From positions 480,001 to 544,000 of the forward strand of contig CAWFFN010000008.1 in assembly GCA_963815115.1 (NCBI GenBank): 64,000 nt of DNA. Reading direction: 5' to 3'. The stretch comes from an uncultured delta proteobacterium (GTDB lineage Bacteria > Desulfobacterota > Binatia > DP-6). Below the pieces are notes generated by a model that searched no databases, had not been told where the DNA came from, and worked only from the letters and a program-made list of their open reading frames with translations. Numbering within the stretch: position 1 is the stretch's first letter; each line of letters starts with the position of its first letter. The position numbers were made by a program, and so were the translations under genes. This document shows, in pieces, positions 1 through 64,000 of this stretch.

Positions 1-3
1 GCG

Positions 4-1158
4 GTGGTCTCGACCGCCGACCTCTCGGCCGATGGACTGTCGATCCTGGCGAACGACGCCTGCGCACTCGCCCGCGCAACCGCCGCCGATCGCTTCGCAG
101 GGCTGCCGGATCCCGCCGATCTGGCGACCGAGCAACCCGACCTCGCGCTCTACGATCCGGCGATCGAAGCGCTCGAGGCCGAGACCGCGCTGCGCATGGC
201 ACGGCAGGCGGAGGCCGCGGCGTTGGCGGCGGCGCCGGAGATCGACAACTCCGAAGGTGCGGAGTTCGGCGGCGGCGGCGGGCAGGTGGCGTACGCCTCC
301 AGTCTCGGCTTCTGCGGCGCCTACAGCGGCTCGAGCTTCAGCCTCGCCGTGACGCCGGTGGCGCGGCGCGACGGCGGCATGCAGCGCGACTCCTGGTACA
401 CGACGAACCGGCGGCTCGACCGCCTGGAGGAGGCGGCGAGCGTCGGCCGCGAGGCCGCACGCCGGGCGCTCCGGCGGCTGGGCGCACGCAGCGTGCCGAC
501 CACCGAATGTCCGGTGGTGTTCGACCCGCAAACCGCGGCGTCGTTGCTGCGACATCTCGCGGGCGCCATCGCCGGGTCGTCGCTCTACCGGCGCGCATCG
601 TTCCTCCTCGACCGCCTGGGGGAGCGCATCGCTCCTCCCAGCGTGACCGTGATCGACGATCCGTTGCGCCCGGGGGGCGCGGCGTCACGTCCGTTCGACG
701 GCGAGGGAGTCGCCTCGCAGCGTCGCACCATCGTCCGTGCGGGCATGCTCGAGAGCTACCTGCTCGACTCGTACTCGGCGCGGCGCCTCGGGCTGCGCCC
801 GACGGGCCACGCCAGCCGGGCGACCGGCGACGCGCCCGGCGTGGCGCCGAGCAACTTCTACCTCGAGGCCGGGCCGCACCCGCCCGAGGCCATCATCGCC
901 TCGGTGCCAGCCGGGCTCTACGTGACCGAGCTGATCGGGTTCGGCGTGAACCTGGTGACGGGGGACTACTCGCGCGGGGCAGCCGGACTCTGGATCGAGC
1001 GCGGCGAGCTCACCCATGCCGTCGAGGAGGTGACCATCGCCGGCAACCTGCGCGACATGCTCGCCGGCATCGAGCTGATCGGCAACGATCTGGTGTTCCG
1101 CAACGCCACCTCGGCCCCGACCCTCAAGGTGGCCCGAATGACCGTCGCCGGAACGTGA
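4..1158 (+). CDS. pmbA: PmbA/TldE family metalloprotease subunit (5' truncated by window edge)
   Basis: Motifs IDNSEGAEF, SRPFDGEG, LLDSYSARRLG, GVNLVTGDYSRGAAG and EVTIAGNL are typical of PmbA; the N-terminus lies outside the window. Confidence 0.9.
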   Translation: MVSTADLSADGLSILANDACALARATAADRFAGLPDPADLATEQPDLALYDPAIEALEAETALRMARQAEAAALAAAPEIDNSEGAEFGGGGGQVAYASSLGFCGAYSGSSFSLAVTPVARRDGGMQRDSWYTTNRRLDRLEEAASVGREAARRALRRLGARSVPTTECPVVFDPQTAASLLRHLAGAIAGSSLYRRASFLLDRLGERIAPPSVTVIDDPLRPGGAASRPFDGEGVASQRRTIVRAGMLESYLLDSYSARRLGLRPTGHASRATGDAPGVAPSNFYLEAGPHPPEAIIASVPAGLYVTELIGFGVNLVTGDYSRGAAGLWIERGELTHAVEEVTIAGNLRDMLAGIELIGNDLVFRNATSAPTLKVARMTVAGT

Positions 1159-1167
1159 GCCGGTCGC

Positions 1168-1332
1168 TCACTCGTCCTCTTCCTCCTCATCGTCGTCGTC
1201 ATCCTCGTCCCAGTCCTCGTCGTCATCGTCGTCTTCGAAGTCGACGTCGTCCTCGTCCAGGTCTTCGTCGTCCTTGACGTCGTCATCCTCGTCGCCCAGG
1301 GCAGCCGCGCCGATGAGTAGTCGCTCGTCCAT
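1168..1332 (-). CDS. 54-aa hyperacidic small protein
   Basis: ATG at 1332 preceded by strong SD GAGGAGG; 35 of the last 41 residues are D/E; directly downstream of bioB. Confidence 0.55.
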   Translation of the reverse strand: MDERLLIGAAALGDEDDDVKDDEDLDEDDVDFEDDDDDEDWDEDDDDDEEEEDE

Positions 1333-1357
1333 TGCGCCTTTCCTCCTCACGTCGAGC

Positions 1358-2407
1358 CTATAGCGACGCCGCGCCGTCCATCGGCCCCGGCGGGTCCTCG
1401 ACCTCGAAGCCGAGGGCCTCGATCATGGCCGAAGCGTCGCGGTGCGCCTGTCCGGCCGTGGTGAGATAGCCGTCCACGAAGACCGAGTTGGCCGCCAGCA
1501 GGGCCAGCCCCTGCGCGCCACCCAGGCAGCGCTCGCGCCCGCCGGCCGCGCGGATCTCGGCACGCGGATTGGTGAGCCGGAAGAGGGCCAGAGCGCGCAA
1601 GCAGCGTCCGGCGGCAGGCGGCTCCCGATCGCCGAGGGGCGTCCCCTCGATGGGGTGGAGGAAGTTCACCGGCAGCGATTCCACCCGGAGCGCGGCGAGC
1701 GCGCCGGCGACCTCGACGAGATCCTCGTCGGTCTCGCCCATGCCGACGATGACGCCCGAGCACGCCGCCATCCCGGCGCGGCGGGTGCTCTCCACCGTGG
1801 CGACGCGATCGTCGTAGGTGTGCGTCGAACAGATGGCCGGGTAGTGACGTCGGCTCGTGTTCAGGTTGTGGTTCACGTAGTCGACACCCGCCTCCCGCAG
1901 GGCGTGCGTCTCGACGTCACCCATGATGCCCAGGGAGACGCACAGCTCGAGGCCGGGCATCTCCGCCCGGATCGCACGCGCAGCACGGCCGAAGTGCGCG
2001 ACGTCGGCGGGACTCGGCCCGCGCGCGCTGGTCACCATGCAGTAGCGCCGGGCCCCGGAGGCCACCGCGCGCCGCGCCGCCGCAACCAGCTCCGCCACCG
2101 GCTTCAACCGGTAGCGCGAGATGTCCGCCGTCGAAACCGCAGACTGCGAGCAGTAGCCGCAGTCCTCGGGGCAGAGTCCGCTGCGCGCGTTGTTGAGGAC
2201 GCACAGCTTCACCCGACGACCGAAGTACCGGGCGCGCACGGCATAGGCCGCCCACAGGAGCTCCGCCAGCTCGTCGTCCGGCGCCCGCAGCACGCCGAGC
2301 GCCTCCGCGGGCGCGAGGCGCTCGTCCGCGAGCGCATGCTCGGCGAGCGCACGATATGCCCCGGCCAGCGCGAGCGCCCGGCGGGGCTCCCTGAGGGCCT
2401 CCAGCAT
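1358..2407 (-). CDS. bioB: Biotin synthase (radical SAM)
   Basis: CPEDCGYCSQS radical SAM motif, YVNHNLNTS, ESLPVNFLHPIEGTP, AANSVFVDGYLTT. Confidence 0.95.
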   Translation of the reverse strand: MLEALREPRRALALAGAYRALAEHALADERLAPAEALGVLRAPDDELAELLWAAYAVRARYFGRRVKLCVLNNARSGLCPEDCGYCSQSAVSTADISRYRLKPVAELVAAARRAVASGARRYCMVTSARGPSPADVAHFGRAARAIRAEMPGLELCVSLGIMGDVETHALREAGVDYVNHNLNTSRRHYPAICSTHTYDDRVATVESTRRAGMAACSGVIVGMGETDEDLVEVAGALAALRVESLPVNFLHPIEGTPLGDREPPAAGRCLRALALFRLTNPRAEIRAAGGRERCLGGAQGLALLAANSVFVDGYLTTAGQAHRDASAMIEALGFEVEDPPGPMDGAASL

Positions 2408-2485
2408 CGGTCGGAGCCCTCCCTAGCGGGACGGTCGATGTTTGGCAAGAGATTCTCGACGCCGGGCACCGGCAGCGAAGACTGC

Positions 2486-2530
2486 TTGACAGGGCCGTGC
2501 GAACGGGTCGAGTATGTGTACAAAGGACAC
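2486..2530 (+). promoter_or_regulatory. nadA promoter with candidate NrtR operator
   Basis: TTGACA (2486-2491), N18, GAGTAT, then palindrome GTGT-ACAAAGG-ACAC (2516-2530) matching the GT-N7-AC NrtR core; nrtR is the second gene of the operon. Confidence 0.7.
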
Positions 2531-2539
2531 GAACCAGGA

Positions 2540-3550
2540 ATGTCTCAGCCTGCCTTCGCCGCGCCCACCGGTCCCACGCTTCGCGATCTCCTCGCCCCCC
2601 TCGGCGAGGCGGCGTACTCGGAGGCGCGCTGCGCCGAGCTGTCGGCGCTGATCGACGAGATCCAGTCGCTGAAGCGCGCTCGCAACGCCGTCATCCTCGC
2701 CCACAACTACCAGCGCCCCGAGATCTTCCAGGTGGCCGACTTCGTCGGCGACTCGCTCGAGCTGGCCCGCCAGGCCACCACCGTCGAGGCCGAGGTCATC
2801 GTCTTCTGCGGCGTCCACTTCATGGCCGAGACGGCGAAGATCCTGAACCCCGGCCGACGCGTGATCCTGCCCGACCTGCGTGCCGGCTGCTCGCTCGCCG
2901 ATAGCGTCACCGCCGAGGACCTGGCCGAGCGCAAGGCCGAGCTGCGGGCCGTCTACCCCGATCTCGCCGTCGTCGGCTACGTCAACACGACGGCCGACGT
3001 GAAGGCAGAGTGCGATGCCTGCTGCACCAGCTCCAACGCGGTGCAGGTCGTCGAGGCGCTCCCGAGCGAGCACATCCTCTTCGTCCCCGACCGCAACCTG
3101 GCCGCACACGTGCAGTCGCAGACCCGCAAGACCATCATCGCCTGGGACGGCAACTGCTACGTCCACCAGCAGATCACGCCGGAGCAGATCGCGGCCGTCC
3201 GCGCCGCCATGCCCCGGGTGAAGATCCTCGCACACCCCGAGTGCCGCGCCGACGTGCTCGCCCTCGCCGACGCCGTCCTCAGCACCAGCGGCATGGTCCG
3301 CTACGCCAAGGAGAGCCCCGAGCGCGAGTTCCTGATCGTCACCGAATGCGGCCTGTCGGACCGCTTGCTCCTCGAGGTGCCCGGCAAGCGTTTCTACAAG
3401 AGCTGCAAGCTCTGCGCGTACATGAAGATGATCACGCTGGAGGGGACGCGCGACGCGCTGCGCGACCTCGCGCCGGAGATCACCCTGCCCGAGGAGGTCC
3501 GCGTACGCGCGGCGCGTGCCCTCGAGACGATGCTCGCGCTGGGCGGGTGA
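2540..3550 (+). CDS. nadA: Quinolinate synthase A
   Basis: ILAHNYQRPEI, FCGVHFMAETAKILNP, AGCSLAD, GYVNTTA, CTSSNA, AHPEC, CAYMK; ATG at 2540. Confidence 0.95.
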   Translation: MSQPAFAAPTGPTLRDLLAPLGEAAYSEARCAELSALIDEIQSLKRARNAVILAHNYQRPEIFQVADFVGDSLELARQATTVEAEVIVFCGVHFMAETAKILNPGRRVILPDLRAGCSLADSVTAEDLAERKAELRAVYPDLAVVGYVNTTADVKAECDACCTSSNAVQVVEALPSEHILFVPDRNLAAHVQSQTRKTIIAWDGNCYVHQQITPEQIAAVRAAMPRVKILAHPECRADVLALADAVLSTSGMVRYAKESPEREFLIVTECGLSDRLLLEVPGKRFYKSCKLCAYMKMITLEGTRDALRDLAPEITLPEEVRVRAARALETMLALGG

Positions 3551-4212
3551 GCGACCTCGCGGCGCCCACCGTCGCGGTCGACGTGGCCGTGCTGACGGTG
3601 CGGGCGGGGGCGCTGCACGTGCTGCTGGCCCAGGCGCGCCGCGGTCCGTTCGCCGGGTGGTGGGCGCTCCCGGGAGGTCGGGTGCACGAGACCGAGTCGC
3701 TCGACGAGGCGGCGCGGCGCGAGCTGGCTGCCCAGACCGCTCTCCGCGGCGTCTATCTCGAGCAGCTGTTCACCTTCGGGAATCCCAAGCGCGATCCGCA
3801 CGACCGGGTCGTCTCGGTGGCCTACGTGGGGCTGGTGCCGGATCCCGGCGACGCGGCCGGGCCGGACGCGGTAGGCAAGTACGCGGAGGCGAGCTGGCGT
3901 CCGGCGTCCCGCCTCCCGGCGCTGGCCTACGATCATGCCGCCGTCGTACGGCTCGCCGTCTCTCGCGTACGCGCCAAGCTGCAGTATACCAACCTCGTCT
4001 ACACGTTCCTTCCACGGCCGTTCACGCTGACCGAGCTGCAGAGCGTCTACGAGGCCATCCTCGGCCGGCCGCTGGACCGGCGGAACTTCCGGCGCAAGGT
4101 GCTCTCGCTCGGCCTGCTGCGCAGCCTCGGCCGCGTCCGCAGGGGCTCACATCGTCCTGCGGCGCTCTACGCCTTCCGCCACCGACGGCCGATGACGGTG
4201 TCGGTGCTCTGA
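3547..4212 (+). CDS. nrtR: NrtR-family Nudix/wHTH transcriptional regulator
   Basis: WALPGG...ESLDEAARREL Nudix box, EQLFTFG..RDP, LAYDH, FTLTELQSVYE, DRRNFRRK, RPAALY; GTG start overlaps the nadA stop. Confidence 0.88.
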   Translation: MSDLAAPTVAVDVAVLTVRAGALHVLLAQARRGPFAGWWALPGGRVHETESLDEAARRELAAQTALRGVYLEQLFTFGNPKRDPHDRVVSVAYVGLVPDPGDAAGPDAVGKYAEASWRPASRLPALAYDHAAVVRLAVSRVRAKLQYTNLVYTFLPRPFTLTELQSVYEAILGRPLDRRNFRRKVLSLGLLRSLGRVRRGSHRPAALYAFRHRRPMTVSVL

Positions 4213-5333
4213 TGACCGGCTTGCCCCGACCCGGGAGCCGGGGTACACGCCCGGGGCCGTCCGCTCCGTCACCCGTGCACGAGCAAGCCGACACTCCCAA
4301 AGCCCCGTCGCGCCTCCTCCTCATCGGGGCGGCCGTGCTCGGGCTGGGCGTCCTCGTGGCACTCGTGCTCTTCGCCGATGCGCGCGTGCTCCTGGACACC
4401 GCGAAGACCATCCCGCCGGCCGGCCTCGCCCTGCCGCTCCTCCTGTCCTTCCTGTCCTACGCCGCGATGGCACGGTCGTACCAGGGGATCGCCGACCTCG
4501 CCGGGCACCGGCTGCCGTTCCCGATCTGGCTGCGCATCACCTTCGTGTCCAACACGGTCAACTACGTCGTCACCAGCGCGGGCCTCTCCGGCTTCGCCGT
4601 CCGCATGTATCTGCTGTCGCAGTACGGCGTGCCTTCCGGCCGAGCCGTGCTCATCTCCCTCGTCCAGACCTTCCTCACCAACTTCACGCTCCTCTTCTTC
4701 ATCCTCGGGGGCTTCATCTCGCTCGTCATCCGGCAGCAGCTCTCCGGTCCCGCGCTGGTCGCGGCGTCGGTGGCGCTCGTCCTCTTCTCCGGCGTGCTGA
4801 TCTATTGCCTGGTGCTCGTGCTGCGCCGGCGGCTGCGGCGCCTGACGCTCTTCTACGTCGGCACCGCGGCGCACCGCCTGCTGCGCCGATTCGCGCCGCG
4901 CCGCACACCACGCCTGGTCCGCTTCTGGCGCTTCCAGCACAACCTCGACCGCGGCATCGAGTTCCTCATCGAGCGCCGGTCCGGCATGCTGTCGCCCACG
5001 GCCTGGATCACGTTCGACTGGGTCCTCACCAGCGGCATCCTGTGGGCCGCATTCCGCGCGGTCCAGCATCCGCTGTCCCTCGGCCTGGTGATGGTCGGCT
5101 TCGGTGTCGGCCTCTTCTTCTCCCTGGTGTCTTTCGTTCCGGGCGGTCTCGGCATCATGGAAGGCTCGATGACGGCGGTCTTCGTGAGCCTCGGCGTGCC
5201 GCTCCAGAAGGCGCTGATCGCGGTGCTGATCTTCCGGCTGAGCTACCACCTGATCCCCCTCGTGGTCAGCGTCTTCCTCTTCCACGGGGTCTTCCGCGCA
5301 GCGCAGCGCAGCCTGGCCGTCACACGCGGTTGA
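4212..5333 (+). CDS. Lysylphosphatidylglycerol synthase TM / UPF0104 flippase-like membrane protein
   Basis: About 8 hydrophobic segments and PGGLGIMEG...LIFRL motif; start uncertain. Confidence 0.8.
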   Translation: MTGLPRPGSRGTRPGPSAPSPVHEQADTPKAPSRLLLIGAAVLGLGVLVALVLFADARVLLDTAKTIPPAGLALPLLLSFLSYAAMARSYQGIADLAGHRLPFPIWLRITFVSNTVNYVVTSAGLSGFAVRMYLLSQYGVPSGRAVLISLVQTFLTNFTLLFFILGGFISLVIRQQLSGPALVAASVALVLFSGVLIYCLVLVLRRRLRRLTLFYVGTAAHRLLRRFAPRRTPRLVRFWRFQHNLDRGIEFLIERRSGMLSPTAWITFDWVLTSGILWAAFRAVQHPLSLGLVMVGFGVGLFFSLVSFVPGGLGIMEGSMTAVFVSLGVPLQKALIAVLIFRLSYHLIPLVVSVFLFHGVFRAAQRSLAVTRG

Positions 5334-5439
5334 CACCCCCCACCCCCGACCACTAATCGTCGCACCGGATGGGCGGGGTGGAGTGGACGTGGAGCCGCAT
5401 CGGCGGCCGCCACCGCAGCGGCGACCGGTCGGACGCGCG

Positions 5440-6234
5440 ATGACCGTGCGCTGCCCGCAGTGCGACACGCTGTACCGCATGCCGCCACGCTCCCGCCTCG
5501 GCACGCATCTCACGTTCCGATGCTCGCGCTGCGAGCACGTCTTCGACCCGGAGGAGGCCGCCGAGGAGCCGCTGCTCGACGACGAAGCGCTCGAGGCCGA
5601 GGAGGTCGAGGACGCGGAGCCGGCGGAGGACGACGTCCCCGACCACGACCCCCCGCGAACCACGATCTCGACCGCTCGCTTCGCCGTGCGGAGCGCGGTC
5701 ATCGTCACGCTCGCCTACACGGTCCTCTCCATCTACCTGTATACCCACCGCGGGCGGGTGACCGACCTGATCGCCGGCCTCCGGGTGACCGGATCGAGCG
5801 TCGCGGGCGCACCCCTCGATCCCGCCGACATCCAGCTGACCGACGTGCACGGGCAGTACCTGCGCGTGCAGGGCGATCGGCTGGTGTTCGTGATCAGCGG
5901 AACGGCGGTCAACAACGCGCCGGTACCCGTGGGTGCGATCCAGATCGAGGGCCGCGTCAGCGGCGCCGGAGAGCAACGCCAGCTCGTCTTCGCCGGCGCC
6001 GCTCCGCGCAGCGTGGAGGATCTCTCCGAGCAGGAGATCGAGCTTCTCCAGACGCTCGAGCCTCCCCCGGACTGGCGGTTGCTGCCCGGTGAGGACGGCG
6101 AGTTCCTCGTCGCCTTCGTGAACCCGCCGAGCTCGTTGCGCGAGTTCTCGACGCAGGTCGTGACGGCGCGCAGGAGAACGCGACCCGGGACTGCGTCTCG
6201 GGCCGGCACGGAGAGCGAGAGTCAAGCCCGATAG
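5440..6234 (+). CDS. Zinc-ribbon (MJ0042-type) + TM + DUF3426-like protein
   Basis: CPQC...CSRC at the N-terminus, acidic linker, one TM, then a beta-rich domain (VISGTAVN, LLPGE..F.V.F); the last ~17 aa come from the palindromic repeat. Confidence 0.75.
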   Translation: MTVRCPQCDTLYRMPPRSRLGTHLTFRCSRCEHVFDPEEAAEEPLLDDEALEAEEVEDAEPAEDDVPDHDPPRTTISTARFAVRSAVIVTLAYTVLSIYLYTHRGRVTDLIAGLRVTGSSVAGAPLDPADIQLTDVHGQYLRVQGDRLVFVISGTAVNNAPVPVGAIQIEGRVSGAGEQRQLVFAGAAPRSVEDLSEQEIELLQTLEPPPDWRLLPGEDGEFLVAFVNPPSSLREFSTQVVTARRRTRPGTASRAGTESESQAR

Positions 6235-6444
6235 ACGGTGCGGACGTCGTGCCGCGGGCGGCAAAGCCGCCGCGGCAGACGTCTCGGAGCGCGACCGGTA
6301 CGCTGGCGGGCCGGGGAGAGAGCGGGCGGGAGGCTGCGGGGTGCCAAGTTTGCCGCGCCGGCTTCGCCGGCCGCGGCACGGCGTTCGCTCTCACCACCGG
6401 ACGCCACGCACTCGCCCTCGAGCCGAGACGGAGTCTCGGCTCGA
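6181..6444. repeat. REPIN/MITE-like palindromic element, copy 1 (long form, ~264 bp)
   Basis: Left hairpin CCCGGGAC-TGC-GTCTCGGG, right hairpin TCGAGCCGAGAC-GGA-GTCTCGGCTCGA, nested inverted repeat 6240-6280/6348-6388. Confidence 0.8.
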
Positions 6445-6447
6445 AAC

Positions 6448-6645
6448 CTACTCCTGGGTCGGCTTCGGTGGGGGGGCGGGCTTCTCGGGCGTGACGTCGA
6501 TCTCCGGCGGCTCCTTGAGGCCCTTCTTGAAGGACTGGATGCCCTTGCCCAGGCTCCCCATCACCTCGGGGAGCCGTCCGGCGCCGAAGACCACCAGAAC
6601 GATCACCAGGATCACGAGCAGCTCGCCCATCCCGAGGCCGAACAT
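6448..6645 (-). CDS. tatA: Twin-arginine translocase TatA/E
   Basis: [42 protein letters not shown]. Confidence 0.95.
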
Positions 6646-6651
6646 CCATCG

Positions 6652-6727
6652 ATCATAGGGAAGCCCCGTGAGGCTGGCAAGCTCGCATCCCTCGGCCATT
6701 GCACCCCGTCGGGGCGGTCCCTATACT
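6652..6727. promoter_or_regulatory. Divergent sigma70 promoters for tatA and the radical SAM-rng operon
   Basis: Minus strand: TTGCCA-N17-TATGAT, 6 nt before the tatA ATG. Plus strand: TTGCAC(6699)-N17-TATACT(6722-6727), 11 nt before ATG 6739. Confidence 0.7.
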
Positions 6728-6738
6728 CCCGCCCCTCG

Positions 6739-9582
6739 ATGCTTCGGACGTTCCGGGCCGACTACGAGCGGCTGCTTCCGCAGGTCGAGAAGCCGGGCCG
6801 CTACCTGGGGAACGAGCGCGCCTCCGTCCGCAAGGACCCGTCCGCGGTGGCCGTCCGCTTCGCGCTCGCGTTTCCCGAGGTGTACGAGATCGCGCAGTCC
6901 CACCTCGGGCTGCAGATTCTCTACGACATCCTGAACCGCCGGCCCGACGTCGTGGCGGAACGCTGCTATGCACCCTGGGGCGACCTGGAGGCGTTGTTGC
7001 GAGCGCACGGCCTGCCGCTCGTCTCGCTCGAGAGCCACCTGGCCCTGCGCGACTTCCACATCGTCGGCTTCAGCCTGCAGTACGAGCTCACCTATGCGAA
7101 CCTGCTGACCATGCTCGAGCTGGGGGGCATCCCCCTGCGGGCGGCCGACCGCGGTGCCGACGATCCCGTGGTGATCGCCGGCGGCCCGTGCGCGTTCAAT
7201 CCCGAGCCGCTCGCGCCCTTCCTCGACGCCGTCGTGCTGGGCGACGGGGAGGAGGCCGTCGGGCAGGTGGTCGACGCGGTTCGCGAGCACCGCGACGGTG
7301 ACGGCGGTCGCACGGTCCTGCTGCGCGCGCTCGCCGCGCTGCCGGGTGTCTACGTGCCGGCGTTCTTCACACCCCGCTATCACGACGACGGCACCATCGC
7401 CGAGATCGTTCCGCTCGACCCCGCGCGCCCCGTCGTGGCGAAGCGCGTGCTCCCGGACCTCGACGCCTTCCCCCCGCCGACCAACCCCATCGTCCCCAAC
7501 CTCGGCGTGGTGCACGACCGCGCCAGCGTCGAGGTGATGCGCGGCTGCGTGAAGGGCTGCCGCTTCTGCCAGGCGGGCTACATCTACCGCCCCCTGCGCG
7601 AGCGGGACCCCGAGCGCGTGGTCGCCCACACCCACGAGCTGATGGCGCGCACCGGCTACGAGGAGGTGTCGCTGCTCTCGCTCTCGACGGGCGACTACAG
7701 CGGCGTCAATCCGGTGCTCAAGTCGCTCATGGACCGGCTCGCTCCCGAGCACGTCGCGGTGTCGCTGCCGTCGACACGCGTCGACGCGCTCTCGCCCCGC
7801 ATCCTCGAGGAGATCCGTCGCGTCCGGAAGACCGGCTTCACCCTCGCGCCCGAGGCCGGCACGCAGCGGCTGCGCGACGTCATCCAGAAGGAGTACCGCG
7901 AGGAGGAGCTGCTCGAGGCTGCCCGGCTGTTCGCGGAGCTCGGATGGCGGAGCCTCAAGCTCTACTTCATGATCGGGCTGCCCAGCGAGACCGAGGAAGA
8001 CGTGCTCGGCATCGCGGAGCTCGCCGGCCGGGTGAAGCGGGCGGCACGCGGCCGGCTGCGCGTGACGGCGAGCGTTTCCACGTTCTCGCCGAAGCCGCAC
8101 ACCCCGTTCCAGTGGGCCGCGCAGCTCGACGTCGAGGAGACCGAGGCGCGCCAGTCGCTGCTGCGGCGCGAGCTCGGCCGTCGCGGTGTCGAGTTTCGCT
8201 GGCACGACAGCCGGCTCTCGTGGCTCGAGGGCGTGTTCGCGCGCGGTGACCGGCGGCTGGCCGACGTCCTCGAGCGAGCGCAACGAGCAGGCGCCCGCTT
8301 CGACGGCTGGTCGGATCGCTGCCGGCCCGAGCTGTGGAGCGAGGCGCTCGCCGCCAGCGGGCTCGACCCCGAGTTCTACCTCCGCCGCCGCCCGCTCGGC
8401 GAGACGCTGCCGTGGAACCACCTCGACGCCGGGGTGAGCGCACGCTTCCTGCGCCAGGACCTGGCCCGTGCCGTGGAAGGCGTCCTCACGCCCGACTGCT
8501 CCATCGAGCGCTGCACGTACTGCGGCGCGTGCGACTTCGAGACCGTGCGCAACGTCGACTACCACCCATCGGGCGCGAAGGGCAGCGATCACCGCGGCGA
8601 ACGGGTCTCGCGCTGGGCGGAACTGGTCGTGCCACGGGCGGATGGCGACACCCTGCCCGAATGGGAGACCCGCACCTGGCGGCGCATCCGTACCGAGGTG
8701 GCAGCCCGCCGCGCGGCACGGCTGCCGGCGGCGCGCGCCACCCGCGCGGCCGACGCGGCGCCGCTGCCCGCCACGCTGGGTGCGCGGGGCGGAAGTGCGG
8801 CGAACGGCGCCGCGGCCGGCGGCGAGGGCAACGCCGAGGAGTGGCTCGGAGCCGTCCCCTCGTCGCTCGTGCCGGTCGCATCGGCGCCGGCGGCCGTGCA
8901 GCGGATCCGGTTCCGCTATCGCAAGGTCGGGCCGGCGCGCTTCATCGGGACGCGCGAGCTCACCACCGTGCTGGCACGGGCCGCACGCCGCGCTCGCTTG
9001 CCGGTGGCCTTCTCCCGCGGCCACCACCCCCTGCCGCGCCTGTCGTTCGGCCCCGCCCTCCCGCTCGGCGCCTCCAGCGAGGACGAGCTCTTCGACATCG
9101 ACCTCACGGTAGCGGTGGCGCCGCCCGAGGCGCTGGCGCGCCTCGGCGACGAGCTGCCGGAAGGCCTCGCGCTCCTCGGTGGCGTCGAGGTCCCGCGCTC
9201 GGCGCGCAGCATCGACGAGTCGGTGGCGGCATTCCGCTGGGAAGTCGACCTGGGCGAGCTGCCGCAGCGGCCCGAGCCACGGTCCGTCGCCGCCGCCGTG
9301 TCGCGGTTCCGCGGCGGCGCGCCCCTGCCCGTGTCCAAGCCGGGCAAGAGCGGCGAGCGCACGGTCGACGCCCGCGACACGATCACCGCCCTCGAGCAGC
9401 CCGGGCCCGAGCGGCTCGTCCTCGAGATCGCCGTCGGGCGCGACGGCACGCTCCGGCCGAGTGCGGTGGTCGGCGCGCTCCTCGGACTCGATGCCGCAAT
9501 GCTGCCCGCGCTTCGCGTCCACAAGCTGGCGACCCGATTCCGCGCTGCCCCCGATCCGAAGGCAGCCCCTGCGGCATCCTAG
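6739..9582 (+). CDS. TIGR03960 B12-binding-like radical SAM protein fused to TIGR03936/DUF2344 domain
   Basis: VEKPGRYLGNE, FSLQYE, RGCVKGCRFCQAG, APEAGTQRLR, PKPHTPFQW; C-terminal Y.K.G..RFI...FS.GHHP.PRLSFGPALPLG..SEDE; upstream of rng as usual. Confidence 0.9.
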   Translation: MLRTFRADYERLLPQVEKPGRYLGNERASVRKDPSAVAVRFALAFPEVYEIAQSHLGLQILYDILNRRPDVVAERCYAPWGDLEALLRAHGLPLVSLESHLALRDFHIVGFSLQYELTYANLLTMLELGGIPLRAADRGADDPVVIAGGPCAFNPEPLAPFLDAVVLGDGEEAVGQVVDAVREHRDGDGGRTVLLRALAALPGVYVPAFFTPRYHDDGTIAEIVPLDPARPVVAKRVLPDLDAFPPPTNPIVPNLGVVHDRASVEVMRGCVKGCRFCQAGYIYRPLRERDPERVVAHTHELMARTGYEEVSLLSLSTGDYSGVNPVLKSLMDRLAPEHVAVSLPSTRVDALSPRILEEIRRVRKTGFTLAPEAGTQRLRDVIQKEYREEELLEAARLFAELGWRSLKLYFMIGLPSETEEDVLGIAELAGRVKRAARGRLRVTASVSTFSPKPHTPFQWAAQLDVEETEARQSLLRRELGRRGVEFRWHDSRLSWLEGVFARGDRRLADVLERAQRAGARFDGWSDRCRPELWSEALAASGLDPEFYLRRRPLGETLPWNHLDAGVSARFLRQDLARAVEGVLTPDCSIERCTYCGACDFETVRNVDYHPSGAKGSDHRGERVSRWAELVVPRADGDTLPEWETRTWRRIRTEVAARRAARLPAARATRAADAAPLPATLGARGGSAANGAAAGGEGNAEEWLGAVPSSLVPVASAPAAVQRIRFRYRKVGPARFIGTRELTTVLARAARRARLPVAFSRGHHPLPRLSFGPALPLGASSEDELFDIDLTVAVAPPEALARLGDELPEGLALLGGVEVPRSARSIDESVAAFRWEVDLGELPQRPEPRSVAAAVSRFRGGAPLPVSKPGKSGERTVDARDTITALEQPGPERLVLEIAVGRDGTLRPSAVVGALLGLDAAMLPALRVHKLATRFRAAPDPKAAPAAS

Positions 9583-9588
9583 CGGCCG

Positions 9589-11127
9589 GTGGCGCAGCAG
9601 ATACTGATCAACGCGTCCGGATGGGAGACGCGGGTCGCCGTCCTCGACGAGACCGCGCTTCTCGAGCTGTACGTGGAGCGCGGACGCGAGCACGGCATCG
9701 CGGGAAACATCTACAAGGGCAAGGTGATCCGGGTGCTGCCCGGCATGCAGGCCGCCTTCGTCGACGTCGGGCTCGACAAGGCCGCGTTCCTGCACGTCTC
9801 GGATCTGGCCCCACCCGAGGAGCTGGCCGACAACGAGGTCGCCGAGGACCTGCTCGACGAAGGCGACGGCGCGGGGACGTGGGACGCCACCCCACCCGCC
9901 CGCGCCCCGGCGCCGCCCCTTCGCCCGATCGAGGAGCGGCTGTCGAAGGGGGCCGAGCTCATCGTGCAGGTGGCGAAGGAGCCCATCGGCAGCAAGGGGG
10001 CGCGGGTGACCGCCCGCATCTCGCTGCCCGGTCGCTATCTGGTCCTGACACCCGGCGCGCGGCACCTGGGCCTCTCACGCCGCATCGAGGACGTCGAGGA
10101 GCGCGAGCGGTTGCGGACGATCGTCGAGGCGGAGCGCCCCGCCGACGCCGGGCTCATCGTGCGCACCGCCTGCGAGGGCGCGACCAAGCGGGAGATTCGC
10201 GACGACGTGCGCTTCCTCACCCGGCTGTGGGCGCGAATCGGCAAGCTCGCGGCCAAGGAGACCGCGCCCGCCCTGATCCATCAGGACCTGGACCTCGTGC
10301 TGCGGACGGTGCGCGACCTCTTCACCAGCCACGTCGAGCGTCTGAGCATCGACGCCGCGGCGGACCACGCCCGGGTGCTCGAGTTCGTCCAGGCCACGAT
10401 GCCGCGCTTGGCATCGCGGGTGCATCACTACCAGGGCGTCACGCCGATCTTCGAGCAGCACGGCGTGGAGAGCAAGATCGCGCGCGCTCTCGAGCGCCGC
10501 GTGTGGCTCAAGTCGGGCGGGTATCTGGTCATCGAGCAGACCGAGTCGCTGACCGCCATCGACGTCAACACCGGCCGCTACGTCGGCAAGAAGAGTCAGG
10601 AAGAGACCGTCCTCCGCACCAACCTCGAAGCCGCGAAGCAGGTCGTCGCCCAGCTCCGCCTGCGCAACCTGGGCGGCATCATCGTCATCGACTTCATCGA
10701 CATGGAGGAGGCGGCGAATCGCAAGCAGGTCTTCGACCTCCTCCAGGAGTCCGTGCGCACCGACAAGGCGCGCACCAACATCCTGCGTATCTCGGAGCTC
10801 GGCCTGGTCCAGATGACCCGCAAGCGGACGCGCGAGAGCCTGGGACAGCTCCTGTCGAGCCCGTGCCCGCACTGCCAGGGCACGGGCCGGGTGCGATCGG
10901 TCGAGAGCCTCGCCGCGGATGCGCTGCGGCGTGCACAGCACGAAGCGGGCCTGCATCCCGGCACGACCGCCCTCGTGCTGCGGGTGCATCCCGAGGTGGC
11001 GGAGTTTCTCGGCGGACGGCGCGCGCAGAGCATCGGCGAGCTCGAGAGCCTGATCGGCCGCCCGCTCACCGTCGAGGGCGTGCCCGACCTGGGGCGCGGC
11101 GAGGTGGAGATCAGCCACGAGGTGTAG
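9589..11127 (+). CDS. rng: Ribonuclease G (Rne/Rng family)
   Basis: GNIYKGKV.RVLPGMQAAFVD, IDVNTG, LRNLGGIIVIDFIDM, CPHCQGTG. Confidence 0.95.
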   Translation: MAQQILINASGWETRVAVLDETALLELYVERGREHGIAGNIYKGKVIRVLPGMQAAFVDVGLDKAAFLHVSDLAPPEELADNEVAEDLLDEGDGAGTWDATPPARAPAPPLRPIEERLSKGAELIVQVAKEPIGSKGARVTARISLPGRYLVLTPGARHLGLSRRIEDVEERERLRTIVEAERPADAGLIVRTACEGATKREIRDDVRFLTRLWARIGKLAAKETAPALIHQDLDLVLRTVRDLFTSHVERLSIDAAADHARVLEFVQATMPRLASRVHHYQGVTPIFEQHGVESKIARALERRVWLKSGGYLVIEQTESLTAIDVNTGRYVGKKSQEETVLRTNLEAAKQVVAQLRLRNLGGIIVIDFIDMEEAANRKQVFDLLQESVRTDKARTNILRISELGLVQMTRKRTRESLGQLLSSPCPHCQGTGRVRSVESLAADALRRAQHEAGLHPGTTALVLRVHPEVAEFLGGRRAQSIGELESLIGRPLTVEGVPDLGRGEVEISHEV

Positions 11128-12259
11128 CCCGCACCCGGCGCGCAGCGCGGGGAGCGAAGGCGCGAAGCGGCAGGGCGGTGGTGCCGTCCAGGACGAGGTC
11201 GGCGACCGCCGCCGCGACGATCGGCGCGAGCAGGATGCCGCTGCGGTAGAGGCCGGTCGCGTAGAACAGCCCGGGCACGTCGGGTGCCGGCCCGAGGATC
11301 GGCAGCCCGTCGGGCGTGCCGGGGCGCAGCCCGGCGTAGGTGCGCTCCAGACTCGCCGCAGCCAGCCCGGGCGCCATGGCCACGGCCGCCGCCAGCAGCG
11401 CGGCCGCCGCCCCCATCGTCACGCGCTTCTCGAAGCCCGCGCGCTCCCGCGTGCTGCCGAGGAGCACGCGCCCGTCGAGCCGCGGGACGAGATACGCACG
11501 CCGGGAATAGAGCGGCAGCGCGAGGTCGTCGGGGGAGCCGCGCAGCACCAGCATCTGCCCGCGGACGGGGAACACGGGCGGCACGCTCGCGCCTGCAGGC
11601 ACGCCGACGTCCGCCGCCCATGCTCCCGCGGCGTTGACGGCGACGCGGGTCGCGATCGGGCCCTGATCGGTGATGACGGCGCTCAGACGCCCGCCGCGCG
11701 CCCGGACCGCCAGCGCCCCGGTGCGTTCGCGAACGACGACACCGGCGCGGCGCGCGGCGATCCCGGCGGCCACCGCCAGGCGCTCGTTGTTCACGCGATG
11801 GTCGTCCGGGAAGTGGACGGCGAGCCGGACGCGTGGAGCGAGCACCGGGGCGAGGCGGCGCGCGGCCCGCGGCAGGAGACGAGCCACCCGCAGGCCGAGA
11901 CGCTGCTGCCAGGCCGCGCGGGCGGCGAGCACGCGGGCGTCGGCCGCGTCGAGTGCCACGTAGAGGATGCCGTCGGTGCGGTACTCGACGTCGATGCCGC
12001 TCTCGGCCTGCAGGCACTCGACCCAGTCCGGGTACCGCCGCCGGCTCTCGAGCGCCAGGTGGAGCAGCGGCCCCGGTCGCTCGGTCTCCGCCTGCGGCGC
12101 CACCATGCCGGCTGCCGCCCGGCTCGCCTCGGCGCCGAGCTCGCCGCGTTCGACGAGCACGGTGCGCGCTCCGCGGCGCGCCAGCTCGCGTCCCAGGGCA
12201 CATCCGATCAGACCACCGCCGATCACGACGACGTCGGCCGTGCGCTCCCGGGCCGTCAT
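11111..12259 (-). CDS. thiO: Glycine oxidase ThiO-like FAD oxidoreductase
   Basis: VIGGGLIG, EASRAAAGM, PVRGQM, YLVPR.DGR, GLRPGTPD.LP.LG, ATGLYRSGILLAP; ATG at 12259. Confidence 0.85.
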   Translation of the reverse strand: MTARERTADVVVIGGGLIGCALGRELARRGARTVLVERGELGAEASRAAAGMVAPQAETERPGPLLHLALESRRRYPDWVECLQAESGIDVEYRTDGILYVALDAADARVLAARAAWQQRLGLRVARLLPRAARRLAPVLAPRVRLAVHFPDDHRVNNERLAVAAGIAARRAGVVVRERTGALAVRARGGRLSAVITDQGPIATRVAVNAAGAWAADVGVPAGASVPPVFPVRGQMLVLRGSPDDLALPLYSRRAYLVPRLDGRVLLGSTRERAGFEKRVTMGAAAALLAAAVAMAPGLAAASLERTYAGLRPGTPDGLPILGPAPDVPGLFYATGLYRSGILLAPIVAAAVADLVLDGTTALPLRAFAPRAARRVRATPRG

Positions 12260-12286
12260 GCGGTGCAAGGACCGCCGCCAGGCGGG

Positions 12287-12420
12287 CGACTCGAGATTCC
12301 GTCTCGGATCGACACGGAGGGCGAGATTGAGGCTTGCTGGACAGTGCGGCACGGATCCGCCCGATCCACCGAACGCCGCACGCTCGCCTCGCTTTCGCCC
12401 CGAGACGGAGTCTCGGGGCG
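12287..12420. repeat. REPIN/MITE-like palindromic element, copy 2 (short form, ~134 bp)
   Basis: Left CGAGATTCCGTCTCGG followed by GGAGGGCGAG; right CGCCCCGAGAC-GGA-GTCTCGGGGCG; lies between def and thiO. Confidence 0.8.
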
Positions 12421-12425
12421 CGCTC

Positions 12426-12965
12426 CTAGTCCCTGGACGTGAGCCAGTAGCGCTGGAACTCGGGCAGGAAGGTGAGCGTCGCCATGGAGCGCATGCGATC
12501 GAGGTAGACGCGACCGTCCAGGTGGTCGCACTCGTGCTGCACGACCCGGGCGTGGAACCCGTTGGCGGTGAAGCGCAGCGGCCGCCCATCGCGGCCGTAT
12601 GCGTCGACCCGCACGGTGGTGAAGCGCGGCACCATGCCGCGCATGTCCGGCACGCTGAGACAGCCTTCCCAGTCCTCCTCCTGCGCGCCACCGACCGGTG
12701 TGATGGCTGGATTCACCAGCACCGTGAGGGGGACCTCGTCGGCATCGGGATAGCGCGGGTTGGCGTGCACTCCGTAGACCACCACGCGGCGGGAGACGTG
12801 CACCTGCGGCGCCGCCAGGCCGGCCCCATCGTGGTCGTCCATGGTCTCCAGCATGTCGTCGATCAGCTGCTGGATCTCGGGCGCGAGGATGGCCTCCGGC
12901 GAGACGGGCTCGGCGATCCGCCGAAGCACCGGATGGCCCAGACGGGCGACCTTGAGCACGGCCAT
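12426..12965 (-). CDS. def: Peptide deformylase
   Basis: GAGLAAPQ, EGCLS and QHECDHLDG motifs. Confidence 0.95.
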   Translation of the reverse strand: MAVLKVARLGHPVLRRIAEPVSPEAILAPEIQQLIDDMLETMDDHDGAGLAAPQVHVSRRVVVYGVHANPRYPDADEVPLTVLVNPAITPVGGAQEEDWEGCLSVPDMRGMVPRFTTVRVDAYGRDGRPLRFTANGFHARVVQHECDHLDGRVYLDRMRSMATLTFLPEFQRYWLTSRD

Positions 12966-13054
12966 GGGTCTCGTCTCGCAGATCGGTCGTGGGCACGCAA
13001 GCCAGCGCACACGTTGACGGCGCCGTCACGCCGTCCTATGCGGGCGCCGCCGCC

Positions 13055-13681
13055 GTGGCCTTCGCCGCAGTCGTCGACGCGCTCCTGATCGCTGCCTGGA
13101 TCGCCCTGGCAGCCGACAACCTCCGGCTCGCCCGCCGCGAGCGGGCCGCGCGCCAGCGGCTGGGACCCGTGGTTCGTGGCGGCTCCGGGCCGGGGTTCGC
13201 CGTCCGGCTCGGCGTCCTGATCGTGCTGCTGGGATGCGGCGCGCTTCTCGAGCGGCGCACCGGCGGGCGGCTCGCGTTTCATCCGGTCGCGGCGGCCGTC
13301 GGGGTCGCCCTCGCCGTCTCGGGCGTCGCCCTCCATCTCCGTGCGCGACGGGCTCTCGGGCCGTTCTGGTCGGGACCGGTCGCGGTCCGCGCCGGTCACG
13401 CGGTGGTGACGAGCGGCCCGTACGCCCTCGTGCGCCATCCGCTCTACCTGGCCGTGCTGCTGCTCGCCGCCGGCACGGTCCTCGCGCACCCGTCACTCGC
13501 CACGGTGTGCATCGCGGCCGGGCTCTCCGTCGGAATCGGACGCAAGATGCCCGCCGAGGAGCGCGCGCTGCGCGCCATCTGCGGCGAGGCGTACGCCCGC
13601 TATGCCAGCGAGGTGCCCGCGCTGATCCCGCGTCCGTCGCGGCTGCGGGACGCGCTGGTCAGCGCCGGATCGCGTCGATGA
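13055..13681 (+). CDS. Isoprenylcysteine carboxyl methyltransferase / PEMT-family membrane protein
   Basis: ALGPFWS, VTSGPYALVRHPLY, EERAL...YARY; GTG start chosen because TTGACG-N17-TATGCG (13014-13042) lies just upstream. Confidence 0.8.
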   Translation: MAFAAVVDALLIAAWIALAADNLRLARRERAARQRLGPVVRGGSGPGFAVRLGVLIVLLGCGALLERRTGGRLAFHPVAAAVGVALAVSGVALHLRARRALGPFWSGPVAVRAGHAVVTSGPYALVRHPLYLAVLLLAAGTVLAHPSLATVCIAAGLSVGIGRKMPAEERALRAICGEAYARYASEVPALIPRPSRLRDALVSAGSRR

Positions 13682-14678
13682 GCTCGCGGCGGGCCGTCTC
13701 GTCCGCCGGGAGCGAGCCCGGGAGGGCGTAGAATCCCAGGCGATCGATCACGCCGGTGTACTTCTTGCGCAGCAGGTCGGGGAGCTCGTCGTACGTTCCC
13801 TGCACCGCGTAGACGTCGAGCATCTCGTCCGTGATCAGGGAACCCATGCCCCCCCAGTCCCCCTTGGCGGCCTTCTCGTTCAGGCGATGGCAGGTCTCAC
13901 CCCAGCCGTGCGCCTCGAGAACGCCGATGTAGGTGCGAGTCGAGGCGTAGAAGGCGAGCTGCGTGCGCACCGGGTTCTTGGCCCGCTCGAGATCGTCACG
14001 CGTCGGGCCGGTGATCACAAAAGCGGTGGTGGCGAGCGTCAGGTCCTTGCGGGTCCGCTTCGACTTCGCCAGGCCCGTCTCCATGTTCGGCATGAGCGTC
14101 TCGCGCAGGTACTTGATGGAGTGGAAGGGATGCACGTGGATGCCGTCGCACAGCTCGCCGGCGAGCCGACACATGTAGGGGTTCACCGCCGCGATGTAGA
14201 TCGGCACGTGCGGCCAGTCGTGCGGCCCCGGGGCGAAGAACGGCGTCATCAGGCTGAAGCGGTAGTACGTGCCCTCGAAGCCCGGACGCGTGCCGTTCTG
14301 CCACACGTCCCAGATGTGGCGGAGGAGCTGGATCATCTCGCGCAGGCGCGGGCCAGGCGGCATCCACGGGGTGGAGTAGCGCCGCTCGTTGTGACCCTTC
14401 ACCTGCGTCCCGAGCCCGAGCACGAAGCGCCCGCGTGACGCCGCCTGGAGGTCCCAGGCGATCTGGGCATGCACCAGCGGGCTGCGCGGGAAGGCGACGG
14501 CGATGTTGGTGCCGATGGTGATCCGCTCCGTCGCGGTCGCCGCGAGGGCGCAGGGCAGGTACGGATCGTGGCCCGCCTCGGCGGTCCACAGGCCGTCGTA
14601 TCCGAAGCGCTCGGCGTCCCCTGCTTGCTGCGCGGCGTGACGCAGATCGGCCGATAGGACAGCGGTGTCGACCAGCAT
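13659..14678 (-). CDS. LLM-class, probably F420-dependent oxidoreductase (TIGR03617-like)
   Basis: AEAGHDP, IAVAFPRSP, LGLGTQVKGHNERRY, FSLMTPFF, FYASTRTY. Confidence 0.85.
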   Translation of the reverse strand: MLVDTAVLSADLRHAAQQAGDAERFGYDGLWTAEAGHDPYLPCALAATATERITIGTNIAVAFPRSPLVHAQIAWDLQAASRGRFVLGLGTQVKGHNERRYSTPWMPPGPRLREMIQLLRHIWDVWQNGTRPGFEGTYYRFSLMTPFFAPGPHDWPHVPIYIAAVNPYMCRLAGELCDGIHVHPFHSIKYLRETLMPNMETGLAKSKRTRKDLTLATTAFVITGPTRDDLERAKNPVRTQLAFYASTRTYIGVLEAHGWGETCHRLNEKAAKGDWGGMGSLITDEMLDVYAVQGTYDELPDLLRKKYTGVIDRLGFYALPGSLPADETARRELIDAIRR

Positions 14679-14710
14679 GGGCCCTGGGTACGCGACCGGC
14701 GCGGGTGCGG

Positions 14711-15583
14711 TCAAGAACGCGGCCGCGGGTCGAGGGCGGTCACCAGCGCCTGGGTGCCGAGGGAGCCGCCGCCGCGCGCCTCGACCAGGGCGAGGAGCTG
14801 GTGCACCACCGCCGTCGCCGGCAGCGGGACGCCGAGCGACGACGCCGCCGCCAGCGCCAGGCGGAGATCCTTCTGCTGCAGCCGGACCATGAAGCCCGGC
14901 GCGAAGTCGTCCTTCTGCATGCGGGGCCCGAGGTTGGAGAGCTGCCAGGAGGCGGCGGCGCCGCTCCCGACGGCGTCGATCACCGCGCCCGGCTCGAGAC
15001 CCGCGCGGGCCGCCAGCAGCAGTCCCTCGGCGACCGCGGCGAGCGTCGTCGCGCCCACCACCTGGTTGACCAGCTTCGTCATCTGACCCTGGCCCGGACC
15101 GCCCATGTGGGTCACCTTGCGGCCGATGGCGTCGAGCACCGGGCGGGCGCGGGCCACGGCCGCGGCGTCTCCGCCGACCATGATCGACAGGGTGCCGTCG
15201 ATGGCGCCCTGCTGGCCCCCGGACACCGGCGCGTCCAGGAAGTCGACGCCCGCCGCCGCCGCGCGCTCCGCGAGCCCCCGGGCCACGTCCGGCGCGATCG
15301 TGCTGGTGTCGATCACCAGCAGTCGCGGCGAGGCGCCGGCGAGGACGCCGTCGGGGCCCGCCACCACCTGCTCCACGTCCGGCCCGTCGGGCAGCGAGGT
15401 GACGACGGCGTCGACGACCGACGCCACCGCGGCCGGCGACCGCGCCGCAGTCGCGCCGAGCTCGACCAGCGGCTCGATCCGCGCCCGGCTGCGGCCGTGG
15501 ACGACCACCTCGTGCCCCGCCCGCAGGAGGTTGCGCGCCATCGGCGCGCCCATGATTCCGAGGCCGATGACGCCGACTCGCAT
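14711..15583 (-). CDS. Beta-hydroxyacid dehydrogenase (GarR/3-hydroxyisobutyrate dehydrogenase family)
   Basis: GVIGLGIMGAPMA, DAPVSGG, GTLSIMVGG, KLVNQ, F.PGF....QKDL. Confidence 0.88.
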   Translation of the reverse strand: MRVGVIGLGIMGAPMARNLLRAGHEVVVHGRSRARIEPLVELGATAARSPAAVASVVDAVVTSLPDGPDVEQVVAGPDGVLAGASPRLLVIDTSTIAPDVARGLAERAAAAGVDFLDAPVSGGQQGAIDGTLSIMVGGDAAAVARARPVLDAIGRKVTHMGGPGQGQMTKLVNQVVGATTLAAVAEGLLLAARAGLEPGAVIDAVGSGAAASWQLSNLGPRMQKDDFAPGFMVRLQQKDLRLALAAASSLGVPLPATAVVHQLLALVEARGGGSLGTQALVTALDPRPRS

Positions 15584-15595
15584 CCGGCGAGTATC

Positions 15596-16960
15596 TCAGA
15601 ACCTGACCTGGCCCTCCAGCTGGACGCGGAACAGTGTCGGGTTGGTCGTCATCGCCGGCGCCGTGATGTAGTTGGTGATGTAGGTCCGTGCGCTGACCGT
15701 GAGCGGATCGAGGAGCTGGTACTGCGCCTCGAACACCGGCCCCTGCTGGTTGGTACCGCCGGGGCCGAAGTCGCTCCAGGCGAAGGAGGAGATGACGGCC
15801 TCCTGCCCGAGGTACTCGTAGAGCGCCGACAGCGCCCAGTCGCCGCGCACCTTCGGCTGCCCGAACTTGACCCCGCCCTGGATGCCCGTAGCCTTCGTGC
15901 TACCGGCCTGCCAGTTGTAGACGTAGTCGAGCCAGAACTTGAGCGGCATCGTCTCGACGACGTCGGGCAGCGTCGCGGCGAAGGTGAGCTGGGTCTCGTT
16001 GAACGCCCCCACGTACCCCGTGACCTGGCTCTTCCCGTTCACCTCTTCCGTCGTCACCAGGTTGGAGTTGAAGAGCGCCGTGTTGGTGTTGAGGGCCGTG
16101 GCGACGAAGTTGGGATTGAGCCACCACCACTGCGCGACGCCGCCCTCGAGCAGAACCGGTCCCGCGTGAGCGATCGGGTTCACCTGGCCGCCGAACATCC
16201 AGCCGTCCTGCGCGTTGGACACCTCGGAGAAGGTCCACTGCTCGGCCCAGACGCGCACCTGGTCGAGCGGGCCGACCTTGTCGGGCAGGAGCTGGTACAT
16301 CTGGCTGAAGCCCTCGACCGAGAGGTCGTCATCCCAGACCATCTCGCCCACCCGGAACTGCGGCGGCTGGAACTTGCCGAAGAGCAGGTTGACGGCACCG
16401 GGCCGGATCCCGAAGGTCTTCCCCGGGTTGAGGGCGATGTACGCCCAGTCGAGGTTGATGGGCTTGCGGGTGAACTCGTCGGTGAGGGTCTGGTTGGTCG
16501 AGATCGGATCGTTGGGATTGCCGCTCGCCAGCCGGATGGTCGCGGCCAGCTCGTCGCTGTAGCGGAAGGTCGCCCCGATGCGGGCCCGGATCCGCTCCCG
16601 GTTGCGCGCCGTCACGACCGCGCCCTCGCCGTGCGGCTGGTTGTAGAAGCCCTCGTGGCGAAAGCGAATGTCACCGAAGAGGGAGATCTTGTCCACCCAC
16701 TTGGAGGCGTCCGACCTGCCCTTCTGTGCCGTCTCGACGGCGGTGGCCTTCTGGTCGGCCTGGTCGGCCTGCTTCTGCGTTGCCTGTCCGACCGCACGCT
16801 GCTGATTCAGCTCCTGACGGAGCTGGTGGATCTCCTCCTGCTGGCGGCGCATGGCATCCTCCAGCATGCGGATGCGCTGCGAGTCCGACATCCCGGCCGC
16901 CAGGCCCGGAGCAACCAGCCACAGCAACCCTGCAGACAAGCCCACCGCGTACGACCGCAT
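15596..16960 (-). CDS. Putative outer-membrane porin with N-terminal coiled coil
   Basis: Signal peptide, Q/E-rich coiled coil, GDIRFRHE, R.R.RIRAR, DWAY, C-terminal F; divergent from pstS. Confidence 0.8.
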   Translation of the reverse strand: MRSYAVGLSAGLLWLVAPGLAAGMSDSQRIRMLEDAMRRQQEEIHQLRQELNQQRAVGQATQKQADQADQKATAVETAQKGRSDASKWVDKISLFGDIRFRHEGFYNQPHGEGAVVTARNRERIRARIGATFRYSDELAATIRLASGNPNDPISTNQTLTDEFTRKPINLDWAYIALNPGKTFGIRPGAVNLLFGKFQPPQFRVGEMVWDDDLSVEGFSQMYQLLPDKVGPLDQVRVWAEQWTFSEVSNAQDGWMFGGQVNPIAHAGPVLLEGGVAQWWWLNPNFVATALNTNTALFNSNLVTTEEVNGKSQVTGYVGAFNETQLTFAATLPDVVETMPLKFWLDYVYNWQAGSTKATGIQGGVKFGQPKVRGDWALSALYEYLGQEAVISSFAWSDFGPGGTNQQGPVFEAQYQLLDPLTVSARTYITNYITAPAMTTNPTLFRVQLEGQVRF

Positions 16961-17053
16961 CGACGCCCCCTTAGTCCGGTAGCCTGGGCCATTTGCAAAA
17001 AACCGCATCGCCTGTCGAGTGGCGAAGCCCCTGAAATCGTTGGATGCCACGGA

Positions 17054-17082
17054 GATTCATCGTCTCGTAACACTTTCGTAAC
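17054..17082. promoter_or_regulatory. Candidate Pho box between porin and pstS
   Basis: gaTTCAT-cgtc-tcGTAAC-actt-tcGTAAC: half-sites with 11-bp period. Confidence 0.6.
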
Positions 17083-17226
17083 TTCCTCCCCGTAGACGCG
17101 GGCAGGGCCTTCGGAGAATCATCCCGCCGACGCGAGAGCGTAACGGGCGGGTGCTACCCTCGCGGGATTCCTCCGTGAGCACGAGCGCGGGCTCGAGCGC
17201 GCGGGAACCTGGGGCAAGGAGAAGAG

Positions 17227-18255
17227 ATGCGGCGACGACGGTTCCTTCTGAGCGTGCTCACGGCCGTGGTGGCCGTGGGTGGGACGATGGCCAGCGCGGC
17301 GCTCCTCATCAACGGAGCCGGGGCCACCTTCCCGTATCCCATCTACTCGAAATGGTTCGACGAGTTCCGCAAGCAGTACCCGGCGGCCGAGATCAACTAT
17401 CAGTCGATCGGCAGCGGCGGCGGCATCCGCCAGGTGCTCGAGGGCACGGTCGACTTCGGCGCCACCGACGGCCCGATGACCGAGGAGCAGCTCGGCCAGG
17501 CGAAGACGCCCATTCTCCATCTCCCGACCGTGCTCGGCGCCGTGGTCGCCACGTACAACCTTCCCGGCGTCGAGAAGCTCAAGTTCAGCCCGGAGGCCCT
17601 GGCGGGGATATTCCTCGGCAAGGTGCAGGTGTGGAACGATCCGCTGATCGCCAAGGAGAACCCGGGGGTCAAGCTGCCGGCCACCGCCATCGTGCCGGTC
17701 CACCGCTCCGACGGCAGCGGCACCTCGTTCGTGTTCACCGACTACCTCTCGAAGGTGAGCCCCGAGTGGGAGAAGGGGGTCGGGCGGGGCACCTCGGTCA
17801 ACTGGCCGGTGGGCATCGGCGGCAAGGGCAACGAGGGCGTGACCGGCCTCGTCAAGCAGACGCCGAACAGCATCGGCTACGTCGAGCTGGTGTACACGCT
17901 GCAGAACAAGCTGCCGTACGCCGAGATCCGCAACCGGACCGGCCGGTACGTCGCGCCCACCCTCGAGAGCGTCACGGCGGCCGCTTCGGCGGCGGCGGCC
18001 AAGATGCCCGAGGACTTCCGGGTATCGATCACCGACCCCGCGGCCGCCGAAGCCTATCCCATCTCGAGCTTCACCTGGCTGCTGATCCCGACCCGGATCG
18101 CCGACAAGGGCAAGGGCGAGGCCATCAAGCGCTTCCTCGACTGGATGCTGACGCAGGGCCAGAGCATGGCCGCCCCGCTCAACTATGCGCCGCTGCCGCC
18201 CGCCGTCGTCGAGATGGAGAAGCGGGCGCTGGACCGCATCACGGTGGGAGGCTAG
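17227..18255 (+). CDS. pstS: Phosphate ABC transporter substrate-binding protein
   Basis: GAGATFPYP, YQSIGSGGG, VDFGATD, RSDGSGT, GKGNEGV, AYPISSFTW. Confidence 0.97.
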   Translation: MRRRRFLLSVLTAVVAVGGTMASAALLINGAGATFPYPIYSKWFDEFRKQYPAAEINYQSIGSGGGIRQVLEGTVDFGATDGPMTEEQLGQAKTPILHLPTVLGAVVATYNLPGVEKLKFSPEALAGIFLGKVQVWNDPLIAKENPGVKLPATAIVPVHRSDGSGTSFVFTDYLSKVSPEWEKGVGRGTSVNWPVGIGGKGNEGVTGLVKQTPNSIGYVELVYTLQNKLPYAEIRNRTGRYVAPTLESVTAAASAAAAKMPEDFRVSITDPAAAEAYPISSFTWLLIPTRIADKGKGEAIKRFLDWMLTQGQSMAAPLNYAPLPPAVVEMEKRALDRITVGG

Positions 18256-18294
18256 GCCGCCACGAGCCACGTCGGGTCCATCCCGCCGCACCCG

Positions 18295-19323
18295 GTGCGC
18301 ACGGGCGTCCCACCGAAGCGGCCCGCGGTCAACGGTCGTGCCCAGGTGCCGCCTCCGGGTGCCGATCGACCAGCGTCACGCTCGCTGCCGAGGCCCGCAT
18401 GGCGGCGGCCCTCCCGCCTCGCAGACCTCGGGTTCCGCGGCCTGGCCGCAGGATTCGCGCTCTCGGTGCTCGCGATCACGGCGACCGTCGGGATCATTCT
18501 CTGGATCGACTCGGCGCTGGCGCGGGCCACGTTCGGCTGGTCGTTCCTGTGGACCTCGACCTGGGATCCGGTCGCGCTGCACTTCGGCGCCCTCCCCTTC
18601 ATCTACGGCACGCTCGTCAGCTCGCTGATCGCGCTCGTCATCGCCGTCCCGCTCGGAGTCGGAGCCGCGATCTGCCTGTCCGAGCTGCTTCCCGTCCGGA
18701 TCGCGGATCCGGCCACCTTTCTCATCGAGCTGCTGGTGGCGGTGCCGAGCGTGGTCTACGGCCTGGTCGGGGTCTTCGTCCTGGTCCCGATCGTTCGCAA
18801 CGTGGGCGGCGTCGTGAGCTCGTGGCTCGGATGGATTCCGCTCTTCGCGGGGCCGGTGTACGGCATCGGTCTGCTCACCGCCGGCGTGCTGCTCGCGGTC
18901 ATGATCGTTCCCTTTATCGTCGCGATCTCGCGGGAGGTGCTGCTCGCGGTGCCGCACTCGCAGCGCGACGCGGCCCTCGCCCTCGGGGCGACCCGGTGGG
19001 AGACGGTCTGGCACGTCGTCCTGCCGTATGCCCGCTCCGGGATCATGGGCTCGGTGATCCTCGCCCTCGCGAGAGCGCTCGGCGAGACCATGGCGGTGAC
19101 GATGGTCATCGGGAACCGACCCGAGATCGCCGCGTCCCTCTTCGCGCCGGCATACAGCATGGCCGCCGTGATCGCCAACGAGTTCGCCGAGGCGACGGGC
19201 CGGCTGTACGTCTCGGCGCTCATCGAGGTGGCCCTCGTGCTGTTCGGCATCACCATCGTGGTGAACGCGCTCGCGCGGCTGCTGATCGCGGGCATGGGCG
19301 CGCGAGGAACGTCCGTCGCATGA
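18295..19323 (+). CDS. pstC: Phosphate ABC transporter permease PstC
   Basis: WDPV...FGALPFIYGT, AVPSVVYG, ALGATRWE, RALGETMAV; start uncertain. Confidence 0.95.
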   Translation: MRTGVPPKRPAVNGRAQVPPPGADRPASRSLPRPAWRRPSRLADLGFRGLAAGFALSVLAITATVGIILWIDSALARATFGWSFLWTSTWDPVALHFGALPFIYGTLVSSLIALVIAVPLGVGAAICLSELLPVRIADPATFLIELLVAVPSVVYGLVGVFVLVPIVRNVGGVVSSWLGWIPLFAGPVYGIGLLTAGVLLAVMIVPFIVAISREVLLAVPHSQRDAALALGATRWETVWHVVLPYARSGIMGSVILALARALGETMAVTMVIGNRPEIAASLFAPAYSMAAVIANEFAEATGRLYVSALIEVALVLFGITIVVNALARLLIAGMGARGTSVA

Positions 19324-20177
19324 CCGTCGGCTCGTATCGTCGCCGGCGGCTCGTCGAGCGGATCATGTTCGGCGCCACCGGGCTCGCCGCCGCGGCGACC
19401 CTCGGCGTGCTCGTCTTCCTGCTCGGCTACATCGCCTACCAGGGCGCGTCGTCGGTGTCGCCCAGCTTCTTCTTGAACCTGCCTGCCCCCGTCGGCGAGA
19501 CCGGGGGCGGAATGGCGAACGCCATCGTCGGGAGCGCGAAGCTCCTTCTCTGTGCAGCGCTGGTCGGCATCCCGGTGGGCTTCCTGGGCGGCATCTATCT
19601 CGCCGAGTACGGCCGGGGGTCGATCGCCTCGACCATCCGCTTCGCCGCCGACGTGCTCAACGGCGTGCCGTCGATCGTCCTCGGCGTGACGGTCTATGGC
19701 CTCGTCGTGCTGCCGACCGGCCATTTCTCGACGCTCGCGGGCGGCGTGGCCCTCGCCCTCATCATGATCCCGGTGACCCTGCGCGCGACGGAGGAGTTCC
19801 TCCGCATCGTCCCCGACTCGCTGCGCGAGGCCTCCCTGGCGCTCGGCGCTCCGCAGTGGGTGACCATCGTGCGGGTGGTGATCCCGGCCGGGCTGCGCGG
19901 CATCGTGGCCGGCATCCTGCTCTCCCTCGCACGCGTGGCGGGGGAGACGGCCCCGCTCCTCTTCACCGCCTTCAGCAACCGGTACTGGAGCGAGGGGTGG
20001 TTGCAGCCGACGGCGTCGCTGCCGGTCATGATCTTCACGTACGCCATCGCGCCCTATGACGACTGGCACCGGCAGGCCTGGGCCGCGGCCCTCGTCCTGC
20101 TCACGCTGGTGCTCGGGGCGAACGTCTTCGCCCGCCTCGTCTTGCGGCGAGGCACCGCTCTGGGTAGAGCCTCCTGA
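19320..20177 (+). CDS. pstA: Phosphate ABC transporter permease PstA
   Basis: [35 protein letters not shown]; ATG overlaps the pstC stop. Confidence 0.95.
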
Positions 20178-20211
20178 GCAGGGCACGCGAGTGGCAGCCG
20201 TGCCGTCAGCC

Positions 20212-21003
20212 ATGGAGTCATCCCCCGCCACCACGCCCGCGCTCGACGCACCGGTCAAGATCGCCGTCCGCGACCTGAGCGTCTACTACGGCACCACCCA
20301 GGCGCTCAGCTCGGTTTCCCTCGACATCCCGGAGGCGCGCGTGACGGCGCTCATCGGCCCCTCGGGGTGCGGCAAGTCGACCTTCCTGCGGTGCCTCAAC
20401 CGCATGAACGACCGCATCCGGGGCGCGCGGATCGAGGGCAGCGTCAGCATCGACGGCGACGACCTCTACGGGACCGACGTCGATCCCGTCGTGCTGCGCC
20501 GTCGCGTCGGCATGGTCTTCCAGAAGTCCAACCCCTTCCCGAAATCGATCTTCGACAACGTCGCCTTCGGGCCGCGGGTCCACGGGATGCGCGACCCGGT
20601 CGCGCTCCGCGAGGTGGTCGAGCGCAGCCTGCACCAGTCCGCGCTCTGGGAGGAGGTCGCCGACCGGCTGGGCTCGTCGGCGCTCGATCTCTCCGGCGGG
20701 CAGCAGCAGCGGCTCTGCATCGCGCGCGCCCTGGCGGTGCAACCCGAGGTGCTCCTGATGGACGAGCCCGCCTCGGCGCTCGATCCGATCGCCACCGCGA
20801 AGATCGAGGAGCTGATCCAGGAGCTCAAGCAGGACTATACAATCGTGATCGTGACGCATAACATGCAGCAGGCGGCTCGCGTGTCGGACTACACCGCGTA
20901 CTTCTATCTCGGTCGTCTCATCGAGTTCGATGCCACGAGCGTCCTCTTCACCAACCCGAACCGGCAGGAGACCGAGGACTACATCACGGGACGGTTCGGC
21001 TGA
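20212..21003 (+). CDS. pstB: Phosphate ABC transporter ATPase
   Basis: [41 protein letters not shown]. Confidence 0.97.
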
Positions 21004-21686
21004 TGCCGCAGCACACGGATCGCGCGTACGAGAGCCAGCTCGGCAAGCTGCGATCGTGCCTCCTCGAGATGGGCGGCCTCGTCGAGGACCAGATCGCGCA
21101 GGCCATCCGCTCGCTCACCGAGCGGGATCCGGTCCTGGCGCACGCCACCGTCGACCGGGACCACACGGTGAACCGCCTCGACGTGGAGATCGACGAGCTG
21201 TCGATGAGGCTCATTGCCCTGCACCAGCCGGCCGCGCGCGACCTGCGCCTCATCACCACGGCCCTCAAGATCACCACCGACCTCGAGCGCATCGGCGATC
21301 TCGCCACCCACATCGCCGAGCGGGCGATCGAGCTCGCGGCCGAGCCGCCGGTCAAGCCCTACGTCGACATCCCTCAGATGGCGGAGCTCGCCAGCAGCAT
21401 GGTCCATCGCAGCCTGGACGCGTTCGTGCGCGAGGACATCGAGCTGGCGCTCGAGGTGTGCGGCTCGGACGACACCATCGACCGGCTCCACGACCAGCTC
21501 TTCCGCGAGCTGCTCTCGTTCATGGTCGACGACCCGCAGGCCATCAGCCGCACCATGCGGCTGCTCTTCGTCTCCAAGTACCTCGAGCGCATCGGCGACC
21601 ACGCCACCAACATCGCCGAGATGGTGATCTTCCTGGTGAAGGGGACGTCGATCCGCCACATGGACACCGTGCCGCGCGAGCTCTGA
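21003..21686 (+). CDS. phoU: Phosphate signalling protein PhoU
   Basis: QPAARDLR, DLERIGD, YLERIGDHATNIAE. Confidence 0.96.
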   Translation: MPQHTDRAYESQLGKLRSCLLEMGGLVEDQIAQAIRSLTERDPVLAHATVDRDHTVNRLDVEIDELSMRLIALHQPAARDLRLITTALKITTDLERIGDLATHIAERAIELAAEPPVKPYVDIPQMAELASSMVHRSLDAFVREDIELALEVCGSDDTIDRLHDQLFRELLSFMVDDPQAISRTMRLLFVSKYLERIGDHATNIAEMVIFLVKGTSIRHMDTVPREL

Positions 21687-21695
21687 TCCGCGCCG

Positions 21696-23540
21696 CTAGC
21701 GTTTGACCAGGGCGAGCGGGCGGACCTCGACGACGGGAGCGACGGCGGCGGGGAAGAAGACCCGCACCGTCGTACCCTGCCCGAGAGCGCTGGAGATGGC
21801 GAGCGAGCCGCCGTGCGCCTGCACGATGTGCTTGACGATCGCCAGGCCGAGCCCGGTGCCGCCCAGCTCGCGGGAGCGCGCCTTGTCGACGCGGAAGAAG
21901 CGCTCGGTGAGCCGGGGCAGGTCCTGCGCCGGGATGCCGATGCCGGAATCCTCGATGGCAATCTCTACCATGCCGGCGTGCTCGGTGCCGGACGCCAGCA
22001 TGCCGCGCACCAGGACGCGCCCGCCAGCCGGCGTGTACTTGATCGCGTTGTCCACCAGGTTGATCAGGACCTGGCGGAGGCGGTCGCCGTCGGCGTGTAC
22101 CGGCGGCAGCCCGGGCACGACCTGCGCCTCGACCACCACCCCGGCGCGCGCCAGCGGATCGGCGAAGATCTGCAGCACGTCGTCCACCGCGGCCCCCACC
22201 GTCACGGCATTCAACCGCATCGGCGTGCGTCCGAGCTCGAGATCGGACAGGGTGAGGAGGTCGTTGATGAGGCGCCCGAGGCGCTCGGAGTGGCGATCGA
22301 TGACGGCCAGGAAGCGCCTGGCGGTCTCCCGGTCGTCCCCCGCAGCCCCGAGAAGCGTCTCCGCATAGCCCTTGATGGCGGTGAGCGGGGTGCGCAGCTC
22401 GTGCGACACGTTGGCCACGAAGTCGCGCCGGATGACCTCGAGCCGCCGGAGCTCGGTGACGTCGTGCAGCACCAGCACGAAGCCGAAGGCCTCTCCGTCG
22501 GCTCCCCGCAGTCGGGCGGCATTCACCTGCAGCGTCGGGCCCGTGCCGGCGCTGAGCGTGACGTCGCGCGAGGCGATCCCGGCTCCGCCGGCGAGCTCGC
22601 GCATCAGATCCCCCAGCGCCGGGTCGCGGCTGAGCTCGACCAGCGGGCGCCCGCGTGGTGACTCCTCGCCCGGCAGCGCCAGCAGATCCCGGGCGCGGGC
22701 GTTCATGAGGACGACGCCGCCCGTGAGATCCGTCACCAGCACCCCCTCGACCATGCCGCGCAGGATGGCCTCCAGCCGTTCGCGCTCGACGCGGAGCTCG
22801 CCGATCGTGCCGCCGATCTGCCGCGCCATCTCGCCGAGCTGGGCCTCGAGCTCGCCGACGTCGTCCGGCCGTTCCGGTGCGAGGTAGGGCGGAGCCTCAC
22901 CCGCGGCGAGCTTGCCGGCGAAGCCGAGAAGCCGCTGCAGGCGCCGCAGCAGGCGGCGCGCGAGAACCAGCGCGACGCCGGCCGCGACGAGCAGCCCCGC
23001 CAGGAGGCTGGCGGCCAGCACCCAGCGCGTCTGGGTGACGGCGTCCCCGACCGAGATCAGCGGCACCGCCGCGCGCACGACCCGGAGGTCGCCGCCGTGC
23101 GCCTGGCGGATCGCCGCGTAGAGCAAGCGGTCGCCGGACGGCCCGTCCGCGCGCACCGCGTGGCCCCTGCCGGTGGCGAAGGCGTCGCGCACCTCGGGCC
23201 CATCCTCGACCCGAGCGGCCGCTCCGGCGGCGCGGGTCGAGTCGCACAGCATGCGTCCGGCCGCACCGATCACCGCCACGCGCAGGCCGGCGGCGGTAGA
23301 GATGCGCGCGCACGCGTCCTCGAGCTGCGTCCCTTCGACCCATGGAACGGCCTCGCCCACCAGCAGAGCCTCCGTGGCCACGCGCTCCTGCAGCGCCTCG
23401 ATCTGGCGGCGCTCGAGCCGCATCCACAGCCACGGAGCCGCCACCAGCAGGACGCCCGCGAGCGCCGCCAGCGTCGGCACCAGGAACTGGAGGGCGAGCC
23501 TAGGACTCCAGCGCGTCGGGGTTGAACTTGTATCCAACAC
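21696..23540 (-). CDS. phoR: PhoR sensor histidine kinase (TM-HAMP-PAS-HisKA-HATPase)
   Basis: RRDFVANVSHELRTPLT, NLVDNAIKY, ERFFRVDKARSRELGGTGLGL; start uncertain, probably overlapping the 3' end of phoB. Confidence 0.9.
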   Translation of the reverse strand: MLDTSSTPTRWSPRLALQFLVPTLAALAGVLLVAAPWLWMRLERRQIEALQERVATEALLVGEAVPWVEGTQLEDACARISTAAGLRVAVIGAAGRMLCDSTRAAGAAARVEDGPEVRDAFATGRGHAVRADGPSGDRLLYAAIRQAHGGDLRVVRAAVPLISVGDAVTQTRWVLAASLLAGLLVAAGVALVLARRLLRRLQRLLGFAGKLAAGEAPPYLAPERPDDVGELEAQLGEMARQIGGTIGELRVERERLEAILRGMVEGVLVTDLTGGVVLMNARARDLLALPGEESPRGRPLVELSRDPALGDLMRELAGGAGIASRDVTLSAGTGPTLQVNAARLRGADGEAFGFVLVLHDVTELRRLEVIRRDFVANVSHELRTPLTAIKGYAETLLGAAGDDRETARRFLAVIDRHSERLGRLINDLLTLSDLELGRTPMRLNAVTVGAAVDDVLQIFADPLARAGVVVEAQVVPGLPPVHADGDRLRQVLINLVDNAIKYTPAGGRVLVRGMLASGTEHAGMVEIAIEDSGIGIPAQDLPRLTERFFRVDKARSRELGGTGLGLAIVKHIVQAHGGSLAISSALGQGTTVRVFFPAAVAPVVEVRPLALVKR

Positions 23541-24216
23541 CGCGAACCGTGACGATGAGTTCGGGGGCGGCATCATCTCGCTCGATCCGCTTGCGCAGGC
23601 GGCGGATGTGCACGTCGACGGTGCGGGGCTCGACGTGCACGTCCTGGCCCCAGACCAGGTCCAGCAGCTGCAAGCGGTCGTAGACCCGGTACGGGTTCCG
23701 AACGAAGAACTTGAGCAGCTCGAATTCCCGCAACGAGAGGTTGGCGGCCTGGGTCTCGACGAAGACCTCGTACGTGTCGAAGTCCATGCGCAGCCGGCCA
23801 CGCTCGAAGATCTCGTGAGGCTGGGGCACGTCCTCGCCGTGCGTCCGTCGCAGCACCGCCTTCACCCGCGCTACCATCTCGCGGGGACTGAACGGCTTCG
23901 TGATGTAGTCGTCGGCCCCCATCTCGAGGCCGATTACCCGATCGACCTCCGCGGCCCGGGCGGTGAGCATGATGATGGGGATGGCGTGTGTCGCCTCGGT
24001 GCTGCGAAGCCGCCGGCAGACCTCGAGGCCGTCGGTGCCCGGCAACATGATGTCGAGCACGACCAGCGCCGGTCGTTCCCCCGCGACCTGGGCCAATGCG
24101 CTCTCGCCGGTGTCGGCTTCCCGAACGGTGTAGCCTTCCTGTTCTAGATGGAAGTGGACGAGCTCGCGGATGTCCTTCTCGTCCTCGACCACGAGGATCG
24201 TTCGCTTGAGTGACAC
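23500..24216 (-). CDS. phoB: PhoB OmpR-family response regulator
   Basis: ILVVEDE, LDIMLPG, GADDYITKPF, RTVDVHIRRLR, VRGVGY; GTG at 24216. Confidence 0.92.
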   Translation of the reverse strand: MSLKRTILVVEDEKDIRELVHFHLEQEGYTVREADTGESALAQVAGERPALVVLDIMLPGTDGLEVCRRLRSTEATHAIPIIMLTARAAEVDRVIGLEMGADDYITKPFSPREMVARVKAVLRRTHGEDVPQPHEIFERGRLRMDFDTYEVFVETQAANLSLREFELLKFFVRNPYRVYDRLQLLDLVWGQDVHVEPRTVDVHIRRLRKRIERDDAAPELIVTVRGVGYKFNPDALES

Positions 24217-24250
24217 GGATGGCTCTTCGGCAGCGATCGTATCGCCGTGC

Positions 24251-24280
24251 TGTGACGTTGGCGTTACCGCGACGTGAACT
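24251..24280 (-). promoter_or_regulatory. Candidate Pho box upstream of phoB
   Basis: Minus strand GTTCAC-gtcgc-GGTAAC-gccaa-CGTCAC: three half-sites with 11-bp period. Confidence 0.65.
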
Positions 24281-24431
24281 TCGGCAGGCGGTGGCCGGCC
24301 AGCACATTGGCCATGCCGGTCCGCCCGCTCGGCCCGACTCCTAACCGGCCCGCGGCCCCTCGGCAACCATGAACCCCGGCCAAGTCCGTGGATGCCTTGA
24401 CTGCCGCCGCACCGTTGGGGAATGAGGGACC

Positions 24432-25181
24432 ATGCCACGGAGGGGTGAGGACGCGGACACCTCGGGCGAGGGTACCTCCTGGATCGTGCTGAGGCACACT
24501 CCGGCTGAAGGCCTGGGGTTGCTGGCCAACGCGCTCCGGGACTACGGGGTCCACCACCGCGTACTCGACGTCCCGCGCGGCGACGCACTGCCGAAGGACA
24601 TCCGGGGCGTGGGTGGGGTGATCGTGCTCGGCGGTCCGATGGCCGTCTACGAGAGCGAGCGCTATCCCTTCCTGCAGGCCGAGACCGCGTTCGTCGAAAA
24701 GATGATCGCCGCCGGCCGGCCGGCGCTGGGCCTATGCCTCGGTGCCCAGCTCATCGCGCAGATCCTCGGTGCCCGGGTCTTCCCGGGCGAGCAGCGTGAG
24801 GTGGGATGGGCGCCGGTCGAGCTCACGGAGGAGGGGCGCGACGATCCGCTCCTGGTCGGCCTCGGCGATACGCTCACCGTGTTTCATCTCCACGGCGACA
24901 CCTACGAGCTGCCGCCCGACGCCATTCATCTCGCGCGCTCGGAGCGCTACGAGCAGCAGGCGTTCCGCCTGGGCGACACGGTCTATGGCTTCCAGTTTCA
25001 TCTCGAGTTCACCGAGGCGATCATCTCGCGGCTCGTCAACGAGCCGGAGGCGCACCGCTACCTCACCGAGGCGGGCGTCGACCCGAAGGAACTTCTGGCG
25101 AAGACGGCGGCGCACGTCTCGGAGCTGGCTGACGTGGCCCACGAGGTCTTCGGCCGCTACTTCGGCCAGTGCGGTCTCTAG
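24432..25181 (+). CDS. Class I glutamine amidotransferase-like protein
   Basis: VLGGPM, GLCLGAQL nucleophile elbow, HGD, GFQFHLE. Confidence 0.9.
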   Translation: MPRRGEDADTSGEGTSWIVLRHTPAEGLGLLANALRDYGVHHRVLDVPRGDALPKDIRGVGGVIVLGGPMAVYESERYPFLQAETAFVEKMIAAGRPALGLCLGAQLIAQILGARVFPGEQREVGWAPVELTEEGRDDPLLVGLGDTLTVFHLHGDTYELPPDAIHLARSERYEQQAFRLGDTVYGFQFHLEFTEAIISRLVNEPEAHRYLTEAGVDPKELLAKTAAHVSELADVAHEVFGRYFGQCGL

Positions 25182-26689
25182 CGGGCTCCGGCGCGCTCGT
25201 ACTGGTGGCGCCGCACGGCGGCCGGCGTGACTACGACCGGCGCCCGTGGGGAAGCGCGCCCCTCAAGGTGAACGACCTCCACACGGCGTCGCTCACCGAG
25301 GAGCTGGCGGCCGCCTCGGGAGCCTCGGCGCTCATCAACGACGACCTCGACCGCAACGACACCGATTTGAACCGCCTCGGCGAGGCGCACGAGCGCGCCC
25401 CCGAGTTCCTCCAGCAGCTCGGCGACCTGCTCTCCGCCACGATCGCGCGCCACGGGCACGCTACCGTCCTCACGGTTCACGGCTGGAACGTGATCCAGCC
25501 CGTGGTGGATCTGGGTTTCGGCTGCACGGCGGGGACGCCGGTCGGGAAAGCGGCGGCGGTGTCACCGGCGTTCGCGGCCCTGGCGCTCCCCGCGTTCGTG
25601 GACGCCTGTTCCGTGCGCGGCATCGCGGCCACGCTCGGCGCGCGCTATCCCGCCAGGGGGCGTGAGAACCTGATCCAGCTCTTCACCCCGCGCTACCGCG
25701 ACGACCCTCGGGCGCTGGTCCGCCACCTCGCCGCACTCGGCACGCGCACCAACGCGGTACAGCTCGAGCTCGGCGTCCCGCTCCGCTGGCGGGGTAGATG
25801 GCGGCAACGGCTGATCGAGGCCTGCATGGCCACGCTGCCGGCGCTTGTCGCGGAACCCGGGCCGGCCACCGCGAACCCGTCTTCGATCGTGCCCCACGCG
25901 GCCAAGCCGCGCCGGTACACCCTCGAGATCACCGCCGATGGTACGAGCGGGCTCATCGCGCTCGACGCGGCCGGCGCTCGGCTCCTGCTGTTTCCCCCCG
26001 AGGGCGGTCTGGCGCTCTTCACGGGCGAGCGCACGGGGGGAGAGGACTCGGCACGGGTCGGCGGCTTGCGCATCGTTGCGGGAGCACCCGGTGCCCTGCA
26101 GGTGCGCTTCACCGGACCCATGCTCCGGTTCCCGGACACGACGCCGTTCCTCGATCTGGAGCGCGGCATGGCCGGTGCGGCGCTCGTCGAGCACGCCGAC
26201 GTGGCGCTCGACTTCCTCGCCGTCCATGCCGGCGGGAGCGACGTGGCGGAGTTCGGCGTCGTGCGCGGGCGGGCCACGCTGGACGGCCGCACGCTGCATC
26301 TCGACGGCCGTGGCTTCGCGTCGGCCGGCGCGAGCGCCGCCCCGTGGCCGCGCGTACGCGCGAGCCTCGACCTCGGGGGCGGCGACCGGCTGTCGGTTCT
26401 GCTCGACCTGGCCACGTCCGATGCCAGCGGCTTCCTCTGTCGCGCCGGCCAGCACCTTCCCGTCGTGAGCGCGAGCGCACGGCTCGGCGATGGCGAGGAT
26501 CCGCTCTCCGGCTTCGCGCTCGACGTCGAGGTCGCGGGCGGCGAGCGCCTGGCCCTCCGACCGGAGCCGGTACGTCGCCTTCCCGTCGTCCGCGGCGGGG
26601 CGCCCGTCCCCATCCGGCTGCTCTACGCCTCGTGCCGCCTCCCGGGCGTCGCCGGGCCTGCGGGGTGGTGCGAGATCGGGGGAATCTGA
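25169..26689 (+). CDS. Hypothetical protein: N-terminal Zn-hydrolase-like domain (poly-gamma-glutamate hydrolase/N-formylglutamate amidohydrolase-like) plus C-terminal beta-rich domain
   Basis: VAPHGG, ND.HT, TVHG and AVQLEL...LR motifs; start uncertain. Confidence 0.55.
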   Translation: MRSLAGSGALVLVAPHGGRRDYDRRPWGSAPLKVNDLHTASLTEELAAASGASALINDDLDRNDTDLNRLGEAHERAPEFLQQLGDLLSATIARHGHATVLTVHGWNVIQPVVDLGFGCTAGTPVGKAAAVSPAFAALALPAFVDACSVRGIAATLGARYPARGRENLIQLFTPRYRDDPRALVRHLAALGTRTNAVQLELGVPLRWRGRWRQRLIEACMATLPALVAEPGPATANPSSIVPHAAKPRRYTLEITADGTSGLIALDAAGARLLLFPPEGGLALFTGERTGGEDSARVGGLRIVAGAPGALQVRFTGPMLRFPDTTPFLDLERGMAGAALVEHADVALDFLAVHAGGSDVAEFGVVRGRATLDGRTLHLDGRGFASAGASAAPWPRVRASLDLGGGDRLSVLLDLATSDASGFLCRAGQHLPVVSASARLGDGEDPLSGFALDVEVAGGERLALRPEPVRRLPVVRGGAPVPIRLLYASCRLPGVAGPAGWCEIGGI

Positions 26690-26781
26690 CCGGCGGGGCA
26701 GCGCTCGTGCACGGCTGCCATGGTCGTGCACCTCCGCTTCCGGGCGGTCTCACAAGCTCTCGGTATCCCTGGGGCTTTACC

Positions 26782-26797
26782 GGGCACCCCCATTGCT
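26782..26797 (+). promoter_or_regulatory. Candidate sigma54 -24/-12 promoter
   Basis: GGGCAC-cccca-TTGCT (GG-N10-GC) just upstream of the 26810 gene. Confidence 0.6.
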
Positions 26798-26809
26798 CGT
26801 AAGTAACCC

Positions 26810-29800
26810 GTGGTGCACCGCTGCTCGCCGGTTCCCGCTCGTCCCCCGCTCCTGGCCGCCCTCCTCTGCGCAGTCCTCGCCGCGCCCGCCGGCGCCGCGT
26901 CCAAGGCGACCGTCGCCTACCTGGGGCAGGCCGTCCCGGGCGGTGGGGTCTTTGCCGGCCCGAGCTTCGTCGGTGAGCCGTCGGCGGCCGGCAACGGCTG
27001 GATCGCCTTCCGCGCCCAGGTGGTGGGCAGCACCACCGAGCAGGTCGTGGTCGCCAACCTGGCGACCCATGAGCGCAACGTGGTGGCGAGCGTCGGCGGC
27101 ATCGTCAGCAAGGACATCGGCAAGGTGAAGCAGCTCCTCGGCCGGCCGACGGTCAACGCACGCGGTGATGTCGCGTTCGCCGCCGTCATCACGCCGCCCG
27201 ACGATGTGAAGATCGACCCGACGGCGCCCACGCCGGCGGGAATCTTCCTCTACAGCAAGGGCACCCTCACGGCCGTCGCGGCCTCCGGGCTCGACATTCC
27301 GGGCCTCGGCGTCCTCGACATCACGACGCAGATCAACTTCAACGCCGATCTGAGCTCCATCGACATCGCCGAGCGCACGCCGGCCCTGAACGACAACGGC
27401 GACGTCGCCTTCGTCTCCGCCACGCAGACGAGCACCAGCTCCGGCGGCGCCGTGTTCGTGCGCCGGGCGGGACAGTCCATGATCACGCCGGTCATCAAGC
27501 TTGGTGATGCCTACGGCGCGGGAACCTTCCAGGTGCTCGGGCCGCCGGCCCTGAACAACTCCGGCACGCTCGCGTTCCACGGGTTCGTCGATGGGGGAGA
27601 GACCCTCGATGGGATCTTCGAGCTCCAGGGTGGAGCGCTGTCTCTTCTGATCCGGGACGGCGCATTGCCCGATCAGTTCCCGGCAACGTTCAGGGCCGAT
27701 CCGCTCGCGGAGTTCGACGATGTGGTCGCGCTCAACGACGCCGGCGACGTCGCCTTCACCGCCGGCCCGCTGTTCGACAACTCGATCGACTCGAGCTTCA
27801 GCGACACGGGCAGCTCGGGGGTCATCGTGATCCACGCCGGCGCGCCTCTCCTGGTCGGATTCCCGGGCGAGCCCGTCGGCGGTCCCGCGGCGGCCATCGC
27901 CAAGATCGCGGCCCTGAACCTGGGACCGGACCAGGGCTCGCGCGTTGCGCCGCCGAGCTTGATGCCGGACGGCAAGGTCGTCTTCTTCGCGCAGATCAAC
28001 GGCGGCAGCGCCCAGATGATCCTGCGCGCCGACCCCGTGACACAGACCCTCACACCGCTGGTCACCTTGGGGGGCACCGCGCCGAGCACGACACCGGCTG
28101 GCGGCACGTACGAGGCCGCGACCTCCGCACCTGCGGTCGACGCCGCGGGCGCCATCACCTTCAGTGCGCGTATCGACGGTGCGACGACCAGCGAAGCCCT
28201 GATCTGGGATCCGCCCGGCGGCGCCGCCCAGGCCATCCTGATCGGCGACGCGGTTCCAGAGCCCTCCAGCGGCTTCTTCGGCGGCCCGCCGTTCTTCCCA
28301 CCCAAGCTGAACGACGCCGGAGACGTGGTCTTCAAGAGCTACGTGGCGAAGGGCCCGGGGCTGGGCATCTTCCGCTACCGGCAGGGCGCGCTGCAGGCGC
28401 TGGTGCGGATCCAGGACGCCGCCCCGCTGCCGCCGGCAGAAGGTGCGGCACTCCCGCCGCGCTTCACGAACCTGGTGGGCGATCCGAGCCTCAACGCCCA
28501 CGGTGACATCGCGTTCGCCGCGACCGTCGAGGGAAAGGGCCGCGGAGTCTTCGCCACCACCGACGGCACGGTGCGTGCCATCGCCATGCCGCTCGACAGT
28601 CTGCTGCCGGAAGATCCGGCGCGCCCCGCGGCCTTCTTCCGCACGATCGCAGCCAACCCGGCGCTCGCGGACTCGGGCGCCGTCGCGTTCCGCGGCACCA
28701 TCCAGTACTGCAACCCGATCGATTGTACCGACGCTTCTCTCGACATCAGGGAGAGTGACGTGTTTCTGGCCGACCGGTCCGGCATCCACGTCATCGCTGC
28801 GCAGGGTCGCGATTCCGGCGTCGGCGGCCAGCCGTTCTTCGCCTTCCACGATCCCTCGATCATGGGCGACCAGATCGCCTTCCGCGCCAGCGTGGGACGG
28901 TTCCAGCCCAGCCGGAATGGCCTCTTCCTGGTCGACCCCATCGGCGTGCGGCCAGTCGCCGCGGAGCAGCAGGATCTGGGTGGCATGACCGTCAGCAGCC
29001 TCTCCGGCCAGCCGGACTTCGACGGAGCCGGCGACGTGTTCTTCTCGGCCAAGGTCATGCTCCCGGACACGACCAGCCGCGGCGTGATCCTTCGCCTCGC
29101 GCCAGGTGGCTTCCAGACGATCGCGCAGACCGGTATCCCCGGTCCGGAAGGCGGCCGGCTCCGCAGCCTCGCCCGACTGAGCACGAGCAGCAACGGGCAC
29201 GTCGCCTTCCGCGCCAACTTCGAGGCCCTCAGCGGCGGCATCTCCGCCCTCCTCCTCGCCGGCGATTCGAAGCTGCGCTCCTTTCTCCGCATCGGGGAAG
29301 GCGGTGGCCCCGACGTCGATGGGCGAATCACGAGCTTCAACCAGAACGTGTCGCTGAACGCGTCCGATCAGGTCGCCCTGCTCGCCACCGTCGGGGGGGC
29401 CAAGGAGGACCGGCAGAGCGCGATCTTCCTCGCCGCACCGTCGTCGCTCACGGTGCACAACCTCACCATCAAGCGTGGCAAGGGCAGCCTCTCCGACATC
29501 CTGAGCGGAAAGCCGCGGGACGGGGTCCGGTTCTCGGCCGTGCTCCGGCCGGGCAATCTGCCGAAGTCGACGGATACGAAGAAGAGCAAGTTCGGCCGGC
29601 AGCTGGTCGCCGTGGCGGTCGCCGACACCAAGGGCACCCTCTGGTCGGCCGTGCTCCCCCCGAAGCAGGTCGCGCTGCGCGGTCAGACGCTGGTCGTCAA
29701 GGGCGAGGGTCGCAAGCGCGTCCGCGCGCTGCGGGTTCGCCTCGGGAAGGACGGCACGATCCGCCTCGCCGTACGCTCGGTTCCCATCGATCTGGCCTCT

Positions 29801-29944
29801 ACCGCCGGCGGGCTGCATCGCACCGACAGCAACGGATCGATCATCCTCGAGCCGCCGCTGAGCGTGCGCGTCGACGTCGGCGGGACCGGCGGATCGGCGG
29901 TGCCCTGCGTTCTCCAGGGGCAACGCTACGTCTGCGGCGGCTGA
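26810..29944 (+). CDS. Large secreted protein with tandem NxxGxxAF repeats (beta-propeller-like)
   Basis: Signal peptide, then many P.(L/V)N..G.(V/I)AF repeats (NARGDVAF, NDNGDVAF, NNSGTLAF, NDAGDVAF, NAHGDIAF) and a basic C-terminal domain. Confidence 0.8.
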   Translation: MVHRCSPVPARPPLLAALLCAVLAAPAGAASKATVAYLGQAVPGGGVFAGPSFVGEPSAAGNGWIAFRAQVVGSTTEQVVVANLATHERNVVASVGGIVSKDIGKVKQLLGRPTVNARGDVAFAAVITPPDDVKIDPTAPTPAGIFLYSKGTLTAVAASGLDIPGLGVLDITTQINFNADLSSIDIAERTPALNDNGDVAFVSATQTSTSSGGAVFVRRAGQSMITPVIKLGDAYGAGTFQVLGPPALNNSGTLAFHGFVDGGETLDGIFELQGGALSLLIRDGALPDQFPATFRADPLAEFDDVVALNDAGDVAFTAGPLFDNSIDSSFSDTGSSGVIVIHAGAPLLVGFPGEPVGGPAAAIAKIAALNLGPDQGSRVAPPSLMPDGKVVFFAQINGGSAQMILRADPVTQTLTPLVTLGGTAPSTTPAGGTYEAATSAPAVDAAGAITFSARIDGATTSEALIWDPPGGAAQAILIGDAVPEPSSGFFGGPPFFPPKLNDAGDVVFKSYVAKGPGLGIFRYRQGALQALVRIQDAAPLPPAEGAALPPRFTNLVGDPSLNAHGDIAFAATVEGKGRGVFATTDGTVRAIAMPLDSLLPEDPARPAAFFRTIAANPALADSGAVAFRGTIQYCNPIDCTDASLDIRESDVFLADRSGIHVIAAQGRDSGVGGQPFFAFHDPSIMGDQIAFRASVGRFQPSRNGLFLVDPIGVRPVAAEQQDLGGMTVSSLSGQPDFDGAGDVFFSAKVMLPDTTSRGVILRLAPGGFQTIAQTGIPGPEGGRLRSLARLSTSSNGHVAFRANFEALSGGISALLLAGDSKLRSFLRIGEGGGPDVDGRITSFNQNVSLNASDQVALLATVGGAKEDRQSAIFLAAPSSLTVHNLTIKRGKGSLSDILSGKPRDGVRFSAVLRPGNLPKSTDTKKSKFGRQLVAVAVADTKGTLWSAVLPPKQVALRGQTLVVKGEGRKRVRALRVRLGKDGTIRLAVRSVPIDLASTAGGLHRTDSNGSIILEPPLSVRVDVGGTGGSAVPCVLQGQRYVCGG

Positions 29945-29977
29945 ACGCCGCCGCGGCGTCCAGCCGGGAAGACGCGC

Positions 29978-30757
29978 TCAGACCGCGATCGCGGCGGGCC
30001 GCTTGAACGCCGTCCAGCCGCGGTCGCAGGACAGCACGGCGCCGGTCAGACTCGAGGCCTCGTCGGAGGCCAGGAACACCACCAGAGCGGCGATCTCCTC
30101 CGGGGACTGCAACCCGGTGGCGTGATCGCGGGCGAAGGCGTCGCGGAACACGTCGCTGCCGAAGATGAGCGCGTTCATCGGCGTGTCCACGTAGCCGGGG
30201 CAGATGGCGTTCACGCGGATGCCGAGCGCCCCGCAGCCCGGCGCGAGCGAGCGCGTGAGGCCGGCAACGCCCGCCTTGGAGGCCGCGTAGGCGTCCATCA
30301 TGCCCAGCGGCAGCACGGCCATGGAAGAGGCGGTGTTGATGATCGCCGCACCGGGCCGCCCGGCCAGTACCGGGATGGCATACTTGCAGCACAGGAAGAC
30401 GCTGGTGAGATTCACGCGAAGCACCCACTCCCAGTCGTCCTCGGCGATCTGCGGCGTGAACCCATCGCGGCCCACGGGCGCGATGCCGGCGTTGTTGTAG
30501 AGAACGTCGAGGCCGCCGAGCCGGGCCACCGTCTCCTCGATCAGGCGCTTCGCCTGTCCGCGGTCGCCGGCGTCGGCGGGGATGCCGACGCCTTCACCCC
30601 CCGTTGCACGGATGGCTGCCACGGTGGCCTCCGTGGAGGCCGGGTCGAGGTCGCTCACCACCACGCGGGCGCCCTCGTGGGCCAGGGCCAGGGCTCCGGC
30701 GCGGCCGAGGCCGGAGCCAGCGCCCGTGACGAGAACGATGCGGTTCTGGAGGCGCAT
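29978..30757 (-). CDS. Short-chain dehydrogenase/reductase
   Basis: TGAGSGLG, NNAG, YAASK, IRVNAICPG. Confidence 0.93.
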   Translation of the reverse strand: MRLQNRIVLVTGAGSGLGRAGALALAHEGARVVVSDLDPASTEATVAAIRATGGEGVGIPADAGDRGQAKRLIEETVARLGGLDVLYNNAGIAPVGRDGFTPQIAEDDWEWVLRVNLTSVFLCCKYAIPVLAGRPGAAIINTASSMAVLPLGMMDAYAASKAGVAGLTRSLAPGCGALGIRVNAICPGYVDTPMNALIFGSDVFRDAFARDHATGLQSPEEIAALVVFLASDEASSLTGAVLSCDRGWTAFKRPAAIAV

Positions 30758-30799
30758 GCGGCGGCTATAGCACAGGTATCGACCTGGAGGCGGCCTCCG

Positions 30800-31092
30800 C
30801 CGCCGGAGCGCGTGATGAGGTGCTCGAGCAGGGGAGTCAGATCGCTCTGATCGAGGGCGGACTCCAGTTGCCGCACCGTGCCTCGGAGCTGCGCCAGGTC
30901 GAGATCGTCCCGATGCGCCGTGAGGATCGCCAGGCGTCGAACGCCGCGAGCAGCTCAGCGACCGGGGAAGCCACGCGCGGCCCGCTCGAGCTTCCCGTTC
31001 AGCTCGAGGTGGTGGGCGAGGTCGTCGGCTCGCTCGCGAGGACTCGGCCAGTCGGGCCGCGCGCGGGTCACCCGCCAGCGCGCATCCAGAAA
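30800..31092 (-). pseudogene. Degraded small-ORF + nucleotidyltransferase-like gene pair remnant
   Basis: Minus strand reads ...ARPDWPSPRERADDLAHHLELNGKLERAARGFPGR*, overlapped by VASPVAELLAAFDA, which joins out of frame to AILTAHRDDLDLAQLRGTVRQLESALDQSDLTPLLEHL. Family call is from recall only. Confidence 0.4.
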
Positions 31093-31098
31093 CGACGA

Positions 31099-31139
31099 AG
31101 CGCCGGAGAGCGGGCCCGTTGGACCCGCCCTCCGGCGCT
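31099..31139 (-). terminator. GC-rich hairpin downstream of the Cys-rich gene (likely terminator)
   Basis: AGCGCCGGAG...CTCCGGCGCT inverted repeat followed on the minus strand by TCGTCGTTTCT. Confidence 0.5.
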
Positions 31140-31180
31140 CGGTGACTATCCGGGGGAGCTCTCCGCTCCGCGAGGGGAAG

Positions 31181-31681
31181 CTAGTTTCCGCAGGCCGATC
31201 CGGGCGCGCAGCTGGCGCACTGCTGGACGCAGTCGCTGTAGTTGAAGTTGCACTGGTCGAGCGCCGGCTGCACGTTCGCGGAGCACGTCGTCTGGCAGGT
31301 CAGACGGTCGATACGCTTCTGCGTCGCGCAGCCGAGCGGATCGGGATTGTCGTTGCAGGCAGTGACGGCCGCCTTGAAGGCGTCGTTGCAGGCCGCGTTG
31401 CAGTTGGAGCGGTCGCTCTGGGGATTGGTCACGCAACCGGTCAGAGCGCTCTGACAGGCGTTGGCGCATGCCTGACCCGGGCCGAAGCAGGCGGCGCGGT
31501 CGGCGGCGTACTGATCCAGCCGGTCGGTTCGCAGCTTCTTGAGATCCGTGGTGAGCGACTTGCGGGCGTTGTTCAGGCACTGCTTCGTCACGGACGTGAA
31601 GGCGTTCGCCTTCGGTACCTGAAGTGCGAAGCTCGAGAGCGCAACGAAGGCGGCGGCGGCTACGGCGAAGCGTCGGGTCAT
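31181..31681 (-). CDS. Secreted Cys-rich protein A (16 Cys, symmetric Cys ladder)
   Basis: Signal peptide ending ANA, SD GGGAGG, CFGPG motif; paralog at 32923-33390. Confidence 0.8.
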   Translation of the reverse strand: MTRRFAVAAAAFVALSSFALQVPKANAFTSVTKQCLNNARKSLTTDLKKLRTDRLDQYAADRAACFGPGQACANACQSALTGCVTNPQSDRSNCNAACNDAFKAAVTACNDNPDPLGCATQKRIDRLTCQTTCSANVQPALDQCNFNYSDCVQQCASCAPGSACGN

Positions 31682-31768
31682 TCTGTTCGTCCTCCCTGGT
31701 CCGAGTACAGTCCCTGGACGGGGACTGTGGTCCCCCCCTGGATGGCCGGTCTATCGGCCAGCGAATAA

Positions 31769-31785
31769 AGCACGACTGGTGCCAG
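31769..31785 (-). promoter_or_regulatory. Candidate sigma54 -24/-12 promoter
   Basis: Minus strand TGGCAC-cagtc-GTGCT (GG-N10-GC), about 90 nt upstream of ATG 31681. Confidence 0.55.
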
Positions 31786-31917
31786 AAACACCAGCAAAAT
31801 CCTGGGCGATTTGGCTACCCCCGGGAGACCATCCACTGCATCTCCGCAGAATCGTGCAGCTTCGCATCGGCCCCTCGGTCCGAAGGGAGGGGCTTAATAC
31901 CTTCGGACGACCCGCTC

Positions 31918-32910
31918 TCAGAGCCAGCCGGCTCGTTTGAACTGGCGGTGGAGCATCCACATCAACCCGCCCATCACGCCCAGGGCGATCGGATAGGCGA
32001 AAGGGAAGTGGAGCTCCGGCATGGTGTCGAAGTTCATGCCCCAGATGCCGACCAGGAGGGTCGGCACGGCGAGGATGCCGGCCCACGAGGCCAGCTGCTT
32101 CATGATGTCGTTCTGGCGGATGGAGATGAGCGACAGGTTGGCCTCGAGGGCGCTGGAGAGCAGCTCGCGCTGCGCGTCCACCGTCTCGTTGATGCGCACG
32201 ACGTGGTCGTAGACGTCGCGCAGGTACGGCCGCACCTCGTCCGGGATGAGCTGGTGCCCGTCCCACCGGGTCAGGCGGTTGCAGATCTCGACCAGCGGCG
32301 AGACGGCGCGCTTCACCATGATCAGCCGCCGCTTGATGTCGTAGATGCGCCGGGTCGTGTCGCGGTGCACCCGGTCCCCGAAGATGTGCTTCTCGAGGGT
32401 CTCGATGCGGTCCTCCATGGCGTCGACGACCGGGAAGTAGTTGTCCACCACGAAGTCGAGGATGGCGTACAGCACGAACCCGGGGCCGAGGCCGAGGTGC
32501 TGCGGCGTCGCCTGGCAGCGGGTGCGCACCGCCGCGTACGAGGCCGTGTCGCCGTGCCGGATCGACACCACGTAGCGCGGGCCCAGGAAGACGTGCGTCT
32601 CGCCGCGCTCGACTCTGCGCTTCTCGTGGTCCCAGCGCGCCGTCCGCAGCACCATGAAGAGGCCGTCGCCATACTCCTCGACCTTCGGACGCTGGTGCGC
32701 CTGATGGGCGTCCTCGATTGCCAGGTCGTGCAGGCCGAGCTGGGCCTGCACGGTGCGCAGCTCGTCCTCCGTGGGCTCGAAGAGGCCCATCCAGACGAAG
32801 GCGCCGTTCCGCTTCGACCACTCGCCCACCTGATCGAGCGCCACGTCGGCGATGCGGCACCCGCCCTCGTACGCCGCGCAGTCGACGACCATCGACCCTT
32901 CCAGCCCCAC
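31918..32910 (-). CDS. corA: Mg/Co transporter CorA
   Basis: LHDLAIEDA...HQRPKVEEY, YLRDVYDH, GIWGMNF..MPEL. Confidence 0.95.
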   Translation of the reverse strand: MGLEGSMVVDCAAYEGGCRIADVALDQVGEWSKRNGAFVWMGLFEPTEDELRTVQAQLGLHDLAIEDAHQAHQRPKVEEYGDGLFMVLRTARWDHEKRRVERGETHVFLGPRYVVSIRHGDTASYAAVRTRCQATPQHLGLGPGFVLYAILDFVVDNYFPVVDAMEDRIETLEKHIFGDRVHRDTTRRIYDIKRRLIMVKRAVSPLVEICNRLTRWDGHQLIPDEVRPYLRDVYDHVVRINETVDAQRELLSSALEANLSLISIRQNDIMKQLASWAGILAVPTLLVGIWGMNFDTMPELHFPFAYPIALGVMGGLMWMLHRQFKRAGWL

Positions 32911-32922
32911 CGCTTCGCCGCG

Positions 32923-33390
32923 TCAGCCGGCGCAGCCGTTCAGGCAGCCGTTCAATGCCTCGCCGCAGCGCTGCTTCGCCGGCTGCGCCGTCCCGCTGCA
33001 GCGCTGCTTGCAGGCGGTTGCCCTGGAGGCGGCGTCCTTCCGGCAGCTCTCCATGTCTGCCTGTCCCTTGCACTTGATCGCGGCCGTCCTCTCGTCCGAC
33101 GCGCACGAGACCCGGCAGTCCTTCTGGTTGGTCTGCGGATTCTCCAGGCAGCGGTCGTGGTCGGCGATGCAGCCGCGGACGCAGGTGTTGCCCGGACCGA
33201 AGCAGGTCTGCAGGCTGGTCTCGAAGTTCTTCGTGCAGCGAGCGACCGCGTCCTGCATGCAGGTGCTGCGATCGGTCCGGGCGGCTCGCAGGCACCTCGC
33301 GGCGTCCGCGCCGCCGGCCTCGCCGCGCAGCGCCAGCATCGCGGTGAGCGCGAGCGGCAGCGCGGCGAGGACGGCGCGGCGGAGCGGCAC
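32923..33390 (-). CDS. Secreted Cys-rich protein B (16 Cys, symmetric Cys ladder)
   Basis: Hydrophobic signal, CFGPG motif, same Cys spacing as protein A; GTG 2 nt after the upstream stop. Confidence 0.75.
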   Translation of the reverse strand: MPLRRAVLAALPLALTAMLALRGEAGGADAARCLRAARTDRSTCMQDAVARCTKNFETSLQTCFGPGNTCVRGCIADHDRCLENPQTNQKDCRVSCASDERTAAIKCKGQADMESCRKDAASRATACKQRCSGTAQPAKQRCGEALNGCLNGCAG

Positions 33391-33392
33391 GA

Positions 33393-34124
33393 TCAGGACT
33401 TGCTCATCGTCCAGTCGACCTTGGTGTCTTCCTTGGGCTTGATGCTGACCTTCTCGGTCTTCTTGCCGAGCTGGCTCTGCCACACCTCGACCTCGTAGTC
33501 GCCGGCGGGCAGGTCGCCGATCTTGAAGGTGCCGTTCGCGTCCGTCACGGCGTAGTACGGGGTGTCCATCGACATCCAGTACGCGTGCATCCAGGGATGC
33601 GCGTCACACTTGACCGAGATCGGCCACTCGGGCTTCTCCACCTTCCACTCGATCTTCTTCTGGAACTTCGGCTGGGCGCGGTTGGCCTCGGGGTTCTCCT
33701 TCCCCATCACGTGCACGTTGTGGAGGATGCCGTCCGAGTTCAGGATCTCGATCGTGCTGCCGGCCGGGAAGGCGAGGACGTGCGGCGTGTACTCGCACCC
33801 CTTCTGGTCGAACGTGATGGGCTGGGCCGGGACCTCGAGTGCCTTCCCCTTGGCCGCCTTCACGACCACCATGACGTCCCGGATGCCGCCGCCGGAGCCC
33901 ACGACCAGGTCGTCCTTGGTCTTGTTCTGCCCGCACACCTCGTTGTCCTTCGTGACGTCGAACTTCTCCGGCTCCGGCGCCGTGCCCGAGTACTTGACGG
34001 TCCCGGACAGCGTGCCGCCGTCCGTGACGGCGGTGGCCTCGTAGGCCCACAGCTCGGGGGCGAGGGCCCCCGCGCCGATCAGCACGGCGAGCCCGAGACC
34101 GGTGACCAGAATGCTGCTCCTCAT
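33393..34124 (-). CDS. Periplasmic carboxypeptidase-regulatory-like / cupredoxin-like protein
   Basis: Signal peptide, DQKGCEY.PH, NSDGILHNVH, CDAHPWM (possible His/Cys/His/Met type-1 Cu site), G.F.I..LPAG.Y...W. Confidence 0.75.
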   Translation of the reverse strand: MRSSILVTGLGLAVLIGAGALAPELWAYEATAVTDGGTLSGTVKYSGTAPEPEKFDVTKDNEVCGQNKTKDDLVVGSGGGIRDVMVVVKAAKGKALEVPAQPITFDQKGCEYTPHVLAFPAGSTIEILNSDGILHNVHVMGKENPEANRAQPKFQKKIEWKVEKPEWPISVKCDAHPWMHAYWMSMDTPYYAVTDANGTFKIGDLPAGDYEVEVWQSQLGKKTEKVSIKPKEDTKVDWTMSKS

Positions 34125-34170
34125 CGCGGATCCTCCTTCGGTTGAGCGGGTGGTTGGACGTCGATCGATG

Positions 34171-36993
34171 CTACTGCGTGCCATGGGGGCCGGCCGCCAC
34201 GACGTCGGCCGCCCGCGCCGACGGGGCGGCAGCCGTCCCGTCGGCCGGCTTGGCGGCGGGCGGAGTGGCTGCCTCCGGCACGCCGAGCGAGATCACGAAG
34301 TCGCGCAGGGCCAGGATCTGCTCGTCGTCGTTCCCGCCCAGGATGTCGGGCGGCCCATCGGGATTGTCGGGATCGGCGTAGAATGTCGGCATCCTCGTGC
34401 CGGGCAGCAGCTTCTGCGGATCATGGATCCACTTGACGATCCAGTCGGGATAGAGCCGGCTCGCCGCCATGGCGAGGTTCGGCGCCCAGCTGTCGGGCGA
34501 TCCCTCGGGGTTCTGCGACCCGTGCACGTGGCACGAGAAGCACGAGAGGTAGTCCTTCGACGCGAGCTGCTTGCCGGCCTCGACGTACTCGGGCCGGAGC
34601 ATCGCCTTGTCGATGTGGACGAAGGGCACCGAGACGTGATCCATCGCCGCGAAGTAGCGCACCAGCGTCGTCGCGCTCTCGCCGTCGAGCGGGAACGTGG
34701 GCATGCGCACCTCGAGCCAGGGGCGAATCGGGGTCGGGCCCTTCAGGAAGTTGAACAGCCACGTCTCCTGGACCTTCTGTCCCTCCCCGATGAGGTTCGG
34801 GGGCGCCAGGGTGAGCCGGTCCTCGTACAGGCGGCGGATGTCTCCGCCCCGACCGTCGATGATGTGGCACCCCGTGCAGTTGAAGCGGGCGACCCTGCGC
34901 TCCCCTTCGACGATGCGCTTCAGGTCCTCGCCGCTCTGCACGTACTGCTGCGGCACCTTGCGCTCCGTCCGGCTGGTGAGGAAGACGCGGAGCGCGATGA
35001 CGTCCTCGTCGGCCAGATCGAACTGCGGCATGACCTGCTCGATCCACTTCGTCGCGTAGCCGCGCGGCTCCTTGATCTTGTGGAACGTGAAGACGTCCCA
35101 GCTCTCGTCCAGGTCGGTCCGGTCGCCGAAGAAGAGCTCCTCCCTCGACTTCGAGCCGTAGGTCGACAGCTCCGCGCCGATGCGTGACTCGCTCTCCATG
35201 CCGGGGATGTCGTGGCAGCCCGGGCAGCCGTACTTGCGCACCAGCTTCTCGCCGTCCGCGATGTTCACCGGATCGGCGAGCCGCGTCTCCAGGCCGTCGG
35301 GAGCCGGCGCGCGCTGGCCGAGGGTCATCAAGTAGGCGGTGATGGCGCGGGCCTCGTCGTCGGACAGGCGCAGGCTCGGCATGCGCGCCACCTCGGAGAA
35401 GCCGTGCGGGTTCTTGATCCAGTGGTAGATCCAGCGACCGTCGGTCTTGGCGGCGATCTCCGACAGGTTCGGCGCGATGTCCTTGTTGGCGCCGAGCTGC
35501 CCCGCGATCTCGTCGGGCGCGAGCGCATGGCAGGCACGGCAGCCAAGGTTGTCCATCAGCTGGCGTCCGTGGGTGACGAGGTCGGCGCTGCTGACGATGC
35601 CCGGGTCGGGATTGCTCTCGAGCCACTGCGCGCTCGGGCCCTTCGTCGTGGAGAGCAGGTAGGCGGTGACCTTCTCCGCTTGCTCCGGGGAGAACATGAA
35701 GTTCGGCATGCGCGTCCGCGGTCGGACCTCGTGCGGGTTGGTGATCCAGCGAACCATCCAGCCATGGTCGTCCTTGGCGCCGATGCGGCGCAGCGACGGC
35801 CCGATGGCGGTCACGCCGTTCTCCTTGAAGAGGTCCTCGTAGCCGTCGGAGAGATGGCATCCGTGACAGCCGAGGTCGACGAAGAGCTTCTCGCCCCGCG
35901 CCAGGACCGGCGCACCCTCGAGGGTCTGGACGCTCGGGTGACACTTGATGCAGTTCGCCTGCATCTTCGGTCCGCGGAAGAGCGCCCACTCCTCGCGCAG
36001 GTGTACCTCGTGGAGCTTGCCGTCGGCGTCGTAGTAGTCGCAGTGAGCGGCCTTCTCGCTGTTCACCGCCGTGCCGTCTCCGTTGTGACACGCCGTGCAG
36101 CCGAACTTGTCCGGATCGTGCTTGCCGAGGAAGAGCTCCCGCTTGGGGTGGGTCTTCCAGGGATTGGGCTGGTCCTCGAAGCCCGGCTTGTTGATGCCGC
36201 TGTGGCAGCTCGGACACCGGTCGACGCGCGCGACGGGCTGGTTGTAGGCGTTGCGATCGAACCCCTCCAGCACCACCTGCTGGATCTTGGGAATCTTGGG
36301 CTGCCACTGGGTCTTCACGAACGGCGGCGACAGGCTGGGACCCGGGAAGCGCCCCAGCGAGATGTTCTCGAGCTTCTGCTCCAGCTCGTCGCGCTTGGTG
36401 CGGAGCTTGGCCAGCGTGTCGTCGGCGGTCTTGATCGCGCTCTCCTTGGCCTTGAGCTGGTTGCGCAGGTCCTCGATGTGTCCCTGCGAGTCGGCGTAGA
36501 TCTTCTGGCGGTCGACCTGCAGCGCGCTCTTCTGCTGGATCCGTTCCAGGATCGCGTCGGTCGGCCGCCCGTGGTGCTTGGCGTCGTCGAAGAGAAAGCG
36601 CAGCTCCTCGAGCTCGCTCTTGATGAAGCGCAGGTTCAGGTCCTTGCTCTGGTCGGCGCGGACGGCGTCGTCGAGCTCGCGCTGGAGCGCGGCGATCTGC
36701 TTGGCCGTCTCGCCGGTCGACACCTCGCTGCGCGCGGCGGCGAGCTGCTTCTCCGCCTCCTGGTAGGCCGGGTCGGCGGCCAGGCGCTGGTCCTCGGCCC
36801 CGACGGCGTCCTCGACCCGGCTGATCTCGAGCCGGCTGAAACCCGCTTGCCACTTCTTCCACGGCCGCCGGAAGATGTTGTCGTCCGCGACCGCCCACAG
36901 GGCGCCCACGAAGAGGAGCAGCGAGAGCACGAGCCAGAGCGCGCCGTAGGAGCGCTTCTCGTCATCCTGGGGGGTGGTGTCGCGGCGCGGCAT
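34171..36993 (-). CDS. Membrane-anchored octaheme cytochrome c with long coiled coil
   Basis: N-terminal TM, ~150-aa coiled coil, eight CxxCH motifs (CPSCH, CTACH, CIKCH, CHGCH, CRACH, CPGCH, CTGCH, CFSCH); repeated W...P.......MP class-I modules. Confidence 0.9.
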   Translation of the reverse strand: MPRRDTTPQDDEKRSYGALWLVLSLLLFVGALWAVADDNIFRRPWKKWQAGFSRLEISRVEDAVGAEDQRLAADPAYQEAEKQLAAARSEVSTGETAKQIAALQRELDDAVRADQSKDLNLRFIKSELEELRFLFDDAKHHGRPTDAILERIQQKSALQVDRQKIYADSQGHIEDLRNQLKAKESAIKTADDTLAKLRTKRDELEQKLENISLGRFPGPSLSPPFVKTQWQPKIPKIQQVVLEGFDRNAYNQPVARVDRCPSCHSGINKPGFEDQPNPWKTHPKRELFLGKHDPDKFGCTACHNGDGTAVNSEKAAHCDYYDADGKLHEVHLREEWALFRGPKMQANCIKCHPSVQTLEGAPVLARGEKLFVDLGCHGCHLSDGYEDLFKENGVTAIGPSLRRIGAKDDHGWMVRWITNPHEVRPRTRMPNFMFSPEQAEKVTAYLLSTTKGPSAQWLESNPDPGIVSSADLVTHGRQLMDNLGCRACHALAPDEIAGQLGANKDIAPNLSEIAAKTDGRWIYHWIKNPHGFSEVARMPSLRLSDDEARAITAYLMTLGQRAPAPDGLETRLADPVNIADGEKLVRKYGCPGCHDIPGMESESRIGAELSTYGSKSREELFFGDRTDLDESWDVFTFHKIKEPRGYATKWIEQVMPQFDLADEDVIALRVFLTSRTERKVPQQYVQSGEDLKRIVEGERRVARFNCTGCHIIDGRGGDIRRLYEDRLTLAPPNLIGEGQKVQETWLFNFLKGPTPIRPWLEVRMPTFPLDGESATTLVRYFAAMDHVSVPFVHIDKAMLRPEYVEAGKQLASKDYLSCFSCHVHGSQNPEGSPDSWAPNLAMAASRLYPDWIVKWIHDPQKLLPGTRMPTFYADPDNPDGPPDILGGNDDEQILALRDFVISLGVPEAATPPAAKPADGTAAAPSARAADVVAAGPHGTQ

Positions 36994-37003
36994 GTCGATC
37001 AGC

Positions 37004-37165
37004 TCAGACCTTCCGTTCGAGCAGGCGGCCGGCGGCGAACACCGCCATCCCGGCGAGCGTCATGTAGAGCTCGTTCCACATGTCGTCCCGCGCGATCCCG
37101 CTGTAGAGGGCATAGCCCACGTACGTGAAGCCGGCAGCCTGGAGTATCTTCGAGAAGAGCCACAT
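37004..37165 (-). CDS. 53-aa two-TM small protein in the cytochrome bc operon
   Basis: MWLFSKILQAAGFTYVGYALYSGIARDDMWNELYMTLAGMAVFAAGRLLERKV; fills the gap between subunit IV and the cytochrome c gene; absent from the supplied ORF track. Confidence 0.65.
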   Translation of the reverse strand: MWLFSKILQAAGFTYVGYALYSGIARDDMWNELYMTLAGMAVFAAGRLLERKV

Positions 37166-37205
37166 CTCGCATCGCCGTGGTCAGCCTCGCGCGCGAGCCC
37201 CCTCC

Positions 37206-38045
37206 TCAGATGTTGATGCTGAAGTACTGCGTCTTCAGCACCATGATGTACTTGATGTTGAAGAGGTGCCGGAAGGTCATCTTCGTGATCACGGCGACCA
37301 TGTTGGCGAGCAGGAACCAGGTGAGCGTGAAGCGGGCCCAGCCCCACCGGGCCATGAAGTCGTCGAACTCCGCTCCCTTCACACGCCGGCACAACCAGTA
37401 GAAACCGACGAAGGTCAGCACGAAGAAGAGGATCACGAGCCCGAGGCCGACCAGGAAGGCGGTCGTCTCGCTGCGCACGCCGAGCAGGAACGGCAGGTCG
37501 ACGTTGGTGAGCGACTCGACCTTGTGCGGGTCCCACTTCTCCCAGAACCAGAACCAGTTCCAGCCCGGGCCGCGCAGGAAGGTCCCGATCACGATCAGCG
37601 ACACCCAGAGGATGTGGAATCCCAGGATGAACGTCAGCAGCTCCCACTTGCGGTCCTGCCAGCAGTAGTAGCCGTTGCCCTTCGGGTTGATGTCGATGAA
37701 CGGGATCACCATGAGCCCGATGATGATGAACGTCGGGAGCACGACGCCTGCGTGCCACGGGTCGAAGAAGACGAGCATCTCCTGCAAGCCGAGGAAGTAC
37801 CACGGCGCCTTCGACGGGTTCGGCGTGCGCGTCGGGTTGGCCGGCTCCTCGAGCGGGGCGTCGACCAGGAGCGCCCAGACGAGCAGCAGGAGCACGATGA
37901 CGAGCGAGCACAGGAACTCGCTGCGCACGAGGAACGGCCAGGTGTGCACCTTGTCGTCGCCGGGCCCCGTCGCCTTCTTGATCGGGACCTCGATCCGCTT
38001 ACCCGCCAGCGCGCTGAGCGGGGCCTTCGCCTCGGGCGTCGCCAT
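37206..38045 (-). CDS. petD: Cytochrome b6-type complex subunit IV (cytochrome b C-terminal part)
   Basis: WP, PLEEPANP..TPNPSKAPWYFLGLQE (PEWY-equivalent), PFIDINP, RGPGWN. Confidence 0.85.
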   Translation of the reverse strand: MATPEAKAPLSALAGKRIEVPIKKATGPGDDKVHTWPFLVRSEFLCSLVIVLLLLVWALLVDAPLEEPANPTRTPNPSKAPWYFLGLQEMLVFFDPWHAGVVLPTFIIIGLMVIPFIDINPKGNGYYCWQDRKWELLTFILGFHILWVSLIVIGTFLRGPGWNWFWFWEKWDPHKVESLTNVDLPFLLGVRSETTAFLVGLGLVILFFVLTFVGFYWLCRRVKGAEFDDFMARWGWARFTLTWFLLANMVAVITKMTFRHLFNIKYIMVLKTQYFSINI

Positions 38046-38047
38046 CG

Positions 38048-38215
38048 TCAGCTCTCCTCCTCCTCGCGCTCGGCCGAGCGTCGCGCGGACCAGAAGATCA
38101 GGACCAGCACGAGCACGAAGAAGAACGGCAAGGTCATCACGCGGCCCCCGGGCACGAGAAACGACAGCACCATCAGGACCAGCGCGGCGATCGTGTACTT
38201 CAGCTCGGAAGGCAT
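38048..38215 (-). CDS. 55-aa two-TM small protein in the cytochrome bc operon
   Basis: MPSELKYTIAALVLMVLSFLVPGGRVMTLPFFFVLVLVLIFWSARRSAEREEEES; sits between cytochrome b6 and subunit IV with tight spacing. Confidence 0.7.
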   Translation of the reverse strand: MPSELKYTIAALVLMVLSFLVPGGRVMTLPFFFVLVLVLIFWSARRSAEREEEES

Positions 38216-38225
38216 CGGCCCGGTC

Positions 38226-38999
38226 CTAGAGCGCGGGGCCGGAGAAGCCGTCGCGCCGGATGCGCCAGAAGTGGACGGCCAGAAAGAGACTGGTGACGAG
38301 GGGGATGAAGATGCAGTGCAGGATGTAGAAGCGCAGCAGCGTGTGCGGCCCGATCTCGCCGCCGCCGAAGAGGAAGGCGCGGGCGTCGTAGACGTTGTTC
38401 AGGCCCGGGATGAGCTCGTGTCCGGGCCCCTCGTGGCCGAGGATGGGCGTCGCCCGGCCCATGTTGGAGCCCACGGTCACGGCCCAGATCGAGAGCTGGT
38501 CCCAGGGGAGGAGGTAGCCGGTGAAGGAGAGGAGCAGCGTGAGCACCAGGAGGAGCACGCCGACCACCCAGTTGAACTCGCGCGGAGGCTTGTACGATCC
38601 CGTCAAGAAGACGCGGAACATGTGCAGCCAGACCGCGATCACCATGCCGTGCGCCGCCCAGCGGTGCATGTTCCGCATGAGCATGCCGAAGGGCATGTCG
38701 TACTCGAGGTACTTCATGTCGGCATACGCGTACTCGGCCGTCGGCCGGTAGTAGAACATGAGATAGACGCCGGTGACGACCGTGACCAGGAACATGAGGA
38801 ACGTGATGCCTCCCATGCACCAGGTGAAGCGGAGCCGCGTGGCGTGCCGCCGGACCTTGGAGGGATGGAGATGGAGGAACACGTTGCCCGACACCATGAG
38901 CACGCGGTTGCGCGGAGTGTCGTCGTAGCCGTGGCGGAAGATCGATTTCCAGACCGGCGACTCGGTGATCTGCAGCTTCAGCTCTTCCCACTTGGACAT
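38226..38999 (-). CDS. petB: Cytochrome b6-like protein (cytochrome b N-terminal part)
   Basis: WCMGGI (heme ci Cys), HRWAAH, GSYKPPREFNW, TGYLLPWDQ, FYILH...H. Confidence 0.93.
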   Translation of the reverse strand: MSKWEELKLQITESPVWKSIFRHGYDDTPRNRVLMVSGNVFLHLHPSKVRRHATRLRFTWCMGGITFLMFLVTVVTGVYLMFYYRPTAEYAYADMKYLEYDMPFGMLMRNMHRWAAHGMVIAVWLHMFRVFLTGSYKPPREFNWVVGVLLLVLTLLLSFTGYLLPWDQLSIWAVTVGSNMGRATPILGHEGPGHELIPGLNNVYDARAFLFGGGEIGPHTLLRFYILHCIFIPLVTSLFLAVHFWRIRRDGFSGPAL

Positions 39000-39003
39000 C
39001 GCA

Positions 39004-39594
39004 TCACACCTTCAGGAACGCGCCGGGCTTGGACCACTCGCCCTTCTCGTAGAGGTACTTGACGCCCTTGTCGACGATGAGCTGGCCGTCCTCGGCCCTG
39101 GCGACCTTGACCCGCTCGAGCGGCCGCGGCGCCGGCCCCTCGAAGTTGATGCCGCTCTTGTAGAAGCCGCTGCCGTGACAGGGGCACTTGAACTTGTTCT
39201 CCGCCACCAGCCAGCGCGGCGTGCAGCCGAGATGGGTGCACTTGGCAAAGATCGCGTAGATGCCCTCGGCCTCGCGCACGATCCACACCCGCTGGTCCTT
39301 CTGGAACTTCGTGCTCACCTCCCCGACCGTGAAGTCGGTGGGGAGGCCGGCCTTGAAGGAGGTCGGAGGCTGAAAGAGGACGCGAGGAAATGCGGAGCGA
39401 ACGGCGGCGAGAAGCGAGATGCCCGAGAACGCGCCGAAGATCGCCCAGCCGAAGCGTCCGAAGACGTCGCGGCGCGACCACAGGCCGGCGAGGTTCGCCT
39501 TGGCCCGCGCGGCCTTCTCGCGCTCGAGCGTCTGCTCGATGCGGCGCTGGTCCGCTGTCGCCGCCTTCTGCTCGGCGGATGCTGGCTTAGCCAT
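39004..39594 (-). CDS. petC: Rieske 2Fe-2S subunit
   Basis: SRRDVF Tat-like motif plus TM, CTHLGC, CPCHGS, GPAPRPL. Confidence 0.93.
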   Translation of the reverse strand: MAKPASAEQKAATADQRRIEQTLEREKAARAKANLAGLWSRRDVFGRFGWAIFGAFSGISLLAAVRSAFPRVLFQPPTSFKAGLPTDFTVGEVSTKFQKDQRVWIVREAEGIYAIFAKCTHLGCTPRWLVAENKFKCPCHGSGFYKSGINFEGPAPRPLERVKVARAEDGQLIVDKGVKYLYEKGEWSKPGAFLKV

Positions 39595-39650
39595 CGGAAC
39601 CGGTTCCTTTCAGCCTCGAATCATGCCTCGGGGTGGCGCTTGGGTGTTCG

Positions 39651-40004
39651 TCACGAGCGCCGGAGCAGCGTGGCGAGCACGCCCCACACCCCGAGCACCA
39701 GCGCGATGGCGAGGAGCACCAGCCCCACGGGGGGAAAGAGTAGCAGCGCCGGGAGCGCCAGCACTCCGAGCAGGAGACCGAGGCCGAGTGGGTTCGTGGC
39801 GGCTGCGTTGGCGTTCGGGTTCGTCGGGGGCGCGGCGGACGTTTCGGTGGCCTCGGTGCCGTCCCGCAAGAGCTCCATGGCGTACTCGCGGAGATCCTGG
39901 CGCTGCTGCGGGCTCGCCGTGTTGACCACCTGGACGATGCGCTGTGCGAGATCTTCAACCTTGTCGTCGAGCTCCCGTTCGGGGTTCGCAGGAGGCTGCG
40001 GCAT
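39651..40004 (-). CDS. Hypothetical membrane protein leading the bc operon
   Basis: Charged helical N-terminus and two C-terminal TMs; TTGACA at 40056-40061 upstream. Confidence 0.6.
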   Translation of the reverse strand: MPQPPANPERELDDKVEDLAQRIVQVVNTASPQQRQDLREYAMELLRDGTEATETSAAPPTNPNANAAATNPLGLGLLLGVLALPALLLFPPVGLVLLAIALVLGVWGVLATLLRRS

Positions 40005-40057
40005 GCGCCTATCGTCCGTCAAATGCGCGGGTTTTTAAGATGCGCGCCACCGGCTTG

Positions 40058-40828
40058 TCAACGAGCGGCGCCGCGCGCCGGCGACACGCGCAGGCGCACC
40101 ACGACCGGCTGGCCCTGGCGGCGCACGCTCACCTGCATCGCCTGTCCCGCCGTGCGTCGCTCCAGCAGTGCCATCAGATCGCCGGCGGACGACACCCGTT
40201 CGCCGTCGACGCCGGTGACGACGTCCTCCCGATGCAGCTTGCGGGCGGGCGAGGCGCGATCGACGTCGGTGACGACCGCGCCGTGCTCGTCGGGGACCGC
40301 GAGCACCTCGGCCAGCTCGGGCGTCAGGTCCTGCGCCGTGATGCCGAACGCCCGCACCGGAGCACCCGGCGCCGCATCGACCCGGGAGAAGACGGCCGGC
40401 TCGACCAGGATCGGACGACGGAAGCGCAGGGCGAGCGCGATGGCGTCACTCGGTCGGGCATCGAGCGTCACGCGCTCGCCGCCGGAGCGTTCGAGGTCGA
40501 GGCGCGCGCGGTAGGTCTGCTCGACGACCTCGGTGACCACGACGCGATCGAGCCGGGCGCCGAGCGCCTCCACGAGCCGCTTCATCAGATCGTGGGTGAG
40601 CGGCCGCGGTGCGACGACGCCGTCGAGCTCGAGCAGGATCGCCTCGGCTTCGAGCGGTCCGATCCAGATCGGCAGGCTCCGTCCGCTACCCGCCTTCTCG
40701 TTCAGCAGCACCACCGGACTGCCCGATGCGGGATCCACCCGCACCCCCTTCACCTCGACCTCCACCGGCGCCGCGGCCTGCGCCAGCCCGACCAGGGCGA
40801 GGAACAGAGCCGGAACGCGGAGCCGCAT
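40058..40828 (-). CDS. Bifunctional-nuclease (DUF151) domain + PDZ domain protein with signal peptide
   Basis: LPIWIG..EA.AI, RPLTHDL, DARPSDAIALALR, then FGITAQDLTPELA...SPA PDZ; start supported by TTGCCG-N16-TACAAT-N7-ATG. Confidence 0.85.
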   Translation of the reverse strand: MRLRVPALFLALVGLAQAAAPVEVEVKGVRVDPASGSPVVLLNEKAGSGRSLPIWIGPLEAEAILLELDGVVAPRPLTHDLMKRLVEALGARLDRVVVTEVVEQTYRARLDLERSGGERVTLDARPSDAIALALRFRRPILVEPAVFSRVDAAPGAPVRAFGITAQDLTPELAEVLAVPDEHGAVVTDVDRASPARKLHREDVVTGVDGERVSSAGDLMALLERRTAGQAMQVSVRRQGQPVVVRLRVSPARGAAR

Positions 40829-40997
40829 GAACGAAATTGTACGCCGCGCTCGCGGGCCGGCAACTCCCCGTCCGGCGCGGCGCCATCCTCCGGGCACCCA
40901 CGTCCCTGCGCCGCCGGCCGGCCCGGCCGGGCATCTCGCATGTATATTGACGCAGCACGGTCGTGCGCGGACCATGCTCCCCACCCGCGAGCGCATC

Positions 40998-41459
40998 ATG
41001 AGGCGATGGGCGACAGCGACGGCGGCAGGCCTGCTTGCCGTGAGCCTCCTCGGCGGATGTGCGACGCACCGCCACGGCGTGGCGCGTACGCGCGGGCGCT
41101 CCGGGGCTCCGCCGCCGATGACGAGGGTCGATGCGCTGTCCGGGCCGCACTTCGCCTACGCCAAGGCCGAGCTGACGCCCGAGGGCCAGGCGAAGGTGCG
41201 GAACGTCGCCCAGGCCCTCAACCAGTATCCGAACCGACGCATCCAGGTGAACGGCTACACCGACTCCACCGGCGACGACGCCCGCAACCAGCGCCTCGCC
41301 GAACGGCGAGCAGACACGGTGAAGCAGACGCTGATCGAGAGCGGCGTCAACCCGAGCCGCATCACCGCGACGGGCTACGGCTCGGCCAACCCGGTCGCGA
41401 GCGACGCGACGGCCGAGGGTCGGGCGCAGAACCGCCGCGTCGAGATCATCCTCGAGTAG
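40998..41459 (+). CDS. OmpA-family peptidoglycan-binding lipoprotein
   Basis: Lipobox LGGC, GYTDSTG...NQRLAERRA, GRAQNRRVEI. Confidence 0.9.
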   Translation: MRRWATATAAGLLAVSLLGGCATHRHGVARTRGRSGAPPPMTRVDALSGPHFAYAKAELTPEGQAKVRNVAQALNQYPNRRIQVNGYTDSTGDDARNQRLAERRADTVKQTLIESGVNPSRITATGYGSANPVASDATAEGRAQNRRVEIILE

Positions 41460-41529
41460 CTCCTCCGCCTTCGTTCCGCCCGACCTCTAGCCAAGTGCGG
41501 GCGTGTGCAGTATGAGCCGGGAGCGTTCC

Positions 41530-42384
41530 ATGCTCGCCCCGCGCCGTCTTCGGCTCGCGCTCGAGATCGGCCTCGCTGCGCTCGCCGTCGCCCTGGCCGC
41601 GTACGGCGTGGGCCTCGGTCTCGCAGCCGCCGCCGGCGGCACCCTGCCGCCCGAGCTCCTCGCCTCGACGCCGGCCGCCGAGGCGGGACGCCGCCTCGGG
41701 CCGCTCGAGACCTACGCCGTCATCGCCGCGCGCGACGTCTTCAATCCGGCGGCGGCGCGGGACGAGCGCGGGGCCGCCGATGGCCTGCGGCTGTGGGGCG
41801 TCGGGCTGCACGGCAAGCAGGCGCGTGCCGTGATCGAGGACCGGGAGACGCATCGCCAGCAGCTCTACCGGGTCGGAGAGGAGATCCACGGCGCGCGCAT
41901 CGTCGCCATCAGCTGGGACCGCGTCACCCTCGAGCGCGGCGGGGTCGAGTCGACGCTGGAGCTTGCACCCCCCGGCGAGCGGCGGACGGATGGGGCGCAG
42001 ACCGCGAGCGGCGAGCAGGCCACCGAGCCCGCCGCCCCGGCGGCGCGCATCCGCCGCACCGGCGCCGACGCCTTCATCGTCGACCGCCGCGAGCTCGAGG
42101 GGGTGGCCGGCAACATGAGCGCCCTGATGACCCAGCTGCGCGCGGTGGCCGAGGTCGCCGAGGGCCGCCCGTCGGGATTTCGCCTCTTCCAGATCAAGGA
42201 GGACAGCATCTTCCGGCGTCTCGGCCTCCAGGACGGCGACGTCGTGCAGCGGGTGAACGGAACGGTGGTGAGCGATCCGGCATCGCTCCTCGCCTTCCTC
42301 GAGCGGTTGCGGAGCGAGCCCCGCGTCGCGGTCGACATCGTCCGGGACGGCGGGACGCGGACCCTGGTATACGACCTCCGATGA
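41530..42384 (+). CDS. gspC: Type II secretion protein C (HR + PDZ)
   Basis: TM, AVIED....QQLYRVGE, GFRLFQIK..SIF..LGLQDGDV...VNG; first gene of the cluster; start uncertain. Confidence 0.85.
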   Translation: MLAPRRLRLALEIGLAALAVALAAYGVGLGLAAAAGGTLPPELLASTPAAEAGRRLGPLETYAVIAARDVFNPAAARDERGAADGLRLWGVGLHGKQARAVIEDRETHRQQLYRVGEEIHGARIVAISWDRVTLERGGVESTLELAPPGERRTDGAQTASGEQATEPAAPAARIRRTGADAFIVDRRELEGVAGNMSALMTQLRAVAEVAEGRPSGFRLFQIKEDSIFRRLGLQDGDVVQRVNGTVVSDPASLLAFLERLRSEPRVAVDIVRDGGTRTLVYDLR

Positions 42385-44389
42385 GGCTGCTCGCCGCCGC
42401 GCTCCTCGTGGGCGCCCTCGCCACCTCCGGCCGGGCGGGCTCCGAGGCCACCGTCGCGCTCAACTTCCAGGACGTCGATCTGCCGGTGCTCGCCCGCTTC
42501 GTGAGCGAGGTGACGGGGCGGAACTTCATCCTCGACGATCGCGTGCGCGGCAACGTCACCATCATCTCCCCGACCCGTATCACCCCCGAGGAAGCGTACC
42601 TCGTCTTCCAGTCGGTGCTGCAGGTGAAGGGCTTCACCACGGTCCCGAGCGGCAACTTCGTGAAGATCGTTCCGGTGCGCGAGGGACGCGAGTCCGCCAT
42701 CCCGACCAACGCCCGGGGCGGTGACGAGCTCGTCACGCGCATCCTGCCGCTGCGCTACGCCGCGGCCGCGGACGTGGTGCCGGTGGTGCAACCGCTGGTC
42801 TCGAAGGACGGCGTGCTCACCGCGTATCCGGCGACGAACCGTCTCGTGGTGGTGGATTCGGGGCCCAACGTCGAGCGGCTCGCGGCCCTGCTACGCGACC
42901 TCGACGTACCGCACAGCGAGCGCGCCACGGAGACCGTCGCGCTGCGCTTCGCCCCCGCCGACGAGCTCGCCGCCCGGCTGCGCCAGACGCTCGCGGCCGA
43001 TGGACCGGGGGGATCCGGCCTGCGCGTCGTGCCGGAGACGCGCACCAACAGCCTGCTGCTGGCCGGCGCTCCCGCCGACGTCGCGCGCGCGCGAGCGCTG
43101 GTCGCGCGCCTCGACGTCTCCATGCCGGGAGCGTCGCAGCTCCACGCGTATCGGCTGCGATACGCCCAGGCCGAGAGCCTGGTACGCGTCCTCTCGCAGC
43201 TCCTCGGGCTTCCACCGCCTCCCCCCGAGCCGGAGAAGCCGCGTGGCAGCTTGATCATGCGCGAGCGTTCCGGGACACAAGGACCGTCGCTCGGCTACGA
43301 CGGCTCCATGGGCGAGCCGCCGCCCCAGGCGCCTCCGCCACCGTCCCAGCCCCAGCCGGTCAGCACCGGGACCGGGGCCGCGATCCCCCTCGAAGCGCCG
43401 GTCCGCGTCACCGCCGACCCGTCGACCAACACGCTGATCGTGAGCGCCACATCGGCCGACTGGGAGACGCTGCGCAGGGTGATCGGCGACCTCGATCTCC
43501 GCCGCCGCCAGGTGTTCGTCGAGGCCATCATCCTCGAGGCCACCACCGACAAGCTCCGCCAGCTCGGCATCGAGCTCCAGGGCGTCGCCAACCTCGGCGG
43601 CTCGACCGTGGGATTCGGCCAGGTGAACCTCTCGTCGCTCGGCACCGCGGTCACGAATCCCACCTCGCTCCCCGGGCTCATCCTCGCGGCGGCGAGCAAC
43701 AAGCTCGTCACGCTGCCGTCCGGGCAGCAGGTCCCCGCCTACACGGTCCTGCTCACCGCCCTCCAGACCGAGAGCGACGTCGACGTGCTGTCGGCGCCGA
43801 ACATGGTCACCACCGACAACGAGGAGGCGGAGATCGTGGTCGGGCGCAACGTGCCCTTCGTCGCCAGCCGCGCCACCAGCTCCTCGAATCTCTCGAACCT
43901 CTTCACCACGATCGAGCGCCACGACGTCGGCATCACGCTCCGGCTCACCCCGCGCATCACCGCCGACGACTTCGTGCACCTGTCGCTCTTCGAGGAGGTG
44001 TCCGACATCGACCCCATCCCGAACCCGGCGGTGGGCGATCCGAACCTGGTCGGACCGACCACGACGATCCGCTCCGCCAGCACGGTGGTGGGCGCGCGCG
44101 ACCGCCAGACGGTCGTGATCGGCGGCCTCCTGGCAGACACGGTCCGCCAGGACGAGCGGGGGGTACCGTTCCTGAAGGACGTCCCCGTGCTCGGCAACCT
44201 CTTCAAGCGCGACGACAACCATCGCGTGAAGACGAACCTGCTCGTCTTCCTCACTCCGCACGTGATCGCCACCGACGAGCAGATGGCGGAGAACTCGCTT
44301 CGCGAGCGCGAGCACATGCCCGCGCGGGTGCGGCGCAGCCCGGCACTGCGGGGCCGCTCGTGGCAGGGATCGCGGGAGGCGCCCGACGG

Positions 44390-44393
<4 letters not shown>
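42381..44393 (+). CDS. gspD: Type II secretion secretin
   Basis: LNFQDVDL, TGRNFILDDRVRG, QVFVEAII.E, DNEEAEIVVG..VP, VPFLKDVPVLG.LF, LLVFLTPHVI. Confidence 0.95.
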
Positions 44394-45916
<1,523 letters not shown>

Positions 45917-46020
45917 AGCGTGATGAAAAGTGCGGACGTCGGGCGCTCGCCCCACCCATCGAACGCTACACGCTCGCCTCCGCTCGCGATCCGAGACGGA
46001 GTCTCGGGTCGCATTTTTAG

Positions 46021-47214
46021 ATGCCGGTGTACGCGTATCGCGCGCTCACGCCGACCGGTCGCTCCTGTGCCGGCGTCGTCGACGCCGACAGCCAGCAAGC
46101 CGCGTGGCAGGCGCTGCGCGCTCGCGGCGTCTATCCCACCACGCTCGGCGAGGACGTCGAACCGGCGCGCGGACGCCGCGTGCCCGCCGCCGAGCTGGCG
46201 GCCGTCACCCGCCAGCTCGCACTCCTCGTCGCCGCCGGCGTCCCGGTGTCCGAGGCACTCGAGGACGCCGCCGAGGCCACCGAGCACCCCCGGCTGGTGC
46301 GCGCGCTCACCCGCGTTCGCGCCGCGGTGCGGGAGGGGCGGCCCCTGGCGGACGCGCTCGCTGCGTGCCCCGACGAGTTCCCGGTGCTCTACCGCGAGCT
46401 GGTGCGGGCGAGCGAAGCCGCCGGAGCGCTCGCGACCGTGCTCGGCCGCCTCGCCGCCTACCTCGAGCGCACCGCCGCGATCCGCGCGCGCTTGCGCGCG
46501 GCGCTCGCCTACCCGGCGGTGATGGCGCTCGCCGTCACGGCGGTCCTGGTCTTCCTGCTCACCTGGGTCCTGCCGCAGATGGCGCAGCTCTTCGCCGAGA
46601 CCGGGGCGCCCCTCCCGCTGCCGACGCGCGCACTGCTGCTGGCCGGAACGGTGGCGGCGCATACCTGGGCCGCGTGGCTGCTGGCGCTGGCAGTGGCTGC
46701 GGTCGGCCTCCGGAGCTGGCTCGCCTCGCACGCCGGCCGCACCCGCTTCGACGGCTGGGTCCTCGGGCTGCCGGCGATCGGGCGCCTCGTCGGCGCGGCC
46801 GCGCTCGCCCGCGCCGCGCACACGCTCGCCACCCTGCTCGCCGGCGGCGTGCGCCTCGAGGTCGCCCTCGACCTCGCCGCGGCCACCGCGGGAAACGCCC
46901 GCGTCGCCGACGCGCTGGCGACGGCACGCGAAGCCGTCCGGCAAGGGCAACCGCTCGCGCCGGCGCTGCGCGCGAGCGGCGTGGTGCCCGCGTCGGTGCT
47001 GCGCCTGGTCGCCACCGGCGAGCGCAGCGGCGGTCTCACCGATGCCCTCACCCACGCGGCGGAGAGCCTCGACGCCGAGGTGGAGCGCGACATCACCGCG
47101 GCGACCGCGCTCGTCGAGCCGGCCCTGGTCCTCGCCATGGCAGCCGCGGTGCTGATCCTCGTGCTCTCGGTCCTCGTGCCGCTCCTGCGCTTCGACCCGC
47201 TGGCGGCCTCATGA
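46021..47214 (+). CDS. gspF: Type II secretion platform protein F
   Basis: MPVYAYRA, TRQLA.L..AGVP, VREG..LA.A, ALAYP, GERSG.L, EP. Confidence 0.93.
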   Translation: MPVYAYRALTPTGRSCAGVVDADSQQAAWQALRARGVYPTTLGEDVEPARGRRVPAAELAAVTRQLALLVAAGVPVSEALEDAAEATEHPRLVRALTRVRAAVREGRPLADALAACPDEFPVLYRELVRASEAAGALATVLGRLAAYLERTAAIRARLRAALAYPAVMALAVTAVLVFLLTWVLPQMAQLFAETGAPLPLPTRALLLAGTVAAHTWAAWLLALAVAAVGLRSWLASHAGRTRFDGWVLGLPAIGRLVGAAALARAAHTLATLLAGGVRLEVALDLAAATAGNARVADALATAREAVRQGQPLAPALRASGVVPASVLRLVATGERSGGLTDALTHAAESLDAEVERDITAATALVEPALVLAMAAAVLILVLSVLVPLLRFDPLAAS

Positions 47215-47639
47215 CCCGCCGCGAGCCGGACGCGGGCTTCACGCTCCTCGAGATGACGCTCGTGCTGCTCATCGTCGGCCTGCTGGCCACCCTCGTCGTG
47301 CCGCGCGTGCTCGGCCGGACCACCGCGGCGCGCCAGGCACGCGCGACGGCCGAGCTCGAGATCATCGCGCAGGCACTCGAGGGCTACCGCCTCGACGCCG
47401 GCGTCTATCCGACGACCGCCCAGGGGCTCGACGCCCTCGTACACGCCCCGGTCCTGCCACCGCGCCCGGCGCGCTGGCGGCCCGACGGGTATCTGCCACG
47501 CCTTCCGAGCGATCCCTGGGGCCACACGTACGACTACACCTGCAGCGACGGCAGGCACTTCGTCCTGCGCTCCTTCGGAGCGGACCACGCGGCGGGCGGC
47601 GAGGGCGAGGATGCGGACGTGGACCGCGATGCGTCCTGA
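47211..47639 (+). CDS. gspG: Major pseudopilin G
   Basis: GFTLLE, ALE.YRLD.G.YPTT.QGL.AL, DPWG..Y.Y, SFGAD...GGEG.DAD. Confidence 0.93.
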   Translation: MTRREPDAGFTLLEMTLVLLIVGLLATLVVPRVLGRTTAARQARATAELEIIAQALEGYRLDAGVYPTTAQGLDALVHAPVLPPRPARWRPDGYLPRLPSDPWGHTYDYTCSDGRHFVLRSFGADHAAGGEGEDADVDRDAS

Positions 47640-48147
47640 GCGCGGCTTCACGCTCCTCGAGACGCTCCTCGCGCTCGCCATCGGAGGCCTGGTCCTCGGG
47701 GCTGCCTACGCCGCCGTCGTGCGCGCCGCAGCGGCCCGCGACCAGGCGGTGGGCCGCGGCCGCGAGGTGGCCGATGGCCGCCGGGCGCTCCTCGCGCTGG
47801 CGCACGAGCTGGAGGCCGCCGCGCCGCGGCGCCTCGCGGCGGACGCCCACGGCCTGCGCTTCCTGCAAGCGGAGCCCGAGCCGGTGACGATGTCCTACGC
47901 GATGGACGGAACCCGGCTCGTGCGCCGGCGCGCGTCGACGTTCGCCGCGGCACGCGACGAGCACGGCGACGCGAGCGTCGTGCTCGACGGTGTGAAGAGC
48001 TTCGGCGTGCGCTGCTTCGATCGGGGCGAGTGGGTGACCGGCTGGTCTCGCGATTCGTCGCCGCGCGCGCTCGAGCTCGCGCTCGGGCTGGCGAGCGGCG
48101 AGGAGCTGCGCACGCGGGTCGTGCTGCCGCTCGGTGGGGGAGAGTAG
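47629..48147 (+). CDS. gspJ: Minor pseudopilin J
   Basis: GFTLLE prepilin motif; C-terminal W...W....PRA.E..L.L. Confidence 0.8.
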   Translation: MRPERGFTLLETLLALAIGGLVLGAAYAAVVRAAAARDQAVGRGREVADGRRALLALAHELEAAAPRRLAADAHGLRFLQAEPEPVTMSYAMDGTRLVRRRASTFAAARDEHGDASVVLDGVKSFGVRCFDRGEWVTGWSRDSSPRALELALGLASGEELRTRVVLPLGGGE

Positions 48148-48149
48148 CG

Positions 48150-49499
48150 GTGCGCCTGATCGCTCTCGAGATCACCGCGGACGAGCTGCGCATCGCGCAC
48201 GGCGAGCGCAATCTCGGGCTGGTGCGCGTGCACGCACTGGAGCGGGTCCCGCTCGACGGCGATCCGGAGTCGCTCCGGCGCGCCCTCGGCGCGGTCGCGG
48301 CGCACCGCCCCGCGGCGGTCCTCAGCGTGCTGCCAGCCGCCGCGAGCACGCATCGCGTCCTCACCCTGCCCTTTCGCGATCGCTCGCGCATCGCGCGCAC
48401 GGCGCCGCTGGAGCTGCTCGGCCAGCTCCCCCTCGGCCCGGAGGAGGCCGTGGTCGCGGTGCGACCGATCGCCCGCGTTCCGGGGGGGACGACCGTCCTC
48501 GCCGCCGCCGTCCGCCGCGCGGATCTCGACGCCCATCTCGCGCTGCTCGCCGGAGCAGGCCTGCCGGCGAAGCGGATCGACCTCGCGCCGCTGCCGGCGC
48601 TCGACCTGGTTCCGGACGGCACCGGAACGGTGGCGCTCCTGATCGCGGACCGCACGCGCAGCGCGATCGTCGTTCGTCGCGACGGCCACCCGGCCGGGCT
48701 GCGCGCGCTCGGCAGCGATGCCCGCGAACCGGTCGCGCTGGCCACCGAGACGCGCTGGGCGCTGGATGCGCTCGGCTGCGCGGGCGAGGTGCTGGTGACG
48801 GGTCCGGACGCTGCCGGCGTGCAGGCAGCGCTGGCGACCGTCCTGGACATGCCGGTGTCGCTCCTCGCGCCGCCGGCGGCGGTCGCTGCGGCGGGCGCGG
48901 CAGCGGACGTCGCCGCGTGCGCGCTGGCCGCCGGGCTCCTGGTGGGCGAGGGCCGGCACCCACGCTCCGGACTCGTGCTCTCCGGCGGCGCCGACGAGCC
49001 GGCGGGGAGCTGGCGCCGGGCGGGCGCGCTGGCAGCGGTGGCGCTGCTTCTCGGGGTGGTCGACGTGACGCTGGTGCGCGCGACGCTGATGCGCCGCGAT
49101 GCCGCCCTCGCCCGTGTCGCCAGCGAGGTGGCGGCCGCCGCCCTGCCGGGCACCCCGGTCACCGCCGCGCGCGCCCAGCTCGAGGAGGCGGTGGCCGCGC
49201 GCCGACGGCTGCGGCCGGCCGGCGACGTGCCGGTCCTCGAGATGCTTCGCGAGGTGAGCGCCCGCGTGCCCGAGACGCTCCGCCTCGACCTCGACGAGCT
49301 CGTGGTCGAGCCCGACGTCGTGCGCCTGCACGGCCGCTGCGAGAGCTTCGACGCGGTCGAGTTGCTGCGCAAGGCGCTGGCGGCGTCGCCGCTGGTGCGC
49401 GACGTCGAGACGGACGAGACGCGCACCACCGTCGATGGAACGGGCGTCGAGTTCCGGCTGCGTCTGCTGCGCCGCGAGGCGATGGGAGCCCCGTCGTGA
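48150..49499 (+). CDS. gspL: Type II secretion protein L
   Basis: PilM-like N-terminus (LTLPF......I....LEL...LP), TM, PilN-like C-terminus; position in the cluster. Confidence 0.75.
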   Translation: MRLIALEITADELRIAHGERNLGLVRVHALERVPLDGDPESLRRALGAVAAHRPAAVLSVLPAAASTHRVLTLPFRDRSRIARTAPLELLGQLPLGPEEAVVAVRPIARVPGGTTVLAAAVRRADLDAHLALLAGAGLPAKRIDLAPLPALDLVPDGTGTVALLIADRTRSAIVVRRDGHPAGLRALGSDAREPVALATETRWALDALGCAGEVLVTGPDAAGVQAALATVLDMPVSLLAPPAAVAAAGAAADVAACALAAGLLVGEGRHPRSGLVLSGGADEPAGSWRRAGALAAVALLLGVVDVTLVRATLMRRDAALARVASEVAAAALPGTPVTAARAQLEEAVAARRRLRPAGDVPVLEMLREVSARVPETLRLDLDELVVEPDVVRLHGRCESFDAVELLRKALAASPLVRDVETDETRTTVDGTGVEFRLRLLRREAMGAPS

Positions 49500-50026
49500 G
49501 CCCGTGGCTCACCGGCTGGATCGCAACCCGCTCGGGCCGCGAGCGGGCGTTGCTCATCGTCGCCGCCGCGACGACGGCCGTCGTGCTCGTCGTCGGCGTC
49601 GCGCTCGCGCTGCGCGCCGACCTGGTCGCCCTGCAAGCGCGCGTCGGTGCGCGGGAACGCGAGCTCGCCACCCTGCGACGGCTGGCGGCGGATCTCGGTC
49701 CCGTCCCCGTCGCGACCGCCCGTGCAGACGCCCGCTCCCTCGTGACCCGCCTCGAGACCGCCGCCGCCGCCGTCGTCGGTCGTCCGCGGATCGCCGCCAT
49801 GACGCCGACCACGGCGCCGCTGCCCGAGGGCCTGCGCGAGGAGCGCGTCGCCGTGCGCCTGAGCGATACCTCGCTCGGCGAGGTCGTCCGTCTGCTGCAC
49901 GGCCTCGAGAGCGCCGACCCGCCGCTGCCGGTCGCCCGCCTCGAGATGCGCAAGCACGCCGACGACCCGCGCCATTTCGAGGCCACGGTCGAGGTCGCAC
50001 GGGTCGTGCCCGGCGCGAAGCCGTGA
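49496..50026 (+). CDS. gspM: Type II secretion protein M
   Basis: SGRERALL plus TM, coiled coil, V.V.L....L..VV.LL..LE. Confidence 0.8.
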   Translation: MSPWLTGWIATRSGRERALLIVAAATTAVVLVVGVALALRADLVALQARVGARERELATLRRLAADLGPVPVATARADARSLVTRLETAAAAVVGRPRIAAMTPTTAPLPEGLREERVAVRLSDTSLGEVVRLLHGLESADPPLPVARLEMRKHADDPRHFEATVEVARVVPGAKP

Positions 50027-50859
50027 TGCGCACCGCGCTCCTGGGCGCCGCCGCCGCGGCACTGTTCGCGATCGTGCTCGGGCTGAGCTTCCCGACCGAT
50101 CAGCTGGTCCGGTGGGGTCTGGCCAGGGCCCCCGTGCCCGAGGCGCGCCTCATCACCTTCCGGCGTGCCCACCTGCGACCGTGGGGACTCGTGCTCGAAG
50201 GCGCGAGCCTGCGGGATCCCGGCGGCGGACCGCTCTACGAGGCCGACTGGCTGCGCTTCCGTCCCTCGTGGACCGCGCTCGCCGGCGATCCGCTGGGACG
50301 CCCCTGGCGGGTCGCGGCCAGCGCGCTCGGCGGCACGATCGATGCCAGCCTCGGCCTCGACGGCGGCGCCCAGATCGTCGAGCTCGCCTGGGCCGATCTC
50401 GACGTCGGTCGCCTGCTGGCAGCGCTGCGCCGCCGGGACCAGCTCTCCGGCCGTGCGAGCGGCAGCAGCGGGCTGCGGGTACCGGGGACTGATGCGGCCA
50501 CCGGCTCCGGTGAGGTGGTCCTGCAGGACGCCGTGTGGCAGCCAGCGCTCGGCGCGCTCGAGGACCTCCCGCTGCATGCCGAGCGTGCCACGCTGCGCTG
50601 GACGCTCGCCGGTGGTCGCCTCGAGGTGGCGGCCTTCGACGTGCACGGACAGGAGATGAACGTGGCGGCCAGCGGCCAGGTCCGCCTCGCCGACGTTGCG
50701 GACGCGAGCACGCTCGATCTCCGGGTGACCCTCACGCCGCTCCCCGGCATGCCCGGCAAGCTGCGCCCGCTGCTCGACGGCTTGCCGCGCGGCGCCAACG
50801 GTACGCGCGACTTCGTCCTCACGGGAACTCTGGATGCGCCTCGCATCACGCCGCCGTAG
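50026..50859 (+). CDS. gspN: Type II secretion protein N
   Basis: TM followed by FP, beta-rich body, C-terminal L.GTL.AP. Confidence 0.75.
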   Translation: MRTALLGAAAAALFAIVLGLSFPTDQLVRWGLARAPVPEARLITFRRAHLRPWGLVLEGASLRDPGGGPLYEADWLRFRPSWTALAGDPLGRPWRVAASALGGTIDASLGLDGGAQIVELAWADLDVGRLLAALRRRDQLSGRASGSSGLRVPGTDAATGSGEVVLQDAVWQPALGALEDLPLHAERATLRWTLAGGRLEVAAFDVHGQEMNVAASGQVRLADVADASTLDLRVTLTPLPGMPGKLRPLLDGLPRGANGTRDFVLTGTLDAPRITPP

Positions 50860-51202
50860 CAGCCGGGGCCTCGGGCTCCTGGAAGTCCTCGTGGCGCTCG
50901 TCGTCCTCGCGGTCGGCGTGACGGCCATGCAGCGCCTCGTGACCCGGAGCGTGGGCACGCTCGGAGAGGACCTGCGCCTGACGCGCGCGATGCTGGCGGC
51001 GCAGGCGCTGCTGGCGGAGGCGGCCCTCGCGCCACCCGAGCCGGGCGAGACGAACGGCAGCACCCCCGAGGGGCTGCGCTTCGAGCGCGCCGTCGCCCGC
51101 ACCCCCCATCCCGCCCTGCGCGAGATCCGCGTCCGGGTGTGGCCCGACGCCGGCGCCGCACCGTGCGAGCTCCTGGAGGTGGTTCATGTACCGCCGGCGT
51201 GA
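50834..51202 (+). CDS. gspI: Minor pseudopilin I
   Basis: GLGLLEVLVAL prepilin-like motif; 122 aa; L.EI.V.V. Confidence 0.75.
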   Translation: MRLASRRRSSRGLGLLEVLVALVVLAVGVTAMQRLVTRSVGTLGEDLRLTRAMLAAQALLAEAALAPPEPGETNGSTPEGLRFERAVARTPHPALREIRVRVWPDAGAAPCELLEVVHVPPA

Positions 51203-52082
51203 GCGCGGATTCGCGCTCCTCGGCGCCGTCATGGCCCTCTCCGCCCTCTCGCTGGTCGCGATGGGCCTGGCAACCGCTGCCGCCGTGGACCGGCGGCGGA
51301 CGGCCGATGCCATGGAGGGGCTGCAGGCGGACGCGCTGGTGCGCTCGGCGATCGCCACGGCGTCGGTCCTGCTCGCCGAGCAGGCTCGCGTGGGGGAGCC
51401 CGACACGCTGCGCGCTCCCTGGGCACATCGGTTCGGCCGCCAGGCGGTCGGCCCCGGCTGGGTGGAGGTCACCGTGGAGGACGAGACGCGCCGGCTCGAC
51501 CTGAATGCACCCGGAAGCGCGGTCGCCCTTCCCCGGCTGCTGCGCCGCCTCGGCCTCGACCCCGCGCTCGCCGACGCCGTCGCCGACTGGACCGACGCCG
51601 ACGACGAGGCGCGGCCTCACGGGGCCGAGCGGGCATGGTACCGGCGGCAGAAGCCGCCGGTCGAGCCGCCCAACGCGCCGCTCGCGAGCGTCGGCGAGCT
51701 CGCGCTGCTGCGCGGCGCGGAGCCCGCGATGGTCGAGCGCCTGCGCCCGTTCGTCAGCGTCGCGGGCGAGGCACGCATCAACCCCAACACCGCCTCGCCC
51801 GAGGTCCTGGAGGCGTGGCTGGGCGATCCGCAGCGCGCCCAGGACATCCTCGCCCAGCGGGCCGCCGACGTCCTGGTGCCATGTGACGATCTGCCGCCGT
51901 GCACGCTGCACGCGCAGCACTACCTGGTGCGGGCGCTCGCGGGCGCGGGCCGCACGCGGCGTCGGGTCGAGGCGCTGGTGTGGGTCGCCGGGGGCGAGCC
52001 GCGCACGACGGCCTGGCGCCAGATTACGGCGCCCCGAGACTCCGTCTCGGGGCGGACGGAGAGCGAGAGTGGAACACGGTGA
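51186..52082 (+). CDS. gspK: Minor pseudopilin K
   Basis: RGFALL, DE...LDLN, DW.D.D.....GAE..WY, EL.LLRG, INPNTA; C-terminal tail comes from the repeat. Confidence 0.88.
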   Translation: MYRRRERGFALLGAVMALSALSLVAMGLATAAAVDRRRTADAMEGLQADALVRSAIATASVLLAEQARVGEPDTLRAPWAHRFGRQAVGPGWVEVTVEDETRRLDLNAPGSAVALPRLLRRLGLDPALADAVADWTDADDEARPHGAERAWYRRQKPPVEPPNAPLASVGELALLRGAEPAMVERLRPFVSVAGEARINPNTASPEVLEAWLGDPQRAQDILAQRAADVLVPCDDLPPCTLHAQHYLVRALAGAGRTRRRVEALVWVAGGEPRTTAWRQITAPRDSVSGRTESESGTR

Positions 52083-52300
52083 AGAGTGCAGGCGTCGTGC
52101 CGCGGCCGGCAGAGCCGGCGCGGCAAACGTGCCGGAGGGCAAAGCTCTCACCGAGGTCCGCGCTCGCACGCGGCCGACGACGATTCGAGCCGCGCGCGTG
52201 CCATGTTTTGCCGCGCCGGCTTCGCCGGCCGCGGCACGGCGTTCGCACGATCCACGAGCGCCCCACACCGCTCTCGCCCCGAGACGAAGTCTCGGGGCGA
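52030..52300. repeat. REPIN/MITE-like palindromic element, copy 4 (long form, ~271 bp)
   Basis: CGCCCCGAGAC-TCC-GTCTCGGGGCG ... TCGCCCCGAGAC-GAA-GTCTCGGGGCGA; nested inverted repeat 52088-52128/52207-52246; the 40-nt right arm is identical to 6349-6388. Confidence 0.85.
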
Positions 52301-52302
52301 TG

Positions 52303-53583
52303 TTAGGCGCCTCGCAGCGCCGGCAGCCCGAAGCGCTCGCGCAGGACGCGCAGCAGGGCCGCGTTGTCGGAGTGTCCCGTCTTGCGCGCCACGACCCGAC
52401 CCCGGATGGGACGTCCGAGGAGGTAGAAGTCGCCCAGCACGTCGAGGATCTTGTGGCGCACGAACTCGTCCGGGAAGCGCAGGGGGGCGTTCACCACCCC
52501 TTCGTCGCCGACCAGGATGAAGTTGTTCAGGCGACCCCCGTTCGCCAGCCCCATCTCCTCCAGGGTCTCGATCTCCTTGACGAACCCGAAGGTCCGGGCG
52601 GGCGCGATCTCGCGCCGGAAGGTGGCCGCGTCGGAGAGCCGGAAATCGTACTCCTGATGGCCGATCGGCGGCGGATATTCGAGCGTGTAGTGGACCTCGA
52701 AGCGATCCGCGGGCTCGATGCTGATGCCCTTCTCCTGCTGATCGTCGCCCACCGCGTAGCGCCGGTCGATCACGAGCTCGTCGACCGTCTCGGGCTGCTC
52801 GACCACGCCGCCTTCCTCCAGGAGCGCGCACAGCTCGGCGGCCGACCCGTCGAGCGCCGGCACCTCCGCGTGCATCTTCACCAGCAGGTTGGTGATGCCG
52901 TGCGCGTGGAGCGCCGCCATCAGATGCTCGACGGTCTTGGCGACCATGCCGCCGCGGACCAGCGTGGTGGCGTACCCGGTCGAGGCGACGTGATCGATCA
53001 AGGCGGGGACGATCTCGCCGCTCGCGATGCTCTCGAAGACGATGCCGCTCCCGGGGGGCAGCGGCTGCAGGATGATGCCCGTCCGCACTCCGGAGTGGAG
53101 GCCCTGGCCGTTCACCACCACGCCCCGCCGGATGGTCCGCTGCGGCAGCCGCCGCGGCAGAGCGAGGCTGGGCATGGAGCCGGTGGCACCAGCCGCCACC
53201 GATGCACTCGGGGGCGAGAGGCGCTCGTCGAGCGCACGGCCCACGACGCGCAGGAGCGCGTCGAGCTGGAAGGGCTTCTCGAGGAAATCGAAGGCGCCGT
53301 CGCGGATCACTCGCACGGCGGTCTCGATGGTGCCGTGTCCCGAGATCACGATGATGGGCACGCCGGGCGCCTGCGTCCGCATCTGCTGGACCAGCTCGAT
53401 GCCGTCCATCTCGGGCATCCAGATGTCCACGATGGCGAGCCGGGGCTCCTGCTGCGCGAGCACGTCGAGCGCGATACGGCCGTTCTCGGCCTCGACGACG
53501 TCGAAGCCCTCGTCGGAGAGCACCCCGCGCAGCGTGTTCCGGATCTGTGCCTCGTCGTCCACCACCAAGATCGTCTCCGCCAT
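52303..53583 (-). CDS. lpxC: Receiver (REC) domain fused to UDP-3-O-acyl-GlcNAc deacetylase LpxC
   Basis: aa 1-120 REC (VDDE, D53 in DIWMP, ISGHG, FLEKP); aa ~148-426 LpxC (QRTI...G.GLHSG, TVEHLMAAL, EVPALDGSA, ARTFGF, HKILD..GD, GH..N); SD GAGGAGG. Confidence 0.92.
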   Translation of the reverse strand: MAETILVVDDEAQIRNTLRGVLSDEGFDVVEAENGRIALDVLAQQEPRLAIVDIWMPEMDGIELVQQMRTQAPGVPIIVISGHGTIETAVRVIRDGAFDFLEKPFQLDALLRVVGRALDERLSPPSASVAAGATGSMPSLALPRRLPQRTIRRGVVVNGQGLHSGVRTGIILQPLPPGSGIVFESIASGEIVPALIDHVASTGYATTLVRGGMVAKTVEHLMAALHAHGITNLLVKMHAEVPALDGSAAELCALLEEGGVVEQPETVDELVIDRRYAVGDDQQEKGISIEPADRFEVHYTLEYPPPIGHQEYDFRLSDAATFRREIAPARTFGFVKEIETLEEMGLANGGRLNNFILVGDEGVVNAPLRFPDEFVRHKILDVLGDFYLLGRPIRGRVVARKTGHSDNAALLRVLRERFGLPALRGA

Positions 53584-53592
53584 AACCCCTCC

Positions 53593-55868
53593 TCAGGATC
53601 CGTACGCGCCGAGGCGCGCGCGCGCCACCAGCTGAGCCGGCTGGCTCCGGACCGGGAACTCGAGAATGAATCGCGTGCCGCGCGGCAGGTTGTCGCGGAC
53701 GCGGATGAAGCCCTTGTGATCGGCGACGATCGTCGAGACGATCGACAGCCCCAGTCCCGTTCCGTCCGGCTTGGTCGAGAAATACGGCTCGAAGAGCCGC
53801 GTGCGTGCTTCCGCCGTCATGCCGATGCCGTCGTCGGCGATCTCGAGCCGCACGACGCCGAGCCGCGCGTCGTGCGCCGTCCGCAGCTCCACGCGTCGGC
53901 GCTCGTCGGGTCTGCTCCTCGGACGGGCCGCACAGGCGGCGACCGCGTTGTCGAGGATGTTGATGACCGCGCGCTTCATGCCCTCGCGATCGAGCTCGAG
54001 CAGCGGCAGCTCCGCTTCCGCCTCGAGGACGAAGTCGATGGTGGGATGCCCCTCCCGGAAGAGCACCAGGGCCTCCTCGACGACGCGGTTCAGGTCGTGC
54101 GGCCGGTGCTCCGCCTGCGGCATCCGCGCGAAGGTCGAGAACTCGTTCACCAGCGCCTTCAGCTCCTCGACCTGCTGGATGATGGTGCGGGTGCACTCGT
54201 CGAACACGGCCCCGTCCTGGCGGAGCTGGCCGCCGTAGCGGCGGCGCAGGCGTTGGGCCGCGAGCTGGATCGGCGTGAGCGGATTCTTGATCTCGTGAGC
54301 GATGCGGCGCGCGACCTCGCGCCAGGCTTCCATGCGCTCGACGCGCAGCAGGTAGGTGACGTCCTCGAGGAACAGGACGACGCCCTGCGCCTGTCCGGCC
54401 TCGTCCTGGAGACCGGTGCCCGCGAGCAAGGCCGCCACCTCGGCGCCGTCCCCGCGCACCAGCGTGAGCTGGCGCTCGAGCGTCCCCCGCTGGCCAGCAG
54501 CTCGGCCAGCGCCGGCCGGAGCTCCGCGTGCGCCTCGCCCGCGAACAGGTCACCCAGCGGGCGGCCCACGGCCGCGGTGGCATCAAGACCGAGCAGCTCT
54601 GCCGCCCCGCGGTTGAGCGTGGTCACGCGACCGCGCGGGTCGGCGGAGATGACGCCGGCGGTGATGTTGGCGAGCACGATCTCCAGGTCGCGGCGGCGCG
54701 CATCGAGCTCCGTGCGGCTGGTCTTCAGGTCCGCCGTCATGTGGTTGAACGCCGTCACCAGCGTCCCGATCTCGTCGTCCCCCTGGCCGGGGATGTACTG
54801 GTCGAGGTCGCCCTGGGCGACGGCCCGCGTGCCCTCCGCGAGCTTCTGGATCGGCACCGTGATGCCGCGGGCGACGTAGAATCCCACCCAGGTGGCGGAG
54901 AAGAGGATGACGACCGTGACCAGGACGAGCGTGATCGTGTAGGCGGTGCGGATCGGACGGCGCTGCACCTTGAGCCGCAGGTACTCGCCGAAGGAGCGGT
55001 CGATCTCCTCGCGGCGCTTGACCACGCTCCGCGGCACGTAGTCGTCGACCACGACCACCCCGGTGACGTGACCGTCGTGCTGGATCGGGGCGGCCGCGCG
55101 GATGACGTCGGCCTCGCCCACCGCGTCGACGCCGGTGGCTTCCTCACCGGTGGACGCGCGCCGGACCACGTCGGACCACGCTTCCACGCCGACCTTGCCG
55201 GAGAGATCCGGACGACGGGCGCGAGCAAGGGTCTGCCCGTCGGCGAACACCTCCATCAGGTCGATCTGGTACTCCGTCCGGCGCTGGGCGAGAAACCCCT
55301 TGAGCGCGGGGCGGCGCTCGGGCTCGAGAAGCCGGTTCTGCTCGAGCTGGGCCGCGGTCTCGCGGGCGAACCCGAGCGAGGTGTCCGCGAGATCCTCGTA
55401 GTAGGCGTGCGCGACGTCGAGCGATCCCTCGAGGGCACGCTCCACCTGCCCGTTGAACCAGTCCTCGATCGAGTTGCTCAGGAACACCTGCGCCACCAGG
55501 AAGAGCAGCGTCGCTGGCAGGATGGCGATGCCGACGAAGGCGACCACCAGCCGGGTGCGCAGGTGCGAGCCCATGATGCGCCGCCGGCGGTCGAGGATGA
55601 GCTTCACGATGTTGCGGCCCACCAGGAAGACCAGGAGGACGAGCAGGATGAGGTTCAGGTTGATGAGCAGGACGAGGACCGCGTCCGTGCCGAGGGAGCC
55701 GCGGCCCGCGAACTGCGGAAGGCGCGTCTCGACGAGCGCGAAGGCGACCACCGCGAGCGCCGTCGCCAGGATGATGAAACCCTCGCGCCGTCGCCTGCGG
55801 ACGTCGGCCTGCTGCGCCGTGTTGGACGCTGGCGCCATCACGGGCGCCTGGTCGGGCCGGTCCGGCAT
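53593..55868 (-). CDS. ntrY: NtrY-like sensor histidine kinase, interrupted by a 1-nt frameshift near 54484-54488
   Basis: TMs-periplasmic-HAMP-PAS in ORF 54159..55907; EVARRIAHEIKNPLTPIQL and FEPYFSTK..GTGLGL in ORF 53593..54459; adding one base to the 5-nt run joins them as ...ASGGTLERQLTLVRGDG... Confidence 0.85.
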
Positions 55869-55878
55869 GAACGCGCCG

Positions 55879-55907
55879 ATGATAGGGGCGTCCGGATGCG
55901 AAGGCAA
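55879..55907 (-). promoter_or_regulatory. Sigma70 promoter of the kinase / REC-LpxC operon
   Basis: TTGCCT-N17-TATCAT, 10 nt before ATG 55868. Confidence 0.6.
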
Positions 55908-55952
55908 GGCGCCTTCGTTCGGCTAAGTGCCTGAAATGGCTGTGTTCTGCTT

Positions 55953-56168
55953 CTAGCGCCGAAAGAAGAGATTCAACAGGATGGTCAGCACGATGCTCAC
56001 CACCAGCGAGGTGGCGATCGGCACGTAGAAGGTGAAGCGCTCGCGCTCCACGACGATGTCGCCGGGGAGCCGCCCGAGCCAGGGAATGCGCGGCAGAAGC
56101 AGCAGGACGGCGCCGGCGACGATCGCGGCGACGCCGAAGAGGACGAGGAGCCGTCCGACGCCGGCCAT
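55953..56168 (-). CDS. DUF2905 small membrane protein
   Basis: LGRLPGDI......F.FY.PI.TS...S..LT. Confidence 0.88.
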   Translation of the reverse strand: MAGVGRLLVLFGVAAIVAGAVLLLLPRIPWLGRLPGDIVVERERFTFYVPIATSLVVSIVLTILLNLFFRR

Positions 56169-56220
56169 GGCTCCGCCTTGCCATCGGCCGGGGACTGCGG
56201 CAAGCCCGGCGGGAGCCCAT

Positions 56221-56247
56221 CGTAACCTTTCGCCCCCGCCGGACGTG
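56221..56247 (+). promoter_or_regulatory. Candidate ECF sigma promoter
   Basis: GTAACC-N16-CGTG upstream of the oxidoreductase-ECF operon. Confidence 0.4.
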
Positions 56248-56285
56248 GTCGGGATGAACGCTCCAGCCCGAGGAGGGGACCTGCG

Positions 56286-57596
56286 ATGCAGCGAACGACC
56301 GGTGACGACACGATCGTGGTGGTGGGCGGCGGCCTGTGCGGGCTCACCGCGGCCGCCTTTCTCGCCCGCTCCGGATGCGCCGTGACGGTGCTCGAGCGCG
56401 CCGCCTCCGCCGGCGGCCGGGCCGTCACCAGGCGAAGCGCCGGGTTTGCCCTGAACCTGGGACCGCACGCGCTCTACCGCGGCGGCCACGGTATTCGCGT
56501 GCTCGACGAGCTCGGCGTGGCACATCCGGGCGGCACGCCGAAGGCGTCCGGCGCCTGCGCCATCGACCGCGGCGCGATGCACGGCCTCCCGGGCGGGTTC
56601 GTCTCCCTCCTGACGACAGGACTCTTCGGTCTCTCCGCCAAGCTCGAGACCGGGCGGTTGCTCGGCGGCATCGCCCGCATCGACGCCGGCGCCCTGAATC
56701 ACACCTCGGTTCGCGACTGGGTCGATGCACGCGTGCGCCATCCCGACGTCCGCCGTCTCGTGCACGCGCTCGTCCGTCTCGCCACCTACGCCGACGCGCC
56801 CGACACCATGAGCGCCGGGCTCGCGATTGGGCAGCTCCAGATGGCGCTGGCGAGCAACGTCAGCTACCTCGACGGCGGCTGGCAAACGCTGGTCGACGGG
56901 ATGCGCGCGCGCGCCGAGGAAGCCGGCGCCCGGGTCCGGACCGCGGCGGCCGTGACCGCCGTCGAGCGCAGCGCCGACGGTACCGCCATCGGCGTGCGCC
57001 TGCGCGACGGCGAGCTCGTCGGGGCAGGCGCCGTCGTGCTCGCGCTCGACGCTCCGGCGGCCGCCGAGGTGCTACCCGACGGTCCCGCACGCCGGCGTGC
57101 CGCGACGGCGGTCCCGGTGCTCGCCGGTTGCCTGGACGTGGCGCTGTCACGCCTGCCGCGGCCGCAGGCGACCTTCGCGCTCGGCATCGACCGGCCGCTC
57201 TACTTCTCCGTGCACTCGGCGGTGGCACGGCTCGCGCCCGAGGGCGGGGCGCTCATCCACGTCGGGCAGTACCTGGGGGACGGCGCGCAGGAGCCCGAGA
57301 TGGTCGAGCGCCAGCTCGAGGACGCGCTCGACCGCATGCAGCCGGGGTGGCGCGCGCACGTCGTGGAGCGGCGCTTCCTGCCGCGCATGGTCGCGGTGAG
57401 CGCGCTCGCGACCGCCGCCGAGGGCGGCCTCGCCGGACGCCCCGGCGCCGAAGTCCCCGAGGCACCCGGCCTCTACCTGGCCGGCGACTGGGTGGGGCCG
57501 GACGGCTGGCTGGTGGATGCCAGCCTGGCGAGCGCCCGCCACGCCGCGGCGCTCGCCGCCCGACGCGTGGGCCGACGGGCCGCTGCGGCCGCGTGA
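56286..57596 (+). CDS. FAD-dependent oxidoreductase (phytoene desaturase/amine oxidase-like)
   Basis: VVGGGLCGL, LER....GGRA, NLGPHALY, YLDGGWQ, LAGDWVG. Confidence 0.85.
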   Translation: MQRTTGDDTIVVVGGGLCGLTAAAFLARSGCAVTVLERAASAGGRAVTRRSAGFALNLGPHALYRGGHGIRVLDELGVAHPGGTPKASGACAIDRGAMHGLPGGFVSLLTTGLFGLSAKLETGRLLGGIARIDAGALNHTSVRDWVDARVRHPDVRRLVHALVRLATYADAPDTMSAGLAIGQLQMALASNVSYLDGGWQTLVDGMRARAEEAGARVRTAAAVTAVERSADGTAIGVRLRDGELVGAGAVVLALDAPAAAEVLPDGPARRRAATAVPVLAGCLDVALSRLPRPQATFALGIDRPLYFSVHSAVARLAPEGGALIHVGQYLGDGAQEPEMVERQLEDALDRMQPGWRAHVVERRFLPRMVAVSALATAAEGGLAGRPGAEVPEAPGLYLAGDWVGPDGWLVDASLASARHAAALAARRVGRRAAAAA

Positions 57597-57603
57597 GAGC
57601 GCG

Positions 57604-58530
57604 GTGAGCGCGAGCCCCGTCGTCCTCGGCACCGCATTCCGGGCCCACGAGCGCCCGCTCTGGAACCTCTGCTACCGCATGACGGGCGTTGCCGCCGACG
57701 CCGACGATCTCGTGCAGGAGACCTTCCTGCGCGCCATCGAGCGGCCTCCCGCTCGAACCGACACCGATCTGCGACCCTGGCTCGTGCACGTCGCCATGAA
57801 CCTCGCCCGCGATCTCCTGCGGCGGCGGCGCCGGCACGCGCAGCCGGGACCGTGGCTGCCCTCGCCGATCGAGACCGGCGAGGACGCGTCGCCCGCCTAC
57901 GAGCCGTCGCGGACCGAGGGGCGCTACGACCTCCTCGAGAGCTGCACCTTCGCCTTCCTGCTCGCCCTCGAAGCGCTCACGCCGCAGCAGCGCGCCGTGC
58001 TCCTCCTGCGCGACGTGTTCGACTACTCCGTCGAGCAGACCGCGACGGCGCTCGATCTCTCCGCCGCCAACGTCAAGACGACGCATCACCGCGCGCGCCG
58101 CTCCATGGCGGCATACGACACGAGCCGGCGGCCGCCGACGAAGGACCTGCAGGCCGAGACGCTCCGCGTGCTCGGCGAGTTCCTGCGTGCCCTGGCGCAG
58201 GGCGACGCGGCCGCCGTCGAGGCGACCCTCGCGAGCGACGTCCGCACCCTCACCGACGGCGGCGCCTTCCATGCGGCGCGCAAGCCGATCGTCGGGCGCG
58301 AGCGCGTTGCCCATTTCTACTGCCGTCTGTTCGAGCTCGGGGGCCGCGGCGCGCAGGTGTCGGTGCGGATGCTGAACGGCCTGCCCGCACTCGTCTTCGA
58401 CGCCGGACATGCGAGGCCCGGCTACCCGCCGCGCGGAATCATCCGCATCGACCTGGGCGACGACGGCGAGGTCCGCACGATCCACAGCGTGCTCGCCACG
58501 CCCAAGTTGACCGCCGTCCGCTTCCCCTGA
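57604..58530 (+). CDS. ECF41-like sigma factor with SnoaL-like C-terminal extension
   Basis: YRMTG..ADADD.VQE.F, GPWLPSP, LE.L...QRAV.LLRDVF, TDGG, PKL. Confidence 0.85.
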   Translation: MSASPVVLGTAFRAHERPLWNLCYRMTGVAADADDLVQETFLRAIERPPARTDTDLRPWLVHVAMNLARDLLRRRRRHAQPGPWLPSPIETGEDASPAYEPSRTEGRYDLLESCTFAFLLALEALTPQQRAVLLLRDVFDYSVEQTATALDLSAANVKTTHHRARRSMAAYDTSRRPPTKDLQAETLRVLGEFLRALAQGDAAAVEATLASDVRTLTDGGAFHAARKPIVGRERVAHFYCRLFELGGRGAQVSVRMLNGLPALVFDAGHARPGYPPRGIIRIDLGDDGEVRTIHSVLATPKLTAVRFP

Positions 58531-59246
58531 TGCACCCGGCTCCCGCGCCCGGCGGACCGCGCGTCGTCGCGCTCGTCGCGGCGGCCGTGGTGGCGGGATG
58601 TGTGGCGACCCGGTCTCCTCCGGCGAACACCCCGGGTGCGCTGTGGGAGATCGTGTCCCGCTGCGTCGACCGGGAGCACGCCGGCTACTGCACCTGCCCG
58701 GCCTTCGCGCTGTCGTGCTGCGGCGAGCCGGACACGCCCGACGCCGACGTGGTGTGGGCGCGGACGGCGGACTTCGTCGCCATCCGCGATCTCAAGATGT
58801 GCCACTGCCCGCCCGACTTCGCCGCCGGCCTCGCCCTCCCGCGCGTCCGTGTCTCCGGCATCGAGGACCCGCGCCGGCCCGACGGCATCTGGCCGTTCGC
58901 CTGGGACGCCGCGCGGACGCGCATCGCCGACGAGCGCGAGATCGGACTCGTCATCAACCCCGCCGATGCGCGGTCGCAGAACCAGATGCACGTGCACCTG
59001 CTGCGGCTGCGGCCGGAGGCGCGCCAGTGGCTCGACGGCAGGGCGCCGAGGCCGCCCGGGGTGCAGGTCGTCGCGCTGGCGAGTCTCGACGCGGTCTTCG
59101 CCGCCACCCTGGCGCGGGTCGGCGAGGCGCACATGCGAGACACCGGCGTGCTGGTCTCGCGCGGACGGGACGGCGGATGGCGAGCGGCGATCACCGACCG
59201 GGCGTCGCCACAGGCCTTCACGGTCAACCGCTGCGGGCCGCCGTAG
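58530..59246 (+). CDS. CDP-diacylglycerol pyrophosphatase-like (HIT) lipoprotein
   Basis: Lipobox VAGC, ALW.IV..C, VSGIEDP, W.AAR, IN....RSQNQMHVH. Confidence 0.7.
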   Translation: MHPAPAPGGPRVVALVAAAVVAGCVATRSPPANTPGALWEIVSRCVDREHAGYCTCPAFALSCCGEPDTPDADVVWARTADFVAIRDLKMCHCPPDFAAGLALPRVRVSGIEDPRRPDGIWPFAWDAARTRIADEREIGLVINPADARSQNQMHVHLLRLRPEARQWLDGRAPRPPGVQVVALASLDAVFAATLARVGEAHMRDTGVLVSRGRDGGWRAAITDRASPQAFTVNRCGPP

Positions 59247-59304
59247 CCACGCGCTGTCTCCCGGGACCCGACTCTGCTACCCCGGACGGCGGAGGGAGAG
59301 GCCC

Positions 59305-60138
59305 ATGTACCAGGAGATCATCTACGAGGTCGCCGATCCGGTCGCGACCGTGACGCTCAATCGCCCGCACGCGCTGAACGCGTGGACGACGCGCATGGGC
59401 GCCGAGGTGAAGCATGCGCTCGCGGCCGCCGAGGACGATCGACGCGTCGTGGCCATCGTCATCACCGGCGCGGGCCGAGGCTTCTGCTCCGGTGCCGATC
59501 TGAACGATCTGCGTGCGATCAGCCAGGGCGAGTCCCGTGCGGACGCGCCGGCCGAGCTCGCCGCCGACCCGGGCGATCCCACCATGGGCGAATCGTTCCG
59601 CGGCACCTACACCTACCCGCTCTCCATCCGGAAGCCGGTCGTCGCCGCCGTCAACGGTCCCACCGCCGGCATGGCGATCCCGATCGTCCTCGCCTGCGAC
59701 CTCCGCTTCGCTTCCGACCAGGCGAGCTTCACCACCGCCTTCTCGCGACGCGGGCTGGTCGCCGAGTGGGGGGTGAGCTGGCTGCTGCCGCGCGTCGTCG
59801 GCACGGCGCACGCGCTCGACCTCCTCTTCTCGGCGCGCAAGGTCGACGCCGCCGAGGCCGAGCGCATCGGGCTGGTGAATCGCGTCCTGCCGCACGCCGA
59901 GCTCCTGCCGTTCGTGCGGGCGTACGTGGAAGACATGGCGACCAACTGCTCGCCCGCATCGCTGGCGGCGATGAAGCGTCAGGTGTGGCGGGACTGGAGC
60001 CGCGAGCTGGGTCCGGTCGAGCGCGAGGCGATCCAGCTCATGGTGGAGAGCTTCCGGCGGCCGGACTTCGGCGAAGGCGTGCGCTCGTTCCTCGAGAAGC
60101 GCCCGCCACGTTTCGCGCGTCTGGGAAAAGGTGCCTAG
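59305..60138 (+). CDS. Enoyl-CoA hydratase/isomerase family protein
   Basis: LNRP..LNA, GRGFCSGADL, KPVVAAVNG, DF.EGV.SFLEKR.P.F. Confidence 0.92.
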   Translation: MYQEIIYEVADPVATVTLNRPHALNAWTTRMGAEVKHALAAAEDDRRVVAIVITGAGRGFCSGADLNDLRAISQGESRADAPAELAADPGDPTMGESFRGTYTYPLSIRKPVVAAVNGPTAGMAIPIVLACDLRFASDQASFTTAFSRRGLVAEWGVSWLLPRVVGTAHALDLLFSARKVDAAEAERIGLVNRVLPHAELLPFVRAYVEDMATNCSPASLAAMKRQVWRDWSRELGPVEREAIQLMVESFRRPDFGEGVRSFLEKRPPRFARLGKGA

Positions 60139-60180
60139 CCACCGCCGGAGCGCACGCAAAGCGATGCGGTCCCACGGCTG

Positions 60181-61209
60181 CTAGAGCAGCCGGACCTGCC
60201 CGCCCGGACTCGTATCTCGACGGCCGAAGTGGGCGCAGGCGCGCGCCGTCGCCACCCGACCCTTCGGCGTGCGAGCCAGGTAGCCCTCCTGGATCAGGTA
60301 GGGCTCGTAGACCTCCTCGATGGTGTCGCGCTCCTCGCCGACGGCGGCGGCGAGCGTGTCGAGGCCGACCGGCCCGCCCGCGAACTTGTCGATCACCGCA
60401 AGCAGCAACGCGCGATCCATGCGGTCGAAGCCCGCCTGGTCGACCTCGAGGAGGGCCAGCGCGTCGCACGCGACCGCCTGCGTGATGCGGCCGTCGGCGC
60501 GGACCTGGGCGAAGTCACGCACCCGGCGTAGCAGGCGGTTCGCCACCCGCGGCGTGCCACGCGATCGGCGCGCGATCTCCGATCCGCCCTGCGCGTCGAG
60601 CGGCACCTGGAGGATCGCCGCCGAGCGCGCGAGGATGCGCTCCAGCTCGGCCGTCGAGTAGAAGTCGAGGCGGAAGCTCGCGCCGAAGCGGTCGCGCAGC
60701 GCCGAGGTGAGGAGTCCGGAGCGCGTGGTCGCGCCGACGAGGCAGAACGGCGGCAGCGGCAGCTTGATGGAGCGCGCCGTCGGCCCCTGCCCCACGACCA
60801 GGTCGAGCTGGAAGTCTTCCATGGCCGGGTAGAGGGTCTCCTCGACGACGTGCGGCAGGCGGTGGATCTCGTCGATGAAGAACACCTGGCCGCGCTCGAG
60901 GTTGGTCAGCAGCGCGGCAAGGTCGCCGGGACGCTCGAGGACCGGGCCGGAGGTGCCGCGCACCGCGACACCGAGCTCGGTCGCGATCACGTGCGCGAGC
61001 GACGTCTTGCCGAGGCCCGGCGGACCCGAGAGCAGGATGTGGTCGAGGACGTCACCGCGCGCATGCGCGGCGGCGATCTGCACGCGCAGGTTGTCGCGCA
61101 CGTGATCCTGGCCGACGTACTCCGCGAGGGTGCGCGGACGCAGCGGCACCTCGACGAGGAGGTCGTCCTCGAGCGGCTCGGCGACGATCGGGCCGGTGGG
61201 CCGCGACAT
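60181..61209 (-). CDS. ruvB: Holliday junction helicase RuvB
   Basis: [42 protein letters not shown]...RTPKGR. Confidence 0.98.
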
Positions 61210-61212
61210 CGG

Positions 61213-61806
61213 CTACCCCGCGAGCCCCTGCAACGCGGCCCGGATCACGTCCTCAAGCGGGGCGCCGTTGCCGGCGTGACGCTCGACGGCTCGCTCCGCT
61301 TCGGGCCGGCGGTAGCCGAGGTTGACGAGAGCCGATACCGCCTCCTCGAGCGGACCGGGCAGCGGGACCTGCGCCTTGTGCGGTGCACCGCCGTTGGCGC
61401 CGAGGGCGGCGGCGGCCTCGCGGCACTCGACGACGATGCGCTCCGCGAAACGCTTGCCGACGCCCTGGATCGTCTGCAGCCGCGAGGCGTCGCCCGATGC
61501 GATGGCGGCGAGCAGGTCTCCCACCCGCATGCCCGAGAGCACGGCGAGGCTGGTCCGGGGTCCGAGGCCCTTCACCTTGCGGAGCAGCTGGAAGAGCGCC
61601 CGCTCGCGGCCCTCGGCGAACCCGAAGAGCTCGATGGCGTCCTCCCGCACCTCGGTGTGGACCAGCATGCGCACGCTGGCGCCGGCCGGGGGCAGGTCGA
61701 TGAAGGTCTGCAGGGACACGTGGACGAGATAGCCCACCCCTCCGACGTCGACGACGAGACGCTCGGGCGTCTTCTCGGCGAGCGTGCCGGCGAGGCTGGC
61801 GATCAA
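61213..61806 (-). CDS. ruvA: Holliday junction binding protein RuvA
   Basis: DVGGVGY, VRED...LFGF, GLGPR, GVGKR.AERI, ALVNLGY; TTG start. Confidence 0.95.
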   Translation of the reverse strand: MIASLAGTLAEKTPERLVVDVGGVGYLVHVSLQTFIDLPPAGASVRMLVHTEVREDAIELFGFAEGRERALFQLLRKVKGLGPRTSLAVLSGMRVGDLLAAIASGDASRLQTIQGVGKRFAERIVVECREAAAALGANGGAPHKAQVPLPGPLEEAVSALVNLGYRRPEAERAVERHAGNGAPLEDVIRAALQGLAG

Positions 61807-62306
61807 CGCAGATCCCCGGCGCGTGCCAGAGCCGTGCGCAGCGGCAGGTCCTGGAGATGGCAGAGGGCCAGCGCGAGGGCGTCGGCGGCATCCGCCGGAG
61901 GCCGGCGTGCGAGCCCGAGGCGCAGGGTGACGCCTCGTCCGACCGCGTCCTTGTTGGCGGTGCCGTGCCCGATGGCGGCCAGCTTCACCGCCGCCGGCGT
62001 GTATTGCTCGAGAGCGATCCCCGCCGAGGCGACCGCCGCCAGGACGGCTCCCCGCGCCTCGCCGATGCGGAGCGCGCTCTGCACGTTGCGGGCGACGAAG
62101 GCACGCTCGAGCACCACCACCGATGGCGCCCAGGTCTCGATCAGCCGCAGGCACTCGGCATGGAGCCGGGCCAGGCGCATGGCCAGCGAGGTGCCGACGC
62201 CGAGCGTGAGGGTGCCGCTCGCGAGATGCCGCAGCAGCGGCCCCGAGCTCTCCACCACACCCCAGCCGCTCAGTCGTGACCCCGGATCGATCCCGAGCGC
62301 CCGCAC
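61803..62306 (-). CDS. ruvC: Holliday junction resolvase RuvC
   Basis: LGIDPG, E..F...N, GEARG, G.G.A.K, DAADALA.A.CH. Confidence 0.95.
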   Translation of the reverse strand: MRALGIDPGSRLSGWGVVESSGPLLRHLASGTLTLGVGTSLAMRLARLHAECLRLIETWAPSVVVLERAFVARNVQSALRIGEARGAVLAAVASAGIALEQYTPAAVKLAAIGHGTANKDAVGRGVTLRLGLARRPPADAADALALALCHLQDLPLRTALARAGDLR

Positions 62307-62363
62307 CTCACCTCCACTCTCACTCCCCTGGCTCCCCCCACGCCCGCGTTCGGGACGCGCGCG

Positions 62364-63113
62364 TCACGCCGACAGCTTGTCGAGCTCCTCCGCGGCGATG
62401 TCCATGTTCGAGGATACGTGCTGCACGTCGTCGTGATCCTCGAGCGCTTCCAGGAGGCGCACCATCTGCTCCGCCTGCTTCCCGCTGATCGCGGTGCTCG
62501 ACGACGGCATCATCGTCACCTCCGCCGACGCCGTCGCGATCTTCGCCTGCTCGAGCGTTTCCTTCACCGCCTCGAAGCGCTCGGGCGCGGTGAGCACCTC
62601 GAGCAGGTCCCCCGCCTCGGTCACGTCGTCCGCTCCCGCTTCGAGGGCCGCTTCCATCACCGTGTCCTCGTCGACCCCGGCGCGCTCCACCGTGATCAGG
62701 CCGCGCTTCGCGAACATCCACGCGACGCTGCCCGCCGAGCCCAGGTTGCCGCCGTGCTTGTCGAAGATGCTGCGCACGTCGGCCACGGTGCGATTGCGGT
62801 TGTCGGTGAGCGCCTCGACCATGATGGCCACGCCACCGGGCCCGTAGCCCTCGTAGGTGACCTCCTCGTAGTTGACGCCCTCCAGCTCGCCCGTGCCTTT
62901 CTTGATGGCGCGGTCGATGGTGTCGCCCGGCATGCTCTGGGCGCGCGCCGCCAGGACTGCCGTCCGCAAGCGCGGGTTGGCCTTGACGTCACCGCCTCCG
63001 AGGCGCGCCGCGACGGTGATCTCCTTGATGAGCTTGGTGAAGATCTTCCCGCGCTTGGCGTCCTTGGCGGCCTTCTTGTGCTTGATGGTGCTCCACTTGG
63101 AATGGCCCGACAT
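62364..63113 (-). CDS. yebC: YebC/PmpR family protein
   Basis: [40 protein letters not shown]. Confidence 0.97.
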
Positions 63114-63253
63114 CGAACGCCTCCGACGCGCCGGCGGCGCGGGCGCGCCGTCATCCGGGTCGTGCCCGCGAGTTATCACATGGTCCCCTGGCGGACAACC
63201 GTAACGAGCACACGCCTTGACCCGGGCGCGCATTCGGCGCTATGGGTCCCGCG

Positions 63254-63700
63254 ATGCGGCGGGGCTGGGTTGTGCTGCTGGGACTGGGGTCGCTCCTGGC
63301 AGCCGGCTGCTCTACCGTCCGCCGCCCGGGCGCGGCGGCTCCATCGCCCGTGGAAGCGGGCGCGGTGCAGGAGGGGGTCGCCTCCTGGTACGGTCCCGGG
63401 TTCCATGGCCGGCGGACCTCGAGCGGGGAGCGCTACGATCAGTACGACTTCACCGCCGCGCACCGCACGCTCCCGCTCGGCACCTGGGTCAAGGTCACCA
63501 ACGTGGACAACGGCCGCACCATCAACGTGTACGTCAACGACCGGGGACCGTACGTCGACGGTCGCGTGATCGATCTGTCCTACGGTGCGGCGCGCGCCAT
63601 CGGCATGCTGGAGCCGGGGACGATTCCGGTCCGGATCGTCGTCCTCGGGACGGAGCCGCCGGAGCCGCGCTCGGTTCTGGTCGGGGAGCGCGGGGACTGA
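63254..63700 (+). CDS. rlpA: RlpA-like (DPBB) lipoprotein, no SPOR domain
   Basis: Lipobox AAGC, ASWYG..FHG..TSSGE, TAAHRTLP, VNDRGP, IDLS. Confidence 0.9.
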   Translation: MRRGWVVLLGLGSLLAAGCSTVRRPGAAAPSPVEAGAVQEGVASWYGPGFHGRRTSSGERYDQYDFTAAHRTLPLGTWVKVTNVDNGRTINVYVNDRGPYVDGRVIDLSYGAARAIGMLEPGTIPVRIVVLGTEPPEPRSVLVGERGD

Positions 63701-64000
63701 GCCTCAGGCTGGCCGCCCTCGCGGCGGGGCTGGCGTTGGCGAGCGCCTGCGGCACCGGGCGGCTGGTGCGCGGCGGGCAGGTGAACGAGAGCCTGCTGAC
63801 GGCGCTGGAGGCACGGCTGTCCGCCGTCCGCGGCCTCGCGTTTCTCCACCCGGTGACGGTGCGCGCGGTGGGACCCGCCGAGATCGCCGCGACCATCGAC
63901 AAGGAGATCGCGCACGACCTCCCGCCCGCGGACCTCGCGCGGCTCGAGGGCGTGTACACGACGCTGCATCTGATCCCGCCGGGGACCGCGCTCGGGTCCG
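63697..64000 (+). CDS. Putative lipoprotein (3' truncated by window edge)
   Basis: Open frame LSLRLAALAAGLALASAC-GTG...VRGLAF..PV; the only obvious start before the signal peptide is CTG overlapping the rlpA stop. Confidence 0.5.
   Translation, partial: MSLRLAALAAGLALASACGTGRLVRGGQVNESLLTALEARLSAVRGLAFLHPVTVRAVGPAEIAATIDKEIAHDLPPADLARLEGVYTTLHLIPPGTALGS

Follow-up and report, generated by a model that had tools for sequence, protein, structure and literature searches.

We found that LpxC in the analysed stretch of DNA (64,000 nucleotides, referred to as the window) carries a response-regulator receiver (REC) domain at its N terminus within a single polypeptide, and that an NtrY-type kinase is encoded directly upstream. 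We think it fairly probable that the two form a two-component pair, in which an LpxC derived from an NtrX-LpxC fusion and bearing its NtrX-type receiver on a flexible tether would be controlled by phosphorylation. LpxC catalyses the flux-setting step for LPS and is a leading antibiotic target, and to our knowledge every known control of this enzyme acts through separate regulators or proteases. No paper describing a REC-LpxC architecture, with LpxC as the output domain of a response regulator, was found in our literature search.

A Receiver Domain Is Fused to LpxC

The fusion gene occupies 52303..53583 of the minus strand (stop codon included) and encodes 426 amino acids; the open reading frame and the Pfam and NCBIfam matches agree with the original prediction that one frame, free of internal stops, joins a receiver to LpxC. 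The receiver covers residues 5-113 (53245..53571, minus strand; Pfam PF00072 Response_reg, E 1.8e-31) and the LpxC deacetylase domain residues 148-414 (52342..53142, minus strand; PF03331, E 1.9e-81). Between them lies a Ser/Ala/Pro-rich linker of about 27 residues (~119-145; 53149..53229, minus strand), which is predicted to be disordered from its AF2 pLDDT values.

The completeness of the LpxC half was confirmed in several ways. The fusion protein scored 274 bits with PF03331 (cut-off 27) and 228.3 bits with the NCBIfam lpxC model TIGR00325 (cut-off 187.25), and its LpxC half aligned to the solved LpxC 7phn_A (E 8.8e-49), with TVEH, HKILD and further motifs identical. All expected residues were present, namely TVEH at 217-220 (E219, H220), ARTF at 329-332 (T331), HKILD at 377-381 (H377, K378, D381), D385 and GH at 403-404 (H404), and E219, H220, H377, D381, D385 and H404 were kept in all 68 fusions compared. 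In the LpxC enzymes of E. coli and P. aeruginosa, residues of this set serve as zinc ligands and as catalytic Glu and His. The fusion protein would be a deacetylase acting on UDP-3-O-acyl-GlcNAc, as indicated indirectly by its being the sole LpxC match in the 6.9-Mb genome, which is 100% complete.

The receiver proved to be intact and of NtrX type, as had been claimed. It contains the acidic pair at 9-10 (D9, D10), D53 within VDIWMP, S81 and K103, and this set was kept in 66-68 of the 68 fusions: D10, S81 and K103 in every one, and D53 in 67, the remaining fusion having N at position 53. Among the NCBIfam response-regulator families NtrX matched it best (137.6 bits), followed by AtoC (107), and the closest solved structures were 4d6x and 5m7n. 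The match to the NtrX model NF051870 was confined to residues 3-120, and its 137.6 bits compare with a cut-off of 600; on these scores, the fusion protein is a derivative of NtrX and not a member of that family.

The AF2 model of the whole chain had a pLDDT of 87.2 and a pTM of 0.81, and linker residues 122-139 fell below a pLDDT of 50. A complex predicted for REC (1-122) and LpxC (146-426) as separate chains scored 0.00, which is no answer and weighs neither way on binding. In orthologues the gap between REC and LpxC ranged from 25 to 65 amino acids, and the linker varied in both length and sequence, with no conserved coupling element seen. An in-frame ATG (M137) inside the linker was not conserved among 23 orthologues.

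Support for the Junction and Distribution of the Fusion

Considering that the genome was assembled metagenome-style and contains one indel or more, the receiver gene and lpxC could have been joined by an artefact of assembly or gene calling; nothing else speaks for this, and the evidence has already refuted it. Contigs from three runs bridge the junction: an identical 537-nt contig (52799-53335) from run X1, which may be the source sample, another identical one from run X2 (53171-53402) and a 94%-alike, gap-free contig from run X5 (52450-53290). Moreover, the fusion is not unique to this assembly. The full fusion, in frame and as one match over REC and LpxC, was present in 58 of the 61 genomes sampled from this class, in all of the best 120 of 7887 database matches (JGI, ENA, NCBI and Logan) and in 17 ESM Atlas clusters.

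Across the phylum, 48 of 201 sampled genomes carried a fused LpxC, of which 34 had this short form and 14 (one of them inferred) a longer one described below. Of 47 other fusion genomes, 44 had no LpxC besides the fused one. In a phylogenetic tree the 48 fused LpxC domains grouped into a single clade (SH-aLRT 99), apart from 41 plain ones; the fused LpxC had a single origin. The 68 fusions compared range down to 31% identity. The fusion is common in metagenomes, where it is annotated simply as LpxC. Among the matches listed in a search of genome contigs, most were plain LpxC, and fusions were represented by one short form (L032) and one long form (L033). The carriers of the fusion are uncultured soil bacteria, which public records label Candidatus Binatia or Binatota.

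The Upstream NtrY-Type Kinase

The kinase upstream was predicted to be a single gene of NtrY type. Its type is supported by the Pfam NtrY_N domain and by the JGI annotation of its relatives as NtrY, whereas the single open reading frame is not: all NtrY-type domains (NtrY_N, HAMP, PAS, HisKA and HATPase_c) were found, but split over two frames in this assembly. By Pfam, the N-terminal part (54486..55868, minus strand) holds NtrY_N, HAMP and the start of PAS, and is the only NtrY_N match in the genome. The C-terminal part (53593..54477, minus strand) continues in another frame with the end of PAS, HisKA with AHEIKNPLTPIQL and HATPase_c. The frame switches at a run of five G on the minus strand (54484..54488), where relatives encode Gly-Gly-Thr and the window has a 1-nt deletion.

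That one base is missing follows from the comparison with a 771-aa relative (P0271), which is 90-94% identical and reads LLASGGTLERQ across the break; the C-terminal part is 94% identical to its residues 476-771, and apart from the break the window kinase has no further interruption relative to it. In the 94%-alike X5 contig an additional base follows 54486, and six relatives read through this region in one stop-free frame. Since the kinase of relatives is intact, at 725-784 amino acids, the broken frame is probably a one-base assembly error. Open kinase frames of ~740-880 amino acids or longer were likewise found in genomes of the class, including G213 of the same genus, with shorter ones in two (G232 and G250). 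Truncated kinases made up 14 of the 15 search entries that came from the source 'src', compared with 2 of 105 from other sources, which points to an error-prone data source. The identical contigs leave the deletion site uncovered, run X1 having no coverage at 54360-54722.

The original prediction had placed the kinase start at TTG 55907. This triplet belongs instead to the -35 hexamer of a sigma70-like promoter match, TTGCCT-17-TATCAT (55879..55907, minus strand), and the likely true start is ATG 55868, which agrees with the MPD/MPE N terminus of the relatives. A sigma70 promoter of its own had been noted for the pair, and this match, to the consensus only, was the one such site found against 0.2 expected from shuffles. 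At the other end, the predicted short gap with a Shine-Dalgarno sequence was recovered: the 9-nt Shine-Dalgarno-like spacer GGAGGGGTT (53584..53592, minus strand) separates the TGA stop of the kinase from the ATG of the fusion, and the layout TGA-GGGAGG-ATG recurs in genomes G143 and G110.

Whether the fusion always adjoins such a kinase depends on the lineage. An NtrY_N kinase lay directly upstream in 56 of the 61 class genomes, whereas in other fusion-bearing lineages the two were mostly not adjacent. Exactly one NtrY_N kinase was detected in 42 of 47 fusion genomes, and no NtrY_N match was found in the remaining 5. Where the NtrY_N kinase was unlinked it was an orphan, with a receiver gene downstream in none of 15 loci.

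Long Forms and the Origin of the Fusion

NtrX usually has the layout REC-AAA+-HTH. New in this analysis is a long form of the fusion in related lineages, REC-AAA+-HTH-LpxC, with Pfam matches to REC, Sigma54_activat, AAA_lid and LpxC. Residues 4-454 of the long form aligned to residues 4-453 of 5m7n with E 3.8e-78, and the GAFTGA stretch of NtrC1 was missing in both the long forms and NtrX. The structure 5m7n is B. abortus NtrX, as stated in passages of PMC10535256. Because Brucella NtrX is thus matched over its full length by the first ~450 residues, the enzyme appears to have taken over an NtrX regulator. Partial forms were also found, some with REC-HTH_8-LpxC and others with a decayed AAA+ domain.

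The family most likely began as a fusion of full NtrX (REC-AAA+-HTH) to LpxC, and a later loss of AAA+ and HTH in the window's lineage would have left REC-linker-LpxC. The order from long to short is the one we infer. In a quick tree, the short forms from the class of the window were basal and the long forms nested, and a literal reading of it favours short to long; an HMM built on the HTH region of the long forms detected no HTH remnant in the short-form linkers (all E >0.5). We also looked for a canonical NtrX elsewhere in the genome. At least 13 full-length matches of the REC-AAA+-HTH type were present, all 30-33% identical to the NtrX part of the long form, and none stood out. The proposal that the enzyme stands in place of the transcription-factor output is backed by the long forms; the switching of lipid A flux by phosphorylation, proposed along with it, is purely an inference.

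How the Receiver May Control LpxC

In the phospho-control that we favour, the membrane kinase NtrY would sense an envelope or redox cue and phosphorylate D53. The receiver would then swap its partner and would either dock on the LpxC domain or pair with another receiver, by analogy with the CheB receiver that gates its esterase, and deacetylase activity, hence LPS flux, would go up or down without a transcription step. There is a weak lean towards lowered flux upon phosphorylation, by analogy, because NtrYX represses lpxC in alphaproteobacteria: according to passages of PMC7240162 and of the review PMC12444477, R. sphaeroides lacking ntrYX had 8.8-fold more lpxC mRNA and increased LPS. Points that weigh against phospho-control are the linker that varies among orthologues, the unlinked kinase of most fusions outside the class, the 5 fusion genomes with no NtrY_N match, the single N at position 53 and the broken kinase frame of this assembly.

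An unlikely alternative is that the receiver sets the lifetime of LpxC and not its rate, its phospho-state exposing or hiding a degradation signal or recruiting a protease; the FtsH/LapB route known from E. coli would thereby be superseded. RssB and CpdR are receiver proteins that act in this manner. A flexible and variable tether would serve a degron or adaptor function no less well than gating. Proteolysis is the main control of LpxC in E. coli, with Lon as the proposed protease in some alphaproteobacteria (PMC12444477). Furthermore, a LapB equivalent was not detected in the genome, where the best score was 44.8 bits against a cut-off of 363 and the NF008757 search gave TPR-level scores only; this search, however, used an E. 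coli-type model only. The Zn-ribbon PF18073 was considered as a sign of LapB and dropped as unspecific, since 10 of 14 control genomes match it and the best match is RadA. Against control of stability, no degron was identified in the sequence, and the nearest relatives of the receiver are transcription factors, not adaptors.

We regard it as quite improbable that the fusion serves, in the Rosetta-stone sense, for co-expression or co-localization alone, with a receiver that no longer signals, a kinase that is a true pseudogene here and a system in decay. Such decay would accord with the frameshift in the window kinase, the unlinked kinase in many lineages, its absence from the NtrY_N matches of 5 of 47 fusion genomes and the unconserved linker. 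But an idle domain would not be expected to keep its phospho-acceptor set in nearly all fusions down to 31% identity, and the kinase, one missing base aside, is 90-94% identical to an intact relative, is open in other genomes of the class and appears truncated chiefly in entries from an apparently error-prone source.

Comparison with Known Systems

The nearest known system is NtrY/NtrX of Brucella abortus, Rhodobacter sphaeroides and Caulobacter crescentus. The window kinase has the NtrY layout, the receiver is nearest to NtrX, the long-form relatives align over its whole length, and the passages cited above already connect NtrYX of alphaproteobacteria with lpxC and with the amount of LPS. On the other hand, the output in the window is the LpxC enzyme, with AAA+ and HTH absent, whereas the alphaproteobacterial link to lpxC is transcriptional and reportedly indirect. 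Plain lpxC followed by ntrY on the same strand was found in 8 of 78 loci of other phyla, mostly together with an ntrX-like receiver.

Response regulators with enzymatic outputs include CheB (receiver-methylesterase), PleD/WspR and RpfG. CheB-type regulators likewise have, within one chain, a catalytic domain joined to a receiver by a flexible linker, and by this analogy phospho-gating would be expected. The control of LpxC by FtsH, LapB and YejM in E. coli, like the other LpxC regulators covered by the review PMC12444477, relies on separate proteins and proteolysis, whereas the signalling domain in the window is built into the enzyme. LpxC-FabZ (NCBIfam NF009667) is another natural LpxC fusion, but its partner is a C-terminal fatty-acid dehydratase, which is metabolic, while here the partner is an N-terminal signalling domain; the LpxC half of the window protein scored 200.9 bits with that model, below its cut-off of 465.

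Implications

The chances seem to us about even that REC-LpxC constitutes a previously undescribed, post-translational route of LPS control, fixed across the entire class as its only LpxC. A receiver inside LpxC would, if true, represent a control logic that is both new and simple, and the long forms may act as trigger enzymes, uniting DNA binding with catalysis. The physiological signal and the core regulon of NtrYX are disputed. The fusions are a natural record tying NtrYX to LpxC across phyla and offer a concrete hypothesis of what it does: the series from lpxC-ntrY-ntrX clusters through NtrX-LpxC fusions to REC-LpxC suggests that the main task of NtrYX, a matter of long debate, would be LPS and envelope homeostasis if this reading is true. 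For these uncultured soil bacteria, the fusion gives a first access to the biology of their envelope.

A Receiver Joined to the Housekeeping LpxC

The REC-LpxC fusion (52303-53583, minus strand, in a region of about 70% G+C) was a single open frame of 426 aa with two Pfam domains: residues 5-113 matched Response_reg (E 1.8e-31), and residues 148-414 matched LpxC (E 1.9e-81). This bore out the original prediction of both domains in one ORF, and every receiver and LpxC motif named there was found. The protein passed the NCBIfam lpxC equivalog (228 bits; cut-off 187), and solved LpxC structures aligned to its LpxC half (7phn_A, E 8.8e-49); TVEH and HKILD were identical in the alignment. Compared with the NCBIfam response-regulator families, its receiver matched NtrX best (137.6 bits; AtoC 107, NtrC 103), and its top solved relatives were 4d6x and 5m7n. 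Receiver similarity also retrieved P0225, a protein of 1217 aa that is otherwise unrelated and combines three receivers with several 4Fe-4S domains and one FAD/NAD-binding domain. An AlphaFold2 model built from 68 fusion sequences had a mean pLDDT of 87.2 and a pTM of 0.81; because pLDDT fell below 50 only at residues 122-139 and the last four, the model shows a disordered linker between two folded domains.

The window's own genome (100% complete, 12 contigs) contained one LpxC match, the fusion, which answered the question of whether this was its only lpxC. The fused LpxC was the sole copy in 44 of 47 other fusion genomes; G034 and G199 had an additional plain (unfused) LpxC, and the two matches in G074 were fragments at contig ends. 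Judged by sequence, the fusion is the housekeeping LpxC enzyme.

Type II secretion pseudopilin genes (T2SSI and T2SSK/T2SSK_1st; 50834-52082, plus strand) are convergent with the fusion and end about 220 nt from its 3' end. A gene for a small DUF2905 membrane protein (55953-56222, minus strand, as the kinase) directly precedes the promoter region of the kinase, and the plus strand carries genes for a flavin amine-oxidase/phytoene-desaturase-like oxidoreductase (56286-57596) and an ECF-type sigma factor (57517-58530), the listed ORF of which overlaps the end of the oxidoreductase gene.

Distribution and Conservation of the Fusion

All 120 best of 7887 database matches (75-97% identical) carried PF03331 and PF00072, several being labelled Candidatus Binatia, and the ESM Atlas contained 17 clusters with the REC-LpxC architecture, each of at least 50 members and most commonly labelled Candidatus Binatota and Myxococcota. 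The architecture search that had been suggested was thus positive in both public databases and the ESM Atlas. Both domains were matched in 58 of the 61 sampled genomes of the class; among the other three, one gene was cut by a contig end, in one the match started only at residue 120, and a 78% complete genome had no match. Since the fusion was so frequent in the class, and contigs of three sequencing runs bridged the REC-linker-LpxC junction, we ruled out that it is unique to this assembly or unsupported by reads. Across the phylum sample (201 genomes), there were 34 short (REC-linker-LpxC) and 14 long (REC-AAA+-HTH-LpxC) fusions, one of the latter (G074) being deduced from a gene split between contigs; LpxC alone was covered by the other listed matches (open frames of 281-393 aa), individual inspection having been limited to part of the remaining 153 genomes. 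The predicted phospho-acceptor D53 was kept in 67 of 68 short fusions (one had N), down to 31% identity, and D10, S81, and K103, as well as E219, H220, H377, D381, D385, and H404, were kept in all 68.

The Adjacent NtrY-Type Kinase

The gene upstream of the fusion encodes the complete set of NtrY-type Pfam domains (NtrY_N, HAMP, PAS, HisKA, and HATPase_c) but is split over two reading frames, so that the predicted domain set was confirmed and the predicted single ORF was not. The N-terminal frame turns to nonsense past AELLASG, and the C-terminal frame resumes at TLERQLTLV. P0271, a 771-aa relative, was 90% identical to the window's kinase over residues 1-471 and 94% over 476-771, and because it reads LLASGGTLERQ continuously across the break, one base is missing from the five-G run at 54484-54488. 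A contig of run X5 (94% alike) had one extra base at this site; in run X1, which gave identical contigs, the site was outside the coverage. The kinase was single-frame and stop-free in six relatives, and most JGI, ENA, and NCBI sequences among the best 120 homologues had 725-784 aa. The frame break is probably an assembly error. Among the same 120, truncated kinases (367-691 aa) made up 14 of 15 sequences from the data source 'src' versus 2 of 105 elsewhere, a contrast that suggests frequent indel errors in that source.

The kinase start formerly placed at TTG 55907 was not upheld: relatives begin with MPD or MPE, which fits ATG 55868, and the sole sigma70-like match has its -35 hexamer at TTG 55907. 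The promoter-like -10 hexamer (within 55868-55907, minus strand) ends just 10 nt ahead of this ATG, so the kinase mRNA would be nearly leaderless if the site is real. The gap between kinase stop and fusion ATG is GGAGGGGTT, and the stop-spacer-ATG layout was identical in two sampled genomes (G143 and G110).

This kinase was the only one of NtrY_N type in its genome, and exactly one occurred in 42 of 47 fusion genomes. In 56 of 61 class genomes it lay directly upstream of the fusion in the same orientation; of the five exceptions, two had no NtrY_N match, one had no fusion match, and two had kinase and fusion on separate contigs. The expectation that the fusion always stands beside an NtrY-like kinase therefore largely held in the class, but outside it adjacency was found only in G162 and 6 of 14 long-form loci, and was not seen in the remaining short-form loci examined. 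No receiver or AAA+ gene followed the unlinked kinase at any of 15 loci, one of which had only 0.6 kb downstream. Kinase and NtrX-type receiver are thus both orphans in these cases, as fits a cognate pair. The full-length REC-AAA+-HTH-type matches in the window's genome (at least 13) were all 30-33% identical, none being singled out as NtrX.

Origin of the Fused LpxC

In related lineages, proteins 685-743 aa long combined the domains Response_reg, Sigma54_activat, AAA_lid_14, and LpxC. Residues 1-454 of one long form aligned to residues 4-453 of 5m7n (E 3.8e-78), C-terminal helix-turn-helix included; both lack the GAFTGA segment, which is found in the next match, NtrC1. According to PMC10535256, 5m7n is B. 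abortus NtrX. Long NtrX-LpxC proteins (about 685-743 aa) were encoded at loci L136-L148 and L033; graded partial forms were L146-L148, in which the HTH was missing, P0126 (REC-HTH_8-LpxC, 491 aa), and P0123 and P0135, in which AAA+ was decayed. The long forms may act both as DNA-binding proteins and as enzymes.

We placed 89 LpxC domains in a quick maximum-likelihood tree, where the 48 from fusions, 34 short and 14 long, formed one clade (SH-aLRT 99) on a long stem (1.02); the 41 plain LpxCs, among them same-phylum copies and those of G034 and G199, lay outside it. This single clade points to a single origin, which is well supported by the domains compared. We consider it rather likely that the long form gave rise to the short form by repeated internal deletions, because the long form contains a complete collinear NtrX, partial forms are graded, and the short-form clades have linkers of different lengths (25-65 aa). 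Read literally, however, the tree favours the direction from short to long, with the short forms of the class basal and the long forms nested, and no HTH remnant was detectable in the short-form linkers.

Plain lpxC was followed by an NtrY-like kinase on the same strand at 8 of 78 plain-LpxC loci from other phyla, and an NtrX-like receiver came next in 6 of these 8. By record title, lpxC-ntrY loci belonged to Rokuibacteriota, Thermoanaerobaculia, Acidoferrum, Desulfobacteraceae, Desulfonema, Geopsychrobacteraceae, and a 'Deltaproteobacteria' MAG. Same-strand lpxC-ntrY(-ntrX) loci were L045, L049, L051, L053, L059, L065, L082, and L090 (about 8000-12400 in each), and L194 and L195; ntrY also followed the plain second lpxC of G034 and G199. 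The lpxC-ntrY-ntrX order is a conserved neighbourhood in several other phyla. Whereas these unfused clusters run lpxC-ntrY-ntrX, the fused operon runs ntrY and then ntrX::lpxC, and given this difference in gene order, a tandem duplication could have given rise to the fusion.

Proposed Mechanism and Novelty

Enzyme outputs are already known among response regulators. The use of LpxC as such an output, and the series of NtrX-LpxC forms, seem to be new. No receiver-LpxC or NtrX-LpxC protein was found in the main texts covered, mostly from outside the subscription journals, and the accessible part of a 2025 review (PMC12444477) contained neither 'fusion' nor 'receiver'. The source names shown in public records for fusion proteins refer to LpxC only (UDP-3-O-acyl-GlcNAc deacetylase), and many matches were unnamed.

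Our comparison demonstrated an intact receiver tethered to the only LpxC, catalytically complete by its residues, and co-inherited with an NtrY kinase; this part of the original interpretation stood, while the phospho-switch of LpxC is still a prediction. A LapB equivalent was not detected in the window's genome; such a lack would allow for another way of controlling LpxC, but this was a weak test. In R. sphaeroides, deletion of ntrYX raised lpxC mRNA 8.8-fold and increased LPS; lpxC itself had no NtrX site (PMC7240162). [quoted passage not shown] We propose that NtrY would phosphorylate D53 and that the phosphorylation state of the receiver would change LpxC activity by CheB-type gating or receiver pairing; the main rival is that it changes LpxC stability instead. 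Preferring a change of activity, we lean weakly towards phosphorylation being inhibitory, since NtrYX lowers lpxC expression in alphaproteobacteria.
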